DNA from: Verrucomicrobiota bacterium | GTDB lineage: Bacteria; Verrucomicrobiota; Verrucomicrobiia; Limisphaerales; CANJSG01 | Length of the DNA stretch: 64,000 nucleotides | Assembly: GCA_038209745.1 (NCBI GenBank) | Contig: JBBQXJ010000005.1 | Coordinates: 1 to 64,000 of the forward strand | Direction: 5' to 3' | In this document: one piece after another, positions 1-64,000 of the stretch | Position numbering within the stretch: position 1 is the first letter of the stretch | Layout: each line of letters opens with the position of its first letter | Program-made: the position numbers and the translations under genes | The notes under the pieces: generated by a model | Databases searched by the model: none | Seen by the model: the letters and a program-made list of their open reading frames with translations, nothing else | Told to the model about the DNA's origin: nothing

Positions 1-64
1 CCCGCCGCGTGGTCTTCTTCTTCGCCATGAACTCCGCCTCCGCGAAACTCCTCTGTGCTTCCAT
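1..64 (-). CDS. IS5-family transposase, N-terminal fragment (partial at window edge)
   Basis: ATG at 64-62 gives MEAQRSFAEAEFMAKKKTTRR... Confidence 0.75.
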   Translation of the reverse strand, partial: MEAQRSFAEAEFMAKKKTTRR

Positions 65-138
65 GCCCACCATCCTCCCCCAACGCTCCTCCCGCGTCAG
101 CTCGCTTTCCGTGGGAGCGCGATTAAATCAGCGGTTCC
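1..138 (-). mobile_element. Left end of an IS5-family (IS5 subgroup) insertion sequence, running off the window edge
   Basis: The minus strand reads TTAG|GGAACCGCTGATTTAATC, a YTAR target (139-142) followed by an IS5-type terminal IR. The ORF from 64 reads MEAQRSFAEAEFMAKKKTTRR, matching the typical IS5 transposase N-terminus (Q.SFA.AE...K.K.TRR). Confidence 0.8.
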
Positions 139-937
139 CTAAGTCGGGTATCGGTGGATAGGGAGGATTCGCCCGGCTGAACCGCGCGCCCCACACCACC
201 ACGGAACCATTGGTCTTCAAGGCCAGTGAGTGATCGCGACCGGCGGCAATGGCGACGACGCCGGAGCGGGCGGCCAACGGAACAACGGATTGGCTTTCAT
301 CACGGCCTCCAATTGAGTACGCGACTTCGTTGGTGCCGGCCCCCCAAGCGATCACTTCGCCTTCGCGGGTCAGGGCGAGCGTGTGAAACCATCCCGCAGC
401 AATGGCCGTGATTCCGTTCAGCGCGGTCTCGGGCACTTCGGTTTGCCTGCTGCTGTTGTCTCCCCAGACCACGACCATTCCATTCGTGGTCAGTGCCACG
501 GTATGCAAGTAGCCGGCGGCACCCGCTTGCACTTTGTTTTTCAGCGACTCCGGCACATCAGTCTGCCCGAACTCATCTCTACCCCACGCCACCAGAGTTC
601 CGTCGGTTTTGAGAGCCAAAGAATGTCCGGGACCTGCCGCGACGGACTTGACTCCGGTCCGGGCGGGATCAGGAACGGTTGCCTGCCCGTTCGCATTGTA
701 GCCCCACGCAATGACCGTTCCGTCTGTTTTCAACGCAACGATGTGGCCAACACCGGCGGCGATCTCGGCGACTCCTTGCTGCGCCGCGATCGGCGGACTC
801 AACTCCGGATTCAAGTTGGTGTCGCCGTTTACAACCACTCCCCCGGCGCTGCCGGCCATGGAAGGCCAAGGGACGAACGAGAGGAACAAAGCGGTCCAGA
901 TCCACTGCGCCGCAAGCTGCTTCAAATATTGGTTCAT
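128..937 (-). pseudogene. Secreted RCC1-repeat protein, truncated by the IS5 insertion
   Basis: Signal-like N-terminus and about 5 RCC1 repeats (IAAG.xH..ALK.DGTV.AWG.N..GQ..VP). The stop codon lies inside the IS inverted repeat. Confidence 0.75.
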
Positions 938-1098
938 AACGACTCCTTGGTGGAACGCAGGCGTCATGTATCGCCCAAATGAAGCACGGCCCGGTTCCAT
1001 TGTTGAATAACGCAAATGGGCTGCCTTTTCCCGGTTAGGGTCAACCGTTCCCTTCGCCTTCGATCTGTGCTTCCGGCCGCTCATCGGAGTAACTCCGC

Positions 1099-1121
1099 GT
1101 AGCGGCGAATGGGAGTTCGCC
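1099..1121 (+). repeat. GTAG-type REP palindrome upstream of the RAYT
   Basis: GTAGCGGCGAATGGGAGTTCGCC, with hairpin GGCGAA...TTCGCC. Confidence 0.85.
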
Positions 1122-1142
1122 CCCCCTCCCTCTCCTCCCGCC

Positions 1143-1754
1143 ATGCCCGAGCCGTTCATTCCGCCGCGCTCGTCCATGCATCATCTGCCTCGGTTGGGGC
1201 CGGAGTTCTACCAGGGATTCGCCGCCGTTTTCTGGACGATCTCGCTGGAGCGCCGGGCCACCGGTTGGCTGGATGACGGGTTCCACTCCCTCTCGCGGGA
1301 GCTGCTGCTCCACGCCGCCGCACGCGAAGGACTGGTTTGCCCCACCTACGTCCTGATGCCGGACCATCTGCATCTCGTCTGGCTCGGCCTCCGTCAATCC
1401 TCGGACCAGCTCAAGGCCATGAGGTTTCTGCGGACGCATCTGCCGCGAGAACTGGCGACAAAGGGAAAGCCCGGTCAATTCGAGCTGCAGAAGCAGTCGC
1501 ACGACCGGGTGCTACGGGAGGAGGAACGGGCGCAAGGGGCAATGTCCAAGGCGTGTTTCTACGTGTTGGACAATCCGCGTCGAGCGGGCTTGGTGGAGCA
1601 CCCCAAGGACTGGCCGCACCTGGACGCGATGGTGCTTGGCTATCCGAATCTCCATCCACTGGAGGAGGAGTTTTGGCCGGAGTTCTGGAAGCTGTATTGG
1701 CGGCTGCGGGAAGAGCTGCCCGATCAACAGAAGCCGCCCGACCCAACCTCGTAG
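1143..1754 (+). CDS. REP-associated tyrosine transposase (RAYT, Y1 HUH)
   Basis: HUH motif MPDHLH, C-terminal Y..DNP.RAGLV..P.DWP motif, and flanking GTAG REPs. Confidence 0.88.
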   Translation: MPEPFIPPRSSMHHLPRLGPEFYQGFAAVFWTISLERRATGWLDDGFHSLSRELLLHAAAREGLVCPTYVLMPDHLHLVWLGLRQSSDQLKAMRFLRTHLPRELATKGKPGQFELQKQSHDRVLREEERAQGAMSKACFYVLDNPRRAGLVEHPKDWPHLDAMVLGYPNLHPLEEEFWPEFWKLYWRLREELPDQQKPPDPTS

Positions 1755-1879
1755 CGGCGAACGGGAGTTCGCCGCCAACTTGTTCCGGAAAACGCATCTC
1801 GCTGGTCGAAGGAAGCCGACCGTCGGAGTCGCCCATTCTCCGCTTCGGATATTTCCGGCGAACTCCCGTTCGCCGCTAC
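1751..1879. repeat. Inverted REP doublet (REPIN)
   Basis: GTAGCGGCGAACGGGAGTTCGCCG at 1751-1774 and its exact reverse complement at 1856-1879. Confidence 0.9.
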
Positions 1880-4800
1880 GGGTTGTTGGGCACGGCGTTC
1901 ACCGTCAGCCAGAGCTGGCTGCGGGAGGTTTTGCCGGCGGCGGTGTCGAGGTTCCATTGCACTTCCATCTGCATGACGGGCGACATGGGGCCGAGGTCGA
2001 GGACGACGGTGCGGCCGTCGGGTTGGAGCTTGGCTGATTTCACGGGCACCTCGTCGCGGCCTTCCTTGGTGGGATCGGTGACGGACCAATCCTTGGAGCC
2101 GTATTGGGCGGCGTAGCGGTAGTTCCACCGTTTCACGCCGTAGCTGCCGACATCCTCGGCGGTGGTGCGGTCGAGCGGTTGGCTGAAGGTCAGACTCAGG
2201 CCATTGGGGAGAACGTGCCAGGCGACGGGCAGCGTGGCGGTCTTGCCGGTCCAGCGGACGCGTTGCAGGGCGCCGTCGCGTGCAGCGCTGGTCTGCCAAC
2301 CGGTGCTGCCGGCGACGTAGAGCGCGCTGTCCCGGGGATTGAAAGTGGCGCGGTTCGGACCGCTGAGGAACTTGGCCGGCAACGTAAAGACCGCGCCCTG
2401 CTCCACGCTCGAATCCGTGTCGCGCAGGACGAGCATCAGGCCGCAACGGCCCCAGAGCAGGTGCAGCATCTGGCCGCCGAGCGGGCTGTCTTCCAGCCGG
2501 AGAGAGTCGGAATTGCCGGGCGGGAGGCCCGGCTTACGGCTAGGAAGCCACACTTGTGACCCGCTGGAATTATCGGCGCGATGAGGAATCCAGCAGAGCG
2601 GCGCGTCGTAGCCGAGGGGGTTTTCGGCGGTGACCTTGGGGCCGGGATAGCCATAGTAGCCGCCTTCGCGGACCTGGCTGATCTGCGACGACGGCGTCCA
2701 TTCTCCCTGCTGCGGCGCGACGGTGACGAGGCCATCGGCGCGGACGCCCAGGCCGTTAGGATTCCGCCAACCGCTGGCGAGGGTGGTCTGGGTGCGGCCA
2801 TCCGGAGAAACGCGATGAACCCCTTTCGGATCCACGTAGTAGAGGTTCCCCGCCGCATCGGTTTCGAGACAGGTGACGTAGTCGTGGCCGCCGGTGGAGG
2901 TGGCGATCGCGTCGTGGAAGTTTTCGTAGAAGTCCGCTTCGCCGTCGCCGTCCTCATCGTGCAGGCGGGTGATGCGGTCGCGGCCGAGGACGAGGACCTG
3001 GCCGTCGACCACCTTCAGTCCGAGGGCTTGAAAGAGGCCCGTGGCGTAGCGCTTCCAGTGGAGTTGTCGGAGAGAATCGTCGATGCCGGTCACCCGCCAG
3101 ACGTCGCCGTGGATGGTGCAGACATAGGCTTCGCCCCGGGTTCCGAAGTCCACGCCGGCGGCGAGCAACAAGGCGTTCCACGGATTGTCGTAGGGCATGG
3201 TGAGCGTATCGACGGCGAGAATGTCGCTGTCCGGCGCGCGCACGCCGACGGTTTCCAGCTCCGGCCAACGGGCGGACGACGGCTTCAGATAGGCGTCGAA
3301 GTCGACGGTCTCCTCGGCGTGCGCCGTCCAGTTGCTGAAGGCGCCGAACTGCTTCGCCTGGCCCCGCCAGATTCGGAACGTGAAGATCTGCGGGCTGGTG
3401 GACGGAGGCAGAGTGATTTCCGTCGTGCCGCCCTTGGCCGAGATGCGGTTGGAAGTGGAGGTGGCCTCGGTGCTGGTGACAGAGAGGGCGGATACTTCGT
3501 CCCCGTTGCGGCTGTCGGTGATGGATCGGCGCTCGCGGACGTCGTCGCCATGTTGGGTCTGGAAGGCGTGGTTGGTGATGTTCGTGCCCCGCAGATGACC
3601 GGAGGCGAGCAGGCTCAACGGCTCGGCGTGGGCGTCGACCCAGAAGGTGCGGGTGAAGACCGGCCCGGCGGAAGGCTGCTCCAGCCAGGGAAACTCCAAC
3701 ACCCGATGGCCGTTGACCCGGCTCTCCAGAACGATGCGGCCATTCCCGCGATGGATGCCGACGAAGCGGAACTCCTGGCCCGGCCACGCGGCGTCGGGCA
3801 AAGCGGTAAAGGCGATGGTGCCCGCCGGCTTCGGGGCACCGATGAGGCCGAAGCGGCCCGGATCGAACTCCAGGAATCCGCCGGTCCACGCGGCGCGGAG
3901 CGCGCCGTTGGCGGTGTCGTAGGCCACGGTGCCGGCATCGTTCTGGCCGACCTTGATCGAGAGCCCCTTGGCAATGGTGCCTTCGGGCAGGGGCAGGTTC
4001 GACGCGAGGAACGGTCCGACGTCGGTCTTCTGCCAACGGCTGTCCACCCAGTCGGCCTCGGTCTGGGAAGCGGCGTCGCGGCCGGAGATCTTCGGAATGC
4101 CGGCCGAGGTGGTGGATTCGGCGGCGAGACGGGCGGCGACTTGTTTCAGGCCGGCGAGATCCTTGGTCAGCTTCACCTCCGCATCTTCGTCGGTGTGGCC
4201 GAGCACGCCGATGGGGCCTTGATAGCCGCTGTCCCGCACGGCGCGGAGGATCGCAAGATCGTCGTCCCCCTGGCCGAACGGGACGATCATCTTCCCGTGT
4301 TGGTCGCCGTCGCGGACCATGCCGTTGAGATTCAGGCAAAGGAGCTGCGGCGCGATCGACTTGAGCAGCGCGGGCAAACGGTCGAGATGGGAGTGGCCGT
4401 GGTGGAGGTTGTAGACGAGGCCGACGTTGGTGCTGCCCAGCTCGGCGAGGCGGGCCTTCACGAGGAGCTCGTTCTCCGGTTCGCCGAACCAACCGCCGTG
4501 GTTGTAGAGACCAATGGTGCTGCCGAGTTCCGCCGCCGCTTCCGCGATCGGCTTCAACTGCCTGGCGGCCGCCTCGACCTTGGCGGCCTGATCCCCCTTG
4601 GGCGCGGGATCGACCAGCATGATCCAGAGTTCGGGGTGGAGCTGGTCGCGGCGGAGGGTGTCGAGAATGGCTTTGGCCTCGGCGTTCAATTCGGCGGGGA
4701 ACCACCAGGCGCGAAGTTCGATCCGATGCTTGGCCAGAGCGACCACCTCAGCGTCGAAGGTGGGGACGTGTTCGGACCGCCAGTCATAGGCGAAGCGTGA

Positions 4801-4986
4801 AACGCCCAGCCGCTCCAACATGGCGGCGCGTTCCTCGGGTCCGCGTTTCTGGCTGTCGAAGGGCACGATGCACCAGGCGACGAGATTGGTCGGGGCGAAG
4901 AGATCGAATGCGGCGCGGGCGGGGACCACGGTCGCAAACAGCAGCAGCCAGACGGCGAGGCGGGAGAGCGGGAGGAGTCGGTGCAC
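1876..4986 (-). CDS. Secreted PVC-type multidomain protein: xylose-isomerase-like TIM barrel, DUF6797-like domain and beta-propeller
   Basis: GTG start with signal peptide (VHRLLPLSRLAVWLLLFATVVPARA); LYNHGGWFGEPEN and YNLHHGH barrel motifs; propeller motifs ATGLFQALGL and ASGWRNPNG. This is the real part of the 1770-aa track ORF. Confidence 0.75.
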   Translation of the reverse strand: MHRLLPLSRLAVWLLLFATVVPARAAFDLFAPTNLVAWCIVPFDSQKRGPEERAAMLERLGVSRFAYDWRSEHVPTFDAEVVALAKHRIELRAWWFPAELNAEAKAILDTLRRDQLHPELWIMLVDPAPKGDQAAKVEAAARQLKPIAEAAAELGSTIGLYNHGGWFGEPENELLVKARLAELGSTNVGLVYNLHHGHSHLDRLPALLKSIAPQLLCLNLNGMVRDGDQHGKMIVPFGQGDDDLAILRAVRDSGYQGPIGVLGHTDEDAEVKLTKDLAGLKQVAARLAAESTTSAGIPKISGRDAASQTEADWVDSRWQKTDVGPFLASNLPLPEGTIAKGLSIKVGQNDAGTVAYDTANGALRAAWTGGFLEFDPGRFGLIGAPKPAGTIAFTALPDAAWPGQEFRFVGIHRGNGRIVLESRVNGHRVLEFPWLEQPSAGPVFTRTFWVDAHAEPLSLLASGHLRGTNITNHAFQTQHGDDVRERRSITDSRNGDEVSALSVTSTEATSTSNRISAKGGTTEITLPPSTSPQIFTFRIWRGQAKQFGAFSNWTAHAEETVDFDAYLKPSSARWPELETVGVRAPDSDILAVDTLTMPYDNPWNALLLAAGVDFGTRGEAYVCTIHGDVWRVTGIDDSLRQLHWKRYATGLFQALGLKVVDGQVLVLGRDRITRLHDEDGDGEADFYENFHDAIATSTGGHDYVTCLETDAAGNLYYVDPKGVHRVSPDGRTQTTLASGWRNPNGLGVRADGLVTVAPQQGEWTPSSQISQVREGGYYGYPGPKVTAENPLGYDAPLCWIPHRADNSSGSQVWLPSRKPGLPPGNSDSLRLEDSPLGGQMLHLLWGRCGLMLVLRDTDSSVEQGAVFTLPAKFLSGPNRATFNPRDSALYVAGSTGWQTSAARDGALQRVRWTGKTATLPVAWHVLPNGLSLTFSQPLDRTTAEDVGSYGVKRWNYRYAAQYGSKDWSVTDPTKEGRDEVPVKSAKLQPDGRTVVLDLGPMSPVMQMEVQWNLDTAAGKTSRSQLWLTVNAVPNNP

Positions 4987-5135
4987 CCCGGCATGACGCC
5001 GGAAGTCGGCCCACGCTTCAAGACGGGTTTGTGAACCTCGGCCGGCCCCGACCCCGCACTCTGCGACTGGGCGCTCCCGGACCCGAGGCGACGACGCCCC
5101 ATCCGGGCGACCGACGCAAGAAATGGGACCCTTCG

Positions 5136-7181
5136 CTATGCCATGCTGGCTCCATCGACCCTGGGTCCGGTGATCGACGGTTCCGGATCGTTCCGGACGG
5201 ACATGTCGTCGACCGTGACGGGCAGGACGAGAAAAGCCAGGCCGAGCTTGTAGAGCCGGCGCTGGAGGCTGAAGACGGTGTAGTTGTGCAGCAGGCGCGT
5301 CAGCCAGGTCTCGTGTTCGAAGACGAGCTGTCCGCCGAAGAAAACCACGTCGCCGTGGGTGCGGTGGATCTCCTGGGCGAGACGCGTGACTTCGCCGACG
5401 ACATCCGTCCCCACCTCGGTGACCACTTCGGCTTCGTGGCCCTGATGGCGCATCCAGGCCACGTAGCGTTCGCCTTCGGCGGCGATGTGCTCGCGGAGGC
5501 GATCGACTTCGGCGGCGCCCTTGAAATTGCCCGCGTCGACCACGCCGACCTGGACGAAGATGTAGCGGCGGAAACTTTCGCCGAAGAGCCGCATGACATG
5601 GAGGAGCGTATGTAGCCCGAGGCCGTTGAAACCATTCACGAGGATCACGGCCGTCTTCCCGCCCGGTCGGCGTGGTTTGACCAGGGCCGGTGGTTCGGCC
5701 AACAGCAGCTCGGCCGCTTCCACGATGGGATCGAGCCGGGCCAGGCCCGCGCGGGTGGCCTGGTAATGGCGCTTCACTCCGAAGGCCACCGCGACCAGGG
5801 CGCCCGTGACGAGCAGGGTGATCCAGCCGCCCTCGTGGAACTTGATCACCGTGAGGATGACGAGGATGGAGGAGGTGACGAGGAGGCCGACGCCGTTGAT
5901 CGCGATCTTCCTTTTCCAGTGAGCCTCGCTGGACCGGCCGTGCCACCAATGAAGGACCATGCCCAGCTGGGACAGGGTGAACGTGATGAAGACGTTGATG
6001 CTGTAGAGGACTACGAGCAGTTCGACCGCGGCATGGGTCCCGAGCAACACCAGGGTCGCGGCGGAACCCATGATCAGGATTCCGTTCATGCTGACGAAGC
6101 GGTCGCTCAGCGCGGTGAACCGGGCCGGAAACCAGCGGTCCAAAGCCATGTTGGCCAGCACCCGGGGGCCATCCAGGAAACCGGCCTGCGCCGCGACGAA
6201 CAACAGGGCCGCGGAGGCGCACAACGAAGTGACGACGAACACATGCCCGGGCAGGCCCCAGCCGGCGGTGATGCGCTCGAACAGAACCGCGTTGAGCGTC
6301 TTGCCGGCAACCGGGCCCACGTGGTGGAGGAGATAGGCCACGAGGAGGCCGGCCACCATGACGGCCAGCGACACCCCCATGTAGAGCATCGTGCGTTTGC
6401 CCGTCTGGACGCGCGGCTCGCGCAGGATCGGCAGACCGTTGCTGACCGCCTCGATGCCCGTGAAAGTGCCGGCGCCCATGCTGAAGGCCCGCAGAAGCAG
6501 CGCCCCCAGGCCGAGCCAGCCCAGCTCCGCGCGGGTGGCCTGAAAGTCTCCCGCCGTGGATGCGGCGATCGAGGGAAGATCCGCCGCGTGCTGGCCGATG
6601 GCCGTGACGATCATCACCAGATGCGTCACCAGGAAGAGGCCGAAGATCGGCACGAAAATGAGAACCGACTCCCGCACGCCCCTCAGGTTCAGCAGGGTGA
6701 GAAGCCCCACGCCGGCGAAGGCCACCGGGAGCTTGAACTGGTGCCATTCCACCGGGAGGAAGCTGAAGATCGCGTCCGCACCGCTGGCGATCGAAATGGC
6801 GATCGTCAGCACGTAGTCGATCAGGAGCGCCGACCCGGAGACCACTCCCGCCGTGGGCGAGAGCAGCTTGGTCGCGACGAGATAGCCGCCACCGCCCGAG
6901 GGGAAGAGCTCGATGATCTGGGAGTAGCTCGCGCAGATCACGAGGATCGTGCCGACGCACATCAGCATGACGATCAGCGAGAGGTGCGGATGTGCCGCGA
7001 GCGCCTTGAAGGTCTCCTCCGGTCCGTAGCACGAGGACGACAAGCCGTCCGCGCCGAGTCCGACCCACGCCAGCAGGGCGACGAGCGAGACTTTGTGGAA
7101 GAGGCCGGAGTCGGACAGGTTCCGCGCGCGGCCGATGGCAAGGTTTCTCAGACGGGTTTGCAGCGATGGATTCTCGTTCAT
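5136..7181 (-). CDS. kimA: APC-family permease, KimA/YdaO-like potassium transporter
   Basis: About 12 TM segments, GADGLSSSCYGPEE (KimA D..SS..Y motif), TGIEAVSNG, soluble C-terminal domain, and an upstream c-di-AMP riboswitch. Confidence 0.8.
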   Translation of the reverse strand: MNENPSLQTRLRNLAIGRARNLSDSGLFHKVSLVALLAWVGLGADGLSSSCYGPEETFKALAAHPHLSLIVMLMCVGTILVICASYSQIIELFPSGGGGYLVATKLLSPTAGVVSGSALLIDYVLTIAISIASGADAIFSFLPVEWHQFKLPVAFAGVGLLTLLNLRGVRESVLIFVPIFGLFLVTHLVMIVTAIGQHAADLPSIAASTAGDFQATRAELGWLGLGALLLRAFSMGAGTFTGIEAVSNGLPILREPRVQTGKRTMLYMGVSLAVMVAGLLVAYLLHHVGPVAGKTLNAVLFERITAGWGLPGHVFVVTSLCASAALLFVAAQAGFLDGPRVLANMALDRWFPARFTALSDRFVSMNGILIMGSAATLVLLGTHAAVELLVVLYSINVFITFTLSQLGMVLHWWHGRSSEAHWKRKIAINGVGLLVTSSILVILTVIKFHEGGWITLLVTGALVAVAFGVKRHYQATRAGLARLDPIVEAAELLLAEPPALVKPRRPGGKTAVILVNGFNGLGLHTLLHVMRLFGESFRRYIFVQVGVVDAGNFKGAAEVDRLREHIAAEGERYVAWMRHQGHEAEVVTEVGTDVVGEVTRLAQEIHRTHGDVVFFGGQLVFEHETWLTRLLHNYTVFSLQRRLYKLGLAFLVLPVTVDDMSVRNDPEPSITGPRVDGASMA

Positions 7182-7296
7182 CAAACAAGGGCGGTGAAAG
7201 CCGCCAAAGACCTACGCCACCAAACCGACGGTGGTTCCGGGTCTGACCTGAATGCGGGAACCGCGGGCTCCGCGAATGCGCGGGCCTGGAGGATTG

Positions 7297-7436
7297 CCCT
7301 TCCCAATGCCGACGAGGTTAGCTGACGGGCTCGGTCTCGGAAGTGACCTTGGCGATGGTTGCCCACCGCCGTTCGCCCCGTCCCGTTCTCCCGGGAATCT
7401 GGGTCCCCCGCGCCGATCCGCAGGAAGGCGGAGCGA
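7297..7436 (-). ncRNA. Cyclic di-AMP (ydaO/yuaA) riboswitch
   Basis: The minus strand has GGCGCGGGGGACCCA...GGGGCGAA...AAGGTCACTTCC..CCGAGCCCGTCAGCTAACCTCGTCGGCATTGGGAAG. These are the conserved ydaO core motifs plus the CTTCC/GGAAG pseudoknot. Confidence 0.9.
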
Positions 7437-7563
7437 CTTAGGCTGCTACTGACGGGCGGATTCCTAGAGCCGCGCCTTTCCCCTGTCAATGGGCGTCCCG
7501 CCGGGGATTCCCGGGCGAATCTCATCTTGCCGGGCATTTCCTTGCCCCCTTAAATCCTTCGAA

Positions 7564-8493
7564 ATGTCGTCCACCGCCACCCGCGCCGGAGCCCGCCGCT
7601 CCGAGCAGAGCTTTGATCTCCAGGCCTACGTAGCCGCCCGCACCGAACAGGTGAACGCGGCGCTCAACCTCTTCCTCCCCACCGAGAAGACCGCGCCCGC
7701 CACCATCCACAAGGCGATGCGCTACTCGCTCTTCGCCGGCGGCAAACGCATGAGGCCCGCCCTCACCCTCGCGGCGGCCGAAGCCTGCGGCGGCGACCTC
7801 TCCGAGGCCATGCCGCTGGCCTGCGCGGTGGAGTGCATCCACACCTACTCCCTGATCCACGACGACTTGCCGGCGATGGACAACGACGACTTCCGCCGGG
7901 GCAAGCCGACGAACCACAAGGTCTTCGGCGAAGGCATCGCGGTGCTGGCGGGCGACGCGCTCTTGACCCAGGCCTTCGAGATCGCCGCGCAATGCCGCAC
8001 CTGGAAGCGCTACGACATGCGGCAGATCATCCTCGAGATCGCCAAGGCGTCCGGCTCGCTCCAGCTCATCGCCGGGCAGGTGGCGGATCTGGAGGGCGAA
8101 GGAAAAACTCTGACGAAGAGGGAGCTGGAATACATCCACGAGCGGAAGACCTCCGCGCTGCTCTGTTGCTCCGTGCGCCTCGGCGGCATGAGCGCGAACT
8201 GCACGCCCAAGCAGCTGGAGGCGTTGACCGAGTTCGGCTACAGCGTGGGGCTGGCCTTCCAGATCATCGACGACATCCTCGACATCACCCAGACGACCGA
8301 GCAGCTCGGCAAGACCGCCGGCAAGGACACCACCGCGCAAAAGGCGACCTACCCGAGCATCGTCGGGCTGGAGAAATCGAAGAAGATCGCCCAGCAACTG
8401 ACCGACCGGGCCTTCCAGGCGCTGACGGTGTTCAAGGGCAAGGCCGTCGCGCTGGAAGGGCTCGCGCAGTATCTGCTGAAGCGGGACCGGTGA
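7564..8493 (+). CDS. ispA: Polyprenyl diphosphate synthase (IspA/CrtE family)
   Basis: GGKRMRP, SLIHDDLPAMDNDDFRRGKPT and FQIIDDILD motifs. Confidence 0.92.
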   Translation: MSSTATRAGARRSEQSFDLQAYVAARTEQVNAALNLFLPTEKTAPATIHKAMRYSLFAGGKRMRPALTLAAAEACGGDLSEAMPLACAVECIHTYSLIHDDLPAMDNDDFRRGKPTNHKVFGEGIAVLAGDALLTQAFEIAAQCRTWKRYDMRQIILEIAKASGSLQLIAGQVADLEGEGKTLTKRELEYIHERKTSALLCCSVRLGGMSANCTPKQLEALTEFGYSVGLAFQIIDDILDITQTTEQLGKTAGKDTTAQKATYPSIVGLEKSKKIAQQLTDRAFQALTVFKGKAVALEGLAQYLLKRDR

Positions 8494-8499
8494 GGGTTG

Positions 8500-8827
8500 G
8501 GAACTCCGAACAGTGGATCGGCCATGATTGGCGCAAGGTCCCGGATCGCCTTGTGGACAAACTCCACCCGGGTCCCGAGGTCGTTGTTTCGTCGCCGCTG
8601 CCAGCCCGGATGTTGGTTCAAACCGGATCCACCGGTGTCGAAACGGTCTCCTCGGACGCGGCCCGGCAGTCGTGCTCACCGAGGATTTGGCCGCGCCGGT
8701 CATCGGCGACCAGGAGCTCTTCTCTCTCCTTGCGGGTCGACCCGCCATGATCGTTCGACCGGTCGGCGAGCCGGCCCGGCTGTTCCTTCCGGGTGAACCG
8801 GCGGACTCTCCTTTCCGTGTGAACTAG
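8500..8827 (+). pseudogene. Frameshifted fragment of a small hypothetical protein
   Basis: Protein-like text in two frames (…PEVVVSSPLPARMLVQTG…, then …VIGDQELFSLLAGRPAMIVR…RVN*), with no clean start. Confidence 0.3.
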
Positions 8828-8979
8828 GACTCAACACGTTGGGTCGACTCGGAGGCGCGGGCTGGAGGGATTGGCGGACAGAGATGCACCTTTGTCTCAG
8901 GAGCAGTTCAAAGGATTGTCACCAGTCTGTGGACAAGGGCGGCTTGTGCTGGGTCGTGCTCGGCTGGGACCGCAACCTG

Positions 8980-10563
8980 TTGCTCGCCTCCGTCTGGATC
9001 AATCCAGCCAGTGGAAGCGACCTCCCGGCCCAGAGCACTGACACGACTACCGACGCGCCCGCCACGGCCTTCGCGTTCCGTCAGGCGGCCGGTGAAGGGC
9101 AGCTCTTCGTGGACGATCTCCAAGTGGCCACGACGTTCGCCGAGGCTGTCACGAATGCTCCGGTGGCCACCTCGATCCTCGTTCCGCCCGCTTCGGTGAC
9201 GCTCAACGTCGGCGACGTGGGCAGGCTCTTCACTGTGGCGACCGGCGCCGGGGCTTTGACCTTCGAATGGAAGAAAAACGGAGGGATCGTCTCCTCCAGC
9301 ACCAATGTTTTGGAATTTCCGGATGTCCAGACGTCGGATGCCGGCAGCTACACCGTGAAGGTGACCGACGCCAACGGCGTCGTCCTGAGCAGCCCCGTCA
9401 CCGTGACGGTCAAGGAGGGCGTCACGCCGCCGTCGATCACCTCCGAGCCGGCCGACGCCAACGTCGCCCTGGGCACGGATCTCTCCCTGACCGTTGCCGC
9501 CGCCGGCTCCAATCCGCTGTCCTACCAGTGGTTCTTCAACAGCAACTCGATCCCCGGCGAAACCTTTGAAAAGCTGCCCCTCGGGAGCGTCCAGAGTTCG
9601 CAGGCCGGATTCTACCACGTGGAGGTTTCCAATCCTGGCGGCACGGCCAAGAGCCGCGTTTCCAAGGTCGCCGTGCGAGGGCCGATCTCCACCAACATCG
9701 CGTATCTCCGCACCTTGGTGGACACCAACTACGTGACCACCGACACGACCAACAGCTACAAGGTGGAAGGCATCGTCACCACCCACAGCACCCTGACGAG
9801 CCCGGGCAATACGCTCTTCTACATCCAGGACGGCGACGCGGGCATCGCGGTCATCAACCTCGGCAGCAGCACTCTTCCGGCGGTCGGCGACAAGGTCCGC
9901 GTGACCGGTCCGCTCAGCACCTACAACAGCCTGCTCGAGTTGGCTCCGTCCACGGCGAACCCCTATCACGCGGTCGAGGTTGTTTCTTCCGGAAACGCGC
10001 TGCCTGCGGCCAAGACACTGGCCTTGGGCACCACCAACGACCTGTCCGCCATCGAAGCCCTCGAAGGCAGCTTGGTCAAAGTGGTCAACGTCACGCTTCC
10101 AAACGCCGGCGGAACCTTCAGCGGGAACAAGACGTATGTGGTGACGAATTCGGCGGGCGAGACCCTCGCCGTCTACGTCAACAGCCAGGTCGCGGCGATC
10201 ATCGGCCAGCCAATCCCGGAAGGCCCCGTGACCATCACCGGGGTGCTCGGCCAGTTCACCAGCAACACCACCGCGGATCGCAGGCTTGGCTATCAGGTCA
10301 TCCCGAGCCAGCTGGCCGACATCGAAGCCGGAAGCGTGGTCGTCCATCCGAACTTCACCTTGTCGGGCGCGAAAGGCCCGGGCGGCACCCTTCTCATCAC
10401 TTGGCCCGCCCAGAGCGGCGCCCGCTACGACGTGCTGGGTGCGGGCTCGGTGACCGACACGTTCACCAACGTGGCCACCGGGCTCACCTTCCCGGGGGGC
10501 GCCGGGAGCTTCGAAGTGCCGGCCGCCGCGCGTCTCGGCATCTATCGCGTCGTCACTCCCTGA
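8980..10563 (+). CDS. Ig-domain and OB-fold extracellular protein, probably 5'-truncated
   Basis: Two Ig-like domains (LTFEWKKNG…DAGSYTVKV; LSYQWFFN…AGFYHVEVSN) and OB-fold repeats (GDKVRVTG…YNSLLEL). No credible start or signal peptide; the track N-terminus (8839-8979) looks non-coding. Confidence 0.65.
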   Translation: MLASVWINPASGSDLPAQSTDTTTDAPATAFAFRQAAGEGQLFVDDLQVATTFAEAVTNAPVATSILVPPASVTLNVGDVGRLFTVATGAGALTFEWKKNGGIVSSSTNVLEFPDVQTSDAGSYTVKVTDANGVVLSSPVTVTVKEGVTPPSITSEPADANVALGTDLSLTVAAAGSNPLSYQWFFNSNSIPGETFEKLPLGSVQSSQAGFYHVEVSNPGGTAKSRVSKVAVRGPISTNIAYLRTLVDTNYVTTDTTNSYKVEGIVTTHSTLTSPGNTLFYIQDGDAGIAVINLGSSTLPAVGDKVRVTGPLSTYNSLLELAPSTANPYHAVEVVSSGNALPAAKTLALGTTNDLSAIEALEGSLVKVVNVTLPNAGGTFSGNKTYVVTNSAGETLAVYVNSQVAAIIGQPIPEGPVTITGVLGQFTSNTTADRRLGYQVIPSQLADIEAGSVVVHPNFTLSGAKGPGGTLLITWPAQSGARYDVLGAGSVTDTFTNVATGLTFPGGAGSFEVPAAARLGIYRVVTP

Positions 10564-10671
10564 GCACGCGGATTCCTCCGGTTCCCACGGGGCGCGACAA
10601 AGATGTCGCGCCTCGATTTTTTCGTGCCGCCGGACTGGCCGCCGAACGGGTCGGCCCCTTAGCATCAGGCC

Positions 10672-11232
10672 ATGGCAGACTTGAAGCCCGCGGTGTTTCT
10701 CGACCGCGACGGCACGCTCATCCTGGACAAGGACTACCTCCATAAACCGGAGGAAGTGGAATATTATCCCGGAGCGCTCGAAGCCTTGAAACGACTCCAG
10801 GACGCGGGTTTCGTCCTCGTCATGATCACCAACCAGTCTGGAGTGGGGCGTGGCTACTTCACCTTGGAAGACGTCGAAAAAGTCCACGCCAAGATCCAAG
10901 CCGACCTTGCCGAGATCGGCGTGAAACTCGCCGCCATCCACATCGCCCCAGAAGCGCCCGACCAGCCGAGCCGCGGCCGCAAACCCTCGCCGGCCCTTCT
11001 CTTCGATGCCCGTGATGCCCTGGGTCTCGATCTGTCCCGCAGCTACATGATCGGCGACAAGCTCATCGACCTCGAAGCCGGCTGGAACGCGGACGTGAAA
11101 CGCAGCCTCCTCGTCCGCACAGGCTATGGTGCGAAGGAGGAGACGAAACATGCCGCCCAGCGTAAAGACGCCGTGGTGGTGGATGGATTGGCCGACGCGG
11201 CGGGATGGATTCTTGGATCTGGAAAGGCCTGA
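10672..11232 (+). CDS. gmhB: D-glycero-D-manno-heptose 1,7-bisphosphate phosphatase (HAD)
   Basis: FLDRDGTL, TNQSG, RKPSP and MIGDK motifs. Confidence 0.9.
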   Translation: MADLKPAVFLDRDGTLILDKDYLHKPEEVEYYPGALEALKRLQDAGFVLVMITNQSGVGRGYFTLEDVEKVHAKIQADLAEIGVKLAAIHIAPEAPDQPSRGRKPSPALLFDARDALGLDLSRSYMIGDKLIDLEAGWNADVKRSLLVRTGYGAKEETKHAAQRKDAVVVDGLADAAGWILGSGKA

Positions 11233-11254
11233 ACAACTGGGTTAGTTGTCAGCC

Positions 11255-11482
11255 ATGACGTTGGAACAGATCACCTCCGAAACCCTGTTGCTCCGCAGCG
11301 TCGAGCGCGGACTGCTGGCCGAACGCATGGCTGCCAGCCTAGATGGCGATGTGGATCCGGAGATCGAAGCGCTTTGGCTGGCGGAAGCCAATCGCCGCCG
11401 GGACGAACTCGTTTCCGGAGCCGTCCAGGGCGTCTCCCGTGAGCAGGCCATGTCCGAGGTGCGGCGTGCCATCGGCGGATGA
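11255..11482 (+). CDS. Addiction-module antitoxin (TIGR02574-like)
   Basis: 75 aa with ER..LAE....SLD…W..EA.RR..E..SG; overlaps the toxin (ATGA). Confidence 0.85.
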   Translation: MTLEQITSETLLLRSVERGLLAERMAASLDGDVDPEIEALWLAEANRRRDELVSGAVQGVSREQAMSEVRRAIGG

Positions 11483-11775
11483 TCGTCGAGTTCCATCCCG
11501 AAGCTCTCTTGGAATTCCGCGCTGCCGCCATCCACTGCTCGGGCATTGATCCAAAGCTCGGCGTCGACTTCACCGACAAGACTGACCGGGCGCTGGATCT
11601 GATGGAGTTCCACCCATCTGCCTTTCCCGAGATCGATGGACGCGTCCGCCGTTGTATGCCCCGCCGTTTTCCCTACGGAGTCCCCTATTCGGTCGAAACC
11701 GATAGGCTCTTTATTCTCGCCGTGATGCACTGCGCCCGCCGGCCAGGCTATTGGAAACACCGTCTCCCAGCTTGA
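11479..11775 (+). CDS. RelE/ParE-family toxin
   Basis: FHPEA..E…RRC..RRFPY…ILAVMH..RRPGYW pattern. Confidence 0.85.
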   Translation: MIVEFHPEALLEFRAAAIHCSGIDPKLGVDFTDKTDRALDLMEFHPSAFPEIDGRVRRCMPRRFPYGVPYSVETDRLFILAVMHCARRPGYWKHRLPA

Positions 11776-12521
11776 TGAAAATCCTCGGCCTCATCCCCGC
11801 CCGCTACGCTTCCACCCGGTTTCCCGCAAAAGCGCTGCATCCCATCGCCGGCAAGCCGCTCATCCAGCACGTCGTCGAACGCTGCCAGCTCGCGAAGTCG
11901 TTGAGCGAGGTCATCGTGGCGACCGACGACGAACGCATCGCCGCCGTGGTCCGGAAGTTTTGCCGCGTCGAGATGACCCGCGCGGATCATCCCAGCGGCT
12001 CCGACCGGATCGCGGAGGTCGCGGCGCGGCTGGACTGCGACGCGGTCGTGAACATCCAGGGCGACGAGCCATTGATCGATCCGGCGGTGATCGACGCGGT
12101 GGCCGGGATGTTGGAGCGGTTCGAGATGTCGACCGCCGCCACGCCGGTCGGCTCGGTCGAGGAGTTCGAGAGTCCGAACGTGGTCAAGGTCGTCGTCGGG
12201 GCCGACGGCCGGGCGCTCTATTTCTCCCGCCGCACCATTCCCTATCTGCGCGACGCGGCGCTGAAACCTGCAATTGAGCAGCTCGCCGCGTTTCCCTTTT
12301 TGAAGCATCTGGGCATCTACGGATTTCGCCGGCAGACCCTGCTGGACCTGGTGAAACATCCGGTCTCGCCGCTGGAACAGGCGGAGAAGCTGGAACAGCT
12401 CCGCGCCCTGGAACACGGGATTGCCATCGGAGTGGTCCGCGTGGACTACGACAGCGTGGGCGTGGACGTGCCGGCCGACGTGGCGCGGGTGGCGGCGTTG
12501 TTGGCGGCGCGCCGGGAATGA
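11775..12521 (+). CDS. kdsB: 3-deoxy-manno-octulosonate cytidylyltransferase
   Basis: IPARYASTRFP, NIQGDEP, ALYFSR and EKLEQLRALE motifs. Confidence 0.95.
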   Translation: MKILGLIPARYASTRFPAKALHPIAGKPLIQHVVERCQLAKSLSEVIVATDDERIAAVVRKFCRVEMTRADHPSGSDRIAEVAARLDCDAVVNIQGDEPLIDPAVIDAVAGMLERFEMSTAATPVGSVEEFESPNVVKVVVGADGRALYFSRRTIPYLRDAALKPAIEQLAAFPFLKHLGIYGFRRQTLLDLVKHPVSPLEQAEKLEQLRALEHGIAIGVVRVDYDSVGVDVPADVARVAALLAARRE

Positions 12522-12616
12522 TCGCTCCTGGTCGGGGACCCGCTTGATCGAGGTTCGCCACCGGTCCGGGAAATCCCTCTTCGCCGGTTCAGGCCCTGTG
12601 CTACCGTTCGCCGCGA

Positions 12617-13273
12617 ATGGGCAACATCGACATCGTCTACATTGCGCAGACCTTCCTCTGCCTGCTCGTGGTCATCACCTTCCACGAGGCGGCGCATGCC
12701 TATGTGGCGTGGAAATGCGGCGACGACACCGCGAAGCAGCTGGGCCGCATCTCGCTCAATCCGGTGGTCCACATGGAGCTGATCGGCACGGTCGTTCTGC
12801 CGCTGTTGGCCATGGGGCTTTCGGCCAGTGGCTCCGGGTTGGGCGGGTTCATTCTCGGCTGGGGCAAACCGGTGCCGGTGAATCCAGCACGTCTCAACCA
12901 CCGGTTGCGCGACGGCATGTGGGTCGCTCTCGCAGGTCCGGCGATGAACCTAGTCCTGGCCGTCTTCGTGCTGGCGCTGGCCAAGATCGTGCTGCTGGCC
13001 GGCTTTCCCCAAGGAACCAAGGCGCTGCTCCAACTGGCCTACGTGAGCCTGATCCTCGGGTTCTTCAATCTGATCCCGGTACCGCCCTTGGATGGTTCCC
13101 ATGTGCTCCGCTATCTCTTCCGGATTCCCGACGAGATCTACTACAAGGTCGTGCCCTACGGCTTCATCATCGTGATCGTGCTGTTGAACTTCACCCCGAT
13201 CCGGACGGTCCTGGGCGCCGTCACGGGGGGCACCTTCGCCCTGGTCGCCCGTTCGGTCGGATTGCCGTATTGA
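12617..13273 (+). CDS. Site-2 protease (M50 family)
   Basis: HEAAH, AGPAMN and FNLIPVPPLDG motifs. Confidence 0.92.
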   Translation: MGNIDIVYIAQTFLCLLVVITFHEAAHAYVAWKCGDDTAKQLGRISLNPVVHMELIGTVVLPLLAMGLSASGSGLGGFILGWGKPVPVNPARLNHRLRDGMWVALAGPAMNLVLAVFVLALAKIVLLAGFPQGTKALLQLAYVSLILGFFNLIPVPPLDGSHVLRYLFRIPDEIYYKVVPYGFIIVIVLLNFTPIRTVLGAVTGGTFALVARSVGLPY

Positions 13274-13305
13274 GCCGTCTCGGCAGGTCTGGTTGGATAG
13301 TCGCC

Positions 13306-13743
13306 GTGCCGCACGAGTTCACCATCATCCGCCGCGTCGAGTTCTCCGAGACGGACATGGCGGGGATCATGCACTACTCGAACTTCTTCCGCTTCATGGA
13401 GACGGCGGAGCACGCCTTCTTCCGGTCGCTGGGATTCTCCATCGTCACCACCCAGACGGATCCGCCCGTGGGTTGGCCGCGCGTCCATGCGAGCTGCGAC
13501 TTCAAACAGCCGCTGAAGTTCGAGGATGAAGTGGAGGTTCGGCTATTGGTGCTGGAGAAGCGGACCAAGTCGCTCGACTACCAGTTCCAGTTCCGCCGCG
13601 CCGGCGATCCGGCGCTCGTGGCGGTGGGCCGGTTGACCGTCGTCTGCGTGGTGAAAGGAGCCGATGGAAAGATGGCGGCCTGCACCATTCCAGGAGCATT
13701 GGCCGAAAAGATCGAGGCGGCCCCGGCCGATCAGCGGGCGTGA
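13306..13743 (+). CDS. Acyl-CoA thioesterase (4HBT/YbgC family)
   Basis: GTG start; RVEFSETDMAGIMHYSNFFRFME. Confidence 0.88.
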   Translation: MPHEFTIIRRVEFSETDMAGIMHYSNFFRFMETAEHAFFRSLGFSIVTTQTDPPVGWPRVHASCDFKQPLKFEDEVEVRLLVLEKRTKSLDYQFQFRRAGDPALVAVGRLTVVCVVKGADGKMAACTIPGALAEKIEAAPADQRA

Positions 13744-13817
13744 GGGACCGGGATTCTTTTGAAATCCACACTTGCATTCAAACGGGAGTTTTCTAATTTT
13801 GATCCCTGTCGCATTAA

Positions 13818-13894
13818 GCGAGCGTAGCTCAGCCTGGTAGAGCGTCACCTTGCCAAGGTGAATGTCGAGGGTTCGAATCCCTTCGCTCGCTCCA
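13818..13894 (+). tRNA. tRNA-Gly(GCC)
   Basis: Cloverleaf with anticodon arm TCACC-TTGCCAA-GGTGA, T loop TTCGAAT and encoded CCA. Confidence 0.97.
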
Positions 13895-13902
13895 TTTTAT
13901 GG

Positions 13903-13938
13903 AGCCCGTCTTCCTCAAGGAAGACGGGCTTTTCATTT
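13903..13938 (+). terminator. Intrinsic terminator after tRNA-Gly
   Basis: AGCCCGTCTTCC-TCAA-GGAAGACGGGCT followed by a T-rich tail. Confidence 0.85.
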
Positions 13939-14018
13939 AGGCAATCACACCCTTCTTGCCTTTTTCAACCCTTCGCCCCCCCCACAATTAGAATCCCAAT
14001 TTCTCGCTTCACTCTTAA

Positions 14019-14148
14019 GGAACGCTGATTTGATCCAGCGCACTCCTGCCTGAGCACTCCGCGCCCGGTCAGGGGACCGGGTCTACAGCCTGAAGGCCGA
14101 GTTCCCCAACCGGGCTTCTCCCTCCAGTTCGATTTAATCAGCGGTTTC
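14019..14148. mobile_element. 130-bp IS5-type MITE flanked by TTAA
   Basis: TTAA|GGAACGCTGATTTGATC … GATTTAATCAGCGGTTTC|TTAA. The IRs resemble the IS5 end at 121-138, and the element contains a GTAG REP (14063-14086, minus). Confidence 0.7.
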
Positions 14149-14328
14149 TTAAACGTTCCCGGGCCATCCTTTGATTCCTTCGCCGAGAATTAATGGTTCC
14201 CGCCAGGAGTGCTTGCATCACGGATTAACAGGACACTACCGGAGCTCGATGCACGCGTCCGTCCGGCTGTCGCTCCATTGCACCATGGTCTGTTTGGACC
14301 GGGATCATGCCGTCCGCGAGCCCGACTC

Positions 14329-14550
14329 CTAGAGCGTTTTGAGAGAAGGCGAAGCCTGTTTGCCCGTGCCTGAAGGGCACGAAAGTGAATAGTTCCGGGC
14401 GACAGCCCGGAGATCAGACAGTCAGCCGAATCAACTGCAGAGCGGTCGCGGTCCCTACGGCGGGTGGACTCCGGGTTGCACCCGGAGCTATTCACGTTCA
14501 AGGCCTCCGGTGTTGAAGATCCAGCCACAGAGTTTCTTAAACCGCTCCAA
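14329..14550. repeat. Palindrome-rich MITE-like element, copy 1
   Basis: Inverted homolog of 25068-25321; ends CTAGAGCGTTTTGAG and CTTAAACCGCTCCAA; internal hairpin CTCCGGGTTGCACCCGGAG. Confidence 0.8.
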
Positions 14551-14643
14551 GGCTCCCATCATCGGATCCATGGGAGGGTCGGGCTTCCAGCCTGTCCCCG
14601 AAGTCCGTGGGCGAACTTCCAATGAAAAGGCGGACGAAGTGGC

Positions 14644-14895
14644 GGAGCCGAGGCCGTGCTCGTGGGTGAGCTGTTCCCTGGCGTTGAGCGCGCTACCGGC
14701 GCGGAGCTTTTCGAGGATGTTTTAGCAGTCGGTGAGGGTCGGCTCCGGGTGCTGGGCTTGCTGGCATTTGCGGCGGACGACAGGGCGTTCGGCAAGGTCG
14801 CGAATGCGCGTGTACTGCGCCTCGATCGCGGTGGGGAGTGGGAACGGGTCGAAGCAGCGCGTCTTGATGTAAACAGGGTCGTTGCCGACGCCGAT
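14644..14895 (-). pseudogene. C-terminal fragment of an MmeI/YeeA-like type IIL restriction-modification enzyme
   Basis: GVGNDPVYIKTRCFDPFPLP…RIRDLAE…HPEPTLTDC*NILEKLRAGSALNAREQLTHEHGL, with an in-frame stop. Confidence 0.7.
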
Positions 14896-14966
14896 GACGA
14901 CGAACTTGAGCCCAGGCCAATTCTCCTTCGCTTTCAAGATGAGGCGAACAATGGCAGGGCGGCGGC

Positions 14967-15265
14967 ATAGCCAGACCAGGCCGGATTGACGCCCTCGTAG
15001 TTAAGCGGGCGCAGCTGACCACTGCATCACTTCGGCAATGTCAGGCGGTGCTCCTGCCGGCTTTGTTCGGGGCCACGCTCGAACAAACCGCGGCCGCCCT
15101 GGGTGTGGGCCGGGCCACCGGGCCACGTCTTCAGGCCGCCTTCCGCCTGAAGACGTCCGACGCGTCCAGCCCCGCCCGCAACTGGGGAGGACGCCGCCAA
15201 TCCCTCCTCGCTCCGAAGGTGGACGCCAGCTTCTTGAAACCGTGGCTGGCGGAAGGTGGCGCCCG
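14967..15265 (+). pseudogene. IS630-family transposase N-terminal (HTH) remnant
   Basis: (ATA)ARPGRID…LRQCQAVLLPALFGATLEQTAAALGVGRAT…WGGRRQSLL…FLKPW; start codon degraded and no DDE domain. Confidence 0.7.
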
Positions 15266-15346
15266 ACACGCGCCAGCCCAAACGCCAATTCAAGGTGCAA
15301 GCCGACTGAAAAACAAACTCCCATTCGCCGCCACGGGACCGAGCGG

Positions 15347-16036
15347 TTACGCCGATTGGTCCCGGATCCATTCCACGGCGTGGAGCATGACCTCGGTGGA
15401 GGTGCGGAGGTTGAGCTTCTCTTTGATGCGGTTCCGGAAGGAATTGATCGTCGGGATGGTGACGCCGAGCTCTTCGGAAATCTGGCGGACGCCATGGCCT
15501 TGGCCGAGGAGGCGGAAGACTTCGAGCTCCCGGTCGCTCAAGGTTTCGAGGGGCGAGGCGGGACGTTCGGACTCGCCGCGCATGAAACGGGAGATGACGG
15601 TGCTGGACATCTTTTCGCTGAGATACATTTCACCGGAGAGCACCTTGTGGACGGCCGCCTTCATCGTCTTGGCGGGCTCGTGCTTCATGATGTAGCCCAT
15701 CGCGCCGGCGCGGAGGGCGCGTTCGGCGTAGAGGGATTCATCGTGCATCGAGACGACCAGAACGGGGAGCAGGGGGAACTCGACCTTGATGGCCTTGATA
15801 AGGTCGAGGCCGCTGGCGCCGGCCAGCGAGATGTCGACCAGGACGACGTCGGCTCGTTGCTCCCGAAGGCCCTGGAGCGCATCGGAAACATCGGCGGCGT
15901 CGCCACACACTTCCAGTCCGGCGTCGCGCTCGATGAGGCCGCGGAGGCCCTCCCGGATCATCGTGTGGTCGTCGACGATGAAGACGCGGTGGCGGCCGGT
16001 GGCGGCCGGGTTCGGTATGGCGGCCGGATCACTCAT
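15347..16036 (-). CDS. NarL/LuxR-family response regulator
   Basis: REC domain (IVDDH, LVDISL) and HTH (LSDRELEVFRLLGQG). Confidence 0.95.
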   Translation of the reverse strand: MSDPAAIPNPAATGRHRVFIVDDHTMIREGLRGLIERDAGLEVCGDAADVSDALQGLREQRADVVLVDISLAGASGLDLIKAIKVEFPLLPVLVVSMHDESLYAERALRAGAMGYIMKHEPAKTMKAAVHKVLSGEMYLSEKMSSTVISRFMRGESERPASPLETLSDRELEVFRLLGQGHGVRQISEELGVTIPTINSFRNRIKEKLNLRTSTEVMLHAVEWIRDQSA

Positions 16037-18497
16037 GGCCGGTGTTTCTGGAGGCTGGATTGAACTCGCACGCGACGGTGGTGCCGGAACCGGGCTCGCT
16101 TTTCAAATCCAAGCTCGCGCCGATGACGTTCGCGCGATGGCGCATGATGCGGAGGCCCATGCTGGCGGAGCGCTTGACCGGCGGCGAAAAGCCGGCGCCG
16201 TCGTCCTGGACGGTGAGGCGGTAGCGGGTCCCGGCGGGGACCAGCGAGAGGGTCACATTGCCGGCGCGGCCGTGCTTGACCGCGTTCGAGACGGCTTCCT
16301 GGGCGATGAAATAGAGGTGGAGCGCGACTTCGCTGTCGACGGAGGCGGGGGGCGAGGTGCAGACGAATTCGCAGTGCAGCTTGAACCGGGCGGAAGCACC
16401 GGCGGCCAGTTCTTCGAGCGCGGCGACGAGTCCGTGTTCCTCCAGCCGGACGGGGAAGAGCCCGCGCGCGACGTCCCGCGCCTGGGAGTTCGCCTCGTTG
16501 AGGAGCAGGCGGATCTTCTCGGCGTCGGACGATTCGGAAACGCCCTTTTCCTCGAGCCGTTCGCCGAGCACGTCCACGAGGAAGGCGATGCCCGCGAGCT
16601 GCTGGCAGACACCGTCGTGGATGTCGTGGCCGATGCGGCGCTGCTCGCGGCTGCTGATCTCCAGGATTTCACGCTCGAGCTGGCGGCGCTCCGTGACGTC
16701 GCGGGCGATGCTCTCGATCTCGACCCGGTCACCGGCCTGCTCGATCCGGCGCGCGCTGATCTCGAGTTTGATCCGATGGTCGGCGGCGTTGATGAAGTCC
16801 CATTCAGCCGGGGGCAGCTCGACGCCCTTGGCCACCTGGTCGAGCCACCGGCGGGCGGCGGGCCGCTGGTTCTCGGCGACGAAGTCCGCGAGATCGCGCG
16901 CCACGAGCTCGCTCCGGGGCTGCTGGAAGAGGCGTTCGCCGGCCTTGTTGATGGATGTGATGCGTCCGGAAAGATCGTGGGTCAGGACGGTGTCGTTCGC
17001 GTTTTCGAAGAGATCCTCGTAGCGCTCCTTCAAGGCGGCTTCGGCCTCCAGCTTTTGCTGGATGATGCCGGTCTGGTGCTGCACGCGGCGGCGCAGCACG
17101 GCGACCCAGACAAAGGCGCCGAGAATTCCGCCGCCCAGGGCGCCGACGATCCAGGCGAGCCTCTGCAGCGTCCACCACGGCGGTAGAGCGAGGGTCGACA
17201 CGTCGCCGGCCGACCGAAGGAGGATGCGGAACGACTGCGCGCGCCAGTCTTCGCCGGCGTGCCATTCGCTGCCGGGCTCGACGACGCAGATGCCGGTGAC
17301 GGCGACCTTGCTGCCGTTTTCCAAGTGCGCGAAGTCGTCGGCCGTGCCCTGGCGCTGAAGATGGGCGTGGAAGATGAAGCCGTCCGACTGGAGGACGAGC
17401 AGCTGTTCGCGGCTGTGCTGGGCCCGGTCCAGGAGCTGCCCTTCGAGCCGGACGAGCCGCATGTCGTGGTCGCCCTTCAACGCGGAGTCGGCGCTGATCG
17501 AATCCGGCTGCGGCGCGGGTCCCGAGGAGGTTCTGGTGAAGACGGCGTCTCTCAGCATCGGGGTATAGCCGCCTTTCGCGGGAAAGCCGAGGACCTCGAC
17601 GATGTCGCCGGGCAGGAGGCTCCCGGGCTGGCGGGTCTGGACATGCAGTCCCTCGGTCGCGTCCTGGAGGTAGAGGTCGGTGTCGCCGATGCGGTGGGCG
17701 ACGGTGCCGGTCACTTTGACGCGGTGTCCGACGGGTTCGCCGGGTTTGAACTGGAGGAGCTGTTTGATGCTTCGCAGCGGCAGGCCGACGGAATTGGGCG
17801 CCGGGATTTCGACGACCAGATCCTCGGCGCGGGGCACGAGCAGCCCGATGTCGAAGAGCTGCCGCTGGCGGTTGAAGCGCGTGGCGCAGACGCCCCAGAT
17901 GCGAACGGTGGAGTCCACCAGATCGTCGATCCGGGCGAGCGGGAGCTGCCGGGCGAAGGCGGAGAGTTCGCCGCCGCCGTTGGCGATCTCGACGACGAAC
18001 TGGCCCTTGCCCGGAACCGGAGTCACGGCCCGGACGATGCCGCGGACCTCGACGAACTGGCTGTCTTGCTGGCCGCTCGCGAGCTGGTCCAGGGTGACCG
18101 GCTTGGGCGCGGGATAGCTCCCGGGGCCGAGCGGGCGGATGTCGCGGACGGCGATGATGGGCGCGTATTCGCCGGGATTGGCCTCGCCGACGATCTCCAT
18201 GCGGGTCCCGGCGACGACGGGGTTGGTCTGGGGCTGGGCGAAGAAGAAATAGATGCCGGCGGTGTCGTCCTGGATGAAGCGGTAGAAGGCGGTGTCTTCG
18301 AAGTAGGTGACGAGTCCCTGGATACGGACGGGTTGGTGCAGCGCGGCCTGCTCGGCGGTCAATTGGCGGACTTCCGCGGCGGTGCGGAGTTCGGGAAGAC
18401 CGGCACCGGACGAGACGATGGCTGCGAGCACGGCGCAGAGCAGAGAGGCTCTCGGAGAGAAACGGGATGGACGCGGACTGGTCGGAGGGCGAGACAT
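16029..18497 (-). CDS. Sensor histidine kinase (periplasmic OB-fold repeats, TM, PAS, HisKA_3/HATPase)
   Basis: EQRRIGHDIHDGVCQ, QEAVSNAVKHG and DDGAGF motifs; PAS LFENANDTV. The start could instead be 18560. Confidence 0.9.
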   Translation of the reverse strand: MSRPPTSPRPSRFSPRASLLCAVLAAIVSSGAGLPELRTAAEVRQLTAEQAALHQPVRIQGLVTYFEDTAFYRFIQDDTAGIYFFFAQPQTNPVVAGTRMEIVGEANPGEYAPIIAVRDIRPLGPGSYPAPKPVTLDQLASGQQDSQFVEVRGIVRAVTPVPGKGQFVVEIANGGGELSAFARQLPLARIDDLVDSTVRIWGVCATRFNRQRQLFDIGLLVPRAEDLVVEIPAPNSVGLPLRSIKQLLQFKPGEPVGHRVKVTGTVAHRIGDTDLYLQDATEGLHVQTRQPGSLLPGDIVEVLGFPAKGGYTPMLRDAVFTRTSSGPAPQPDSISADSALKGDHDMRLVRLEGQLLDRAQHSREQLLVLQSDGFIFHAHLQRQGTADDFAHLENGSKVAVTGICVVEPGSEWHAGEDWRAQSFRILLRSAGDVSTLALPPWWTLQRLAWIVGALGGGILGAFVWVAVLRRRVQHQTGIIQQKLEAEAALKERYEDLFENANDTVLTHDLSGRITSINKAGERLFQQPRSELVARDLADFVAENQRPAARRWLDQVAKGVELPPAEWDFINAADHRIKLEISARRIEQAGDRVEIESIARDVTERRQLEREILEISSREQRRIGHDIHDGVCQQLAGIAFLVDVLGERLEEKGVSESSDAEKIRLLLNEANSQARDVARGLFPVRLEEHGLVAALEELAAGASARFKLHCEFVCTSPPASVDSEVALHLYFIAQEAVSNAVKHGRAGNVTLSLVPAGTRYRLTVQDDGAGFSPPVKRSASMGLRIMRHRANVIGASLDLKSEPGSGTTVACEFNPASRNTGHE

Positions 18498-18684
18498 TTT
18501 GGATCGGAGGAACTGGAGCCGGACAGCGAGAGCAGAATCTTCGGACGGTGGCTTGGTCATAACGCCGCGTCCCATTCTGGTCTCCCCAATCCGGCCGGGG
18601 GAAATGGCCCGTCGGCAGGGGCCTCCCTCCGGCGAACCGGAAGGAGGCCGTGGCAACGACCGAGCGGAGTCGGTCGTTTTGCTG

Positions 18685-21345
18685 CTACTGGATCTCGATG
18701 CGGTAGAACCGCTGCAGGGCGCTGGCCGGGTCGGTCACGGTCTTCGTGGTGCCGTCGCCGATGACCGTGCTGAGCGGCTGCCAAGCAGCGTCGCCAAGGG
18801 CGGTCTTGTATTTCAGACCGTAGCTGGAACCGTTCGACGTCGGGAACGAGATGGACACGTTGGCACCGGATTTCTGGATCGTCATGGAGGTGCTGACCGA
18901 GGCCGGCACGAGCATGAGGAAGTTCGGATCGATGCCTCCGCCGGTGGTGATGCGAAGGGTGGCCAGGCCGTCGAGGGTGACGGTTGTCATCTGGTCTCCG
19001 GTCTTCAGCGGCACCCAGTCGTAGGTCTGCCACCCGCGCCCGACAAAGGAGAACGTGCCGAGATTGGTCGTGGTCTGGTCCGTGGTGCCTTTGCCCGCCG
19101 TGACCCTGCTCAACGTCAGCGCGACCGTGCCGGGATTTCCGCCGCCAAGACGGGCGTAGACATTGAAGTTCCCCTTTGGATAGGTGCGGGTGTGGTTGGC
19201 CCATTCGCCTGCGTCGAACCAGCCGATCTTGTAGTCGAGGATCAACGGATCGACGGCCTGGGCGGCGAGGTAGGACTGGCGCGGAACGTCCGTGGCGATG
19301 GGCGTCGCGAAGGTGTCCGACGGGCGGTAGATGTGGTCGCCGGCTCCGGTGGTCTCGTGGAAGTCGACGTCCGCGACGCCGGCTTGGCCGTAGTATCCGT
19401 TGGCGACCCACTGGGAGGTGAGCACCGGGTTGTCGACGTGGCTGCCGCCGTCGAAGTCGTAGTCCTCGGCCTCCCAGGTGAAGTTGGCCGGATTGAAGGT
19501 GTCGAAAACGACGGTCTTGGTGGCGCTGTTGCCGAGGACATCGGTCACCGTGATCAGCGCGGTGTAGGAAGGGGTGTTGGCGGCGAGTCCGCCGTAGGAC
19601 ACGTCCTTCGATCCGGACGCACCGGTGATCTGGAGCGAGGAGGAGACGTCGACGCCGTTGATGACGACCTTGATGCCCGAATCGTCGACGGTGGAACCGC
19701 CGGACTGGACGTGGAAGCCGAGCTTGTTCGTCATCTGCATCAGGGTGGAGCCGCTGGGATAGACGCCGCTGATGGCCGGCTTGTTGGTGTTCGCGGGAAC
19801 AAGCATGACGAAGGTCACGTCGCCGCCGCCGCCGGTGGTGATGCGGAGCGTGTTGGTGCCGGACAGCGTGACGGGGACAAGGTTCCCGTTCGCGTCGGTG
19901 AGGGGCTGGTAGAGGTAGGTGGACCAGCCGCCGGTGCCGGGGAACGCGAAGGTTCCGAGATTCGTCAAGGTCTGCTGGGAGGTGCCCCAGCCGGAGGTGA
20001 CGCGGCCGAGGGTCAGGCTGGCGGCGCCCGCGTTGCCGGCCATGCGGGCGTAGACGTTGAAGACGCCGGTCGGATAGGTGTGGGTGTAGTTGACCCATTC
20101 GCCGGCGCCGAACCAGCCGATCTTGTAGTCGGTCGCACCGGCCGTGGTGAACTTCTGGCGGGTCGTGTCGCCGGAGGGCGTTGTCGCCATGCGATCCCCC
20201 GCGGTGCGGTAGAGATGGTCGCCGTCGCCAGCGGTGTCGTGGTAGTCGATCTCTTCGATGCCCACGAGCTGGGAGTAGGCGCCCGGCGCGGGATTGTCGA
20301 TGTGGGCGCCGGCGCTGTGGTCGTAGTCTTCCGCTTCCCAGACGTAGCTGGGCGCCCAGGTGTCGAAGGCCATGCCCGACGAGCTGGAGAGGCCGTTGGC
20401 ATCCGTCACTTGGATCGACGCGGTGTAGACTTGGTTCGACTTCAGCCCGGCCCACGCGACGTTCTTTACGGTGGCGGAACCGGTGATGACCAGGCCGGAG
20501 GAGACGTTCGTTCCATTGACCGTGAGATGGATGCCGCCGTTCGTGATGGCGGAGGAACCGGTGACGGTGAAGGAGATGCCGGCGGCGGGACTGGCGAGGA
20601 GGATGTTGCCGGGTTTGACCGCGCTGAAGACCGGCGGAGTCGGGCCCGAGATCTGGTCGAGCACCATGTCGTCGATGAAGGCCGCTCCGGCGCCGACGTT
20701 GCCGGATTGTTTGAGCACGACCTGATAGCGCGCAAAGGTGGTTCCGGCGGGCGCGGTGAACGTGGTCACGGTGTTGGTCACCTGCCCGGTGGCGGGATTG
20801 CACTGTTTGGTGATGGGCAGCTCCACCCAGGCATCCGCGGCGTAGCTGCTGTCGAAGACGCCGGACCGGTATAGGCCGAGGACGTTCGAGGCGGCATCGC
20901 GGAAGGTCACCTCCACCCAGACGGTGTTCCCGCTGTCGGGACTGGTGCCTCCGCCATAGTTGCCGACCAACAGGTCGCTGCTCGGCGTGAAGAACCAAGC
21001 GGTGCCGTTGAAGACCGCTCCGGCTCCGGCTCCGTAGTCCTGGTATTGCCCCTGATAGTTGGGATCGCTGTTCCAGCCGGCATACACCTTGAAGCTGTTC
21101 GCGCCGGTGTGGACCAGTGGTGCGGTGCCGATGGCGTAAGAATCCCAACCGGGTTGGCTGTCATAGGCGGTCCACGAGGCGGTGCCGGATTCCATGCCTG
21201 GATTGTTGAGGACGTTCGCGGCTTGCAGGCCGGTTGCGGTCAGGCAGACCGCGCCGGCGGCGAGCCAGAGCGATCGCACCAGCCGCCTCAACCGGTTCGG
21301 GCCGGAACTGGGATCGGTGTAGGATGAAGTTCTAGGAGTTGTCAT
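18685..21345 (-). CDS. Secreted multi-CBM protein (CBM4/9-like N-domain plus two CBM6/35-like repeats)
   Basis: Signal peptide; duplicated WEAEDYD…YKIGWF.AGEW.N.T.TYP.G.FNVYAR modules; no catalytic motif recognised. Confidence 0.8.
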   Translation of the reverse strand: MTTPRTSSYTDPSSGPNRLRRLVRSLWLAAGAVCLTATGLQAANVLNNPGMESGTASWTAYDSQPGWDSYAIGTAPLVHTGANSFKVYAGWNSDPNYQGQYQDYGAGAGAVFNGTAWFFTPSSDLLVGNYGGGTSPDSGNTVWVEVTFRDAASNVLGLYRSGVFDSSYAADAWVELPITKQCNPATGQVTNTVTTFTAPAGTTFARYQVVLKQSGNVGAGAAFIDDMVLDQISGPTPPVFSAVKPGNILLASPAAGISFTVTGSSAITNGGIHLTVNGTNVSSGLVITGSATVKNVAWAGLKSNQVYTASIQVTDANGLSSSSGMAFDTWAPSYVWEAEDYDHSAGAHIDNPAPGAYSQLVGIEEIDYHDTAGDGDHLYRTAGDRMATTPSGDTTRQKFTTAGATDYKIGWFGAGEWVNYTHTYPTGVFNVYARMAGNAGAASLTLGRVTSGWGTSQQTLTNLGTFAFPGTGGWSTYLYQPLTDANGNLVPVTLSGTNTLRITTGGGGDVTFVMLVPANTNKPAISGVYPSGSTLMQMTNKLGFHVQSGGSTVDDSGIKVVINGVDVSSSLQITGASGSKDVSYGGLAANTPSYTALITVTDVLGNSATKTVVFDTFNPANFTWEAEDYDFDGGSHVDNPVLTSQWVANGYYGQAGVADVDFHETTGAGDHIYRPSDTFATPIATDVPRQSYLAAQAVDPLILDYKIGWFDAGEWANHTRTYPKGNFNVYARLGGGNPGTVALTLSRVTAGKGTTDQTTTNLGTFSFVGRGWQTYDWVPLKTGDQMTTVTLDGLATLRITTGGGIDPNFLMLVPASVSTSMTIQKSGANVSISFPTSNGSSYGLKYKTALGDAAWQPLSTVIGDGTTKTVTDPASALQRFYRIEIQ

Positions 21346-21442
21346 ATTGCAGTGAATAAGTCGTGAGAACCGGCATCGCCGTCGCAGCATCATATTTGTT
21401 TTGACCGGGAATGTAGTAGTTCCTATTACGTTCACTCCTGTT

Positions 21443-23092
21443 ATGTCAACCATTCACCCAGCTCAACCTTGTCGATCTTGGTTAAATCGCTGTCAGTTCT
21501 GGGCTTTCCTCGGATGTTTGGTCGCGTTGTGGGCTCTGGTCGGGGTGGGTCGCGGCGCTGATTTGTTGGTCAGCGGAGGATTCGAGAGCAGCCCGAAGGG
21601 ACCGACGCAAACGATCTCCGGGTGGAGCTGGTATGGGCAGGACTGGGGCAACACCTTGAGCGTGACCGTTCCCAGGTCGCGGACCGGCACCAACTGCTTC
21701 AAGATCTTCCAAGGCTTCACCGGCAGCGTGAACTACAGCGGGATCTATCAGGATCATCTTGCTGAACCCGGCGAACGCTACCGCGCGGAGGGTTGGGCCT
21801 TTTCCGATTCGAACGACGCCATCGCGGGTCAGAACCGCGTCTGGCTCGAAGTCACATTTCGCAATGCTCCCGGCAAGGTTCTCGCTCTCTATCGATCTGC
21901 GGTGATTAGCGCCTCTGCGCTTGGAACCGCTGGATTCGCCCGGGATCAATGGTTCCGCCTCGCCGTCACCAACGTGGTTGATCCCGCCACATTCCAGGTG
22001 ACCAACACCACGTCCGAATTGCTCGCACCGGCCGGGGCCAGCTACGCGCGGTGCCAGATCGTCTTCGAGGGCGACGCCCAGAAATCCGCCGGGGCGATGT
22101 TCTTCGACGACCTGATGCTGGAGAAAACGAGCAGTCCTCGTGGCGGGGTCTGGAACGTGGTCTGGAACGACGAGTTCGACGGCACTGCGCCCGATCCCAA
22201 GAAGTGGACCCATGACCTCGGCAACGGACCGCCCAGCGGCTGGGGCAACAGCGAGCTCGAGTATTACACCGCCCGCCCGACCAACGTCTTCCTCGCCGAC
22301 GGCCGCCTGCACATCGTGGCGCGCAAAGAGGAGCTCGCCGGCTTCCACTACACCTCCACCCGGCTGAAGACGAAAGGTCTCTTCTCCCGCAACTACGGCC
22401 GCATCGAGATCCGCGCCAAGCTCCCCGCTGGCCAAGGCCTTTGGCCTGCCATCTGGATGCTGCCTGAGAACTCGACCTATGGGGGTTGGGCGGCTTCGGG
22501 CGAGATCGACATCATGGAGAATCGCGGGAGCAAACCTAATGAGGTCCTCGGCACCCTCCATTACGGCGGCAGCTCCCCGGCCAATGTCTATTCTCAGGGG
22601 CCATCCTTCACTTTTCCTCCCGGCCGATCGACGACCGACTTCAATACCTACGCCATCGAGTGGACCACCAACGCCATCCTTTGGTCGGTCAACGGGCAGG
22701 TCTACGAAACCCAGACCAATTGGTGGAGCAGCACCCGGATCAACGGCAACGAAGTGCCCAATGCCTACCCCGCGCCCTTCAACCAGCCCTTCCATCTCCT
22801 GATCAATCTCGCGGTCGGCGGCCACTTCGACGGCAGCCCCACAGCGGAAACCGTCTTCCCGGCCGAGATGGAAGTGGACTACGTGCGGGTCTATGACCGC
22901 ACCGCGCCGCTCCAAGTCGACGTCACCCGCAACAACAGCACCGTGCGGATCGCCTGGAGCACCAACATCGTCGGCCGTCTCCAGTCCGGCCCCACCCCGA
23001 CCGGCGCCTGGACCGACATCCCCGCTGCGACCAATCCCTTTGTTCCCTCACCGACGGAACCGGCACGCTTCTTCCGGGTGACGTCGCCTTGA
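21443..23092 (+). CDS. GH16 beta-1,3-glucanase (laminarinase-like) with N-terminal CBM-like domain
   Basis: WNDEFDG, GWGNSELEYY, WPAIWML and catalytic GEIDIME. Confidence 0.92.
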   Translation: MSTIHPAQPCRSWLNRCQFWAFLGCLVALWALVGVGRGADLLVSGGFESSPKGPTQTISGWSWYGQDWGNTLSVTVPRSRTGTNCFKIFQGFTGSVNYSGIYQDHLAEPGERYRAEGWAFSDSNDAIAGQNRVWLEVTFRNAPGKVLALYRSAVISASALGTAGFARDQWFRLAVTNVVDPATFQVTNTTSELLAPAGASYARCQIVFEGDAQKSAGAMFFDDLMLEKTSSPRGGVWNVVWNDEFDGTAPDPKKWTHDLGNGPPSGWGNSELEYYTARPTNVFLADGRLHIVARKEELAGFHYTSTRLKTKGLFSRNYGRIEIRAKLPAGQGLWPAIWMLPENSTYGGWAASGEIDIMENRGSKPNEVLGTLHYGGSSPANVYSQGPSFTFPPGRSTTDFNTYAIEWTTNAILWSVNGQVYETQTNWWSSTRINGNEVPNAYPAPFNQPFHLLINLAVGGHFDGSPTAETVFPAEMEVDYVRVYDRTAPLQVDVTRNNSTVRIAWSTNIVGRLQSGPTPTGAWTDIPAATNPFVPSPTEPARFFRVTSP

Positions 23093-23096
23093 TCCG

Positions 23097-23310
23097 ATAG
23101 CGGCGAAGGGGAGTTCGTCGTTGATTAAAATCGCCTCCAAAGATGGAACAACTTGTGTGGCGGTAGGGCGACGACTCCCGCCGAGCCGCATTTTGATCCA
23201 CTGACGACGGGGAAGTCGCCCTGGCAACTCCGAGTCGTCCCTGAGTTGCCGGTGATGCTTTTTCGATAAGAGGCCCACCCAGGCGGCTCGGCGGGAGCGG
23301 TCGCCCTACC
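23097..23310. repeat. REP cluster: a degenerate RAYT-type REP plus an inverted doublet of a second GTAG family
   Basis: ATAGCGGCGAAGGGGAGTTCGTCG (23097-23120); GGTAGGGCGACGACTCCCGCCGAGCCGC (23162-23189) with an inverted partner at 23283-23310. Confidence 0.8.
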
Positions 23311-23543
23311 ATCGCTGCGCTGCGGAAATCAAAATCGAAGCCTGACCGCTTTCCACTTCATCTCGATCAAGTCGAAGACCGCCGAGAAGTCCGGATCAAA
23401 TCCAGAGCGGGAATCACCCATTCCTTTCAGATGAAACTCCGCAAGGATCCAAAAGCCCGGTTCTTGCGCACCTTTGCCTAAAGGCCTTCCAAAGGGCGCG
23501 TGATCCTTTCTTTCCAGTGGATTTGGGATGGGCGCTCAGTTCT

Positions 23544-23993
23544 TCACGCTGGCAGCATCTCGCCCACCAGCGTGCTGACCGTCTTGCCATCCGCGCGACC
23601 GGCGGCCTTGGCCTGGACGGCTTTGATCACGAGGCCCATCTGCTTCTTGCTGGTGGCACCCGTTTCAGCAATGGCCGCGACGATCAAGGCCTTGGTCTCT
23701 TCCAGACTGAGGGCTTTGGGCAGGAACTCTTCCACGACCAATAGTTCCTCTTGTTCCTTGGCCGCCAGTTCGGGCCGGCCGCCCTCCGTGAACTGGGTGA
23801 TCGAATCCTTGCGCTTCTTGGATTCCTTCATCGCAACGGCCATGAAATCCGTGTCGTCGAGCACGTCCACCTTCTTCTCCATCGCCGCGTAGCCGAGCGC
23901 GGACTTCAGCATGCGCAGGGTGTTCAGCCGGTCGGCGTTCCGGGCGATCATGGCCGCCTTGATCTCGGCGGAGAGCTTTTCGTTGAGAGTCAT
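23544..23993 (-). CDS. GatB/YqeY domain protein
   Basis: KESKKRKDSI.QF..GGR.ELA.KE and MG.VIK…GRADGK motifs. Confidence 0.92.
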   Translation of the reverse strand: MTLNEKLSAEIKAAMIARNADRLNTLRMLKSALGYAAMEKKVDVLDDTDFMAVAMKESKKRKDSITQFTEGGRPELAAKEQEELLVVEEFLPKALSLEETKALIVAAIAETGATSKKQMGLVIKAVQAKAAGRADGKTVSTLVGEMLPA

Positions 23994-23996
23994 GAT

Positions 23997-24893
23997 TCAG
24001 GCTGGCTGGAAGACGCTCAATGTGTCGAGCACCGCCTTGACCCGCGGCACTTCGTGGGTGCGGAAGAGGTCCGTCTTCCCCAACGCGGCCAGCAAGGCGA
24101 AGAACGGTTCGGCGCAGCGCACTTCCTCCCCGAAGTAGTCGAAGGCGTGGGGCAGCGCGTGGCAGGTGGGGAAGCCGAGGCGGCGCAGGCGAAAGGTGTT
24201 CAGGAAGACTTTCATCTGATGGCGCACGCGCACGGCGCTGTCCTGGAGATTGCGGTAGTAGAAGCCCAGGCCCGGATCGATGAAGATCTTGGTCACGCCG
24301 TTGCGGGTGGCGAGATCCACCTGCTTGGCAAAGTAGTCGAGCATCATGGCGGTGGGATCCGCGCCGAAGTCGAAGTCGCCGACCGCGCGGACGTTGTCGC
24401 CCTGGACGTAGCAGATGATCACCGCGCCGTCGTGGTCCGCCACCATGCGGAACATCTCGTCGGTGCGGACGCTGCCGGTGAGGTTCAGCACCTTGGCCCC
24501 GGCTTCGAAACACGCACGAGTGACGGCCGGCTGGTAGGTCTCCACCGAGACGACGATTCCGGCAGCGGCGAGTTCGCGGACAACGGGGAGGAGCTTCGAG
24601 TTCTGCCCGGCTTCATCGACGCGTTCCGCTTGGGCCAAGGACGACTCCGCGCCGAGATCGATGATCTGCGCGCCCTGCGCCGCGAGCACATGCCCTCGCC
24701 GGACGGCCGTTTCTGCGGTGAGACACACACTCTCGCGATACCAGGAATCGGCCGAGAGATTGACCACGCCCATCAGAGCGGGTCGGGAGTTCGTGGCGAA
24801 GCGGACGGAGCCGACCGAGAACTCGGCCACCCGACATTTCAGATCGTCGCGGTGGGCGGCAGCTAGTTCGGCCAAGGATTCCAGAGTCAACAT
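23997..24893 (-). CDS. folP: Dihydropteroate synthase-like pterin-binding protein (atypical)
   Basis: LMGVVNLSADSW, IIDLGAES, IFIDPGLGF and FRTHEV motifs. Confidence 0.75.
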   Translation of the reverse strand: MLTLESLAELAAAHRDDLKCRVAEFSVGSVRFATNSRPALMGVVNLSADSWYRESVCLTAETAVRRGHVLAAQGAQIIDLGAESSLAQAERVDEAGQNSKLLPVVRELAAAGIVVSVETYQPAVTRACFEAGAKVLNLTGSVRTDEMFRMVADHDGAVIICYVQGDNVRAVGDFDFGADPTAMMLDYFAKQVDLATRNGVTKIFIDPGLGFYYRNLQDSAVRVRHQMKVFLNTFRLRRLGFPTCHALPHAFDYFGEEVRCAEPFFALLAALGKTDLFRTHEVPRVKAVLDTLSVFQPA

Positions 24894-25067
24894 GCGGCCG
24901 AAACTGCCAGCGGGGGCGGGTGATGCAAGCGGGCTGCTCCGGCAACCGGAGCTACGAGTGAACCGCTGATCTGCGCTGATCTGCGCTGATCTTGGGCCGT
25001 AATTGATTGTTCGGAACTCTGACCAAGCCTCTGTCTGCCAATCCCTTTTAGGGTAGATCAGCGTCGA

Positions 25068-25321
25068 TTGGAGCAGTTTGAGGAATATCGTGGCCGTGTT
25101 TTTCAAAGCCGGAGGCCTCGAACGTGAATAGCTCCGGGTGCAACCCGGAGATCACCTGCCGCAGGGAACGCGACCGCGGAGCGGTCGAACCCCACAAGGT
25201 TCAACCGCTCCGCGGTTGATTCGGCTGACCGTCTGAGCTCCGGGCTGTCGCCTGGAGCGATTCACTTTCGTGCCTTTCAGGCACGGGCAAACAGGCTACG
25301 CCTTTTTTGAAACTGCCTTAG
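25068..25321. repeat. Palindrome-rich MITE-like element, copy 2 (inverted relative to copy 1)
   Basis: Reverse-complement match to 14329-14550 with about 32 bp of extra internal hairpin. Confidence 0.8.
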
Positions 25322-25345
25322 CGGTTCAAAACGGTTCGCTGCCTC

Positions 25346-26116
25346 TCAGAAGTTTGTGTCCGCTTTCTCGATCTTCTCGTCCTTGATCCACACATTGCGG
25401 AAGCGCACGTCGTGGCCTTCGCACTGGAGCTTCAATCCGCCCGGCACATCGGTGATGCCCTTGCCGCCGTCGTTCCCGCCGTCGATGCCGGAATTCGGAC
25501 CGCCCCAGACCTGGCTGATCGGTTGGTTCGTATGCACCTTGATGCCGTTGAAATACATCGTGACCAACGGCTTCTCGGTCAGTTTGCCGTCCTTGAACCG
25601 GGCGGCGCGGAAATTGATGTCGTAGGCGTTCCATTTCCCGATGCCCTTGTAGGCGTAGTAGGGCGAAGGCGTCTCGTTGATGACGGCGCCCATGCCGTGG
25701 CTCGACTTGTCGCCGTCGCAGACCTGGATCTCGTAGCGGTTCTGGAGATAGACGCCGCTATTGCCGCCGGGTCCGGTGATCAGGAATTCGACGTGCAGCC
25801 GGAAGTCGCGGTACGCCTTCTTGGTCACGATGTCGGCCGCGCCATACTTGCCGCCCGCCGCCGCCGGATCGTCGGTCTTCAACACCGACCCCTTGTCCAC
25901 GGGGTCGTCGACGATCGGCCACTTGATCGGCAACGCCGAGCCGAAGCGCGGCCCTTCCCAATAGGTCCATTTCTCGTCCAGCAGCTTCCGCGAACCGTCG
26001 AACAGCATATCGGCACCGGGGGCTGGTTTGGTGCCGACGCCGACCTGGGCCTGGGACACCCACGGAAAAAGGACGGCGGACGCGAAGAGGAGCTGGGTGG
26101 ACAAATGGCGGAGCAT
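25346..26116 (-). CDS. DUF1080 (3-keto-disaccharide hydrolase-like) secreted protein
   Basis: LFDG, DFRLHVEF, GNSGVYLQNRYEIQV and VRFRNVWI motifs. Confidence 0.9.
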   Translation of the reverse strand: MLRHLSTQLLFASAVLFPWVSQAQVGVGTKPAPGADMLFDGSRKLLDEKWTYWEGPRFGSALPIKWPIVDDPVDKGSVLKTDDPAAAGGKYGAADIVTKKAYRDFRLHVEFLITGPGGNSGVYLQNRYEIQVCDGDKSSHGMGAVINETPSPYYAYKGIGKWNAYDINFRAARFKDGKLTEKPLVTMYFNGIKVHTNQPISQVWGGPNSGIDGGNDGGKGITDVPGGLKLQCEGHDVRFRNVWIKDEKIEKADTNF

Positions 26117-26176
26117 GAAGTGCATGGACGAAGGGGGTTGGTTGCGAATTCGTTTAGGCAAAGCTCCTGAAAAGAA

Positions 26177-26253
26177 TGGTGCGCCCGGTGCGATTCGAAC
26201 GCACGACCACCTGCTTAGAAGGCAGGTGCTCTATCCAACTGAGCTACGGGCGC
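26177..26253 (-). tRNA. tRNA-Arg(TCT)
   Basis: Reverse complement GCGCCCGTAGCTCAGTTGGATAGAGCACCTGCCTTCTAAGCAGG…TTCGAAT…CCA. Confidence 0.97.
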
Positions 26254-26333
26254 ATTATTGATGGACAGCGATTTGCGTCGCATTTTCAACCGCAGAGCTG
26301 GGCTTTGCCTGCTGGTTTTAATACTGCCCATCT

Positions 26334-26885
26334 GTGAAGAGGGAGAGCAAGCCAACCAAGGGGCTACCTTGGCGGAAAACGCAGTATGCGAACCTGTGGC
26401 GGCATAAACCATCGGAGACGTTCTATGCCAGAGCGCGAGTGGCCGGCAAGCTTCGGGTCCGTTCCCTCGGCACCGACAACCTAGCCGTCCCCCGGCTGCG
26501 CTTGGGTGTTTTCACCAAGTCCAAGAGCCAGTCGTCGGAGGGCCAGCGGTCGCTGAAACCGGGGAAGATGTTCTTCGGTCAGGCGCGCACGCCCCATGAG
26601 AACCGGCTCGACGGGAACTCCACCCGCTTCTTCGCGAAGGTGCCGTTGCGGCCGAAGAAGCTGTTGCTGCCCGGGCGGGAGCCGTTCGCGGGCATCCCGA
26701 GCAGCGCACCGCAACTCTCGCCAGTCAGCGAGGCGTTCCGATGATCCAGTAATTGCGGGCGCTCCCGTGGCGGATGCGCGAAGGTTACGGCCGCCAAACG
26801 GCCTCGGACTCCTTGGTGCGGAAGGAGTGCCAAAAGGCCATCGACCGGGCCTGCAAGGTGCGGGGCATTACTCGGATCACGCTGA
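26334..26885 (+). pseudogene. Degraded tyrosine integrase next to tRNA-Arg
   Basis: N-terminal WRKTQYANLWRHKPSETFYARARVAGKL..RSL.TD and a later-frame ECQKAIDRAC…RIT. It is truncated before the H..RH motif and has frameshifts. Confidence 0.65.
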
Positions 26886-27079
26886 TTCCCTCAGCCCGCG
26901 GAGCCATGAGCCCGACTGTCGCACAAGAACCTGCCTTCTGCTCAAGCAGGAACGTTTGCGTGGCGCTGGAGCCATCGGACCACTGGCCAAGAACAACCTC
27001 CGGACTGGGTCGCAGCCAACCTCCAAAGATTCATTTCGCAGCTCCTCAAGCCACTCATCGCCGCGCGTTCACAGAGCCT

Positions 27080-27685
27080 TTACCCCAGCTCGACATTCCA
27101 ATAGGCGATGTCGATGAACTGCTTCCAGCTTTCGTCCTTGGTCACCGAGAGGCTGACTTGGACAAACGGCCGCCACTTCGGCCGCTTCGGCTTGCGGACC
27201 AGCTTCATGCCGGCTTCCTGCGGAGTATGGTTCGCCTTCCGCGTGTTACACGGCACGCAGGAGCAGACGATGTTTTCCCAAGTCGTCGGACCACCCCGGT
27301 CGCGCGGGACCACGTGGTCGAGGTTCAGGTCGCGGCGGTCGAAGCGGTGACCGCAATACTGGCAGGTGTTCTGGTCGCGCTCGAAGACGTTGTGCCGGGT
27401 GAACTTCACTTCCTTCTTTGGCAACCGATCGAAGACGGCCAACAGGATCACCTTCGGCACACGGATGCGGAACGAGATGGTCCTGATGCTCTCGTCGTGG
27501 GGCGCTTCCTGGGAAAAGTTGTGCCACTGGTCGAAGTTATAGGTCCGGTAGTTGCCGCCAAGGTCGAAGACCACCTGGGCACGGCCTTCAAAGAGAAGGG
27601 TGAGCGCGCGCTTGACCGAGCAGATATTGACCGCCTGCCAGAGGCGATTGAGGACCAAAACGTGCTGGTTTAGTCGGGAGGTCAT
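27080..27685 (-). CDS. HNH endonuclease (HNH_5/McrA-like)
   Basis: RD..TCQYCG…LDHVVPR..GG.TTWENIVCSC..CN..K. Confidence 0.92.
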   Translation of the reverse strand: MTSRLNQHVLVLNRLWQAVNICSVKRALTLLFEGRAQVVFDLGGNYRTYNFDQWHNFSQEAPHDESIRTISFRIRVPKVILLAVFDRLPKKEVKFTRHNVFERDQNTCQYCGHRFDRRDLNLDHVVPRDRGGPTTWENIVCSCVPCNTRKANHTPQEAGMKLVRKPKRPKWRPFVQVSLSVTKDESWKQFIDIAYWNVELG

Positions 27686-27848
27686 GCACTGCCGCACCTG
27701 GGGCGCGGGAACCTAGCACACCCATTTTTCCTCCGTCAATGGCCGCTCTTTTGCTTGCGGCGACGTCGCAAGGCTCCCTCAACCTAGGCGCAGGAGGGCG
27801 CATAAATTCCCGTTCACACCTCACCATCACCCGTGCCATCGTGTACCC

Positions 27849-30200
27849 GTGTTCGCCGCCCTCGTCATCTCGGGAGGCAGCTCCGCGTGGATCGCCGGAG
27901 CTATCCTTCTCATTTCCATCGGGGTTCTGGCGGCGGGCTATCTGCGCGGTCCCGCGCCGCGCGGGGTCCGGATCGCCGGATTCTGCCTAAAACTCCTCGC
28001 CGTCCTCGCCCTCCTGGTCTGCCTGCTGGAGCCTTCCTGGACCGGGCAACGCGCCAAGCCCGGAGCCAACCAGTTCGCGATCGTCGCCGACAACAGCGAG
28101 GGCCTCCAGATCCACGATCCCGGCGCCGACCACACGCGCGGCGAGGACGAGCGGGCGCTGGTCACCGGCAAGAAATCTGGTTGGATCGGCGATCTGGAGG
28201 CCAATTTCCAACTGCGTCGCTACCGGTTCGACACCCGCCTGGAGGCCACCCGCGACTTCGCCGAACTGCGCTTCGACGGCCGGGCCACCGCGCTGGGCGC
28301 TGCGCTCCGTTCTTTGGCCGAACGATCCAAGGGCCAGCCGCTCGCCGGCGTGCTGCTGCTGACCGACGGCATCGCGACGGACATCGACGATGCTTTGCCG
28401 GATCTGACCGGATTGCCCCCCGTGTATCCCGTGGTCATCGGCGCCGATGCTTCCCCTCGCGACATCGCCATCACCAAGGCTTCCGTCAGCCTGACCGCTT
28501 TCGAAGACGCGCCCGTGACCATCCAGACAGAGGTCACGGCCGACGGGTTCGAGGGCGAACGCATTGTCGCCCAGCTCGTCGATCCGAACGGCAAGGTCGT
28601 GAAGGAAATGGGCGGAACCGCCAAGTCCACGGAGCCCTTCAGCTTCCGCTTCGAGGTGAAGCCGGAAAAACCCGGGATCTCGTTCTACGAAATTCGCGTC
28701 GCACCCGCGACCGCTTCCACCAACGCGGCTTCCCAGGAAGCCACCCTGGCCAACAACCGTCGCGTCGTCGTCGTCGACCGGGGCCGGGGACCGTATCGGA
28801 TCCTCTATGTCTCCGGCCGGCCCAACTGGGAGTTCAAGTTCATGAACCGCGCCCTCGCGGCCGACACCCAGGTCCAGCTCGTGGGTCTGATCCGACTCGC
28901 CAAGAAAGAACGGCTCGGTGCGCTCGACTTCCGGGGGCGCGAGGGCGAGACGAGCAATCCGCTCTTTCGTGGGTTCGACAAGACGAACGAAGACACCGAG
29001 CGCTACGACCAGCCGGTGCTGGCCCGCTTCAACACCCGGGACGAGACCGAGCTGCGCGCCGGCTTTCCCAAGTCCGCCGAGGATCTTTTCGCCTACCAAG
29101 CGGTCATCCTCGACGACGTCGAAGCCGGGTTCTTCACGCGCGACCAACTGGCCCTGCTCCAACGCTTCGTCACGGATCGCGGCGGCGGATTCATGATGCT
29201 CGGCGGCCAGGAATCGTTCGCCGAAGGCGGCTACGACCGGACGCCCGTCGGCGACATGTTGCCGGTCTATCTGAACCGCCGGGTCGAACCACCGAGCGAA
29301 CTGGCCTACAAGCTCGACCTGACCCGCGAAGGTTGGCTGCAACCATGGGCCCGCCTCCGCACCGCCGAGACCGACGAACGGGGTCGGCTCGCCGAAATGC
29401 CCGCGTTCCAGGTGGCCAATCTGGTCGGCGGCACCCGGCCCGGCGCGAGCGTGCTGGCCACGGTGAGCGACGACTCGGGCCGGAAGCTCCCTGCTTTGAC
29501 CGCCCAGCGATTCGGCCATGGCCGGGTCGGCGCCCTCCTCATCGGCGATCTTTGGCGCTGGGGTCTGAAGGATGCGAAGCAGCACGCGGACATGGACAAG
29601 GCCTGGAGGCAGATGATCCGCTGGCTCGTGGCCGATGTGCCGAGACCGGTCGACTTCGAAGCCAGGCCGCGACCGGAGGACGGCTCGACCGAGCTGACCA
29701 TCCGAGCCCACGACCGACGCTTCGAGCCCCTCGACAACGCGACGGTCGCCATCGAGGTCGAAGCGGTCGGCGGCAACAGCACGAACGCGCCCGGACCCGT
29801 CCGCTTCAACGCCGAACCGGTCGCCGCCGAGGCCGGCGTCTACCAGACCCGCTTCACGGGGCGCGAAGTGTCCGGCTACGTGGCGAGCGCGGTCGTGACC
29901 GATGCGTCCGGCGCCGAGGTCGGACGCGCCCAAGCCGGCTGGACCAGCGACACGGCGGCCGAGGAGTTCCGCACGCTCCGGCCCAATCGCGCTCTTTTGG
30001 AAAGCATCGCCAAACAGACCGGCGGCGAAGTCGTGTCGGCCTCCGGGCTCGCCGCGTTCGTCCGCTCCTTGCCCGATCGGCGGGCGCCCGTCACCGAAGC
30101 CTACACCACGCCGCTGTGGCACACTCCGTTGCTCTTCCTCTTCGCCCTCGCGTGCTTCGGCGCGGAATGGGCGCTGCGCCGCTGGAAAGGACTCGCTTGA
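27849..30200 (+). CDS. Membrane-anchored vWA and glutamine-amidotransferase-like domain protein (PVC type)
   Basis: N-terminal TMs, DNSEG/LLTDG vWA-like motifs, GGGFMMLGG and C-terminal EW.LRR.KGLA. Confidence 0.8.
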   Translation: MFAALVISGGSSAWIAGAILLISIGVLAAGYLRGPAPRGVRIAGFCLKLLAVLALLVCLLEPSWTGQRAKPGANQFAIVADNSEGLQIHDPGADHTRGEDERALVTGKKSGWIGDLEANFQLRRYRFDTRLEATRDFAELRFDGRATALGAALRSLAERSKGQPLAGVLLLTDGIATDIDDALPDLTGLPPVYPVVIGADASPRDIAITKASVSLTAFEDAPVTIQTEVTADGFEGERIVAQLVDPNGKVVKEMGGTAKSTEPFSFRFEVKPEKPGISFYEIRVAPATASTNAASQEATLANNRRVVVVDRGRGPYRILYVSGRPNWEFKFMNRALAADTQVQLVGLIRLAKKERLGALDFRGREGETSNPLFRGFDKTNEDTERYDQPVLARFNTRDETELRAGFPKSAEDLFAYQAVILDDVEAGFFTRDQLALLQRFVTDRGGGFMMLGGQESFAEGGYDRTPVGDMLPVYLNRRVEPPSELAYKLDLTREGWLQPWARLRTAETDERGRLAEMPAFQVANLVGGTRPGASVLATVSDDSGRKLPALTAQRFGHGRVGALLIGDLWRWGLKDAKQHADMDKAWRQMIRWLVADVPRPVDFEARPRPEDGSTELTIRAHDRRFEPLDNATVAIEVEAVGGNSTNAPGPVRFNAEPVAAEAGVYQTRFTGREVSGYVASAVVTDASGAEVGRAQAGWTSDTAAEEFRTLRPNRALLESIAKQTGGEVVSASGLAAFVRSLPDRRAPVTEAYTTPLWHTPLLFLFALACFGAEWALRRWKGLA

Positions 30201-31594
30201 TGTCGTTCAAATCCTTGGCCACCGCCGCGCTGCTCGTCTGCGCGGTCCAAATCGCCACCGCCGCTCCACGCTTGATCGTCGCCGTCGGCGCGGCCGGCGA
30301 GGACACCTTCGGCGCCGAGTTTGCCGGATGGTCCGAAGACTGGACCCGCGCCGCCGCCAAGGCCGGTGCCGAGATCTCGATCGTCGGCACCAAGCCCGGC
30401 TCGACCAACGACCTCGCCGATTTGACCGCGCTGCTCGACGCCGAGCCCAAGGACGGCGCCACCCAGCTTTGGCTCGTGCTCCTCGGGCACGGCACGTTCG
30501 CGGCCAACGAGGCCAAGTTCAACCTGCGCGGCCCCGACCTCACTTCGGCGGATCTCGCCGCACGCCTCAAGCCCTTCAGCCGACCGGTGGCCATCGTCGA
30601 TTGTTCCTCGGCCAGCGGCCCGTTCCTCAATGCCCTCGCCGGTCCCGCCCGCGTCGTCGTCACCGCCACCCGCAGCGGCTCGGAGGCGAACTACTCGCGG
30701 TTCGGGAAGTTCTTCGCGGAGGCCATCGGCTCCTCCGTCGGCGACCTCGACAAGGACGGCCAAGTGTCCCTGCTGGAGGCCTTCATCCTTGCGTCGGCCC
30801 GCACGGCGGAATTCTACAAATCGGAAGGCCGCCTCGCGACGGAGCATTCGCTGTTGGACGATTCCGGCGATGGTCTCGGGGTCCAGGGCGATTGGTTCCA
30901 GGGCGTCCGTGCCGTGAAAAGAGCGCGCAACAACGCGCCGGTCGACGGGGCGTTGGCCAACAGCTTCGTGCTGCTCCCCAGCCCGCGGGAACAAGCGTGG
31001 ACGGACGCGTTCCGTGCCCGCCGCACTCAGCTGGAAGAGGAACTGGAGACGCTCCGGAACAAGAAAGCGGAGCTGAAGCCCGAGGACTATTACGCTCGGC
31101 TCGAGCCTGTCGTCCATGCGCTCGCCGCCAGCTATGCGCAGGCCGAAGGACGCATCACCGTCGTCCAACCGGATTCCCGGGGCAGCCTCATCCTCCCGGC
31201 CAGCGCGGCTCAGATCCACGGCGTGAAACTTCGCTACGAACCCCAGCCCCACAAGAATACGCTCGGCTATTGGACCAACCCGTCCGACTCGGCTTCATGG
31301 ACCTTCGTGGCCAGCCGGCCCGGACCCTACGAGCTCGCCGTCCTCCAAGCGTGCGGCCAAGGCAATGGCGGCAGCCGGGTCGAGTTTTCCGTGGGCGAAC
31401 ATCGGGTGGAGGAAACGGTCGAGGAAACCGGAGCGTTCACCAACTTCATCCAGCGAAGCTTCGGCACCAACTCCCTGATCTTGGCCGCCGGCACGAACAC
31501 GCTGACGGTCCGCGTCCTATCCAAGCCCGGTGGCGCGGTGATGGATCTGAGGGAAGTCCGGCTGAACCCGGTGACCGTCCCACCAGCCAATTGA
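30200..31594 (+). CDS. Secreted hypothetical protein with caspase/C13-like fold and a C-terminal beta-sandwich (DUF5077/CBM-like)
   Basis: Signal peptide; LLGHGT, IVDCSSASGPF and DLDKDGQVSLLEAF; C-terminal LGYWTNPSD.ASW. Coupled to the upstream gene (TGATG). Confidence 0.7.
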   Translation: MSFKSLATAALLVCAVQIATAAPRLIVAVGAAGEDTFGAEFAGWSEDWTRAAAKAGAEISIVGTKPGSTNDLADLTALLDAEPKDGATQLWLVLLGHGTFAANEAKFNLRGPDLTSADLAARLKPFSRPVAIVDCSSASGPFLNALAGPARVVVTATRSGSEANYSRFGKFFAEAIGSSVGDLDKDGQVSLLEAFILASARTAEFYKSEGRLATEHSLLDDSGDGLGVQGDWFQGVRAVKRARNNAPVDGALANSFVLLPSPREQAWTDAFRARRTQLEEELETLRNKKAELKPEDYYARLEPVVHALAASYAQAEGRITVVQPDSRGSLILPASAAQIHGVKLRYEPQPHKNTLGYWTNPSDSASWTFVASRPGPYELAVLQACGQGNGGSRVEFSVGEHRVEETVEETGAFTNFIQRSFGTNSLILAAGTNTLTVRVLSKPGGAVMDLREVRLNPVTVPPAN

Positions 31595-31595
31595 G

Positions 31596-32315
31596 TCAGC
31601 CGCCCGCTGACCGACCGAGCAACGCGTCGAGTTCCCGGAGTCCGGCATGGGAGCCGATCTCGTAGAAGCGCGTCGCCACCTCGCAGCCGGCCAGTTGGTC
31701 GCGGGCGAGGAGATCCTGCAGCAGGTCGGCCAGATCGAACGCTTCCCGATCTGCGAAGGCGTCGAACGCGGCGGGCCGCAACAGCTCCAGCCCGTAGTCG
31801 ATATGCCGCATCCCGGCCAGCTTCGCCAACTTGTCGTAGGTGCGGATCCGGCCGTCGGCGAAGACCACGTTGCTCGTGTCGAAGCGGCCCTCGTTGCGGA
31901 AGACGGTCATCAAACCCAGTTTGCCGGACCGGAAAAACGCTTCCGCCACCGGGCCGAACGGGGTGGGCAGATACGAGTCGCCGTAGAGCACGAAGAACGG
32001 ATCTCCCAAAAGGGGCAGGGCCCGCCGCAGGGCCCCTCCGGTGCCGAGAAGTTTGGGACCGTCGAACGTATAGTCCACCCGCAGGCCGAACCGCGCGCCG
32101 TCACCGACGACGTCCCGGACCATTTCACCCAGATGCCCGAGACAAAGAACCACCCGACGGACACCTTCCCGGGCGAGCTGTGCGAGCTGATGTTCGATGA
32201 AGGGCCGACCGGCCACGCTCACGAGGGACTTGGGAATCGTCTCGGTGATGGGCCTAAGCCGAGTGGCGAGCCCACCCGCCAGCACCGCGACCGGGATGGA
32301 TGAAAGATCGCCCAC
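31596..32315 (-). CDS. Nucleotidyltransferase (MurU/NTP_transferase family)
   Basis: LAGGLATRL.P.T..IPK and GTGGAL motifs. Confidence 0.9.
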   Translation of the reverse strand: MGDLSSIPVAVLAGGLATRLRPITETIPKSLVSVAGRPFIEHQLAQLAREGVRRVVLCLGHLGEMVRDVVGDGARFGLRVDYTFDGPKLLGTGGALRRALPLLGDPFFVLYGDSYLPTPFGPVAEAFFRSGKLGLMTVFRNEGRFDTSNVVFADGRIRTYDKLAKLAGMRHIDYGLELLRPAAFDAFADREAFDLADLLQDLLARDQLAGCEVATRFYEIGSHAGLRELDALLGRSAGG

Positions 32316-32328
32316 GGCGAATTCCGAA

Positions 32329-33387
32329 TCAGGGCTGGAGCAGCTGCCGCTGCCAGTTCATCAGCTCGGCGGAGTGGGCGTCCCAGTCTTCGGCCAGCTG
32401 GTTGAGGGTGAAGCGGGAGGCGATCAAAGTCGGGTCAACGCCGAGATCGGCGGCGATCTTGTTGCGATGATCCTCGATCTCCCGCGCACGGCGTTTCTCG
32501 CCCTCGGTTTGACGACGACTGCGGTATCGCAGGACTTCGGGCCACGTTTCGGGCGGGAGCTGGAGCGCATTGCCCACGGTCAGCTTCAGCGTCTGGGCAC
32601 GGATCGGATGGAATCGCTTGGAGAGCAGTCTTTCCCAGTCCTGGCCATTGGCTGAAAGCTCCGCGATGCCGCACATGGTCTCGGGCGACAGGATGAAGAA
32701 CGGCGGCCGATTGGCCGCCAGGGCCTGGAGCTCGCGCCACTCGAAAACCGCCTTGAGCACGGCCATGGCCCGGGGCGACAGGAGGTGGGAGCCTTTGACG
32801 CGCCAGACGTCGGGATCCGTCGTGGGGGCGGCCGCGCAGTCGGCCACGAGCTTGGCGCACGACTCTTCCTGCCAGGTGGTGCGGCCGAGTTCGGCGAGCT
32901 TGGCGCGCAGGAGATCGGACAGGACCTTGAGGTGGTGGGTGTCGTTCTTCGCGTATTCGATCATCCGGTCCGTCAGCGGGCGGCGGCCCCAATCGGCCTT
33001 CTGGGAAGCCTTGTCCAGCTCGACATCGAGATACTTCTTCACCAACGCGTGGAGGCCGAACTGGGGCTCACCGATCAACCGGGCGGCGAACATGGTGTCG
33101 AAGACGCGGGACGGGACGAAATGGTGCCACTTGCGGAAGAGCCGCAGGTCGTAGTCCGACCCGTGCATGATCAGTTCGCGCGGCTCCAAGGCGTCCCACA
33201 GCGGGGAAAGGTTCAGATCTGCCAAGGGGTCGACCAGTTCGTCGCATTCCGGGGGGATGGTGATCTGGATGAGGCAGAGCTTCTCCGGGTAGGCGTGCAG
33301 GCTGTCGGCCTCGGTGTCGAGGCAGAGCCAGGGAGCGGCGTTCAGCCGGTCGACGAATTCAGTCAGAAGTTCGGAGCTATCAATCAC
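32329..33387 (-). CDS. rnd: Ribonuclease D with HRDC domain
   Basis: DTEADS, FDT, DW..RPL…YA..D and HRDC WRE..A...NRPPF motifs. Confidence 0.9.
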   Translation of the reverse strand: MIDSSELLTEFVDRLNAAPWLCLDTEADSLHAYPEKLCLIQITIPPECDELVDPLADLNLSPLWDALEPRELIMHGSDYDLRLFRKWHHFVPSRVFDTMFAARLIGEPQFGLHALVKKYLDVELDKASQKADWGRRPLTDRMIEYAKNDTHHLKVLSDLLRAKLAELGRTTWQEESCAKLVADCAAAPTTDPDVWRVKGSHLLSPRAMAVLKAVFEWRELQALAANRPPFFILSPETMCGIAELSANGQDWERLLSKRFHPIRAQTLKLTVGNALQLPPETWPEVLRYRSRRQTEGEKRRAREIEDHRNKIAADLGVDPTLIASRFTLNQLAEDWDAHSAELMNWQRQLLQP

Positions 33388-33469
33388 GATGACCAGAAAT
33401 GACGGAGACCACTAAAAATGGTGGCCTCCAGATTGTGCGGACGTGTCGCTGGAAGCCAAGAGTGTCAGA

Positions 33470-34798
33470 TCAGACGTCCGGCGCGACGTAGATGTTCGAC
33501 TCTGCGAGGTGCGGCAAAATCATTTCGACGGACCGTTCCACCCCGCCTCGGTTGGCATGCACCACTTTCTTGCCGATGGCGCCCATGCGTTCGCGCAGCG
33601 CCGGATCCGAGAGCAGTTCTTCAAGCGCCCGCTCCAACTCCGCCTCGTCCCGCACCATCCGGGCGGAGCCTTCGGCCACGAACGCCTTCGAGATCGCGTC
33701 GAAGTTCTGCATGTTCGGTCCGAAGACGACCGGTTTGCCCATGGAGGCGGGTTCGATCGGGTTTTGGCCGCCTTCGGCCGTCAGGCTCTTGCCCACGAAG
33801 ACGACGTCGGCGAATTCGTAGAAGTGCCGCAGCTCGCCGGTGGTGTTGACCACGAGGGCGCCGATCATGCCCGGCGCGTGCTGGGTCCGGTTCACAATTT
33901 CCGAACGAAAGACGGTCTTGAGTCCCGCTTCCGCCAGATCGCGGCCGGCCTCGCGGCCTCTCTCGAAGTGCCGCGGGACCACCACGAGAAAAAGCTTGGG
34001 GAACTTCGTTTGCAGCTTCAGGAAGACCCGACCGAGAATCGCTTCCTCGCCCGCGTGCGTGCTCCCGGCCACTAAAAGCTGGGAATCCGTCGCCACACCG
34101 AGCTGCTGGAGCAAACCCGGGATGTCGAGATGACGTTTTTCTTCCAGGCGCGCTGCGTCGAACTTCAAGCTGCCGAGCACTTTGATTATCTCGGGCCGGA
34201 AACCCAGTTCCCGGAACTTGGCCGCGTCCTCCTCGGTCTGGCAACCGACCCCGGCGAACTTCGCGAAGATGGGGCCGAAGAGGAACCGGAAGCGGTGGTA
34301 GCCCCGGTAGGACTTCTCGGACAGGCGTGCGTTCACCAGAAAAACGGGGATGTCCCGGTCAAAGGCCCGCCAGAGGAAGTTCGGCCAGATCTCCGCCTCC
34401 ACCAACACGATGGCATACGGATGAATGGTCCCCAGCGCCCGGCCCACGGCCGCCCTGAGATCGACCGGGTAGAAGATCTTGGAAATGTGGAGAGGCAGCT
34501 TTCTCTCCAGCTCGGCCATGCCCGTGGTGGTCGTGGTGCTGACAACGATCTTGAGGTTCGGGGCCCGGGGCTCGAGCGCCCTGATCAGGTGGGTGGAGAT
34601 GTTGACCTCGCCCACGCTGACGGCATGGATCCAGATGCACTGCCGGTTCGTGATGGCCTGTTTGACCTTGGAGCTATATTGACCGAACCGCTGGCCAAAG
34701 CCTTTCTGCCAGTTCCCCCGGCGCCACATCTTCAAAAAGTAGAAGGGCGAACTCAGCCAAAAGCCGACCGCGAACAAAATATTGTAACAGAAACGCAT
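33470..34798 (-). CDS. waaA: Kdo transferase
   Basis: WIHAVSVGE, NARLS, AGSTH.GEE, VPRH.ER and GGQNPIEP motifs. Confidence 0.95.
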   Translation of the reverse strand: MRFCYNILFAVGFWLSSPFYFLKMWRRGNWQKGFGQRFGQYSSKVKQAITNRQCIWIHAVSVGEVNISTHLIRALEPRAPNLKIVVSTTTTTGMAELERKLPLHISKIFYPVDLRAAVGRALGTIHPYAIVLVEAEIWPNFLWRAFDRDIPVFLVNARLSEKSYRGYHRFRFLFGPIFAKFAGVGCQTEEDAAKFRELGFRPEIIKVLGSLKFDAARLEEKRHLDIPGLLQQLGVATDSQLLVAGSTHAGEEAILGRVFLKLQTKFPKLFLVVVPRHFERGREAGRDLAEAGLKTVFRSEIVNRTQHAPGMIGALVVNTTGELRHFYEFADVVFVGKSLTAEGGQNPIEPASMGKPVVFGPNMQNFDAISKAFVAEGSARMVRDEAELERALEELLSDPALRERMGAIGKKVVHANRGGVERSVEMILPHLAESNIYVAPDV

Positions 34799-35054
34799 CA
34801 CGAACTCTTCATCGAACCCCTGCACGATCCGTTTCACACGGGCTTCCCCGGCAGGTCGAAGTGTGGCGGGAGAGTCCGCGAAATAACAAATCGTGCGCGA
34901 GAAAAAAGGTCGGGGAATCAACCTAATCTTCCATCCGCCCGTTCGGGCTCGCGTGGGTGGGCCCAGTTTCTGGACATTGCGGCCTGCATTTGGAGACTGA
35001 TTTGGAGATGCGGATCTTCCTCGGTTGAGCCACCCTCATTTCGTGAACAGCGCC

Positions 35055-37355
35055 ATGCCGCACCGTCCCGGATCCCAGTCGGAAGACCGTTGCTTGGCCG
35101 AAGTCTTTGCCCATCGGTTGATCCACAACCCGGCGCTCGAGGCCGTCACCGTGCATCCCGCCCGCGGCACCTTGGCCATCGCCCGCATGTCCAAGGACGG
35201 CAATCAGGCCTTGGAGGAGATGGTCGTCCAGGCAGTCGAGCCGCTTCGCCAGCCCGATTCCCTCTGCCTCGTCGCCCGCGGCGAGGGTGACTGCTCCCAG
35301 TGCGATCTCGGCCCGGAAGCCCGCGCCCTTCCGGGGATCACCATCACCCACGGCGCCGAAGGCACCACCATCGCCCGCGAAACCTGCCCCACCGCGCCCA
35401 AGTTCTGGCACTGGAGCCGCCTGCCGTTGCCCAGGCTCATCCCCCGCCAGGTGGAAGTGCCCGACGACGACCACCACCTGGATGAATGGAAGCTGCAACT
35501 GGTGCTGGCCGGCGTCTGTGGCGCGCTCGGCCTGACCGGCGGGTTCTTGCTGGAGGGTCCGTGGCGTTTGGCGGCCTTCGCAGGCGCGTATCTGGCCGGC
35601 TCGTGGTTCGCCGCCGAGGAAGTCTGGGAACTGCTCCGAAAGCGCGCCCTCGACGTCCATTTCTTGATGCTGGCGGTCGCGGCAGGCTGCGCGTCCATCG
35701 GAGCCTGGCCGGAGGGTGCCACGCTGCTCTTCCTTTTTTCGTTCTCGGGAGCCATGGAGCACTACGCGCTCGGCCGGACCCAACGAGAAATCCGTTCCCT
35801 CTTCAAAGCGGCCCCCAAAACCGCCGTGGTCATCGATGCCTCGGGTGGCGAACGCGAAATTCCGGTGGAACAGCTTCGCCCCGGTCAGCGCCTGTTGGTC
35901 CGGCCCGACGCCCAGTTCCCGGTCGACGGCGAGATCGCCAAAGGCCAGAGCGCGGCCGACGAATCCAACCTCACCGGGGAGGCGGCGCCGGTGGAGAAGA
36001 CCATTGGCGACGGCGTCTTCGCGGGAACGTTGAACCTCTGGGGCGCCGTCGAAGTCACCGTGACCCGTCCCGCCAGCGAGAGCGCGCTGGAGAAGATCAT
36101 CCGCCTCATCCGCGAGTCCCAGCGGCTGAAAGCTCCCAGCCAACGCTTCACCGACCGCTTCGGCTCCGGCTACACCGTCGGGGCCCTCGGGCTCACGATC
36201 GTGATGTTCTTCGTCTGGTGGCTCGCCTTTGGGCTGCCTCCCTTCGAATCCACGGCGACCGCCAAGAGCGCGTTCTATCGCGCCATGACGCTGCTCGTCG
36301 TCGCTTCGCCCTGCGCGCTCGTGCTGTCCATTCCCTCCGCCATTCTCGCCGCCATTGCCTGGGGCGCGCGCCACGGCGTGCTCTTCCGGGGCGGCGCCGC
36401 CGTGGAAAAACTGGCCGAGGTGGATGTCGTAGCCCTCGACAAGACCGGGACCCTCACCACCGGCGAACTCCAGATCTCCTCCGTCGAATCCTTTCCCGCC
36501 GGCCGCGAAGCCGAAGTCCTCCAGCTCGCCTGTTCCATCGAGGCCTTGTCCAACCACCCGCTCGCCCGGGCCATCACCCGCCATGGCAAGCGCGAGGGCG
36601 TCACCCTCGTTCCGATCGAGGGTGTCGAATCCCTCGCCGGGAAAGGCCTGCGCGCCAACTCGAACGGCCACGCCCTCCTCCTCGGCAAACGCGCGTGGGT
36701 CTTCGAAGACGGCGCGCCGGTCCCGCCCAGCGCGGCTTCCGTCGGAATGTCCGAAGTCTGGATCCGCACCGAAGGACTGTCCGGCCGCCTCGCTCTGCGG
36801 GATGAAGTTCGCACCGAAGCCCGCGCCACGCTCGAACGACTCCACGACGCCGGGATCCGTTCGTTGGTCCTGACGGGCGACCGCCAGGAGGCCGCCGACG
36901 AAATGCAGCGACTGCTGCCCGTGGACGAAGTCCGAGCCGAACTGACCCCCGAGCAAAAAGTCGCCGCCATCCAAGAACTCTCCGCCGCCGGGAAAAAGCC
37001 GGCCATGATCGGCGACGGCGTCAACGACGCTCCCAGCCTGGCCGCCGCCCACGTTGCCGTGGCCATGGGCGCCCGCGGATCCGACGCCGCCCTGGAGCAA
37101 GCCGAGGTGGTCCTGATGCACGACCGGATCGAGAACTTCTGGTCCGCCTACCAGCTCAGCCTCCGGGCCAAAGCCGTCATCCGCCAGAATCTCGTCATCT
37201 CCCTCGGCACCGTCGTCGTGTTGGTCACCGCATCCTTGATCGGCCCCATTCCTCTGACCCTCGGCGTCATCGGCCACGAAGGCAGCACCGTCATCGTGGT
37301 GCTCAACAGCCTGCGGCTGCTGTTCGGAAAAACGGTTGGCCAGCAGACCAAGTAG
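35055..37355 (+). CDS. Heavy-metal P-type ATPase, P1B-4 subgroup
   Basis: SPC in TM6, DKTGTLT, GDGVNDAP and HEGST. Confidence 0.93.
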   Translation: MPHRPGSQSEDRCLAEVFAHRLIHNPALEAVTVHPARGTLAIARMSKDGNQALEEMVVQAVEPLRQPDSLCLVARGEGDCSQCDLGPEARALPGITITHGAEGTTIARETCPTAPKFWHWSRLPLPRLIPRQVEVPDDDHHLDEWKLQLVLAGVCGALGLTGGFLLEGPWRLAAFAGAYLAGSWFAAEEVWELLRKRALDVHFLMLAVAAGCASIGAWPEGATLLFLFSFSGAMEHYALGRTQREIRSLFKAAPKTAVVIDASGGEREIPVEQLRPGQRLLVRPDAQFPVDGEIAKGQSAADESNLTGEAAPVEKTIGDGVFAGTLNLWGAVEVTVTRPASESALEKIIRLIRESQRLKAPSQRFTDRFGSGYTVGALGLTIVMFFVWWLAFGLPPFESTATAKSAFYRAMTLLVVASPCALVLSIPSAILAAIAWGARHGVLFRGGAAVEKLAEVDVVALDKTGTLTTGELQISSVESFPAGREAEVLQLACSIEALSNHPLARAITRHGKREGVTLVPIEGVESLAGKGLRANSNGHALLLGKRAWVFEDGAPVPPSAASVGMSEVWIRTEGLSGRLALRDEVRTEARATLERLHDAGIRSLVLTGDRQEAADEMQRLLPVDEVRAELTPEQKVAAIQELSAAGKKPAMIGDGVNDAPSLAAAHVAVAMGARGSDAALEQAEVVLMHDRIENFWSAYQLSLRAKAVIRQNLVISLGTVVVLVTASLIGPIPLTLGVIGHEGSTVIVVLNSLRLLFGKTVGQQTK

Positions 37356-37406
37356 CCGGACTCTTCCTCCTTCCCCGACGCCGGTCTTGCCCGTTGAATC
37401 CTCGCA

Positions 37407-38912
37407 ATGCCGGATATTGTCTATCTCCTCATCGGCGTCGTTATAGGCGCGGTTCTCGGTTGCCTCGCCGGCTACGTGCTGGCCCTGCGCAAAGGCGGCG
37501 CACCACCCGACCAGCGCATCGAGAATGAACTCCGCCAACAAGTCGCCCAGCGCGAGGCCGCTCTCGCCGAGCAGCGCCGCCAGGCCGCAGAAGCCTCCAA
37601 TGCCCGCGCGGGCGCCGAGGCCAGCCAACGCGGTGCCGAAGCCGCCGCCGCCGAGAGCCGCACCCAGCTCCAGCGCAGCGAGACGGACCTCGCCGCCCTC
37701 CGCAACGAGCTGACCCACGTCGCCCAGAAGCGCGCCGCCGCCGAAGCGGAGCGCGACGCCGCCAACCAGCGGATCACGGCCCAGCAGGCTGAAATGGATC
37801 GCCGTTTCCTGGATCTCCAAAGGGCCCAGGACAAGGCCTTGGTCGATCTTCGCCTCAGCTTCCAGGCGCTCAGCACCGAGGCCTTGCAGAAGTCGCAGCC
37901 GGAGTTTCTCCGCCTCGCCAACGAGACGCTCGGCAAGTTCCAGGAACAGGCCAAGGGCGACCTCGCCCAGCGGCAGCAGGCCATCGCCACTCTGGTCGAG
38001 CCTCTCAAGCAGACGCTCACCACCTACCAGCAGCGCCTGCAACAAGCCGAGCAGGCCCAGTCCTCCACGCTGGGCGAAGTGAAGAAGCAGCTCGAACTCC
38101 TCGCCGTCCAAAGCCAGTCCCTCTCGTCGGAAACGCTCCAGCTCCGCCGCGTGCTCAGCTCGAACCAGGCGCGGGGACGTTGGGGCGAAGACACGTTGCG
38201 GCGCGTGGTCGAAGCCTCCGGCATGAGCGTCCACTGCGAGTTCGAGGAACAGGCGGTGGCCGGTGACGCCAAGCCCGACATGGTCGTCCGCCTGCCCGGC
38301 GATCGCTTCATCATCGTGGACGCCAAAGTGCCGGATCTCGACTTCCTCCAGGCCCTGGACGAGGCCGACTCCACCAAACGCGCCGCAGCTCTCGGCGCCC
38401 ATGCGGCCAAGCTGAAGAGCACGATCAAAGCCCTCGCCGACCGCGACTATCCTTCCCAGTTCCCCGACGCTCTCGACCACGTCGTGCTTTTCGTCCCGGC
38501 CGAATCCCTTTTCAGCGCCGCGCTGGAAGGCGACCGCGACCTGCTCATCTGGGCCGCCCAAAAGCGCATCCTCCTCGCCACGCCCGCCTCGCTCATCGCG
38601 CTCCTGCGCTCGGTCGCCGTGAGCTGGCAGCAGCATGAACAGACCAAGAATGCCCGCGACATCGCCATCGCCGCCGGCGAACTCTTTCAACGCGTGGTGA
38701 AGTTCACCGAACATTTCGACGCCATCCGCGCCGGACTCGAACGGGCCAACAAGTCCTACAACGACGCCGTCGGCAGCTACGAACGCATGGTCCGCCCCAG
38801 CGGTGAACGCGTGCTCAAGCTCGGTGGAGGCCAAGTGGAGAAGCCCTTGGAAGAGATCGCCCCGATCCAGACCCCGCTTCGTCTACCGCCCGTTCCCGCG
38901 ACGGAACCCTAG
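37407..38912 (+). CDS. rmuC: DNA recombination protein RmuC
   Basis: N-terminal TM and coiled coil; RGRWGE, PD.VV.LP, DAK and FVPAE motifs. Confidence 0.92.
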   Translation: MPDIVYLLIGVVIGAVLGCLAGYVLALRKGGAPPDQRIENELRQQVAQREAALAEQRRQAAEASNARAGAEASQRGAEAAAAESRTQLQRSETDLAALRNELTHVAQKRAAAEAERDAANQRITAQQAEMDRRFLDLQRAQDKALVDLRLSFQALSTEALQKSQPEFLRLANETLGKFQEQAKGDLAQRQQAIATLVEPLKQTLTTYQQRLQQAEQAQSSTLGEVKKQLELLAVQSQSLSSETLQLRRVLSSNQARGRWGEDTLRRVVEASGMSVHCEFEEQAVAGDAKPDMVVRLPGDRFIIVDAKVPDLDFLQALDEADSTKRAAALGAHAAKLKSTIKALADRDYPSQFPDALDHVVLFVPAESLFSAALEGDRDLLIWAAQKRILLATPASLIALLRSVAVSWQQHEQTKNARDIAIAAGELFQRVVKFTEHFDAIRAGLERANKSYNDAVGSYERMVRPSGERVLKLGGGQVEKPLEEIAPIQTPLRLPPVPATEP

Positions 38913-38944
38913 ATCGAGCTTCATCGACCAAGCCCGGCAACGAA

Positions 38945-38975
38945 AACGCCCGACCGTTTGACGCGGTCGGGCGTT
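38945..38975. terminator. Hairpin between convergent genes
   Basis: AACGCCCGACCG-TTTGACG-CGGTCGGGCGTT. Confidence 0.65.
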
Positions 38976-39002
38976 GCGGTTTCGAATCGTCGAGGGCGTC
39001 TC

Positions 39003-41543
39003 TCAGCGGAACATCTTGTTCGCTTTGTCGCCTCGGCTGAGGAGGTAGGAGGTCAGGTCGAGGATTTCGTCCTGCTTCAGCACGTTCAACAGGCCCTCGG
39101 GCATCGGAGAGGTCTTGGAGGGCGCGATCTTGACGATGTTCTGGCGCTTGACGTTCGTGAAATTGCCGGGGTCGAACATGTTCTCGGCGATGTTCAGGTC
39201 GTCGCCGTTCAAGTTCGCGATGCGTCCGACGACTTCGTCCCCGTTCTTCAGGGTGATGACGACGTTCCCGTATTGGTCGCTGATCTCCTTGTTCGGAAGG
39301 ACGATCGATTCCAGCAGGTCGCGGGGGCTGAAGCGCCCTCCGATGCCGGTAAGATCGGGCCCGACCGCTCCGCCCTCGGTGGAGAAACGATGGCAGGCGG
39401 AGCAAAGGGCGCCGAAGAGCTCGTGGCCCCGGTCGAAATTGCGGCCGCTCTTCAACCCCTTGTCGAGAGCGGGGGCGAGATCGCCGAGGGTCCATTCCTT
39501 GACCGTCTGGCGGCCCGCGAGCGCGGCTCCGGGCGGCTTGATCACCGGCTGAGCGTCGATGATCGGCTTGAGCTCCGCCATCTCGGCGGGGCTGAGGTTC
39601 GCGACAGCGTCCTTCTTCATGTCGCGCAGGAAGCCACGAAGGCTCGCTCCACCGCGGAAGCTGGCCGCATCAAGAAACCAGGCGAAGTAGGCCTTGTGCA
39701 GTTCCGGGGTCCATCCGTGCTTCAACACCCGGAGGAACCGCGCGTAGTCGAGTTGCTCTTCCTGGACACGCGAAGACTTCAGCGCGGCCATGATCTTGGT
39801 CGCGGCGTCCGAGGCGTCGAGATAGACGAGCATCTGGGCCAGTTCGGCATTGAGATGACGGCTGCCGCTGGGGAAGTGCGGATCGAACTTGCCGACCAGG
39901 CGCGCGCGCCAGGCCAGATCGGGTTCGCCCAGCCGGGTGAAGGCGAGACTGAAGGCGCGGAGCAGATCAATCTGCTGGCGCTCGTTGAGCTTGCTCCAGT
40001 CGATCCGATCCAGCGTGGTCAGGATGCGGTCCGCGAGCTTCGGATCCGGCTTCGGATCGGTGGCCTTGCGATGGACGGAGTCGAGGCTGCTGACGCGGGC
40101 GAGGGCGATCATCGCCTCGATGGCGGTGTCGGGATCGGTTGCGGCGAGAGCCTTTTCGCTCCACTGCGCCGCCGGCTGCCATTCCAGCGCAACGCGGGCC
40201 GCGAAGCGCAGGTTGCGATCTGGGCTGCCGAGAAATTTCCAGGCATCGGCGACGGCGGCCGGATCCTGATGACCGTGGAAGCTCTCCAGATGGCGCCGAG
40301 CCGCGAGGGCCGGGCGCATCATCTTGTTCTGCTTCACCAGGGAGGTGGACTCGGTGCCGGTGTAGGTCACGCGGTAGAGACCGGACTGGGTCCGGCGACC
40401 GCCGATGGTGAAGTAGAGGGCGTGGTCGGCCGGATTGACCACGATGTCGGTCAGGGGCAGAGGAGAACCGGTGATGAACTCCTCCTTCTCGGCGGTGTAA
40501 CCGGCGCCGTCGGGCTTCAGGTGGATGGCGTAGAGTTTTCCGTAGCTCCAGTCGTTTATGAAGAAGGCTTCCTGATATTTCGCGGGGAAAGCGGCCCCGT
40601 AGCCGAAGCTGACGCCGGTCGGAGAACCGGGGCCGATGTCGATGACGGAGCCAAGGCTGTCCGGGTAGTAGTCGGGCCACTTGCCGGCGCCGCTGCGCCA
40701 ACCAAACTCTCCTCCGCTGGCGACGAAGTTCACCCGCGTCGGCCGATACCACGGCGTGTTCATGTCCCACTCCATGTCGGCGTCGAAGGTGAAGAGGTCG
40801 CCATCGCGGTTGTAGGCGGCGTCATATTCGTTGCGGAACCCGTTCGCCATCAGCTCCCATTGGCTGCCGTCCGGGCTCATCCGTGCGATCCAGCCGCCGG
40901 GGGCCAGGGTGCCCTTCATGAAGCCGTTGCCGTCCCAGAGGCGGGGCAGGAGATGGTCTTCGCTCCAGCGCAGGGGCACGCGCGACGAATCGATCTTGGT
41001 CAGGGCGGTCTGGTCGCCGACGACGATGGTCAGCGTTTTGCCGTCGGGCGAAAGGACGATGGAGTGGGGGCCGTGTTCACCGCCGCCTTCGAGCTTGCGC
41101 AGCAGTTTTACCTCGTCGAACTGGTCGTTTCCCTTGGTGTCGCGCACCCGATAGATTCCCCGTCCTTGGTAGGCGTCGTTGGCCACCATCACGTAGAGGC
41201 TGTCGAAGGCGTAAAGGAGCCCCTGCGCCTCGCCCACCTCGACGGCGAGCTTCTCGACCTTGGCCGCACCAGACGAGCCGATGGGCGCGGGCGTGATCCG
41301 GAAGAGCCCGCCGTATTGATCAGAAACGATCAGGCGACCCTTCGGATCGGGCGTCATGGCGACCCAGGAACCTTCCTGGTCCTTGGGCACATTGTGGATG
41401 AGCTCGACCTTGAACCCCTTGGCGACGGTCAACGAGCCGGGAGCGGTCGCGGAGGCGCCGTAATCGGCGGCATAGACGGAAAAGCCGAGCAAACCGGTGG
41501 CGGCGAGCAAACCGGTCCAAGATTTCAGATTGGCAGATGACAT
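39003..41543 (-). CDS. PVC-type beta-propeller, HEAT-repeat and c-type heme protein
   Basis: Signal peptide, GFRNEYD, and C-terminal CSACH…GPDLT…SPMPEGL. Confidence 0.88.
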   Translation of the reverse strand: MSSANLKSWTGLLAATGLLGFSVYAADYGASATAPGSLTVAKGFKVELIHNVPKDQEGSWVAMTPDPKGRLIVSDQYGGLFRITPAPIGSSGAAKVEKLAVEVGEAQGLLYAFDSLYVMVANDAYQGRGIYRVRDTKGNDQFDEVKLLRKLEGGGEHGPHSIVLSPDGKTLTIVVGDQTALTKIDSSRVPLRWSEDHLLPRLWDGNGFMKGTLAPGGWIARMSPDGSQWELMANGFRNEYDAAYNRDGDLFTFDADMEWDMNTPWYRPTRVNFVASGGEFGWRSGAGKWPDYYPDSLGSVIDIGPGSPTGVSFGYGAAFPAKYQEAFFINDWSYGKLYAIHLKPDGAGYTAEKEEFITGSPLPLTDIVVNPADHALYFTIGGRRTQSGLYRVTYTGTESTSLVKQNKMMRPALAARRHLESFHGHQDPAAVADAWKFLGSPDRNLRFAARVALEWQPAAQWSEKALAATDPDTAIEAMIALARVSSLDSVHRKATDPKPDPKLADRILTTLDRIDWSKLNERQQIDLLRAFSLAFTRLGEPDLAWRARLVGKFDPHFPSGSRHLNAELAQMLVYLDASDAATKIMAALKSSRVQEEQLDYARFLRVLKHGWTPELHKAYFAWFLDAASFRGGASLRGFLRDMKKDAVANLSPAEMAELKPIIDAQPVIKPPGAALAGRQTVKEWTLGDLAPALDKGLKSGRNFDRGHELFGALCSACHRFSTEGGAVGPDLTGIGGRFSPRDLLESIVLPNKEISDQYGNVVITLKNGDEVVGRIANLNGDDLNIAENMFDPGNFTNVKRQNIVKIAPSKTSPMPEGLLNVLKQDEILDLTSYLLSRGDKANKMFR

Positions 41544-41743
41544 GGTGATGGAGGGAAGTTATCCAGAAGCCTAGGGGGGATGTAAAGAAACCCAAATGGG
41601 TCTATCGGATCGTCCTAAAACCGCCGTTCGCGCCTTCCGGGCAGAAAGAAAGCACGGCTGCAGCACAAAATCCCTCGCCACCATGCTGCGCCGCATCCGC
41701 GAATCTCTTTGGCAACCGCCGGCGCCTTTTCCACCCTCGACGA

Positions 41744-42382
41744 ATGAACCGCTCCGAGATCCTCGCCCAATTGACCGCCGCCAAGATCGTCGCCGTCATC
41801 CGCGCCAAACGCACCGACCAGGCCCTGCCCCTCTGCCGCGCGCTCGTCGCCGGCGGGGTGACCAATCTGGAGATCACCATGACCACGCCGAATGCGCTCC
41901 AAGCCATCCGCGAAGTGGCGGCAGCGCTGGGCGGACAAGCCTTGGTCGGCGTCGGCACGATCCTCGACGCGGCCACGGCCACGGCGGCGATCGAAGCCGG
42001 CGCCCAATTTGTGGTCACCCCGATCATGCGTCCGGACATCGCCAAAGCCGCCCACGCGCTGGACAAACCCGTCATGCTCGGCGCCTACACGCCCACCGAG
42101 GCCCAACTCGCCCACGAAGCCGGCGCCGACTGCGTCAAGCTCTTCCCCGCCGAAGGCCTCGGCCTCGCCTACATCAAATCCCTTCGCGCCCCGTTGCCGC
42201 ACTTGAAGATCGTCCCCACCGGCGGCGTGGACCTGAACAACGTGGCCGACTTCTTCGCCGCCGGCTGCACGGCGGTCGGCGTCGGCTCCAGCCTGATCAG
42301 CGCCCACGTGCTGGCCAACGACGACTGGGAGGCATTGACGAGGAAAGCGGCGGAATTTTCCGCGAAGGTGCAAGGGCTGTAG
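41744..42382 (+). CDS. eda: KDPG/KHG aldolase
   Basis: EIT, GAQFVVTP, TPTE, VKLFPA and PTGGV motifs. Confidence 0.92.
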   Translation: MNRSEILAQLTAAKIVAVIRAKRTDQALPLCRALVAGGVTNLEITMTTPNALQAIREVAAALGGQALVGVGTILDAATATAAIEAGAQFVVTPIMRPDIAKAAHALDKPVMLGAYTPTEAQLAHEAGADCVKLFPAEGLGLAYIKSLRAPLPHLKIVPTGGVDLNNVADFFAAGCTAVGVGSSLISAHVLANDDWEALTRKAAEFSAKVQGL

Positions 42383-42519
42383 CCGTCGTTGCTATTCTCT
42401 CCACCCGGAGACCGTGTTCTCAACGGAACGCGGTCACGGAGAATTCTGCTGCCACAGAACTTCGATTAGACGCAACTCCATCAAGACAGATCCATTTTCG
42501 AACCGACCCGCGCCAAATC

Positions 42520-42918
42520 ATGCAAGGCAGACTCCCCAGCATCCTGACCGTCGGATTCCTTTTGGCCGGTTGCGCCACGAACCCGTCTCGGCCCCTCGCG
42601 GACCCATCGAGGGCAGCTGAAGTCGTGGTGATCCACCAGGACTCCATCCTCTGCGGCGCGGATATTTTCGGCAAAGTGACGGTTGACGGATATGTCGTAG
42701 CCACCCTTTTCCCCGGAAAATACGTCCGTCTGAAGCTGGATGCGGGCGTCCATCGCATCGGCACCACGGATGGGAGCGCACCGTTTCATCTCGAGGCAAA
42801 CCGACACTACTTCTTTGTGGTGACCGCCGGCTACAGAGGCATCTTCACCACTGAACGGATCGACGGGGCGGTCGCGACCAAGTTCCTGCCCATATCCAAA
42901 GCAGCCACGCTCCAGTGA
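42520..42918 (+). CDS. Small lipoprotein (DUF2846-like)
   Basis: Lipobox LLAGC; VTVDG..VATL..G.Y..L.L.AG.H pattern. Confidence 0.7.
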   Translation: MQGRLPSILTVGFLLAGCATNPSRPLADPSRAAEVVVIHQDSILCGADIFGKVTVDGYVVATLFPGKYVRLKLDAGVHRIGTTDGSAPFHLEANRHYFFVVTAGYRGIFTTERIDGAVATKFLPISKAATLQ

Positions 42919-43016
42919 GTCTACGGAGCGGGTTCAGGTCGATTCGGCCAAAAGCGGTCGTCTCCGATCAGAAGACGGACGCCGGAGATAGCCGCCCGTC
43001 TCTCGCCTCCGTCTCC

Positions 43017-43434
43017 GCATGAACAACCTCTTGAGCCTCCACATTTAGAGAGCTTGGCCAAGCGGGCGATCTGGAAGCCGGGGAGCTTGCGGCGGCGCAG
43101 GGCCAGGACTCGGAGGACCCGCAGACGATGGAGGCCGTCCGGGGAGCGTTTTGGCCTAGAAGAACGGGTCTCAAGACCGCAGTGCCATCGGCGCGGAAAC
43201 GGGCCAGCCACTTCTGGGCCGAGCCGACCGCGATCCCGAACCCGAACCCGGCGGCGACCTCGGCGACGGGCTGGCGGAGTTCCACGATGCGCTTTACCAG
43301 TTCGGCTCGACCCAGCGGGGTGAGCTTGGCATTGCTATGGGCGTTCATGCGGGGGTGGTTCCTAGATCGGTGTTGTTTTCACAATCCCATCGGTCCAGCT
43401 CCGCCTCGCATGAACACCCTCCCGGAACATCACA
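43017..43434 (-). mobile_element. IS481-family remnant (left end, frameshifted 5' transposase, and a second IS481-type end)
   Basis: End TGTGATGTTCCGGGAGGGTGTTCAT at 43434. MNAHSNAKLTPLGR…KWLARF starts at 43348, then shifts frame to RSSRPKRSP. It is cut at 43043 by TGTGGAGGCTCAAGAGGTTGTTCAT. Confidence 0.8.
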
Positions 43435-43567
43435 GCTAGCCAAATCTCCCCGCCTTGTGGCTCAGCGTCTTCGGCCGTAGGAAAAAAGACCCTTCCCATC
43501 GACCCTCATCTCGCGAGATTGCCCTTGCCATTGATCGGGTCTGGTGGCAGAAATTCAGACCCTTGAT

Positions 43568-43644
<77 letters not shown>

Positions 43645-43657
43645 ATTTCAAATCGTG

Positions 43658-43701
43658 AAGTCCCGTGACTGTTGAAGACAGCGCGGGATTTCCGCTTTTT
43701 C
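43658..43701 (+). terminator. Probable terminator after tRNA-fMet
   Basis: AAGTCCCGTG…CGCGGGATTT hairpin followed by CTTTTT. Confidence 0.5.
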
Positions 43702-43710
43702 AGGGATCAA

Positions 43711-43752
43711 CTCCAGTCCACAGCCTCCAGTCCACAGCCTCCAGTCCACAGC
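43711..43752. repeat. Tandem repeat (CTCCAGTCCACAGC)x3
   Basis: Three exact 14-bp units. Confidence 0.9.
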
Positions 43753-43849
43753 CGCAGCCCGGAAATGGTCGGTCGACTTCGCAATCGCCTCCCGTGGATT
43801 TCACCGCGACTCTGGCGTTCGCAATCCAGCCTCCTTCGCGCGGCATCCC

Positions 43850-44638
43850 ATGAACCCAGGACCAGTGACGTTATCTCTCCGGAGCCTGACCAAACGCTTC
43901 GGCTCACAGATCGCGGTCGACGCGCTCACCTTCGACGTTCCCGCGGGCCAGATCGTCGGGTTCCTCGGACCGAACGGCGCCGGGAAGTCGACGACATTGA
44001 AAATGCTGACCGGGATGCTCCAACCGACCGCCGGTTCCGCCACGGTCTGCGGCTTCGACCTCGCGACCCAGGCCATCGAAGTGAAGCGCCACATCGGCTT
44101 CGTGCCGGACTCGGGCGCGGTCTTCGAATCGCTGTCCGGACTCGAGTATCTGGAGATGGTCGCCTCCCTCTATGCGATTCCGCCACGCGCCGCGTTGGAG
44201 CGGATCCGCCAGTTCATCGCCTTCTTCGACCTCAGCTTCGAGACCCTGACCGACAAGCTGCTGGGCGCATATTCCAAGGGCATGCGGCGCAAGGTCGTGA
44301 TCACCGCCGCCCTCCTCCACAATCCGCAGGTCGTCTTCTTCGATGAACCTCTGGACGGGCTGGACGCCAACGCGGCCGTCGGATTCAAGGCGCTGATCCA
44401 GACTCTGGCCAGAGAGGGCAAGACCATCGTCTACAGCTCCCACGTCCTCGACGTGGTGGAGCGGGTTTGCGACCGCGTGATCATCATCGACAAAGGGCGC
44501 CTCTTGCTCGACGGCAAACCGGACCAACTGGTGGCCGAGCATCGGTCAGGCACCTTGGAACGGCTCTTCACGGATCTGACCGGCGGGGCGGAACTGGAAC
44601 GGCGCGCGGAAGACTTCGGCCGCACTTTCCGGCAATGA
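43850..44638 (+). CDS. ABC transporter ATP-binding protein
   Basis: GPNGAGKST, YSKGM, FFDEP and SSH motifs. Confidence 0.95.
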   Translation: MNPGPVTLSLRSLTKRFGSQIAVDALTFDVPAGQIVGFLGPNGAGKSTTLKMLTGMLQPTAGSATVCGFDLATQAIEVKRHIGFVPDSGAVFESLSGLEYLEMVASLYAIPPRAALERIRQFIAFFDLSFETLTDKLLGAYSKGMRRKVVITAALLHNPQVVFFDEPLDGLDANAAVGFKALIQTLAREGKTIVYSSHVLDVVERVCDRVIIIDKGRLLLDGKPDQLVAEHRSGTLERLFTDLTGGAELERRAEDFGRTFRQ

Positions 44639-46287
44639 GCGACGTCGTCACCCAGCCTCCGCCCATCCCGCCGGACCCGCCAGCGCCACCGGTCCGGAAA
44701 GCGTTGCGCCGTCTCTATCTGACCTTGTTTCTGCGCGGGCGATCGTCGCGGGGACTGCAGAAGGGCAAGGCCCCACAATCGATCGGATCGAAGCTGGCGC
44801 TAAGCCTGTTCTTCTACGCCTTGATGGGATTGATGGCGCTCTTCTTCCTGCGCCACACGGTCCATGTGATGTCGGTCTATCTCCACGCGATGACCCAGGT
44901 CTTCCTCGGGTTGTTCCTCTCGGCTTCGGCGGGGGAGATCCTGTTCAACAAGGAGGAGGGCGACATTCTCCTGCACCGTCCGATCAAGCCCGGCGTGCTG
45001 CTCTGGGCCAAGATCGGCGTCATGGTGGAGGTGTCCCTCTGGCTGGCCGGCGCCTTCAATCTGGCGGGCCTGGTCGGCGGCGTGTTCGTCAAAGACGGAG
45101 GCTGGATGTTCCCCGTGGTCCACGTGGTGTCCACCGCGTTGAGCGCATTGTTCTGCGCCGGCTCGGTGGTGTTGATCTACCAGTTGTGCCTTCGCTGGTT
45201 CGGCCGCGAAAAGCTGGATGGTCTGATGACCACGGCCCAAGTGCTGGTGGCGATCGTGGCGGTGACCGCCGGGCAAATCCTGCCCCGCATGATGGGCCGC
45301 ATGGGCGATCAAGTGGCCGCTGCCGCGACTTCCTGGTGGATCGCGATTCTCCCGCCGGCCTGGTTCGCGGCGATGGACGACGCCGTGGCCGGCAGCGGGG
45401 CCACCGCTTCCTGGATGTTGGGCGTTCTCGGCGTGGTCATCACCGCCACGGTGCTGTGGCTGGCCTTTGGCAAACTGGCGGCCACCTACGAATCCGGACT
45501 GCAATCGCTCTCCGAAGCCCAGCCCGCCAGGCCGAGGCTCCCATCGGGACGGGGCGGTCTGGAGCGGTTGCTGGGCTTTGCCCCGTTGCGCTGGTGGCTG
45601 CGCGACCCGGTGGAGCGCGCTTCCTTTCTCCTGTGCGCGGCCTACCTGCTGCGAGACCGGGATGTGAAGCTCCGCGTCTACCCCGGCATCGCCCCGATGC
45701 TGGTTCTGCCCGTCGTTTTTCTCATGGGCGGAACCCGCGGCGGCCCAGGGTCGGGCAACGAGTTCGGCCTGGTCATGGCGGGAGCCTACCTGGGAATCGT
45801 GCCGATCCTCGGGGTCTCGATGCTGCAATACTCGCAACAATGGCAGGCCGCGGACCTGTTCCGCGCCACGCCCTTGGCCGGCCCAGGCCCGCTGTGCCAC
45901 GGCGCTCGGCGCGCCGTCCTGTTCTTCCTGGCCTTGCCGGTTGTGGCCATCGCCATGGTGCTGATGACTCTCATCTCCGGATCGCCGGCTCCTCTGCTGA
46001 TGCTCATCCCAGGTCTGCTCCTGATGCCGGTCTGCTCGATGATCCCCTGCCTTTCAGGCGGTGGCGTTCCGCTCTCGCTCCCGACGGAAGAGGCCAAGTC
46101 CGCCGGCCGTGGCGTGATGATATTCGGCGCCATGATCGGTGCGGCCGTCGTCTCCGGCATGGCGGCGTTCGCCAAGTCATTCGGTTGGTTCTGGCCCTTC
46201 GTCGGCGTGGAGCTGCTGCTCGTGCTGGCCGTCTGCCGTGTCCTCGGCGCGAAGATCCGGTCCGCCCGCTGGAAGCCGATGGAGTAG
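44635..46287 (+). CDS. ABC-2-type exporter permease
   Basis: Multi-TM protein overlapping the ATPase stop codon (ATGA). Confidence 0.8.
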   Translation: MSDVVTQPPPIPPDPPAPPVRKALRRLYLTLFLRGRSSRGLQKGKAPQSIGSKLALSLFFYALMGLMALFFLRHTVHVMSVYLHAMTQVFLGLFLSASAGEILFNKEEGDILLHRPIKPGVLLWAKIGVMVEVSLWLAGAFNLAGLVGGVFVKDGGWMFPVVHVVSTALSALFCAGSVVLIYQLCLRWFGREKLDGLMTTAQVLVAIVAVTAGQILPRMMGRMGDQVAAAATSWWIAILPPAWFAAMDDAVAGSGATASWMLGVLGVVITATVLWLAFGKLAATYESGLQSLSEAQPARPRLPSGRGGLERLLGFAPLRWWLRDPVERASFLLCAAYLLRDRDVKLRVYPGIAPMLVLPVVFLMGGTRGGPGSGNEFGLVMAGAYLGIVPILGVSMLQYSQQWQAADLFRATPLAGPGPLCHGARRAVLFFLALPVVAIAMVLMTLISGSPAPLLMLIPGLLLMPVCSMIPCLSGGGVPLSLPTEEAKSAGRGVMIFGAMIGAAVVSGMAAFAKSFGWFWPFVGVELLLVLAVCRVLGAKIRSARWKPME

Positions 46288-46312
46288 GCCAAGCCGACCC
46301 CCGTTTCAGAAA

Positions 46313-46388
46313 ATAGCCGCCGACGTGAGGAAGCAACGACGGGAGGCATGATAAGCCGTTAAATCCGCCTCGTTACCTCGGCGGCTAC
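46313..46388. repeat. Inverted REP doublet, third GTAG family
   Basis: ATAGCCGCCGACGTGAGGAAGC and reverse-strand GTAGCCGCCGAGGTAACGAGGCGG. Confidence 0.7.
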
Positions 46389-46458
46389 AAAGCGGCGGCC
46401 GCTTCAACAGCGTTCCGATTATGGCCCCGCCTTCTTGGCCGCTGCTTGGATATCCTCG

Positions 46459-48723
46459 TCACTGGTGGACCCGGTTGCCGGCGGGATCGATGATCGTCGC
46501 GGTGATGAGGACGAAGAGGTGTTTGGTCGTTCGAGTCGTCACGTCAGCGGCTTCGCCATCCGCCTTCACCCGACCGTGGACGGTGTTCGTATCCGTGGAT
46601 GTCAAGCCGCCCACCAGCAACGATTGACCGTCCAAGATCCTCGCGGTCGAAGTAAAATAGCACGTGCGCATTCTGGGCAACGGCAACGTCCCCTTGATGG
46701 GTTCAGCCCCTCCGATGGAGCGCTCGGGAACAAACCCATTCGGATCGTCATACCCGAGAAACTCGGAGTCCGTGGCGATGACCGTCAGTGCGAGGGTGAA
46801 TCCATCGGCTTCCACGTAGGGAATCACGTCTAAAGTCGGACCAAATGGAATCGCACTGGTGTTGTAGGCGATGTCCGATGTTCCTAATGGCGAATTGGTC
46901 GATGAGACGCCGGTGACGACGGTCCTCAGTTCCAGCGTGGAGATCTGGGCTTGCCGTCCGGACAAGGTGGTCACCCTCGGCGCGGTGATGATCGAGGACC
47001 CTTTGGTTCCTTCCATGGATTTCAGGAGCTCGCGGGCCTGTTCTGGTGTGAGGATCGCTGCTTTTTCAGAATTTGCAGAGTCCACCCTGATTGTCGGGTT
47101 TGCCTCCTGGAATACCTTCGCCTTATTGGTTCCGGAGAGTTCCGGTTCGGCAACCGGATGTGGAGTGAGTGCCGGCCAGTCCTTCGCCAACACCTTCATT
47201 CCCTCGTCGGAGACCTCGATCCTCTTTGCTTCGATCGTGATCTGGGGAGGAGCCGCATTGAGCACTTCAATCGCGGATTGAATGACCTCCAAATCGCTTC
47301 CCCAAGCCCTCACCATCAGTAGACCGGTTCGGTCGTTGAAAAACACCGCTTTGGGCGGAGTCAGGTCCACCCCCACTTGGGTGAAATAGCTCCTTACTAG
47401 GCTGTGGATATGGGCAGGCAGGGTCGTTGATGCTTCGAGCTTTTCCCCAATGTCTAGTTGGGACTCCGAAGTTTGTTTCTCTTCGCCAGTGCCAAGTTGG
47501 GGCTCAACTACGCTTTTCAAAGCCTGAACAAACGTATTCGGATCCACCTTGAAAACCCGTGTGACCAGGTTGGTGTCCTGCGGCTTTACCTCCTGCTTCA
47601 ACGCGATGCTCGGCTCATCCCGATGCAACGCCTTGCCCACCTGGTTCACCGGAGAATCTCCGCCCGTTCGACAGGCGCTGAGGGCCACCATCGCCGCCCC
47701 GGCTCCAACGAGCGCAGCCGCACTCCATCTCCATCCCGGTTTCGGTAAACTTGGTGACTCTTCGGAGGATTCCAACAGCCGCTCGACCCGCAGGCCCAAG
47801 TCGGAGTGATCGCCATCGCCCGCTGCTGCCAGCATGGGCCACGGGGCGACCGGGCCCGGCTTTGCGGCCAAGGCCACCAAGGCTTCGGCCAAGCTGCCGT
47901 TGAGGGGACCGGCCAACCGACTCGCTTCGTCTGCCGCCAGTTCACAGGCGGTATGCAGTCGCCGCCGAACCAGCCACACCGCCGGATGCCACCAGAGCAA
48001 CGGCGCCAACACTTCGCCCAGACAGCGCCAGAGCGCGTCCAAGCCCGCGATGTGGGCGAACTCATGCGCCAGCACCGCGCGTTGATGATCCGGAGTGAAC
48101 GCATCCGAGAAGTCCGACGGCAGACACACGACCGGCCGGAGCAGGCCAAAGGTCATGGGCGACGCCAACGCCCCTTGGCGCAGCTCAGGCGTCCGGTTCA
48201 TCCCCAGTTGTTCCCGCACCTCCTTGGCGCGCTGGAGCAACTCCGTGTCGTTCACCGCTTGGAAGCGGCGGCGCACCAACGACAAAAGACCCAACGCCAG
48301 TCCACACCGCGCCAGCAGCAATCCGGTGCCCGCGATCCAACCCATCGCCAACCACCCCGCGATCCGATCCTTGGACGCCGTGGCTGCGACCAATGGTTTC
48401 GCCACCAGAGAAACCGAGGAGGTGGACAGCACCATCGCCGCCCTTGGTGTCGTGGGCTGTTGCGAAGACGCCGCCGCGATGGCCGCCGCTTCGGTCGGTC
48501 TTTCAACCCGCTTCCACATCGGCGCCAAGGCTCCTCGGGCTCCGGTCCACTCCGCGAGCGCCACTCCTACCAACAACGTGGCTGTCGAAAGCCAGACCGC
48601 GCGCTGGATCTGGGCCCGCTCCAGTCGCCGCGCGAAGAGTTCGGCCAGGGCGACGACCACCACTCCGGCGACGCCGAGGCCGGCGAGGGACAGGAACAAC
48701 GGATTCCAGTCGGTCGGGTTCAT
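46459..48723 (-). CDS. M56 (BlaR1-type) metallopeptidase fused to a secretin-like domain
   Basis: SPMTFGLLRPVVCLP, HEFAH, WWHPAVW and CELAAD. C-terminal FNDRTGLLMVR, PQITIEAK, APRVTTLSGRQAQI, GPTLDVIP, DGQSLLVGGL and LITATIIDPAG. Confidence 0.85.
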   Translation of the reverse strand: MNPTDWNPLFLSLAGLGVAGVVVVALAELFARRLERAQIQRAVWLSTATLLVGVALAEWTGARGALAPMWKRVERPTEAAAIAAASSQQPTTPRAAMVLSTSSVSLVAKPLVAATASKDRIAGWLAMGWIAGTGLLLARCGLALGLLSLVRRRFQAVNDTELLQRAKEVREQLGMNRTPELRQGALASPMTFGLLRPVVCLPSDFSDAFTPDHQRAVLAHEFAHIAGLDALWRCLGEVLAPLLWWHPAVWLVRRRLHTACELAADEASRLAGPLNGSLAEALVALAAKPGPVAPWPMLAAAGDGDHSDLGLRVERLLESSEESPSLPKPGWRWSAAALVGAGAAMVALSACRTGGDSPVNQVGKALHRDEPSIALKQEVKPQDTNLVTRVFKVDPNTFVQALKSVVEPQLGTGEEKQTSESQLDIGEKLEASTTLPAHIHSLVRSYFTQVGVDLTPPKAVFFNDRTGLLMVRAWGSDLEVIQSAIEVLNAAPPQITIEAKRIEVSDEGMKVLAKDWPALTPHPVAEPELSGTNKAKVFQEANPTIRVDSANSEKAAILTPEQARELLKSMEGTKGSSIITAPRVTTLSGRQAQISTLELRTVVTGVSSTNSPLGTSDIAYNTSAIPFGPTLDVIPYVEADGFTLALTVIATDSEFLGYDDPNGFVPERSIGGAEPIKGTLPLPRMRTCYFTSTARILDGQSLLVGGLTSTDTNTVHGRVKADGEAADVTTRTTKHLFVLITATIIDPAGNRVHQ

Positions 48724-49103
48724 AGGTCTTTCTTTTTGTCGGCGATGAGTTTCTCCAAACGGGCCAGCTCCTTCGCGCTGATCTTCCGGTCCTTCAACAG
48801 ATGGCTGACCAGGTCGGAGACGCTGCCCTGGAAGATCCTTTCCAGCAGATGGCTGGTCATCCCTTGGTTCACCTGCTCGGGCTGGACCACCGCGCGGTAG
48901 ATGAAAGTGCGGCCCTCGTTGCGGTGCCCGACGAGGCCCTTCTCCTCCATCCGGCGGAGCAGTGTGGCCAGCGTGGTGTAGGCGTGGGCCTCCGTGCCCA
49001 ACGCCTCATGCACGTCGGCCACCGAGGCCTCGGTGCGGGACCAGAGGAACTGGAGGATGCGATGCTGGAGATCGCCCAATCGATGGAGTCGTGGAGTCGG
49101 CAT
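48720..49103 (-). CDS. BlaI/MecI/CopY-family repressor
   Basis: LQ..I...LW, AYTT..TLL.R.EEKG.V and GRTFIY; overlaps the M56 start. Confidence 0.93.
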   Translation of the reverse strand: MPTPRLHRLGDLQHRILQFLWSRTEASVADVHEALGTEAHAYTTLATLLRRMEEKGLVGHRNEGRTFIYRAVVQPEQVNQGMTSHLLERIFQGSVSDLVSHLLKDRKISAKELARLEKLIADKKKDL

Positions 49104-49119
49104 GGTGAACGACAGTAGT

Positions 49120-49139
49120 AATACTACCTGTGTAGTATT
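49120..49139. promoter_or_regulatory. BlaI-type operator palindrome
   Basis: AATACTAC-CTGT-GTAGTATT, a perfect 8-bp inverted repeat 17 bp upstream of the repressor start. Confidence 0.85.
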
Positions 49140-49196
49140 GTCGGCAAGAGAAAAGAGCCGCCCGCTTCGATGGCTCGAAACGGGCGCTTCAAGTCA

Positions 49197-49222
49197 GGGC
49201 CGCGCGGCAACGCGGCCCTACC
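49197..49222 (-). repeat. Single GTAG REP-like hairpin
   Basis: Reverse complement GGTAGGGCCGCGTTGCCGCGCGGCCC. Confidence 0.6.
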
Positions 49223-49231
49223 GGGATGGGG

Positions 49232-50383
49232 TCAGGCTTTGACCTGTTTGACCTTGGTCCACTTCTTGGTCTTGGCGGAGGAGAGCACGGCGTCGACCAC
49301 GTAGTCGGTGGCGAGACCGTCCTTGAAGTCGGGTTTGGGCGCTTCGCCCTTCTCCAGGGCGCTGAGGAATTCGACGACCTGGTGGATGAAGCTGTGTTCG
49401 TAGCCGAGCTGGAGACCGGGCACCCACCAGTTGCCGGTGTAGGGATGGTCGCCATCGGAGACGTGGACGCTCTTCCAGCCCCGTTCGCGGCCTTCGTCGG
49501 CGTGGTCGAAGATCTGGAGGCGGTGCAGGTCGTGCAGGTCCCACTTCAGGGACATGTGCTCGCCGTTGACCTCGAACGTGTAGAGCGCCTTGTGGCCTCG
49601 GGCGTAGCGGGTGGACTCGAAGAGGCCGAGAGACCCGTTGTTGAAGTGGCAGAGGAAGGAGCAGGCGTCGTCGATGGTGACCTTCTGGACCTTGCCGGTG
49701 AGGGTGTGCTTGCGCTCCTTGATGAATGTCTCGGTCATGGCCGTGACGTCCTTGATGCCGCCGTTGAGCCAGAGCGCGGTGTCGATGCAGTGGGCGAGCA
49801 GATCGCCGGTGACCCCTGAGCCGGCGGCCTTGGCATCGAGACGCCAGAGGCCGGCGCCGCCCTGCGGGAGATCGGGGCTGATGGTCCAGTCCTGGAGGAA
49901 ATTGGCGCGGTAGTGGAAGACCTTGCCTAGCTTGCCTTCGTCGATGAGCTGCTTGGCCAGGGTGACGGCCGGGCAACGGCGGTAGTTATACCAGACCATG
50001 TTCGGCACTTTGGCCTTCTGCACGGCCTTGACCATGGCCTCGGCTTCCTTGGCATTCAGCGCGAGGGGCTTTTCGCAGAGGATCATCTTGCCCGCTTTCG
50101 CCGCAGCCAAGGCGATCTCGGCGTGGAGGTTGTTCGGGACGGCGATGTCGACGATGTCGATGTCGTCGCGGGCGATGAGTTTCTTCCAGTCGGTCTCGAT
50201 GGACTGGTAGCCCCATTTGTCAGCGAATTCCTGGGCCTTGGTGGCGTCGCGGGCGCAGACGGCTTGAAGGACGAGTTCGTAGCCGGAGGGGAAAAAGTGA
50301 CCGACCTGGCTGAAGGCGTTGGAGTGGGCGCGGCCCATGAAGCCGTAGCCGATGAGACCGATGCGGAGTTGTTTCTTTGCCAT
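49232..50383 (-). CDS. Gfo/Idh/MocA oxidoreductase
   Basis: [15 protein letters not shown] and GDLLAHCID motifs. Confidence 0.93.
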
Positions 50384-50467
50384 AATTAAATGGCCGCAAG
50401 GAGGCGCAAGAGGCGCAAAAAATTGCGGCTAGAGGTTCGGTGGTTCGGGATTGCTGAGAGTGTGTAT

Positions 50468-50812
50468 TTACGGACGGCGAACTTCACCACTGCGAAGTTC
50501 ATGAAGAGCTAGGCGACACCGGATGGCCATCAGCGCAATTGCCGACCACAATCCGGTAACGATCACAAGGCTGGCAACGAGGGCATTCGCTTCATGAACG
50601 CCCACCCAGTTCAAAAGGGCCATCAAGGGCGCATGGATCAGAAATGGAAGCCACCCGATGAAATTCACCGGAATTCCTCCATGCCCTGCTCCCCAAATCA
50701 GATAGGGAGACACGACGACCAGCTCAACCAAAAGACCTATTCCAATCGCCTTCAAAAGCGACTACGCCATGCCCTCCTTTTGGAAGGTTTTCGGCTCATC
50801 CGAAGAGTTCAT
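50468..50812 (-). pseudogene. Small membrane protein with one in-frame TAG
   Basis: MNSSDEPKTFQKEGMA*SLLKAIGIGLLVELVVV… The two track ORFs are in the same frame, split by a stop at 50762-50764. Confidence 0.5.
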
Positions 50813-50948
50813 AGGTGCCAGTGGAAGAGCTGTTTGGTCGAACTTTCGCTCGAACTGAAAAGAGGGCCGCGAAAGAAGACAGGGACGCAAAGAACGGGGC
50901 CTAATCGCGTTCTCTCCACGTTCCTTGCTTCCCTCGCGGCTAATTGGG

Positions 50949-52004
<1,056 letters not shown>

Positions 52005-52244
52005 AGATTGTTCCTGGGGACGGCCTTCGACGGTATCGGCGGAGTCGGGTCAATCAATCCGAAAGTGTCGGACATTCGGGGGGGCGGTTCTTTGGCCTCT
52101 CCACGGGTCAGCATTTTCCCTTTGCTTTTAAGGAGGTGGGTCCCCGGTTTAACGGCTTCCGACGGCCTCCTTTGCCGGGTTGTTCAAATCGTTGAACGAC
52201 TTTCGCTCCGGTCCGTCGTGATTGGCTTTGCCAAACTCAGCCCG

Positions 52245-53327
52245 ATGACTCCATTTCAGGAAATGACGAATGGCCGGATCTCATCTTTGTCCTTCTGGTG
52301 TCATCGCGGAGTGCTTCGTTTGGCCAGCTGGTTGCTGTTGGTCGCTGCGCTGCTCGCGGCCCGCGAAGTCAAGGCAGGTGGGCAGGGCCCGGTCTTGACG
52401 ATGACAGAGGAGAACGACCTCTTTCTGAACACGGATCGCCACTACACGCAGGGGCTGAAGTTCACCTACATGTTCGGTGACGATGAGGTCCCTGACTTCG
52501 CCATCGGCTGGGCCACGAACCTTCCCTCCCTTGGCTACGAGGTGCAGCATGCCAAAGCCGGGTTCACCATCGGCCAGTCGATCTTCACCCCGGCGGACAC
52601 CGCGACCACGGCGCTGATTCCGACCGATCGACCCTACGCTGGGTGGTTGTATCTCGGGCTGATTCTGCAACGGAACGGAACGAACCAGTTTCTGGGGCAG
52701 ATCTTCGGCCAGCATCGGTCGTTGGAGAACCTGGAGATCTCGCTCGGCGTGGTCGGCCCTTGGGCGCTGGGCAAGGAGGCCCAAACCTGGGTCCATCAGC
52801 TCCGGGGCTTCGATCTTCCCCAAGGCTGGAGCCACCAGTTGCGCAACGAGCCCGCGGTCCAGTTCCGCTACACCCGCATGTGGGACCATCGCTCACCGGA
52901 GGTTTGGGAGCCTTTTTCCATCGATCTCATCCCTCACTGGGGCGCCAGCCTTGGGACGGTCTATGTCTTCGGCAACGTCGGCGTCACGGTGCGGATGGGT
53001 CTCAACGTCCCCCTTGATTTCGGCACCTCGACCATCGACGCGCCCACGGTGGAGTCGGGCGAAGGGATCCGTCCAAAATGGGGGGTCTACGCGTTTTCCG
53101 GGGTCGACGGACGGGCGGTCGGCTGGAACACATTTCTCGACGGCAACGTCTTCCGCGACACCGACCATGTGGAAAAGCGGAACCTCGTCGGTGATTTCAA
53201 GGTAGGCGGTGTCCTGGTCCTTAAAAAGGTCGAACTTGGCTACACCTACATCCTCCGTTCCGCAGAATACGTGTCCCAGCAACAACGGGACGCATTTGGC
53301 TCCATCAGCCTTAAATGGAAGTTCTGA
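52245..53327 (+). CDS. lpxR: Lipid A 3'-O-deacylase LpxR-family (DUF2219) outer-membrane protein
   Basis: ENDLF..TDRHYTQG, GQSIFTP, DRPYAGWLY, GW.HQL.NEP and C-terminal Phe; start uncertain. Confidence 0.85.
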   Translation: MTPFQEMTNGRISSLSFWCHRGVLRLASWLLLVAALLAAREVKAGGQGPVLTMTEENDLFLNTDRHYTQGLKFTYMFGDDEVPDFAIGWATNLPSLGYEVQHAKAGFTIGQSIFTPADTATTALIPTDRPYAGWLYLGLILQRNGTNQFLGQIFGQHRSLENLEISLGVVGPWALGKEAQTWVHQLRGFDLPQGWSHQLRNEPAVQFRYTRMWDHRSPEVWEPFSIDLIPHWGASLGTVYVFGNVGVTVRMGLNVPLDFGTSTIDAPTVESGEGIRPKWGVYAFSGVDGRAVGWNTFLDGNVFRDTDHVEKRNLVGDFKVGGVLVLKKVELGYTYILRSAEYVSQQQRDAFGSISLKWKF

Positions 53328-53339
53328 ACCCGGGGGGCC

Positions 53340-53555
53340 AACAACCTGTCCAAATGACCGTGAACCGACTGTGAACAACCGGCCCGGAATGGGAACAACC
53401 CGCTTTTAGGCTGGTTATCCAAAGTTGCTGCCCTCTTTCTTCACAGGCCGGAAGGGCCACGGAAGGCCCTTTAAACCTGAGGATTGAGTGGGTTGTTCGA
53501 CTTATCGACACTGCTTAATAAGAGGTAGATTTTTAAAAAGAAACCTATTCAACTA
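53340..53555. other. Candidate replication origin (DnaA-box cluster plus AT-rich DUE)
   Basis: TGTGAACAA (53370), TGGGAACAA (53390), TTATCCAAA (53415), TTCTTCACA (53437) and TTATCGACA (53502), then TAATAAGAGGTAGATTTTTAAAAAGAAA, directly upstream of dnaN. Confidence 0.65.
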
Positions 53556-53562
53556 AGCCCCA

Positions 53563-54672
53563 ATGAATCTCGCGATCGCCAAAGACCAGCTCCTTTTGGG
53601 GCTTCAGTCGGTCCAGAACGTGGTGAACTCCCGCACCACGCTTCCGATCCTGTCCAATGTGCTGCTCAGGGCCACCGAGAATCGCCTGGAGCTGACCGCC
53701 ACGGACTTGGACGTGACCATCTCATGCTCGGTAGAGGCCAAGGTCTCAAAACCCGGTGCGACCACCATTCCGGTCAAAAAGCTCGTCGGCATCGCCCGGG
53801 AGCTCGGGACGCCCGAGATCGAGTTCTCCGTGGACGAGAAGAACGCGTGCTCCATCAGCGCCGGACCTTCCTTTTTCAAGATCAACGGTCTCTCGGCCGA
53901 TGAGTTTCCCCCGTTTCCCCAGTTCAAGGAGAACAAGAAGGTCGTGCTGCCGCAGGAAAAGCTGCTGAGCATGCTCAAGAAAACCTCGTTCGCCATCTCC
54001 ACGGACGAGTCCCGCTACGTCTTGAACGGCATTTTCCTCTCCCTCAAGGACCACAAGGTCACGATGGTCGCCACCGATGGGCGCCGCTTGGCCATGGTGG
54101 AGGAAGAGGCCGACATCGCCGAGGGGAACCAGGGCGAGTTCATCATCCCGACCAAGGCGGTCAACGAATTGACCCGGCTGCTGGGCGACAAGGGAGAGGT
54201 GGAAATCCGGTTCACCGACAACCAGGTCGCGTTCACCCTCAAGAACGACTCCGGCTTCACCGTTCTGCTCATTTCCAAACTGGTCGAAGGCAACTACCCG
54301 AACTACCGGCAGGTCATTCCCAGCGAGACCAAGGAGCGGGTGCCCATCGTCCGTGAAGAACTCCTCCAGGCGGTGCGCCGGGCGGAGATCATGACGAGCG
54401 ACAAGGCCAACTCGGTGAAGTTCGCCTTCACCAAGAACAACCTGACGATCACGGCCAACGCCCCGGAAGTGGGCGAGGCCAAGGAAAGCATCGCGATCAA
54501 CTACAAGGGCAAGGACATCGCCATCGCCTTCAATCCCGGCTATCTGCTGGATCCTTTGAAGGCGCTGACCGACGACGAAGTGTTCATCGAACTGATCGAC
54601 GAGCTGAGCCCCGGCGTGATGAAGATCAACGGGCCCTTCCTCTATGTCGTCATGCCCATGCGGTTGAGCTGA
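53563..54672 (+). CDS. dnaN: DNA polymerase III beta clamp
   Basis: LPILSN, ATDL, VATDGRRLA, YPNY..VIP and YVVMPM motifs. Confidence 0.97.
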   Translation: MNLAIAKDQLLLGLQSVQNVVNSRTTLPILSNVLLRATENRLELTATDLDVTISCSVEAKVSKPGATTIPVKKLVGIARELGTPEIEFSVDEKNACSISAGPSFFKINGLSADEFPPFPQFKENKKVVLPQEKLLSMLKKTSFAISTDESRYVLNGIFLSLKDHKVTMVATDGRRLAMVEEEADIAEGNQGEFIIPTKAVNELTRLLGDKGEVEIRFTDNQVAFTLKNDSGFTVLLISKLVEGNYPNYRQVIPSETKERVPIVREELLQAVRRAEIMTSDKANSVKFAFTKNNLTITANAPEVGEAKESIAINYKGKDIAIAFNPGYLLDPLKALTDDEVFIELIDELSPGVMKINGPFLYVVMPMRLS

Positions 54673-54689
54673 GGCCCCGAAAACGAAGG

Positions 54690-54723
54690 AAGCCGTCCGG
54701 TGAATCCGGACGGCTTTTTCTTT
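54690..54723 (+). terminator. Intrinsic terminator after dnaN
   Basis: AAGCCGTCCGG-TGAAT-CCGGACGGCTTTTTCTTT. Confidence 0.88.
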
Positions 54724-54758
54724 GTTGGAAAAAAGATGAGGAAGAGCACGCTCCGCGG

Positions 54759-57623
54759 GTGCGAGCGCTTCTCCTGAATCTCCCGAGGTTTGTTTTTGGC
54801 TCCCTCTTCTGCCTGGCGGCCCTCTCAGCGCAGGCGCAGGACAGCTATCGGTGGGAGTTTCCGGTCAGCGGCGCATTCAACGACAAGAACAAGTGGGCTT
54901 CCTTCCCTAACGACGGCTTTCCCACGGCCGGGGATTTAGCCATCATCAATTTTGGGAATGGCTACACCGTGACCATCAACGGAGCGGCGTCAGGCATCGT
55001 CGAATTGGGGGGCGATGTTACCTTTCAGCTCGATGGCAACTACAACACAGGCGAGTTTCGGAAAGGTGAAGGCCGTCTGGTGTTGCGCAGCACCGGCACT
55101 CTGGCAGGCGGGCCCTTTTACCTGAGCGGAAACGGACTCGCCGACGTAAACAACGTGGAGGTGGATGGCGCGGGATTGACCATGAATGGCCTGCTAACGG
55201 ATAGCTCCTATAGGATCATTGGGCGCAACGGGGCGCAGATCAACTCCTCGGGGTTGACAGGTCAATACGGCACCAGTCCGCTGCTAGAATCGGGCGCGGT
55301 GTGGCATCACACCGGCACGAATTATGGGCCTTTGTGCATTGTCAACTCCGGCTCACTTCTGGCGGCAGATGTGGTCGGCTTTACCCGGGCCCAAATGGAT
55401 GGCGGCCGCCTCCAGGCCGGTCAGCTCTTCCTTGGTGGTCTTGAGGCGACCAACGGGGCTACGGTTAACGCCACCACCGCCAACCCCTCCGGATTCAGGC
55501 CCTGGGTTCTTGGGGGCGGCGGCACGAGGCTGACGGTCTCGGGCGTTCTCCAAGGCTCGACAGAGGATGTGAGGGCGCTGGCCGGAGCCGTGATTTCAGC
55601 CGGATCCCTTGCCAATTCCGGCTTTTACGTCGTCGACGGCAGCGGTTCGCAACTGGCGGTCGCCGGCTCCATCGATGCAGCGAGGATTACGATGAGCAAC
55701 CAGGGCCAGGGCAGCGCCGCCACCATGACCCGGAGTTCGTTGACCATCCGGAATGGCGGCTCGGTCTTCAACGTCGGCGACCGGATTGAAGATTCTACCG
55801 TGATTGTCCAAAACGGAGCCCGGGTCAACGCCGGCCCCGGCGCGGGTAGCGGCTTCGCAGTAGATGGCGTGGGTTCGGTCGTGCTGCTCAGTGGGAAATT
55901 GGCCAAGTCACCGTCCGGAAGGCCCGCCTCGGTAGATGTGAGCGGCGGTGGACGGCTGGACTGTGCCACGGCGAATGCCAGCGGCTCGGTGTTCGGAGCC
56001 GGTTCCTTCTGGCGGGTGGGCGGCGACGGTCTGGTTGTGGGCGACGAGGAAGAGATTTTCATGAGCCTGGGCGATGGCGGGCGGGTGGAAGTCCACGGCA
56101 ATGCGATGGGGGTGGGCTCCAGTGTGGGCGGGAAAGGGAATGTGTATGTCGATGGCGGCCCGTCGGTGTCGCCATCGGTGCTGGATGTCCGAGACGTTTT
56201 AGAGACCGGCGTCGGGGTTGGCGGAAAGGGATTTCTTAAAGTTTACAATCGTGGGCGGATGCTCGCCAGCAAGCTCACGGTGGGTGCCTATGCGGGATCC
56301 GACGGCACTCTGGAGGTCCTCGGTTCGGGCACGAGCTTGGAAGTGGGGACCACGCTGGAGATCGGGAGGGGTGGCTCTGGCCAGATGACCGTCAGCGGCT
56401 TGGTGATCACGCCGGAAGTCCTCGTCGGATCAAACAGTGGAACCAACCTTCTCCGCCTGACGGGTTCTGGTTCCACCATGACGGTCGCCGATAGGGTCAG
56501 GTTGGGAAAATCGGGAAATGGCCAATTGACCATCCAACAGGGAGCGCAGCTCGTTCTGACGAGCGCTTGGGTAGAACCGAACCCCAGCGAGGTGGGTCTG
56601 TGCGAGGTTAGTTCGGGCTACGGGACCGGCACCGTTACGGTGGACGGATCAGGCTCGGCCTTGCGCGGGGTCAACGCCTTTCTGGCGGTTGGACTCACCG
56701 GCAAAGGGAATCTGAAAGTGACCGCTGGCGGAGCAGTTGATTTTTCCGCCATCAGTATCTTTGGTGGGCAGAACCAAAGCAGCACCGGTTCCATCTCGGG
56801 TGAAGGTTCGGTGGTGCAAGCCCGCGATTCTGTAGTGATTGGAAATGCGTTTCCCGGCCCCGGATCGGACGAAGTCACCGTGTCCGCTGGCGGCCTTTTG
56901 AATTCCAAGGCCGATTTTCACGTGGGCCCGACGGGGACTCTGCGCTTGAGCGGGGGGTCGTGCGTGGTGGGGCAAACCGCCGAAGCGCCGATTCCCGGCA
57001 CTGCGTTGGTCGCCAACTTCGGAAAGTTTTATCTGGGCGGCAAACTGATCGGCTCGGTGCTGGTCCGACCCGGCGGCCAGTTTCTGCCGGGCTCTTCGCC
57101 CGGCCATGCGGCGGTGGAGGGCAATGTGACGCTGGCCGCAGGCACCACCCTTGAAATGGAGTTGGGCGGCCTGGGTGCCGGTACCGGCTTCGATCAAATC
57201 GACGCCACCGGCACGGTGACGCTGGCCGGGCGGCTGGATTTTGTTTTTCGCGACGGCTTTGCCCCGACCAACGGTCAGTCTTTCGAGCTGGTCCGGGGTG
57301 GGTCGGTCACGGGGAACTTTTCGGAAGTGAACGTGGTTGGCTTGGCGCCTGGCTTCACCTACACGCTGGTCAACAGCGGAGGAACCTCTTTGGTCCTCAC
57401 CGCCACCAGCGCGGGCGTTCCGACGACCGCGCCGCTCTTGAGCATCTCCCGGTCGACCCGCACGAACGTGGTGGTCTCATGGCCGGATTACGTCACCGGC
57501 TGGACGCTTCAGCAGAGCACCAGTCTGCAATCGGGATCGTGGAAGCCGGTCGCCGCTCCGGGAAATCTCCTGAACGAGCCGGCTCCTGTCGGGTCTTCTT
57601 TTTTCCAACTGGTGAAGCCGTGA
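54759..57623 (+). CDS. Large secreted Gly-rich beta-helix repeat surface protein
   Basis: Signal peptide; repeated V.G.GS…VG..G.G.L.V..GG units; PGSSPG…G..FDQI passenger-like cap. Confidence 0.75.
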   Translation: MRALLLNLPRFVFGSLFCLAALSAQAQDSYRWEFPVSGAFNDKNKWASFPNDGFPTAGDLAIINFGNGYTVTINGAASGIVELGGDVTFQLDGNYNTGEFRKGEGRLVLRSTGTLAGGPFYLSGNGLADVNNVEVDGAGLTMNGLLTDSSYRIIGRNGAQINSSGLTGQYGTSPLLESGAVWHHTGTNYGPLCIVNSGSLLAADVVGFTRAQMDGGRLQAGQLFLGGLEATNGATVNATTANPSGFRPWVLGGGGTRLTVSGVLQGSTEDVRALAGAVISAGSLANSGFYVVDGSGSQLAVAGSIDAARITMSNQGQGSAATMTRSSLTIRNGGSVFNVGDRIEDSTVIVQNGARVNAGPGAGSGFAVDGVGSVVLLSGKLAKSPSGRPASVDVSGGGRLDCATANASGSVFGAGSFWRVGGDGLVVGDEEEIFMSLGDGGRVEVHGNAMGVGSSVGGKGNVYVDGGPSVSPSVLDVRDVLETGVGVGGKGFLKVYNRGRMLASKLTVGAYAGSDGTLEVLGSGTSLEVGTTLEIGRGGSGQMTVSGLVITPEVLVGSNSGTNLLRLTGSGSTMTVADRVRLGKSGNGQLTIQQGAQLVLTSAWVEPNPSEVGLCEVSSGYGTGTVTVDGSGSALRGVNAFLAVGLTGKGNLKVTAGGAVDFSAISIFGGQNQSSTGSISGEGSVVQARDSVVIGNAFPGPGSDEVTVSAGGLLNSKADFHVGPTGTLRLSGGSCVVGQTAEAPIPGTALVANFGKFYLGGKLIGSVLVRPGGQFLPGSSPGHAAVEGNVTLAAGTTLEMELGGLGAGTGFDQIDATGTVTLAGRLDFVFRDGFAPTNGQSFELVRGGSVTGNFSEVNVVGLAPGFTYTLVNSGGTSLVLTATSAGVPTTAPLLSISRSTRTNVVVSWPDYVTGWTLQQSTSLQSGSWKPVAAPGNLLNEPAPVGSSFFQLVKP

Positions 57624-57717
57624 CGGCGGTTTCTTGGGCGACCGAAGCCAGGGATCTTGGTGGGAGTCGAAGAGACCAGAACTGTTTGGCTTGGTCGGTG
57701 AACCCGGACGGCCGTTT

Positions 57718-58452
57718 CTAGGTTTCCTGGACTGAGTCCTTTTTTAGGAGGGGTTTGGACTTTGCCTTGTGTTCGCGACTTCGCTCGAACGACGACAGAT
57801 CGATCCGGTCGGCGACCAGGTCCCGCATGACGGCCTGTTGGGGCTCGATCTTCTGGCAGGCGTCCATGACCAGAAATTTGAACTCCGTGCTCATCGCCAG
57901 GTATTGCTCGAGGATCCGGCCCTGGAAGATGCGGAAGCTTTCCGTGATGTCGTTCGACAGGCCCAGATCCATGCCGGCCTCGAAGTATTTCAGCTCAGGC
58001 CGACTGCTGAGGATGCGAGACAGGGAGGTCTCCAGCGGCGCCTTGAAGAAGAAGGTCAGATCGGGCAGAGCGGCGAAGTTGTAGATGCCGCGGACCCATT
58101 CGGAGCGGCAGCCGCGGACGATGTCGCGGGCGAACGCGGTGAAGATGTAGCGGTCGCAGAGCACGATGTAGCCGGCCCGGAGCAGGGGCAGGAGCTGCCG
58201 CTCGTATCGGTCGGCGAAGTCGGTGGCGTGGATCAGGCTGAAGGTGGTGGGCGAAAGCAGCTCGCGCTTCTTGCCCTTGCTGGTGGCCGTCTTGACCAGG
58301 ACGGAGGAATTCCATTCGGTGAAGAAGACCTTGAGTCCCTGCAGTTCGAGCCAGCGCTTGAGCAGGTAGATCTGGGTGGACTTGCCGGAGCCGTCGATGC
58401 CTTCGACGGCGATCAGGCGACCGGGAAATCCGAGCTCGGCAAACGTTTTCAT
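57718..58452 (-). CDS. tmk: Thymidylate kinase-family protein
   Basis: EGIDGSGKSTQ and LCDRY motifs. Confidence 0.8.
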   Translation of the reverse strand: MKTFAELGFPGRLIAVEGIDGSGKSTQIYLLKRWLELQGLKVFFTEWNSSVLVKTATSKGKKRELLSPTTFSLIHATDFADRYERQLLPLLRAGYIVLCDRYIFTAFARDIVRGCRSEWVRGIYNFAALPDLTFFFKAPLETSLSRILSSRPELKYFEAGMDLGLSNDITESFRIFQGRILEQYLAMSTEFKFLVMDACQKIEPQQAVMRDLVADRIDLSSFERSREHKAKSKPLLKKDSVQET

Positions 58453-58591
58453 GAACCTGGGGAGACGCTAGGGCGAAGGCCGGGAATGCCAAGGAGCTTT
58501 ACCGAGGGAAGGAGAAAACGGGTGCTTCGACGTGAGCGGACCTGAGGAAAACTATTGGCCAAGGCGACGCAGCGCCGACACTTTTGCAGCG

Positions 58592-59380
58592 ATGCCGCTG
58601 TCGTTCACCTTTCTCGGTTCCGGGACTTCCCAGGGCGTTCCCATCATCGGATGGGACTATCCGGCGGAGTTTCTTGCCAATCCCAAGAACCACCGGACCC
58701 GTCCGTCGATCTACGTGGAGACGCCGGTGGTCCGTTTCGCCGTGGATACCACGCCGGAATTCCGCCTGCAGATTCTGAGGGAAGACATCCGTCGGCTTGA
58801 TGCGGTGTTGTTCACCCACGGCCATGCGGACCACATCATGGGATTGGACGACTGCCGCCGCTTCTGTGACTTGAACGGCGGACAGCCGCTGCCGATCTAT
58901 GCGAACGAGGCGACGATGAACGATCTCCGGCGGGTCTTCCGCTACGCCTTCGAGATCCGGCCCGTCCCCTTGGGCTATTTCCATCCCGATCCAAGGATCA
59001 TCGACGGTCCGTTTTTGATCGGGGATCTGACCGTGAAGACTTTCGAGCTGCCCCACGGTCGGGTGAAGACGTTGGGGTATCTCTTCATCCAAGACGGGGT
59101 GAAGCGGCTGGCCTATCTCAGCGACTGCAAGGAAGTGCCCGAAGAGGCGATCCGGGAACTGCGCGGTGTCCAAGTGGCCGTCCTCGACGCGCTGCGGATC
59201 GCGCCCCACCCGACCCACATGTGCCTCGACGAAGCGTTGACCACCGCTCGCCGGATCGGGGCGGACCGCACCTACTTCACCCATTTGACCCACGACTACG
59301 ACCACGACAAATCGCAGGCGGAGCTACCGGACAGCGTGTTTCTGGCCTATGATGGTTTGCGGGTCGAGATTCCCGCCTAA
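58592..59380 (+). CDS. PhnP-like metallo-beta-lactamase-fold hydrolase
   Basis: [17 protein letters not shown] and THLTH motifs. Confidence 0.92.
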
Positions 59381-59383
59381 GCC

Positions 59384-61147
59384 ATGCGCCCATCCCTGCT
59401 TTCCATCGTCGCTTCGCTGGTGCTGCTGTCGGTGGCCGCCGGTCGGGCGGAAGACGGCACCTCCGTCGTCGTCGTCTACAACAAGAACGTCAAAGCCTCC
59501 AGGGCGGTGGCCGACTACTACGCCGCAAAACGCGGCGTGCCGGCCAAGCAGATCATCGGTCTGAGCCTGCCGGAGGGGGAGAACATGTCGCGGAAGGAGT
59601 TCACGACGAAGATGTGGCAGCCGCTCTGGGACAAGATGGAGAGCGGGAAGCTGTTCGTCATCAAATCAGCGTCGGTCCCGGGAACCAACTCCGCCGACAT
59701 CAGGACCTACTGGAAGGTCGCGGAGTCCACCGTCCGCTACATGGTCCTGTGCTACGGCGTGCCGCTGCGGGTTCAACACGACCCGTCGCTGCACGAGCCA
59801 CAGGAAGCATCGCTGATTCCGGAGCTGAGGAACAATGGATCGGCGGTGGAGAACGAGCTGTGTCTCCTCCCCCTTTACGACTTGAAGCTGCCGGTGGTCG
59901 GACTGGTCAACAATCCGAACTACGGCCAGACCAACACCGCCCTGCTGGATCCGACCAACGGCCTTTTGATGGTCACGCGCCTCGACGGGCCGACGCCCGA
60001 GATCGCCATGGGGCTCGTGGACAAGGCGCTCGCCGGCGAGGCCAAAGGGTTGTGGGGGCGCGCCTACATCGACTCCAGGAACATTCGCAGCGGAGCCTAT
60101 CTGATGGGTGACGACTGGATGCGGAACACCGCCATCTGGACCAAGGCCGCCGGTTTCGAAACCGTGTTGGACGAAGATCCGGAGGTGTTCCCGACTTGGT
60201 ATCCGATGAGCCACATCGCCTTCTACGCGGGGTGGTATACGGGCACGGCGGCCGGCCCATTCAGCCGGGCCAAGGTTGAATTCATGCCCGGGGCTTTCGC
60301 CTACCACTTGAACTCCTTCAGCGCCGCCACCGTCCGCAATCCAACCCAGAACTGGGTGGCGCCCCTATTGGCGGCAGGGGTCACCTGCACCATGGGATCG
60401 GTCGATGAACCGTATCTGATGGGCACGCCCGACATCGGCACGTTCGCCCGCCTTTTTCTGCTGCGAGGCCAGAGTTTTGGCGAGGCCGCGTATGCCTGCA
60501 ACCAGACGCTCTCGTGGAAGACCGTCGTCGTAGGCGACCCGCTTTACCGTCCGATGGCGCGCGACCTGCGCAAGACCCATGAACAGTTCGAAGCCACGCA
60601 CGATCCCCTGCTGGAGTGGTCCCACATGGGCGTGATCAACCGGAACGAAAACCTCGGCACGCCTCCGGCCACGCTCGCCAGCTACATCGAGGAGATCGCG
60701 AACCACGAGGAGAGTTCCGTGTTGATGGAGAAGCTGGGAGATCTCGACCGAAAACTGGGCAAACCGGCGAGCGCGCTCGCCAGTTGGCAAAAGGCCCTGC
60801 CCAAGGCCGAGAGTCTCCAGCAGACCATCCGGCTCAAGCTGACGATCGCCGATGCCTTGGCCGAAGCGGGCCAGCCCGCCGAGGCTCTCGATCTGCTGGA
60901 CAGGTTCCTCAAGAGCTATCCCGACTACTCGAACCGAAAGGGAATCCTGGAGAAAGCCGTTCCGTTGGCCGAGAAGGCCGGCCGCAAAGAGGCCGAGGCC
61001 GCCTATCGGTCCGAGCTTCTCAAGCTGCAGCCTGGCGACGAAAAAAAGCCTGCCGATCAAGCTTTGAACCAGGAGGAGAAGCCGTTCTTTAAGATCCGGG
61101 GGACCGGCTCCGCTCGATCCGTCCGGAGGCCCGGGATCAAGCAATGA
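59384..61147 (+). CDS. TIGR03790-like secreted protein with C-terminal TPR
   Basis: VVVYN…S..VA.YYA.KR, RLDGP, Y.GWY, G.V.EPYL and GDPLYRP motifs. Confidence 0.8.
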   Translation: MRPSLLSIVASLVLLSVAAGRAEDGTSVVVVYNKNVKASRAVADYYAAKRGVPAKQIIGLSLPEGENMSRKEFTTKMWQPLWDKMESGKLFVIKSASVPGTNSADIRTYWKVAESTVRYMVLCYGVPLRVQHDPSLHEPQEASLIPELRNNGSAVENELCLLPLYDLKLPVVGLVNNPNYGQTNTALLDPTNGLLMVTRLDGPTPEIAMGLVDKALAGEAKGLWGRAYIDSRNIRSGAYLMGDDWMRNTAIWTKAAGFETVLDEDPEVFPTWYPMSHIAFYAGWYTGTAAGPFSRAKVEFMPGAFAYHLNSFSAATVRNPTQNWVAPLLAAGVTCTMGSVDEPYLMGTPDIGTFARLFLLRGQSFGEAAYACNQTLSWKTVVVGDPLYRPMARDLRKTHEQFEATHDPLLEWSHMGVINRNENLGTPPATLASYIEEIANHEESSVLMEKLGDLDRKLGKPASALASWQKALPKAESLQQTIRLKLTIADALAEAGQPAEALDLLDRFLKSYPDYSNRKGILEKAVPLAEKAGRKEAEAAYRSELLKLQPGDEKKPADQALNQEEKPFFKIRGTGSARSVRRPGIKQ

Positions 61148-61161
61148 TCCGCTGAGCCCGG

Positions 61162-62880
61162 CTAATGGGCTGCGGTCGCGACCAGGACCTGCTCGAGCGT
61201 CGAAATCCCGTCGCGAACTTTTTCCAGGGCGACCTCTCGGAGGGTCTTCATGCCCTGTTGGACGGCGACCTTTCCGATTTCCGATGCGCTGGAGCGCTGG
61301 ATCACCAGTTTCCGGATTTCGTCGGTGACGGTCATGACCTCGATGATGGCGCAGCGGCCGGAGTAGCCGGTGTTCTTGCAGCGTTCACAGCCCCGGCCCT
61401 TGTAGAGCGTGACGCCGGCCCATTGCTTCGGGTCGAGGTGCAGGTCGTGGAACATCTTGTCCGGGTAGGTGACCTCTTCCTTGCAGGCCGGACAGATGCG
61501 CCGGATGAGCCGCTGGGCGCAGCTGAGAATGACGGAAGAGGAGATGAGGAAAGGCTCGATGCCCATGTCGTCCAAACGAGCGATGGCGCCCGGGGCGTCG
61601 TTGCAGTGCATGGTGCTGAGCACCTGGTGACCGGTGAGCGCGGCCTCGACGGCGATCTCGGCGGTTTCGCTGTCTCGGATCTCGCCGATCATCACGATGT
61701 CGGGGTCTTGCCGGAGGATCGAGCGCAGGGAGTTGGCGAAGGTGAGACCGATCTCTTTCTTGACGGGCACCTGGTTGATGCCGGGGATCTGGAATTCGAC
61801 CGGGTCTTCGACGGTGACGATGTTGTATTCCGGGCTGTTGAGCTCGTTGAGCGCCGAATAAAGGGTCGTGGTCTTGCCGGAGCCGGTGGGGCCGGTGACG
61901 AGGATCAACCCGTGGGGCGCGTCGATCGCGGATCGAAAACGCTTCAACGTGTGCGGATCCATGCCGAGCTTCTCGACGCTGGCAGAGAGGTTCGACTTGT
62001 CCAGGACGCGGAGCACGCACTTCTCGCCGTGGACGGTGGGAAGAAAACTGACGCGGAGATCGATGTCCTTGCCGGCGACTTTGACGCGCATACGGCCGTC
62101 CTGGGGAAGGCGCCGTTCGGCGATGTCGAGGTTGCTCATGATCTTCAGCCGGGACACGAGAGCGATATAGAGCTGCTTGGGCGGCGGCGGCATGTCGGAC
62201 AGTGCGCCGTCGACGCGGTAGCGAAGGCGGATGACCCGCTCAAAGGGTTCGAGGTGGATGTCGCTCGCGTGTTCGCGGATGGCCTGGACGAGGATCAGGT
62301 TCGCCAGCTTGATGACCGGAGCCTCCTCGCTGGAGGCCGCGAGAACGGAGAGGTCCGACTCCTCCGTGTCGATCTTGGTGAGCTCGATGCCGTCGGCGTC
62401 GGATTCGGCCTGGTTGATGATGTCCTCCATGCTGTGGCCGGCAGCATTGAGGTTGTTGATCTTTTCGATGATGGCGCGCTCGGGCGCGATCAGCGGGGAG
62501 ATTTCGAGCTTGGTGAGACGTTTGACGTCGTCGAGGGCGAGGACGTTGAGCGGATCGGCCATCGCCACGAACAGCTTGAGGCCGACGCGGGAGATGGGGA
62601 GGATCTTGTGGTTGAGGCAAACGTCGCGCGGGATCAGTTCGATGACTTCGGGGGCGATTCCGATCCGGGCAAGATTGACGGGTGGCGTGTTGAGCACGCG
62701 GCCCATGCTGACGGCGAGATCGGGCTCGGTGACGTAGGCCTTCTCGATGATGAGCTTGAGGAGGCGGACGCCTTCCTTCTTCTGCTTCTCCAGCAGTTCG
62801 ACGACTTGCCCGGGCGACATCAGCCCGTCTTCGACGAGGGCGTCCGCGATCTTTTCCCCGAATGTCTTTACGTGGGCCAT
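61162..62880 (-). CDS. pilB: Type IV pilus/T2SS assembly ATPase (PilB/GspE)
   Basis: LDIAERRLPQDGR, GPTGSGKTTT, LRQDPD, GEIRD and a tetracysteine Zn site. Confidence 0.92.
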   Translation of the reverse strand: MAHVKTFGEKIADALVEDGLMSPGQVVELLEKQKKEGVRLLKLIIEKAYVTEPDLAVSMGRVLNTPPVNLARIGIAPEVIELIPRDVCLNHKILPISRVGLKLFVAMADPLNVLALDDVKRLTKLEISPLIAPERAIIEKINNLNAAGHSMEDIINQAESDADGIELTKIDTEESDLSVLAASSEEAPVIKLANLILVQAIREHASDIHLEPFERVIRLRYRVDGALSDMPPPPKQLYIALVSRLKIMSNLDIAERRLPQDGRMRVKVAGKDIDLRVSFLPTVHGEKCVLRVLDKSNLSASVEKLGMDPHTLKRFRSAIDAPHGLILVTGPTGSGKTTTLYSALNELNSPEYNIVTVEDPVEFQIPGINQVPVKKEIGLTFANSLRSILRQDPDIVMIGEIRDSETAEIAVEAALTGHQVLSTMHCNDAPGAIARLDDMGIEPFLISSSVILSCAQRLIRRICPACKEEVTYPDKMFHDLHLDPKQWAGVTLYKGRGCERCKNTGYSGRCAIIEVMTVTDEIRKLVIQRSSASEIGKVAVQQGMKTLREVALEKVRDGISTLEQVLVATAAH

Positions 62881-62884
62881 GGCG

Positions 62885-63754
62885 TCAGCGGAGGAGCTTC
62901 TCGATCGCTTTCTGGATCTCGACCGGAGTGGCGAGATACCAGATGACGCGGTTGGGGGTGATGGCGTGGATCGCGGCCTCGGCCTGTTTGTTGAACGGAT
63001 TGGCGGTGGCGACGAAGATCGACTTGCTCATTCGGTCGAAGGGCAGCACGCACCAGCGCCGACAAAGGCTTTTCGGAAAGATCCGGGTGAGTTCGACGTC
63101 GATATCGTAGCGGTCCAACGCGATGAAGGCGGAGCGGGATCGGTCGGAGACGACCTTGATCGACTTGTCCAGCGGCACATTGCCTTGTTCGGCCAAGATC
63201 TGGATGAAGGGATCGGCCACCTTGTCGGAATGGGCCGTGGCGTCCAGCTTCGCCCAATGAGCGTCGAACTCGGGCAGGGTGATAACGCGCCCGTCCACGA
63301 AGATTTTCCGCATGATCTCGCGGCCTTCGTCTCCTCCGGGGGGAGGACTCCGATCCGAGAGGATCGGAGTTTCCGCGGTCCGACGTTGGAACCGGGTCGT
63401 GTGGCTGGTGTCCGTTGCCTTGGAGGCGTCTCCCGCATCCTGGCCGCGGTCGATGGCGTCGGCCTTGGTCTGGATCTCGGCCATCGCGGCGATCACTTCC
63501 GCGTCGTCGGGATAGCGCTGGAGGATGGTCTCGTATTCGAGGAGGGCCGAGGAGAGCTGGCCCAGCTGGACGTAGGCGGAGGCGATGCGGCGGGCGGTGC
63601 GGACGACGTCCCGCTGCCGCTCCAGTTTAAGGTAGGCTTCTTTGAGGATCTCCAGCGACTGATAGTCGAGGGGCTGGGCGACGGTAATGACTTCGAACAT
63701 CTCAATCGTCTGATTGAGCTGTGCCTGTTCGTCAGATGTTAGTTGGCCGAGCAT
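62885..63754 (-). CDS. TPR-like and GspE N-terminal domain protein
   Basis: Helical N-terminus; C-terminal CVLPFD….VATANPF, similar to PilB/GspE N-domains; directly upstream of pilB. Confidence 0.7.
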   Translation of the reverse strand: MLGQLTSDEQAQLNQTIEMFEVITVAQPLDYQSLEILKEAYLKLERQRDVVRTARRIASAYVQLGQLSSALLEYETILQRYPDDAEVIAAMAEIQTKADAIDRGQDAGDASKATDTSHTTRFQRRTAETPILSDRSPPPGGDEGREIMRKIFVDGRVITLPEFDAHWAKLDATAHSDKVADPFIQILAEQGNVPLDKSIKVVSDRSRSAFIALDRYDIDVELTRIFPKSLCRRWCVLPFDRMSKSIFVATANPFNKQAEAAIHAITPNRVIWYLATPVEIQKAIEKLLR

Positions 63755-64000
63755 CTCAAAACTTCTTCCCGTGAGCCGGTTCCGTGGCCGCTCGTCTCAG
63801 TGGATACCGAGCCGCGCGGGCGGAATCCGTCCGTTGCTGTCTCTCTTGTCGGAGCCGTTGCATCGCGGCTTAACCCCGTTGCCGCCGACCGATTGGAAAC
63901 GGCCTTTGAACACGCGGGGGGCCGAGCGGGTCTGACGTTTGCGTTCGACCCTGTGGACCGGTATTTTCGTTGCCCGGTCGTCGCATGGAAACCTAAACTT

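Follow-up and report, generated by a model that had tools for sequence, protein, structure and literature searches.

A BlaI/M56 gene pair with a secretin-fold extracytoplasmic domain, a probable self-regulated proteolytic switch in a Verrucomicrobiota bacterium

RESULTS

A two-gene cassette under its own operator

The locus lies in a window of 64,000 nt (contig JBBQXJ010000005.1, positions 1 to 64,000) from the genome of a Verrucomicrobiota bacterium. It consists of two open reading frames on the reverse strand that overlap by 4 nt, a repressor gene and a gene for a protein of 754 aa (Table 1). A first-pass annotation, made from the sequence alone, had described a BlaI-family repressor followed by an overlapping gene, and both were found in that arrangement. 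Specifically, this is a BlaI/M56 pair in which the extracytoplasmic domain has a secretin fold. A terminator-like hairpin marks the end of the upstream Gfo/Idh/MocA oxidoreductase gene and insulates the cassette from it. The other neighbors encode an ABC ATPase, a membrane protein, a TIM-barrel protein, and LpxR, and the neighbor annotation includes no T2SS, T3SS, T4P, or phage assembly genes beside the fusion gene. Across 17 fusion loci, there were no conserved neighbor genes; a prepilin-like ORF is present at one of the 17. Between 42000 and 50000, a tRNA-Met was the only match to Rfam or ARAGORN. PADLOC placed the fusion in no defense family and returned only weak winged-helix similarities for BlaI. 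The host assembly (4.58 Mb, 92% complete, with 8% unassembled) holds one BlaI, one M56, and five other secretins besides the fusion.

Table 1. Features of the BlaI/M56-secretin locus, in window coordinates
Feature	Position	Strand	Basis
blaI-like repressor gene, 127 aa, winged-helix Penicillinase_R domain	48720..49103	-	ORF, Pfam, NCBIfam
M56-secretin fusion gene, 754 aa; start overlaps blaI stop by 4 nt	46459..48723	-	ORF, Pfam
Peptidase_M56 domain, residues 19-267	47923..48669	-	Pfam, BlaR1 alignment
Last predicted transmembrane segment, residues 333-351, ending in lipobox-like LSAC	47671..47727	-	hydropathy
Predicted periplasmic linker, residues 352-385, low model confidence	47569..47670	-	AF2 model
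Secretin N-type domain (ring-building, beta-alpha-beta-beta-alpha), residues 386-505	47209..47568	-	model, PilQ alignment
Degenerate beta-lip stretch, residues 506-556	47056..47208	-	model, PilQ alignment
Secretin core, residues 557-754	46462..47055	-	Pfam, model, Foldseek, VIA-align
Polar 27-residue segment replacing the amphipathic helical loop, residues 708-734	46522..46602	-	alignment, model
28-nt operator ACTACACAGGTAGTATTACTACTGTCGT, two adjoining dyads	49109..49136	-	17-site PWM
Core palindrome TACTAC-ACAG-GTAGTA (TACTAC-N4-GTAGTA), 19 nt upstream of ATG	49122-49137		
Terminator-like hairpin, 12 pairs, T-rich tail	49159..49186	-	terminator scan, sequence

The smaller protein is a repressor of the BlaI family, with a Penicillinase_R match of 7.7e-32 in Pfam (110.5 bits; cut-off, 22.6) and PDB matches to 2G9W (2e-10) and MecI (3.7e-8). 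We also considered a CopY-type copper repressor. The NCBIfam model CopY_TcrY scored 69.6 bits against a cut-off of 121.95, and the C-terminal half of the protein has no cysteine. The CopY subgroup carries a C-terminal Cys-rich metal site, and we rejected this candidate because of the score below the cut-off and the lack of such a cluster.

The operator upstream of the repressor gene includes the palindrome to which the first-pass annotation had drawn attention. It is flanked by a TTGCCG -35-like hexamer on one side and the ATG on the other, and a TAGTAT -10-like hexamer falls within it. The two hexamers may form the promoter, an assignment made visually and by comparison with the TTGAC of related loci; a promoter scan of 46200-49400 returned no sigma-70 consensus site. 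In 17 other loci, the consensus ACTACC-N2-GGTAGTATTACC-N2-GGTAnT lies just 3' of TTGAC, and the operator is thus conserved across genomes. Within the host genome, a scan for a wider regulon recovered the cassette's own operator and nothing further. The palindrome was the sole match in the assembly at 0-1 mismatch, and searches at <=2 mismatches, with a 28-nt position weight matrix (PWM), or with single dyads likewise revealed no further operator. The PWM, which was built from 17 sites that all come from other genomes, gave the cassette operator 36.4 bits, and the runner-up in the genome 12.9 bits. Because it matched the cassette's own promoter alone, no wider regulon was detected. A reversed-sequence control for the single-dyad scan gave 62 matches, which is not a fair expectation since reversing the dyad yields another word that occurs at a frequency of its own. 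Given this single operator and the lack of conserved neighbors at the 17 loci, there is no visible output besides the switch itself.

An intact M56 protease joined to a secretin module

The N-terminal part of the fusion protein matches Peptidase_M56 at 1.5e-26 (93.7 bits; cut-off, 31). Its HEFAH motif (residues 220-224, encoded at 48052-48066) is in place, and the downstream glutamate E261 aligns to EVEAD of BlaR1, in agreement with the initial reading of an intact zinc protease. Residues 184-265 align to the BlaR1 structures 8EXP and 8EXS at 165-246, including HEYAH and EVEAD. All 92 M56 rows that were examined carry HExxH, and H220, E221, H224, E261, and D265 are invariant among 15 full-length relatives. 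The protein scored 56.5 bits with the NCBIfam model blaR1_generic (cut-off, 400) and 15.5 bits with sensor_BlaR1 (cut-off, 1200). As previously proposed, there is no beta-lactam-binding domain: no transpeptidase or beta-lactam-binding Pfam family matched the fusion protein at E <= 1. Hydropathy, the sole basis for topology here, gave clear segments at residues 9-27, 132-150, and 333-351, and one of the four expected segments (~41-60) fell below threshold. With a BlaR1-like topology, residues 352-754 would lie outside the cytoplasm.

An N3-like segment and a secretin core had been recognized in the C-terminal ~370 aa, with Pfam searches and a monomer fold model suggested as checks. Both bear out the recognition, as do two structural comparisons. 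The Pfam Secretin family matches residues 573-714 at 2.1e-10 (40.9 bits; cut-off, 27.5), and Secretin_N is weak (0.029). An AlphaFold2 model of residues 352-754 adopts a secretin fold with a mean pLDDT of 82.3, and its core blocks reach 81-97. Foldseek against the PDB returned secretins for all of the first 40 matches (E 3e-13 to 5e-6), while the top 28 entries of VIA-align are secretins with Z scores of 8.3-10.8 over 149-254 aligned residues, followed by an entry at Z 6.0. The N-type domain carries a disordered insert of ~25 residues, and the core stops 5 residues past the family motif DPAGN, without a C-terminal extension. Across 74 sequences, 7 core columns are invariant and 38 nearly so, and conserved motifs include VTTLSGRQAQ, PFGPxLDVIP, EFLGYDDP, DGQ, and IIDPAGNRVH. 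The best-conserved part of the domain is the core strands, which in secretins make the contacts between subunits.

Repeated loss of the amphipathic helical loop

Secretins normally form 12-15-mer outer-membrane pores. The amphipathic helical loop (AHL) has been described as the most conserved secretin element, required for membrane association (PMC6532946, PMC8134430, PMC10653833). The AHL motif VPxLGDxPxxGxLF is absent from the fusion protein, which reads TNTVHGRVKADGEAADV in the alignment opposite KDKIPVLGDLPLVGRLFRSE of the genome's own PilQ. The missing loop had already been noticed; the polar stretch that replaces it is modeled as an extension of the last beta-hairpin, with a turn at KADGE. 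The stretch for the beta-lip, the other element through which secretins contact the outer membrane, is reduced as well. It measures 83 residues compared to 136 in PilQ, i.e., ~50 shorter, is not alignable, and is modeled as two helices with a low-confidence Pro-rich loop. This shortening had gone unnoticed in the first-pass annotation. In a control model of PilQ (pLDDT 63), the lip was unmodeled and an 18-residue non-beta stretch occupied the AHL; because this control is poor, the statement on lip structure draws on the sequence alignment and one model.

The loss of the AHL is a feature of many fusions. The motif is missing from 65 of 92 M56 fusions versus 1 of 29 free secretins (one of the 122 available rows was dropped), and the linkers that replace it vary in sequence and in length, from 16 to 62 residues across the family. 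The remaining 27 fusions keep a full AHL at the canonical 42-residue spacing, and failure to insert need not hold for the entire family. Lip length was parsed in 65 of 121 rows, and its medians are partial. On a tree built without the AHL columns, free secretins group in a single clade (SH-aLRT 100), and the motif undergoes 13 state changes, all inside the M56 part; well-supported branches force at least 4 of these. On this tree, the AHL was lost at least four times, in M56 fusions only.

A widespread fusion related to the pilus secretin PilQ

Both domains are present in 90 of the best 120 homologues, from many genomes, which rules out an assembly artifact and answers whether the fusion is conserved elsewhere. 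A phylum-wide search with a single protein, in which two candidates were scored per genome, found it in at least 5 of 401 genomes; this search was insensitive and was repeated with an alignment. BlaI lies directly upstream and on the same strand at all 17 loci that have both the fusion and upstream DNA, and a BlaI match was found near none of the free secretins (0 of 39 loci).

The nearest paralogue of the module within the genome is a 970-aa PilQ of the pilM-pilQ cluster (G000:C20:13844-16756; tblastn 1.4e-62). Identity to this protein is 65% over 79 residues in the N-type domain and 42% in the core. By sequence, the secretin module is thus paralogous to this type IV pilus secretin of the same genome. 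It shares with the PilQ proteins of Verrucomicrobiota (NCBIfam Amuc_1098 family) the N-type domain, the core, and the C-terminal motif IIDPAGNRVH, although its match to Amuc_1098_fam (3.5e-18; 65 bits) is far under the cut-off of 750. The fusion has the M56 membrane domain instead of the TPR-rich N-terminal half and signal peptide of PilQ, such that the module follows 351 residues of polytopic membrane domain and no N-terminal secretin-type signal peptide. In addition, the fusion differs from PilQ in lacking the AHL, in its shortened lip, and in the position of its gene outside a pilus cluster.

DISCUSSION

BlaI/BlaR1 is the textbook case of signaling by a membrane protease, and such a two-gene switch controls penicillin resistance in staphylococci. 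Our results suggest that the locus encodes a self-contained and self-regulated switch of the same type, with a secretin-derived input that is periplasmic and tethered to the inner membrane (probability of about 0.6). BlaI would bind the double-dyad operator overlapping its own promoter and repress the two-gene operon. Its 754-aa partner would reside in the inner membrane with the zinc-protease site facing the cytoplasm, as in BlaR1, and would expose to the periplasm a copy of PilQ made up of one N-type ring-building domain and a secretin core. The protease would be turned on when the input domain changes its state, and would then cleave BlaI and derepress the operon. The first-pass annotation had called the design a one-component system, which is a misnomer because repressor and protease are separate proteins.

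With BlaR1-BlaI and MecR1-MecI of Staphylococcus aureus and Bacillus licheniformis (8EXP-8EXT), the cassette shares the M56 HExxH and downstream glutamate, a predicted membrane-embedded N-terminal half followed by a predicted extracytoplasmic C-terminal domain, an adjacent and translationally coupled winged-helix repressor, and a palindromic operator that overlaps the promoter of the repressor gene. It differs in having no penicillin-binding or transpeptidase-like sensor and no divergent resistance gene, and in an operator that is a double dyad (ACTACC-N2-GGTAGT / ATTACC-N2-GGTAAT). Furthermore, His-Leu in BlaI aligns to Asn-Phe, the cleavage dipeptide of MecI, which counts against reading the pair as a switch.

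With the AHL lost and most of the beta-lip apparently lost as well, the module is most likely an input domain in the periplasm rather than a pore. It could be argued that the protein is instead a working outer-membrane secretin channel which, anchored by M56 in the inner membrane, would span the envelope. The secretin fold and the complete AHL in 27 of the 92 fusions speak for such a channel, but we consider it improbable for this protein. In addition to what is missing from its lip and loop, its Pfam match spans profile positions 5-129 of 169, whereas those of the genome's five other secretins run from 1-3 through 168-169, and T2SS, T4P, and T3SS genes are not found alongside. At the other extreme, the module might be a decaying relic without function, leaving an orphan M56/BlaI pair. 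The lost AHL, the degenerate lip, and the variable linkers could be taken as signs of decay, yet this gene and the 90 listed homologues keep an intact reading frame, the core motifs are strongly conserved, and the core is modeled with confidence, all of which makes a relic very hard to believe.

The lipobox-like cysteine offers another way of looking at the protein. As had been pointed out, the last transmembrane segment closes with ALSAC (Cys351, encoded at 47671-47673). If this segment served as a lipoprotein signal peptide within the protein, Lgt and Lsp would cleave behind LSA; the secretin module would come free as a lipid-anchored "liposecretin", and the M56 protease would be left without a sensor. 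The segment has the expected layout of an n-region (K, R), a 14-residue hydrophobic core, and LSAC, and the cysteine persists in relatives with as little as 36% identity (P0006, P0007) and recurs in a second clade (P0008, P0009), with a cysteine outside the pattern in P0021. Moreover, among PDB sequences the module matches the liposecretin BfpB (PDB 9U5S) best (E 1.3e-4), and BfpB is also its first Foldseek match, although the sequence match may only mirror which secretins have solved structures. BfpB, however, is an outer-membrane pore with an N-terminal lipoprotein signal, whereas the signal here would be internal, following 332 residues with its cysteine after 350, and we know of no precedent for an internal lipoprotein signal after such a stretch. 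The pattern occurs in 10 of 93 family members, and because it is confined to a few clades, release as a lipoprotein, as first put forward, is a weak idea that we regard as improbable. With no lipobox there in the other 83, the mechanism of the family cannot depend on it.

If the module is an input domain, what might it sense? Secretin or pilus assembly, or outer-membrane stress, were the candidate signals of the first-pass annotation. Our leading guess, a tentative one, is lateral association with secretin subunits, either of its own kind or of PilQ, because the core strands that make subunit contacts are the best-conserved part. A more specific and doubtful version is that the module serves as a "reporter subunit" of the pilus secretin, i.e., a tethered PilQ paralogue that would co-assemble with PilQ or its own kind, so that assembly or disassembly of the ring leads to M56 proteolysis of BlaI. 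Alternatively, the fusion itself could be the effector: the module would build a periplasmic ring or scaffold, alone or with PilQ, and the BlaI/M56 loop would only set the dosage of the fusion, with no relay to other genes. The single operator, the single BlaI and M56 of the genome, the lack of conserved neighbors, and the conservation of both the core strands and the N-type domain would fit, as would longer relatives that insert modules of envelope machines (ExbD, SecDF_P1_head, Poly_export, and SLBB in Pfam). Nevertheless, we view this as unlikely, given that weak or single-dyad sites and those in the unassembled 8% of the genome would escape the scans, and that other two-gene BlaIR-like operons act elsewhere. 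For example, loss of CenIR is reported to induce cell-envelope genes in a 2026 preprint (bioRxiv 10.64898/2026.04.08.717257).

The fusion joins a set of non-canonical BlaIR-like systems, among them CenIR of Clostridioides difficile and M56-TonB_C of Bacteroides, in which M56 is paired with BlaI and its C-terminal domain is not a beta-lactam sensor. The same preprint counts 254 M56 architectures, with a transpeptidase domain in ~6% of ~15,000 M56 proteins and BlaI nearby in 96%, and holds that most M56 proteins sense signals that are not beta-lactams and are unknown (bioRxiv 10.64898/2026.04.08.717257). M56-TonB fusions are described as uncharacterized in another (bioRxiv 10.1101/2023.07.07.548152). 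Secretin is not among the architectures named in the 2026 preprint, the word occurs 0 times in its text, and its supplements (Fig. 7 data, Table S3) might list the M56-secretin architecture. Our literature search, which covered sources outside subscription journals and preprint supplements, found no published study of an M56-secretin fusion. In concept, the proposal resembles systems in which an inner-membrane protein reports the state of an envelope machine to transcription. Trans-envelope regulated proteolysis by FecA-FecR-FecI and the phage-shock response to mislocalized secretins are of this kind; the protein families are unrelated and the fusion locus has no sigma/anti-sigma pair, making this an analogy only.

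The practical importance of the locus is modest. Its host is a Verrucomicrobiota bacterium of the uncultured type, no output beyond the switch itself is visible, and the M56-secretin architecture, which is widespread, is already auto-labeled in databases. Nonetheless, the clear pedigree of the input, which traces to the genome's own pilus secretin, and the repeated loss of the loop only after fusion provide a concrete, testable hypothesis about what one large group of orphan M56 switches monitors. The fusion would also be a natural experiment that separates the parts of a secretin needed for membrane insertion from those needed for subunit contact. If the module does act as a reporter subunit, repeated loss of the insertion loop would correspond to the transition from pore to sensor, and oligomerization of a pore-family domain as the signal would represent a new principle of trans-envelope signaling.

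RESULTS

The putative switch consists of a gene for a BlaI-family repressor followed, with a 4-nt overlap of stop and start on the minus strand, by a gene encoding an M56 protease fused to a secretin module (see the table). In the 754-aa product, Pfam placed Peptidase_M56 at residues 19-267 (1.5e-26) and Secretin at residues 573-714 (2.1e-10), both over their curated cut-offs, and listed no beta-lactam-binding family. Among NCBIfam models, one for type IV pilus outer-membrane proteins (the Amuc_1098 family) matched in part (3.5e-18), and the BlaR1 models scored far under their cut-offs. HEFAH occupies residues 220-224. Three stretches (9-27, 132-150, and 333-351) stand out as membrane segments by hydropathy, and ALSAC closes the third. 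Since the open reading frame, Pfam, NCBIfam, hydropathy, motif, and palindrome results agree, everything that the first-pass annotation had read from the sequence (the two frames and their domains, HEFAH, the lipobox-like ALSAC, and the operator palindrome) is borne out.

Features of the cassette and its surroundings (window coordinates)
Feature	Position	Strand	Basis
BlaI-family repressor ORF, 127 aa	48720..49103	-	ORF call; Pfam Penicillinase_R 7.7e-32
M56-secretin fusion ORF, 754 aa	46459..48723	-	ORF call and Pfam
Palindrome TACTAC-ACAG-GTAGTA, 19 nt upstream of blaI ATG	49122-49137		sequence
Terminator-like hairpin closing upstream oxidoreductase gene	49186-49159		sequence
126-aa ORF	42968-43348	-	IS481-type transposase, leucine-zipper N terminus only (1.8e-8)
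tRNA-Met	43568-43644	+	ARAGORN; Rfam 63.3 bits
ABC ATPase	43850-44638		
Hydrophobic protein, ~549 aa	44638-46287	+	no Pfam family
LpxR (lipid A 3'-O-deacylase) outer-membrane protein	52230-53327	+	2.9e-93

Among the surrounding genes, the 126-aa frame adjoins the tRNA-Met gene and may be the remnant of an insertion beside it. The hydrophobic protein encoded after the ABC ATPase may be an uncharacterized ABC permease; its gene runs toward the fusion gene, converging on that gene's 3' end. About 3 kb separate the lpxR gene from the cassette.

By predicted fold, the C-terminal half of the fusion is a secretin. Residues 352-754, modeled with AlphaFold2 from a 74-row alignment, gave a mean pLDDT of 82.3 and a pTM of 0.71. 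The top 40 Foldseek matches in the PDB were all secretins (E of 3e-13 to 5e-6), including BfpB, GspD, PilQ, InvG, pIV, XcpQ, and RcpA, and of these BfpB was the sole PDB entry that could be reached by sequence alone (1.3e-4). VIA-align returned 28 secretin entries over model residues 23-403 (Z of 8.3 to 10.8), followed at Z 6.0 by unrelated small alpha/beta domains that aligned to the N-type domain only. At the other end of the protein, H220, E221, H224, E261, and D265 are invariant among 15 full-length relatives, and residues 184-265 align to BlaR1 structures over HEYAH and EVEAD. The closest solved relatives of the repressor are 2G9W (2e-10) and MecI.

The source genome (4.58 Mb in 140 contigs, 92% complete) carries five genes that match the whole Secretin profile; the fusion covers just positions 5-129 of 169. 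The closest paralogue of its secretin module (tblastn 1.4e-62) is the genome's own PilQ, a 970-aa protein whose gene belongs to a pilM-to-pilQ cluster located on a different contig. In pairwise alignment, identity is 65% in the N-type domain and 42% in the core. Between these lies an unalignable stretch of about 40 residues in the fusion versus 93 in PilQ, a region described as the beta-lip in T4aP secretins (PMC10653833). Where PilQ has KDKIPVLGDLPLVGRLFRSE, the fusion has a shorter, polar stretch, which the AlphaFold2 model builds as an extension of the last hairpin. The motif that has been replaced is called the amphipathic helical loop, or AHL, which published work ranks as the best-conserved part of secretins and as necessary for association with the membrane (PMC6532946, PMC8134430, and PMC10653833). 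The PilQ module was also modeled as a control; this model, poor at pLDDT 63 and with the lip unmodeled, has an 18-residue non-beta stretch at the AHL position. Elsewhere in this genome, a short secretin-like frame (contig C33, about 5934-6350; locus L094:1435-1850, plus strand) reads FIEE...TPDQTKKLL...LSTPRLTTHSGRQAQISV...GPNVDLVPTM, with 35% identity to fusion residues 547-650 (tblastn 3.6e-10). It stops where an opposite-strand gene starts, went unreported in the Pfam search of the genome, and may represent either a fragment or a gene for a mini-domain.

The M56-secretin fusion is a family and not an accident. Both PF05569 and PF00263 were present in 90 of the 120 best matches (of 446 at E <= 0.001) according to a precomputed Pfam column, and one such homologue, from a different assembly, is 96% identical to the fusion. 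The source names attached to these homologues are automatic and generic. A scan of species-representative genomes found M56 and the secretin module together at 18 loci, in a shared frame at 15 (one with its tail in the next frame) and in adjacent frames at 3. All 17 fusion loci having upstream DNA encode a BlaI homologue immediately upstream and on the same strand; none of the 39 free-secretin loci gave a BlaI match. When 301 genomes of the class were searched with an alignment, 245 had matches, for the most part to the PilQ region, and among the 150 of 454 matches listed the two halves share one open frame in 11 or more genomes of the same order. For Verrucomicrobiota and Planctomycetota, the ESM Atlas has clusters of 50 to 102 members whose names give both domains; for Acidobacteriota, it has M56 plus STN/N0 clusters. 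Three loci of the family, which is of Verrucomicrobiota type, come from MAGs labeled Dongiaceae (L047), Bifidobacterium (L050), and Candidatus Acidoferrum (L037), labels that are most likely binning or labeling errors rather than signs of gene transfer. Longer members (900 to 1300 aa; P0020, P0047, P0053, P0065, P0067, P0077, P0080, P0086, and others) carry modules of other envelope machines between M56 and the secretin core, namely ExbD (PF02472), SecDF_P1_head (PF22599), Poly_export/SLBB, Thioredoxin_7, CarboxypepD_reg, and TPR, and some members of this length have a second AHL-like motif mid-protein.

As judged from sequence motifs, loss of the membrane loop tracks fusion to M56. We scored the AHL in 121 rows (the query and the PilQ of its genome together with the 120 matches, from which one without a C-terminal strand was dropped). 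Of the 92 rows with M56, 27 have the motif and 65 lack it; of the 29 rows without M56, 28 have it. Spacing in AHL-bearing rows is nearly always 42 residues; in AHL-less rows the linker is 16 to 62 residues long and variable in sequence. The lip stretch is likewise shorter in fusions (medians of 71 and 84.5 versus 125 residues in the 65 of 121 rows that could be parsed), and the remaining secretin core is conserved. When the last 330 residues, with the loop columns taken out, were used for a maximum-likelihood tree, free secretins formed a single clade of 27 rows (SH-aLRT 100). The tree search was quick and several branches are long, so change counts are approximate: 3 for the M56 label and 13 for the loop label, at least 4 of the latter forced by well-supported branches and all of them within the M56 part of the tree. 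One of the M56-label changes is P0051, a short M56-less row on a 2.4-kb contig that is probably a fragment, and another is P0101, an M56-less row of unresolved position on a long branch.

Upstream of BlaI, 17 other loci, some of them Planctomycetota with M56 genes that lack a secretin, share ACTACC-N2-GGTAGTATTACC-N2-GGTAnT just 3' of TTGAC. A matrix from these foreign sites scored the window's candidate operator at 36.4 bits versus 12.9 for the second-best site in the genome, and looser scans of the genome added nothing convincing. At five further loci with M56-secretin genes (L039, L047, L050, L070, and L078), a more distant BlaI subgroup has a different operator upstream of blaI, with duplicated CTnTACA-N2-TGTAnAG dyads on either side of TTGAC. 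One sensor architecture is therefore served by two repressor/operator lineages.

DISCUSSION

Our results describe a self-contained cassette whose sole demonstrable BlaI target is the cassette itself, because a single operator was found, the source genome has one BlaI gene and one M56 gene, and flanking genes, mostly housekeeping, differ at every locus. Neither the operator scans of the genome nor the flanking genes across loci revealed an output of the switch beyond the cassette. It is for this reason that a second interpretation has to be taken seriously, namely, one in which the effector is the fusion protein and the BlaI/M56 loop does no more than set its level, although we consider this unlikely. 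The first-pass annotation had also raised possible release of the secretin domain as a lipoprotein. The lipobox pattern closes the last membrane segment in 10 of 93 rows (the query and its matches P0001 to P0009), which are split between two separate places in the tree, and P0021 has a cysteine at the same place, outside the scored pattern. Seven more matches were false, being inside the protease domain. Because the signal is internal in the fusion and most of the family has no lipobox, we rate such release lower still, as improbable.

Previous work provides some context for this family. A survey of approximately 15,000 M56 proteins in 254 architectures found a beta-lactam sensor in only about 6%, and its main text names eight types of appended domain without mention of secretin (bioRxiv 10.64898/2026.04.08.717257). 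Fusions of M56 to TonB have been described as uncharacterized (bioRxiv 10.1101/2023.07.07.548152), and our searches of the literature turned up no study of M56 fused to a secretin. The fusion is real, widespread, automatically labeled in databases, and unstudied.

The interpretation that we favor, with a probability of roughly 0.6, is that the cassette is a BlaI/M56 proteolytic switch with a PilQ-derived periplasmic input domain tethered to the inner membrane. That a signal acts on this domain and that BlaI is cleaved are inferences, as is the protein's oligomeric state. Under this interpretation, the input module, derived from PilQ, would no longer enter the outer membrane.
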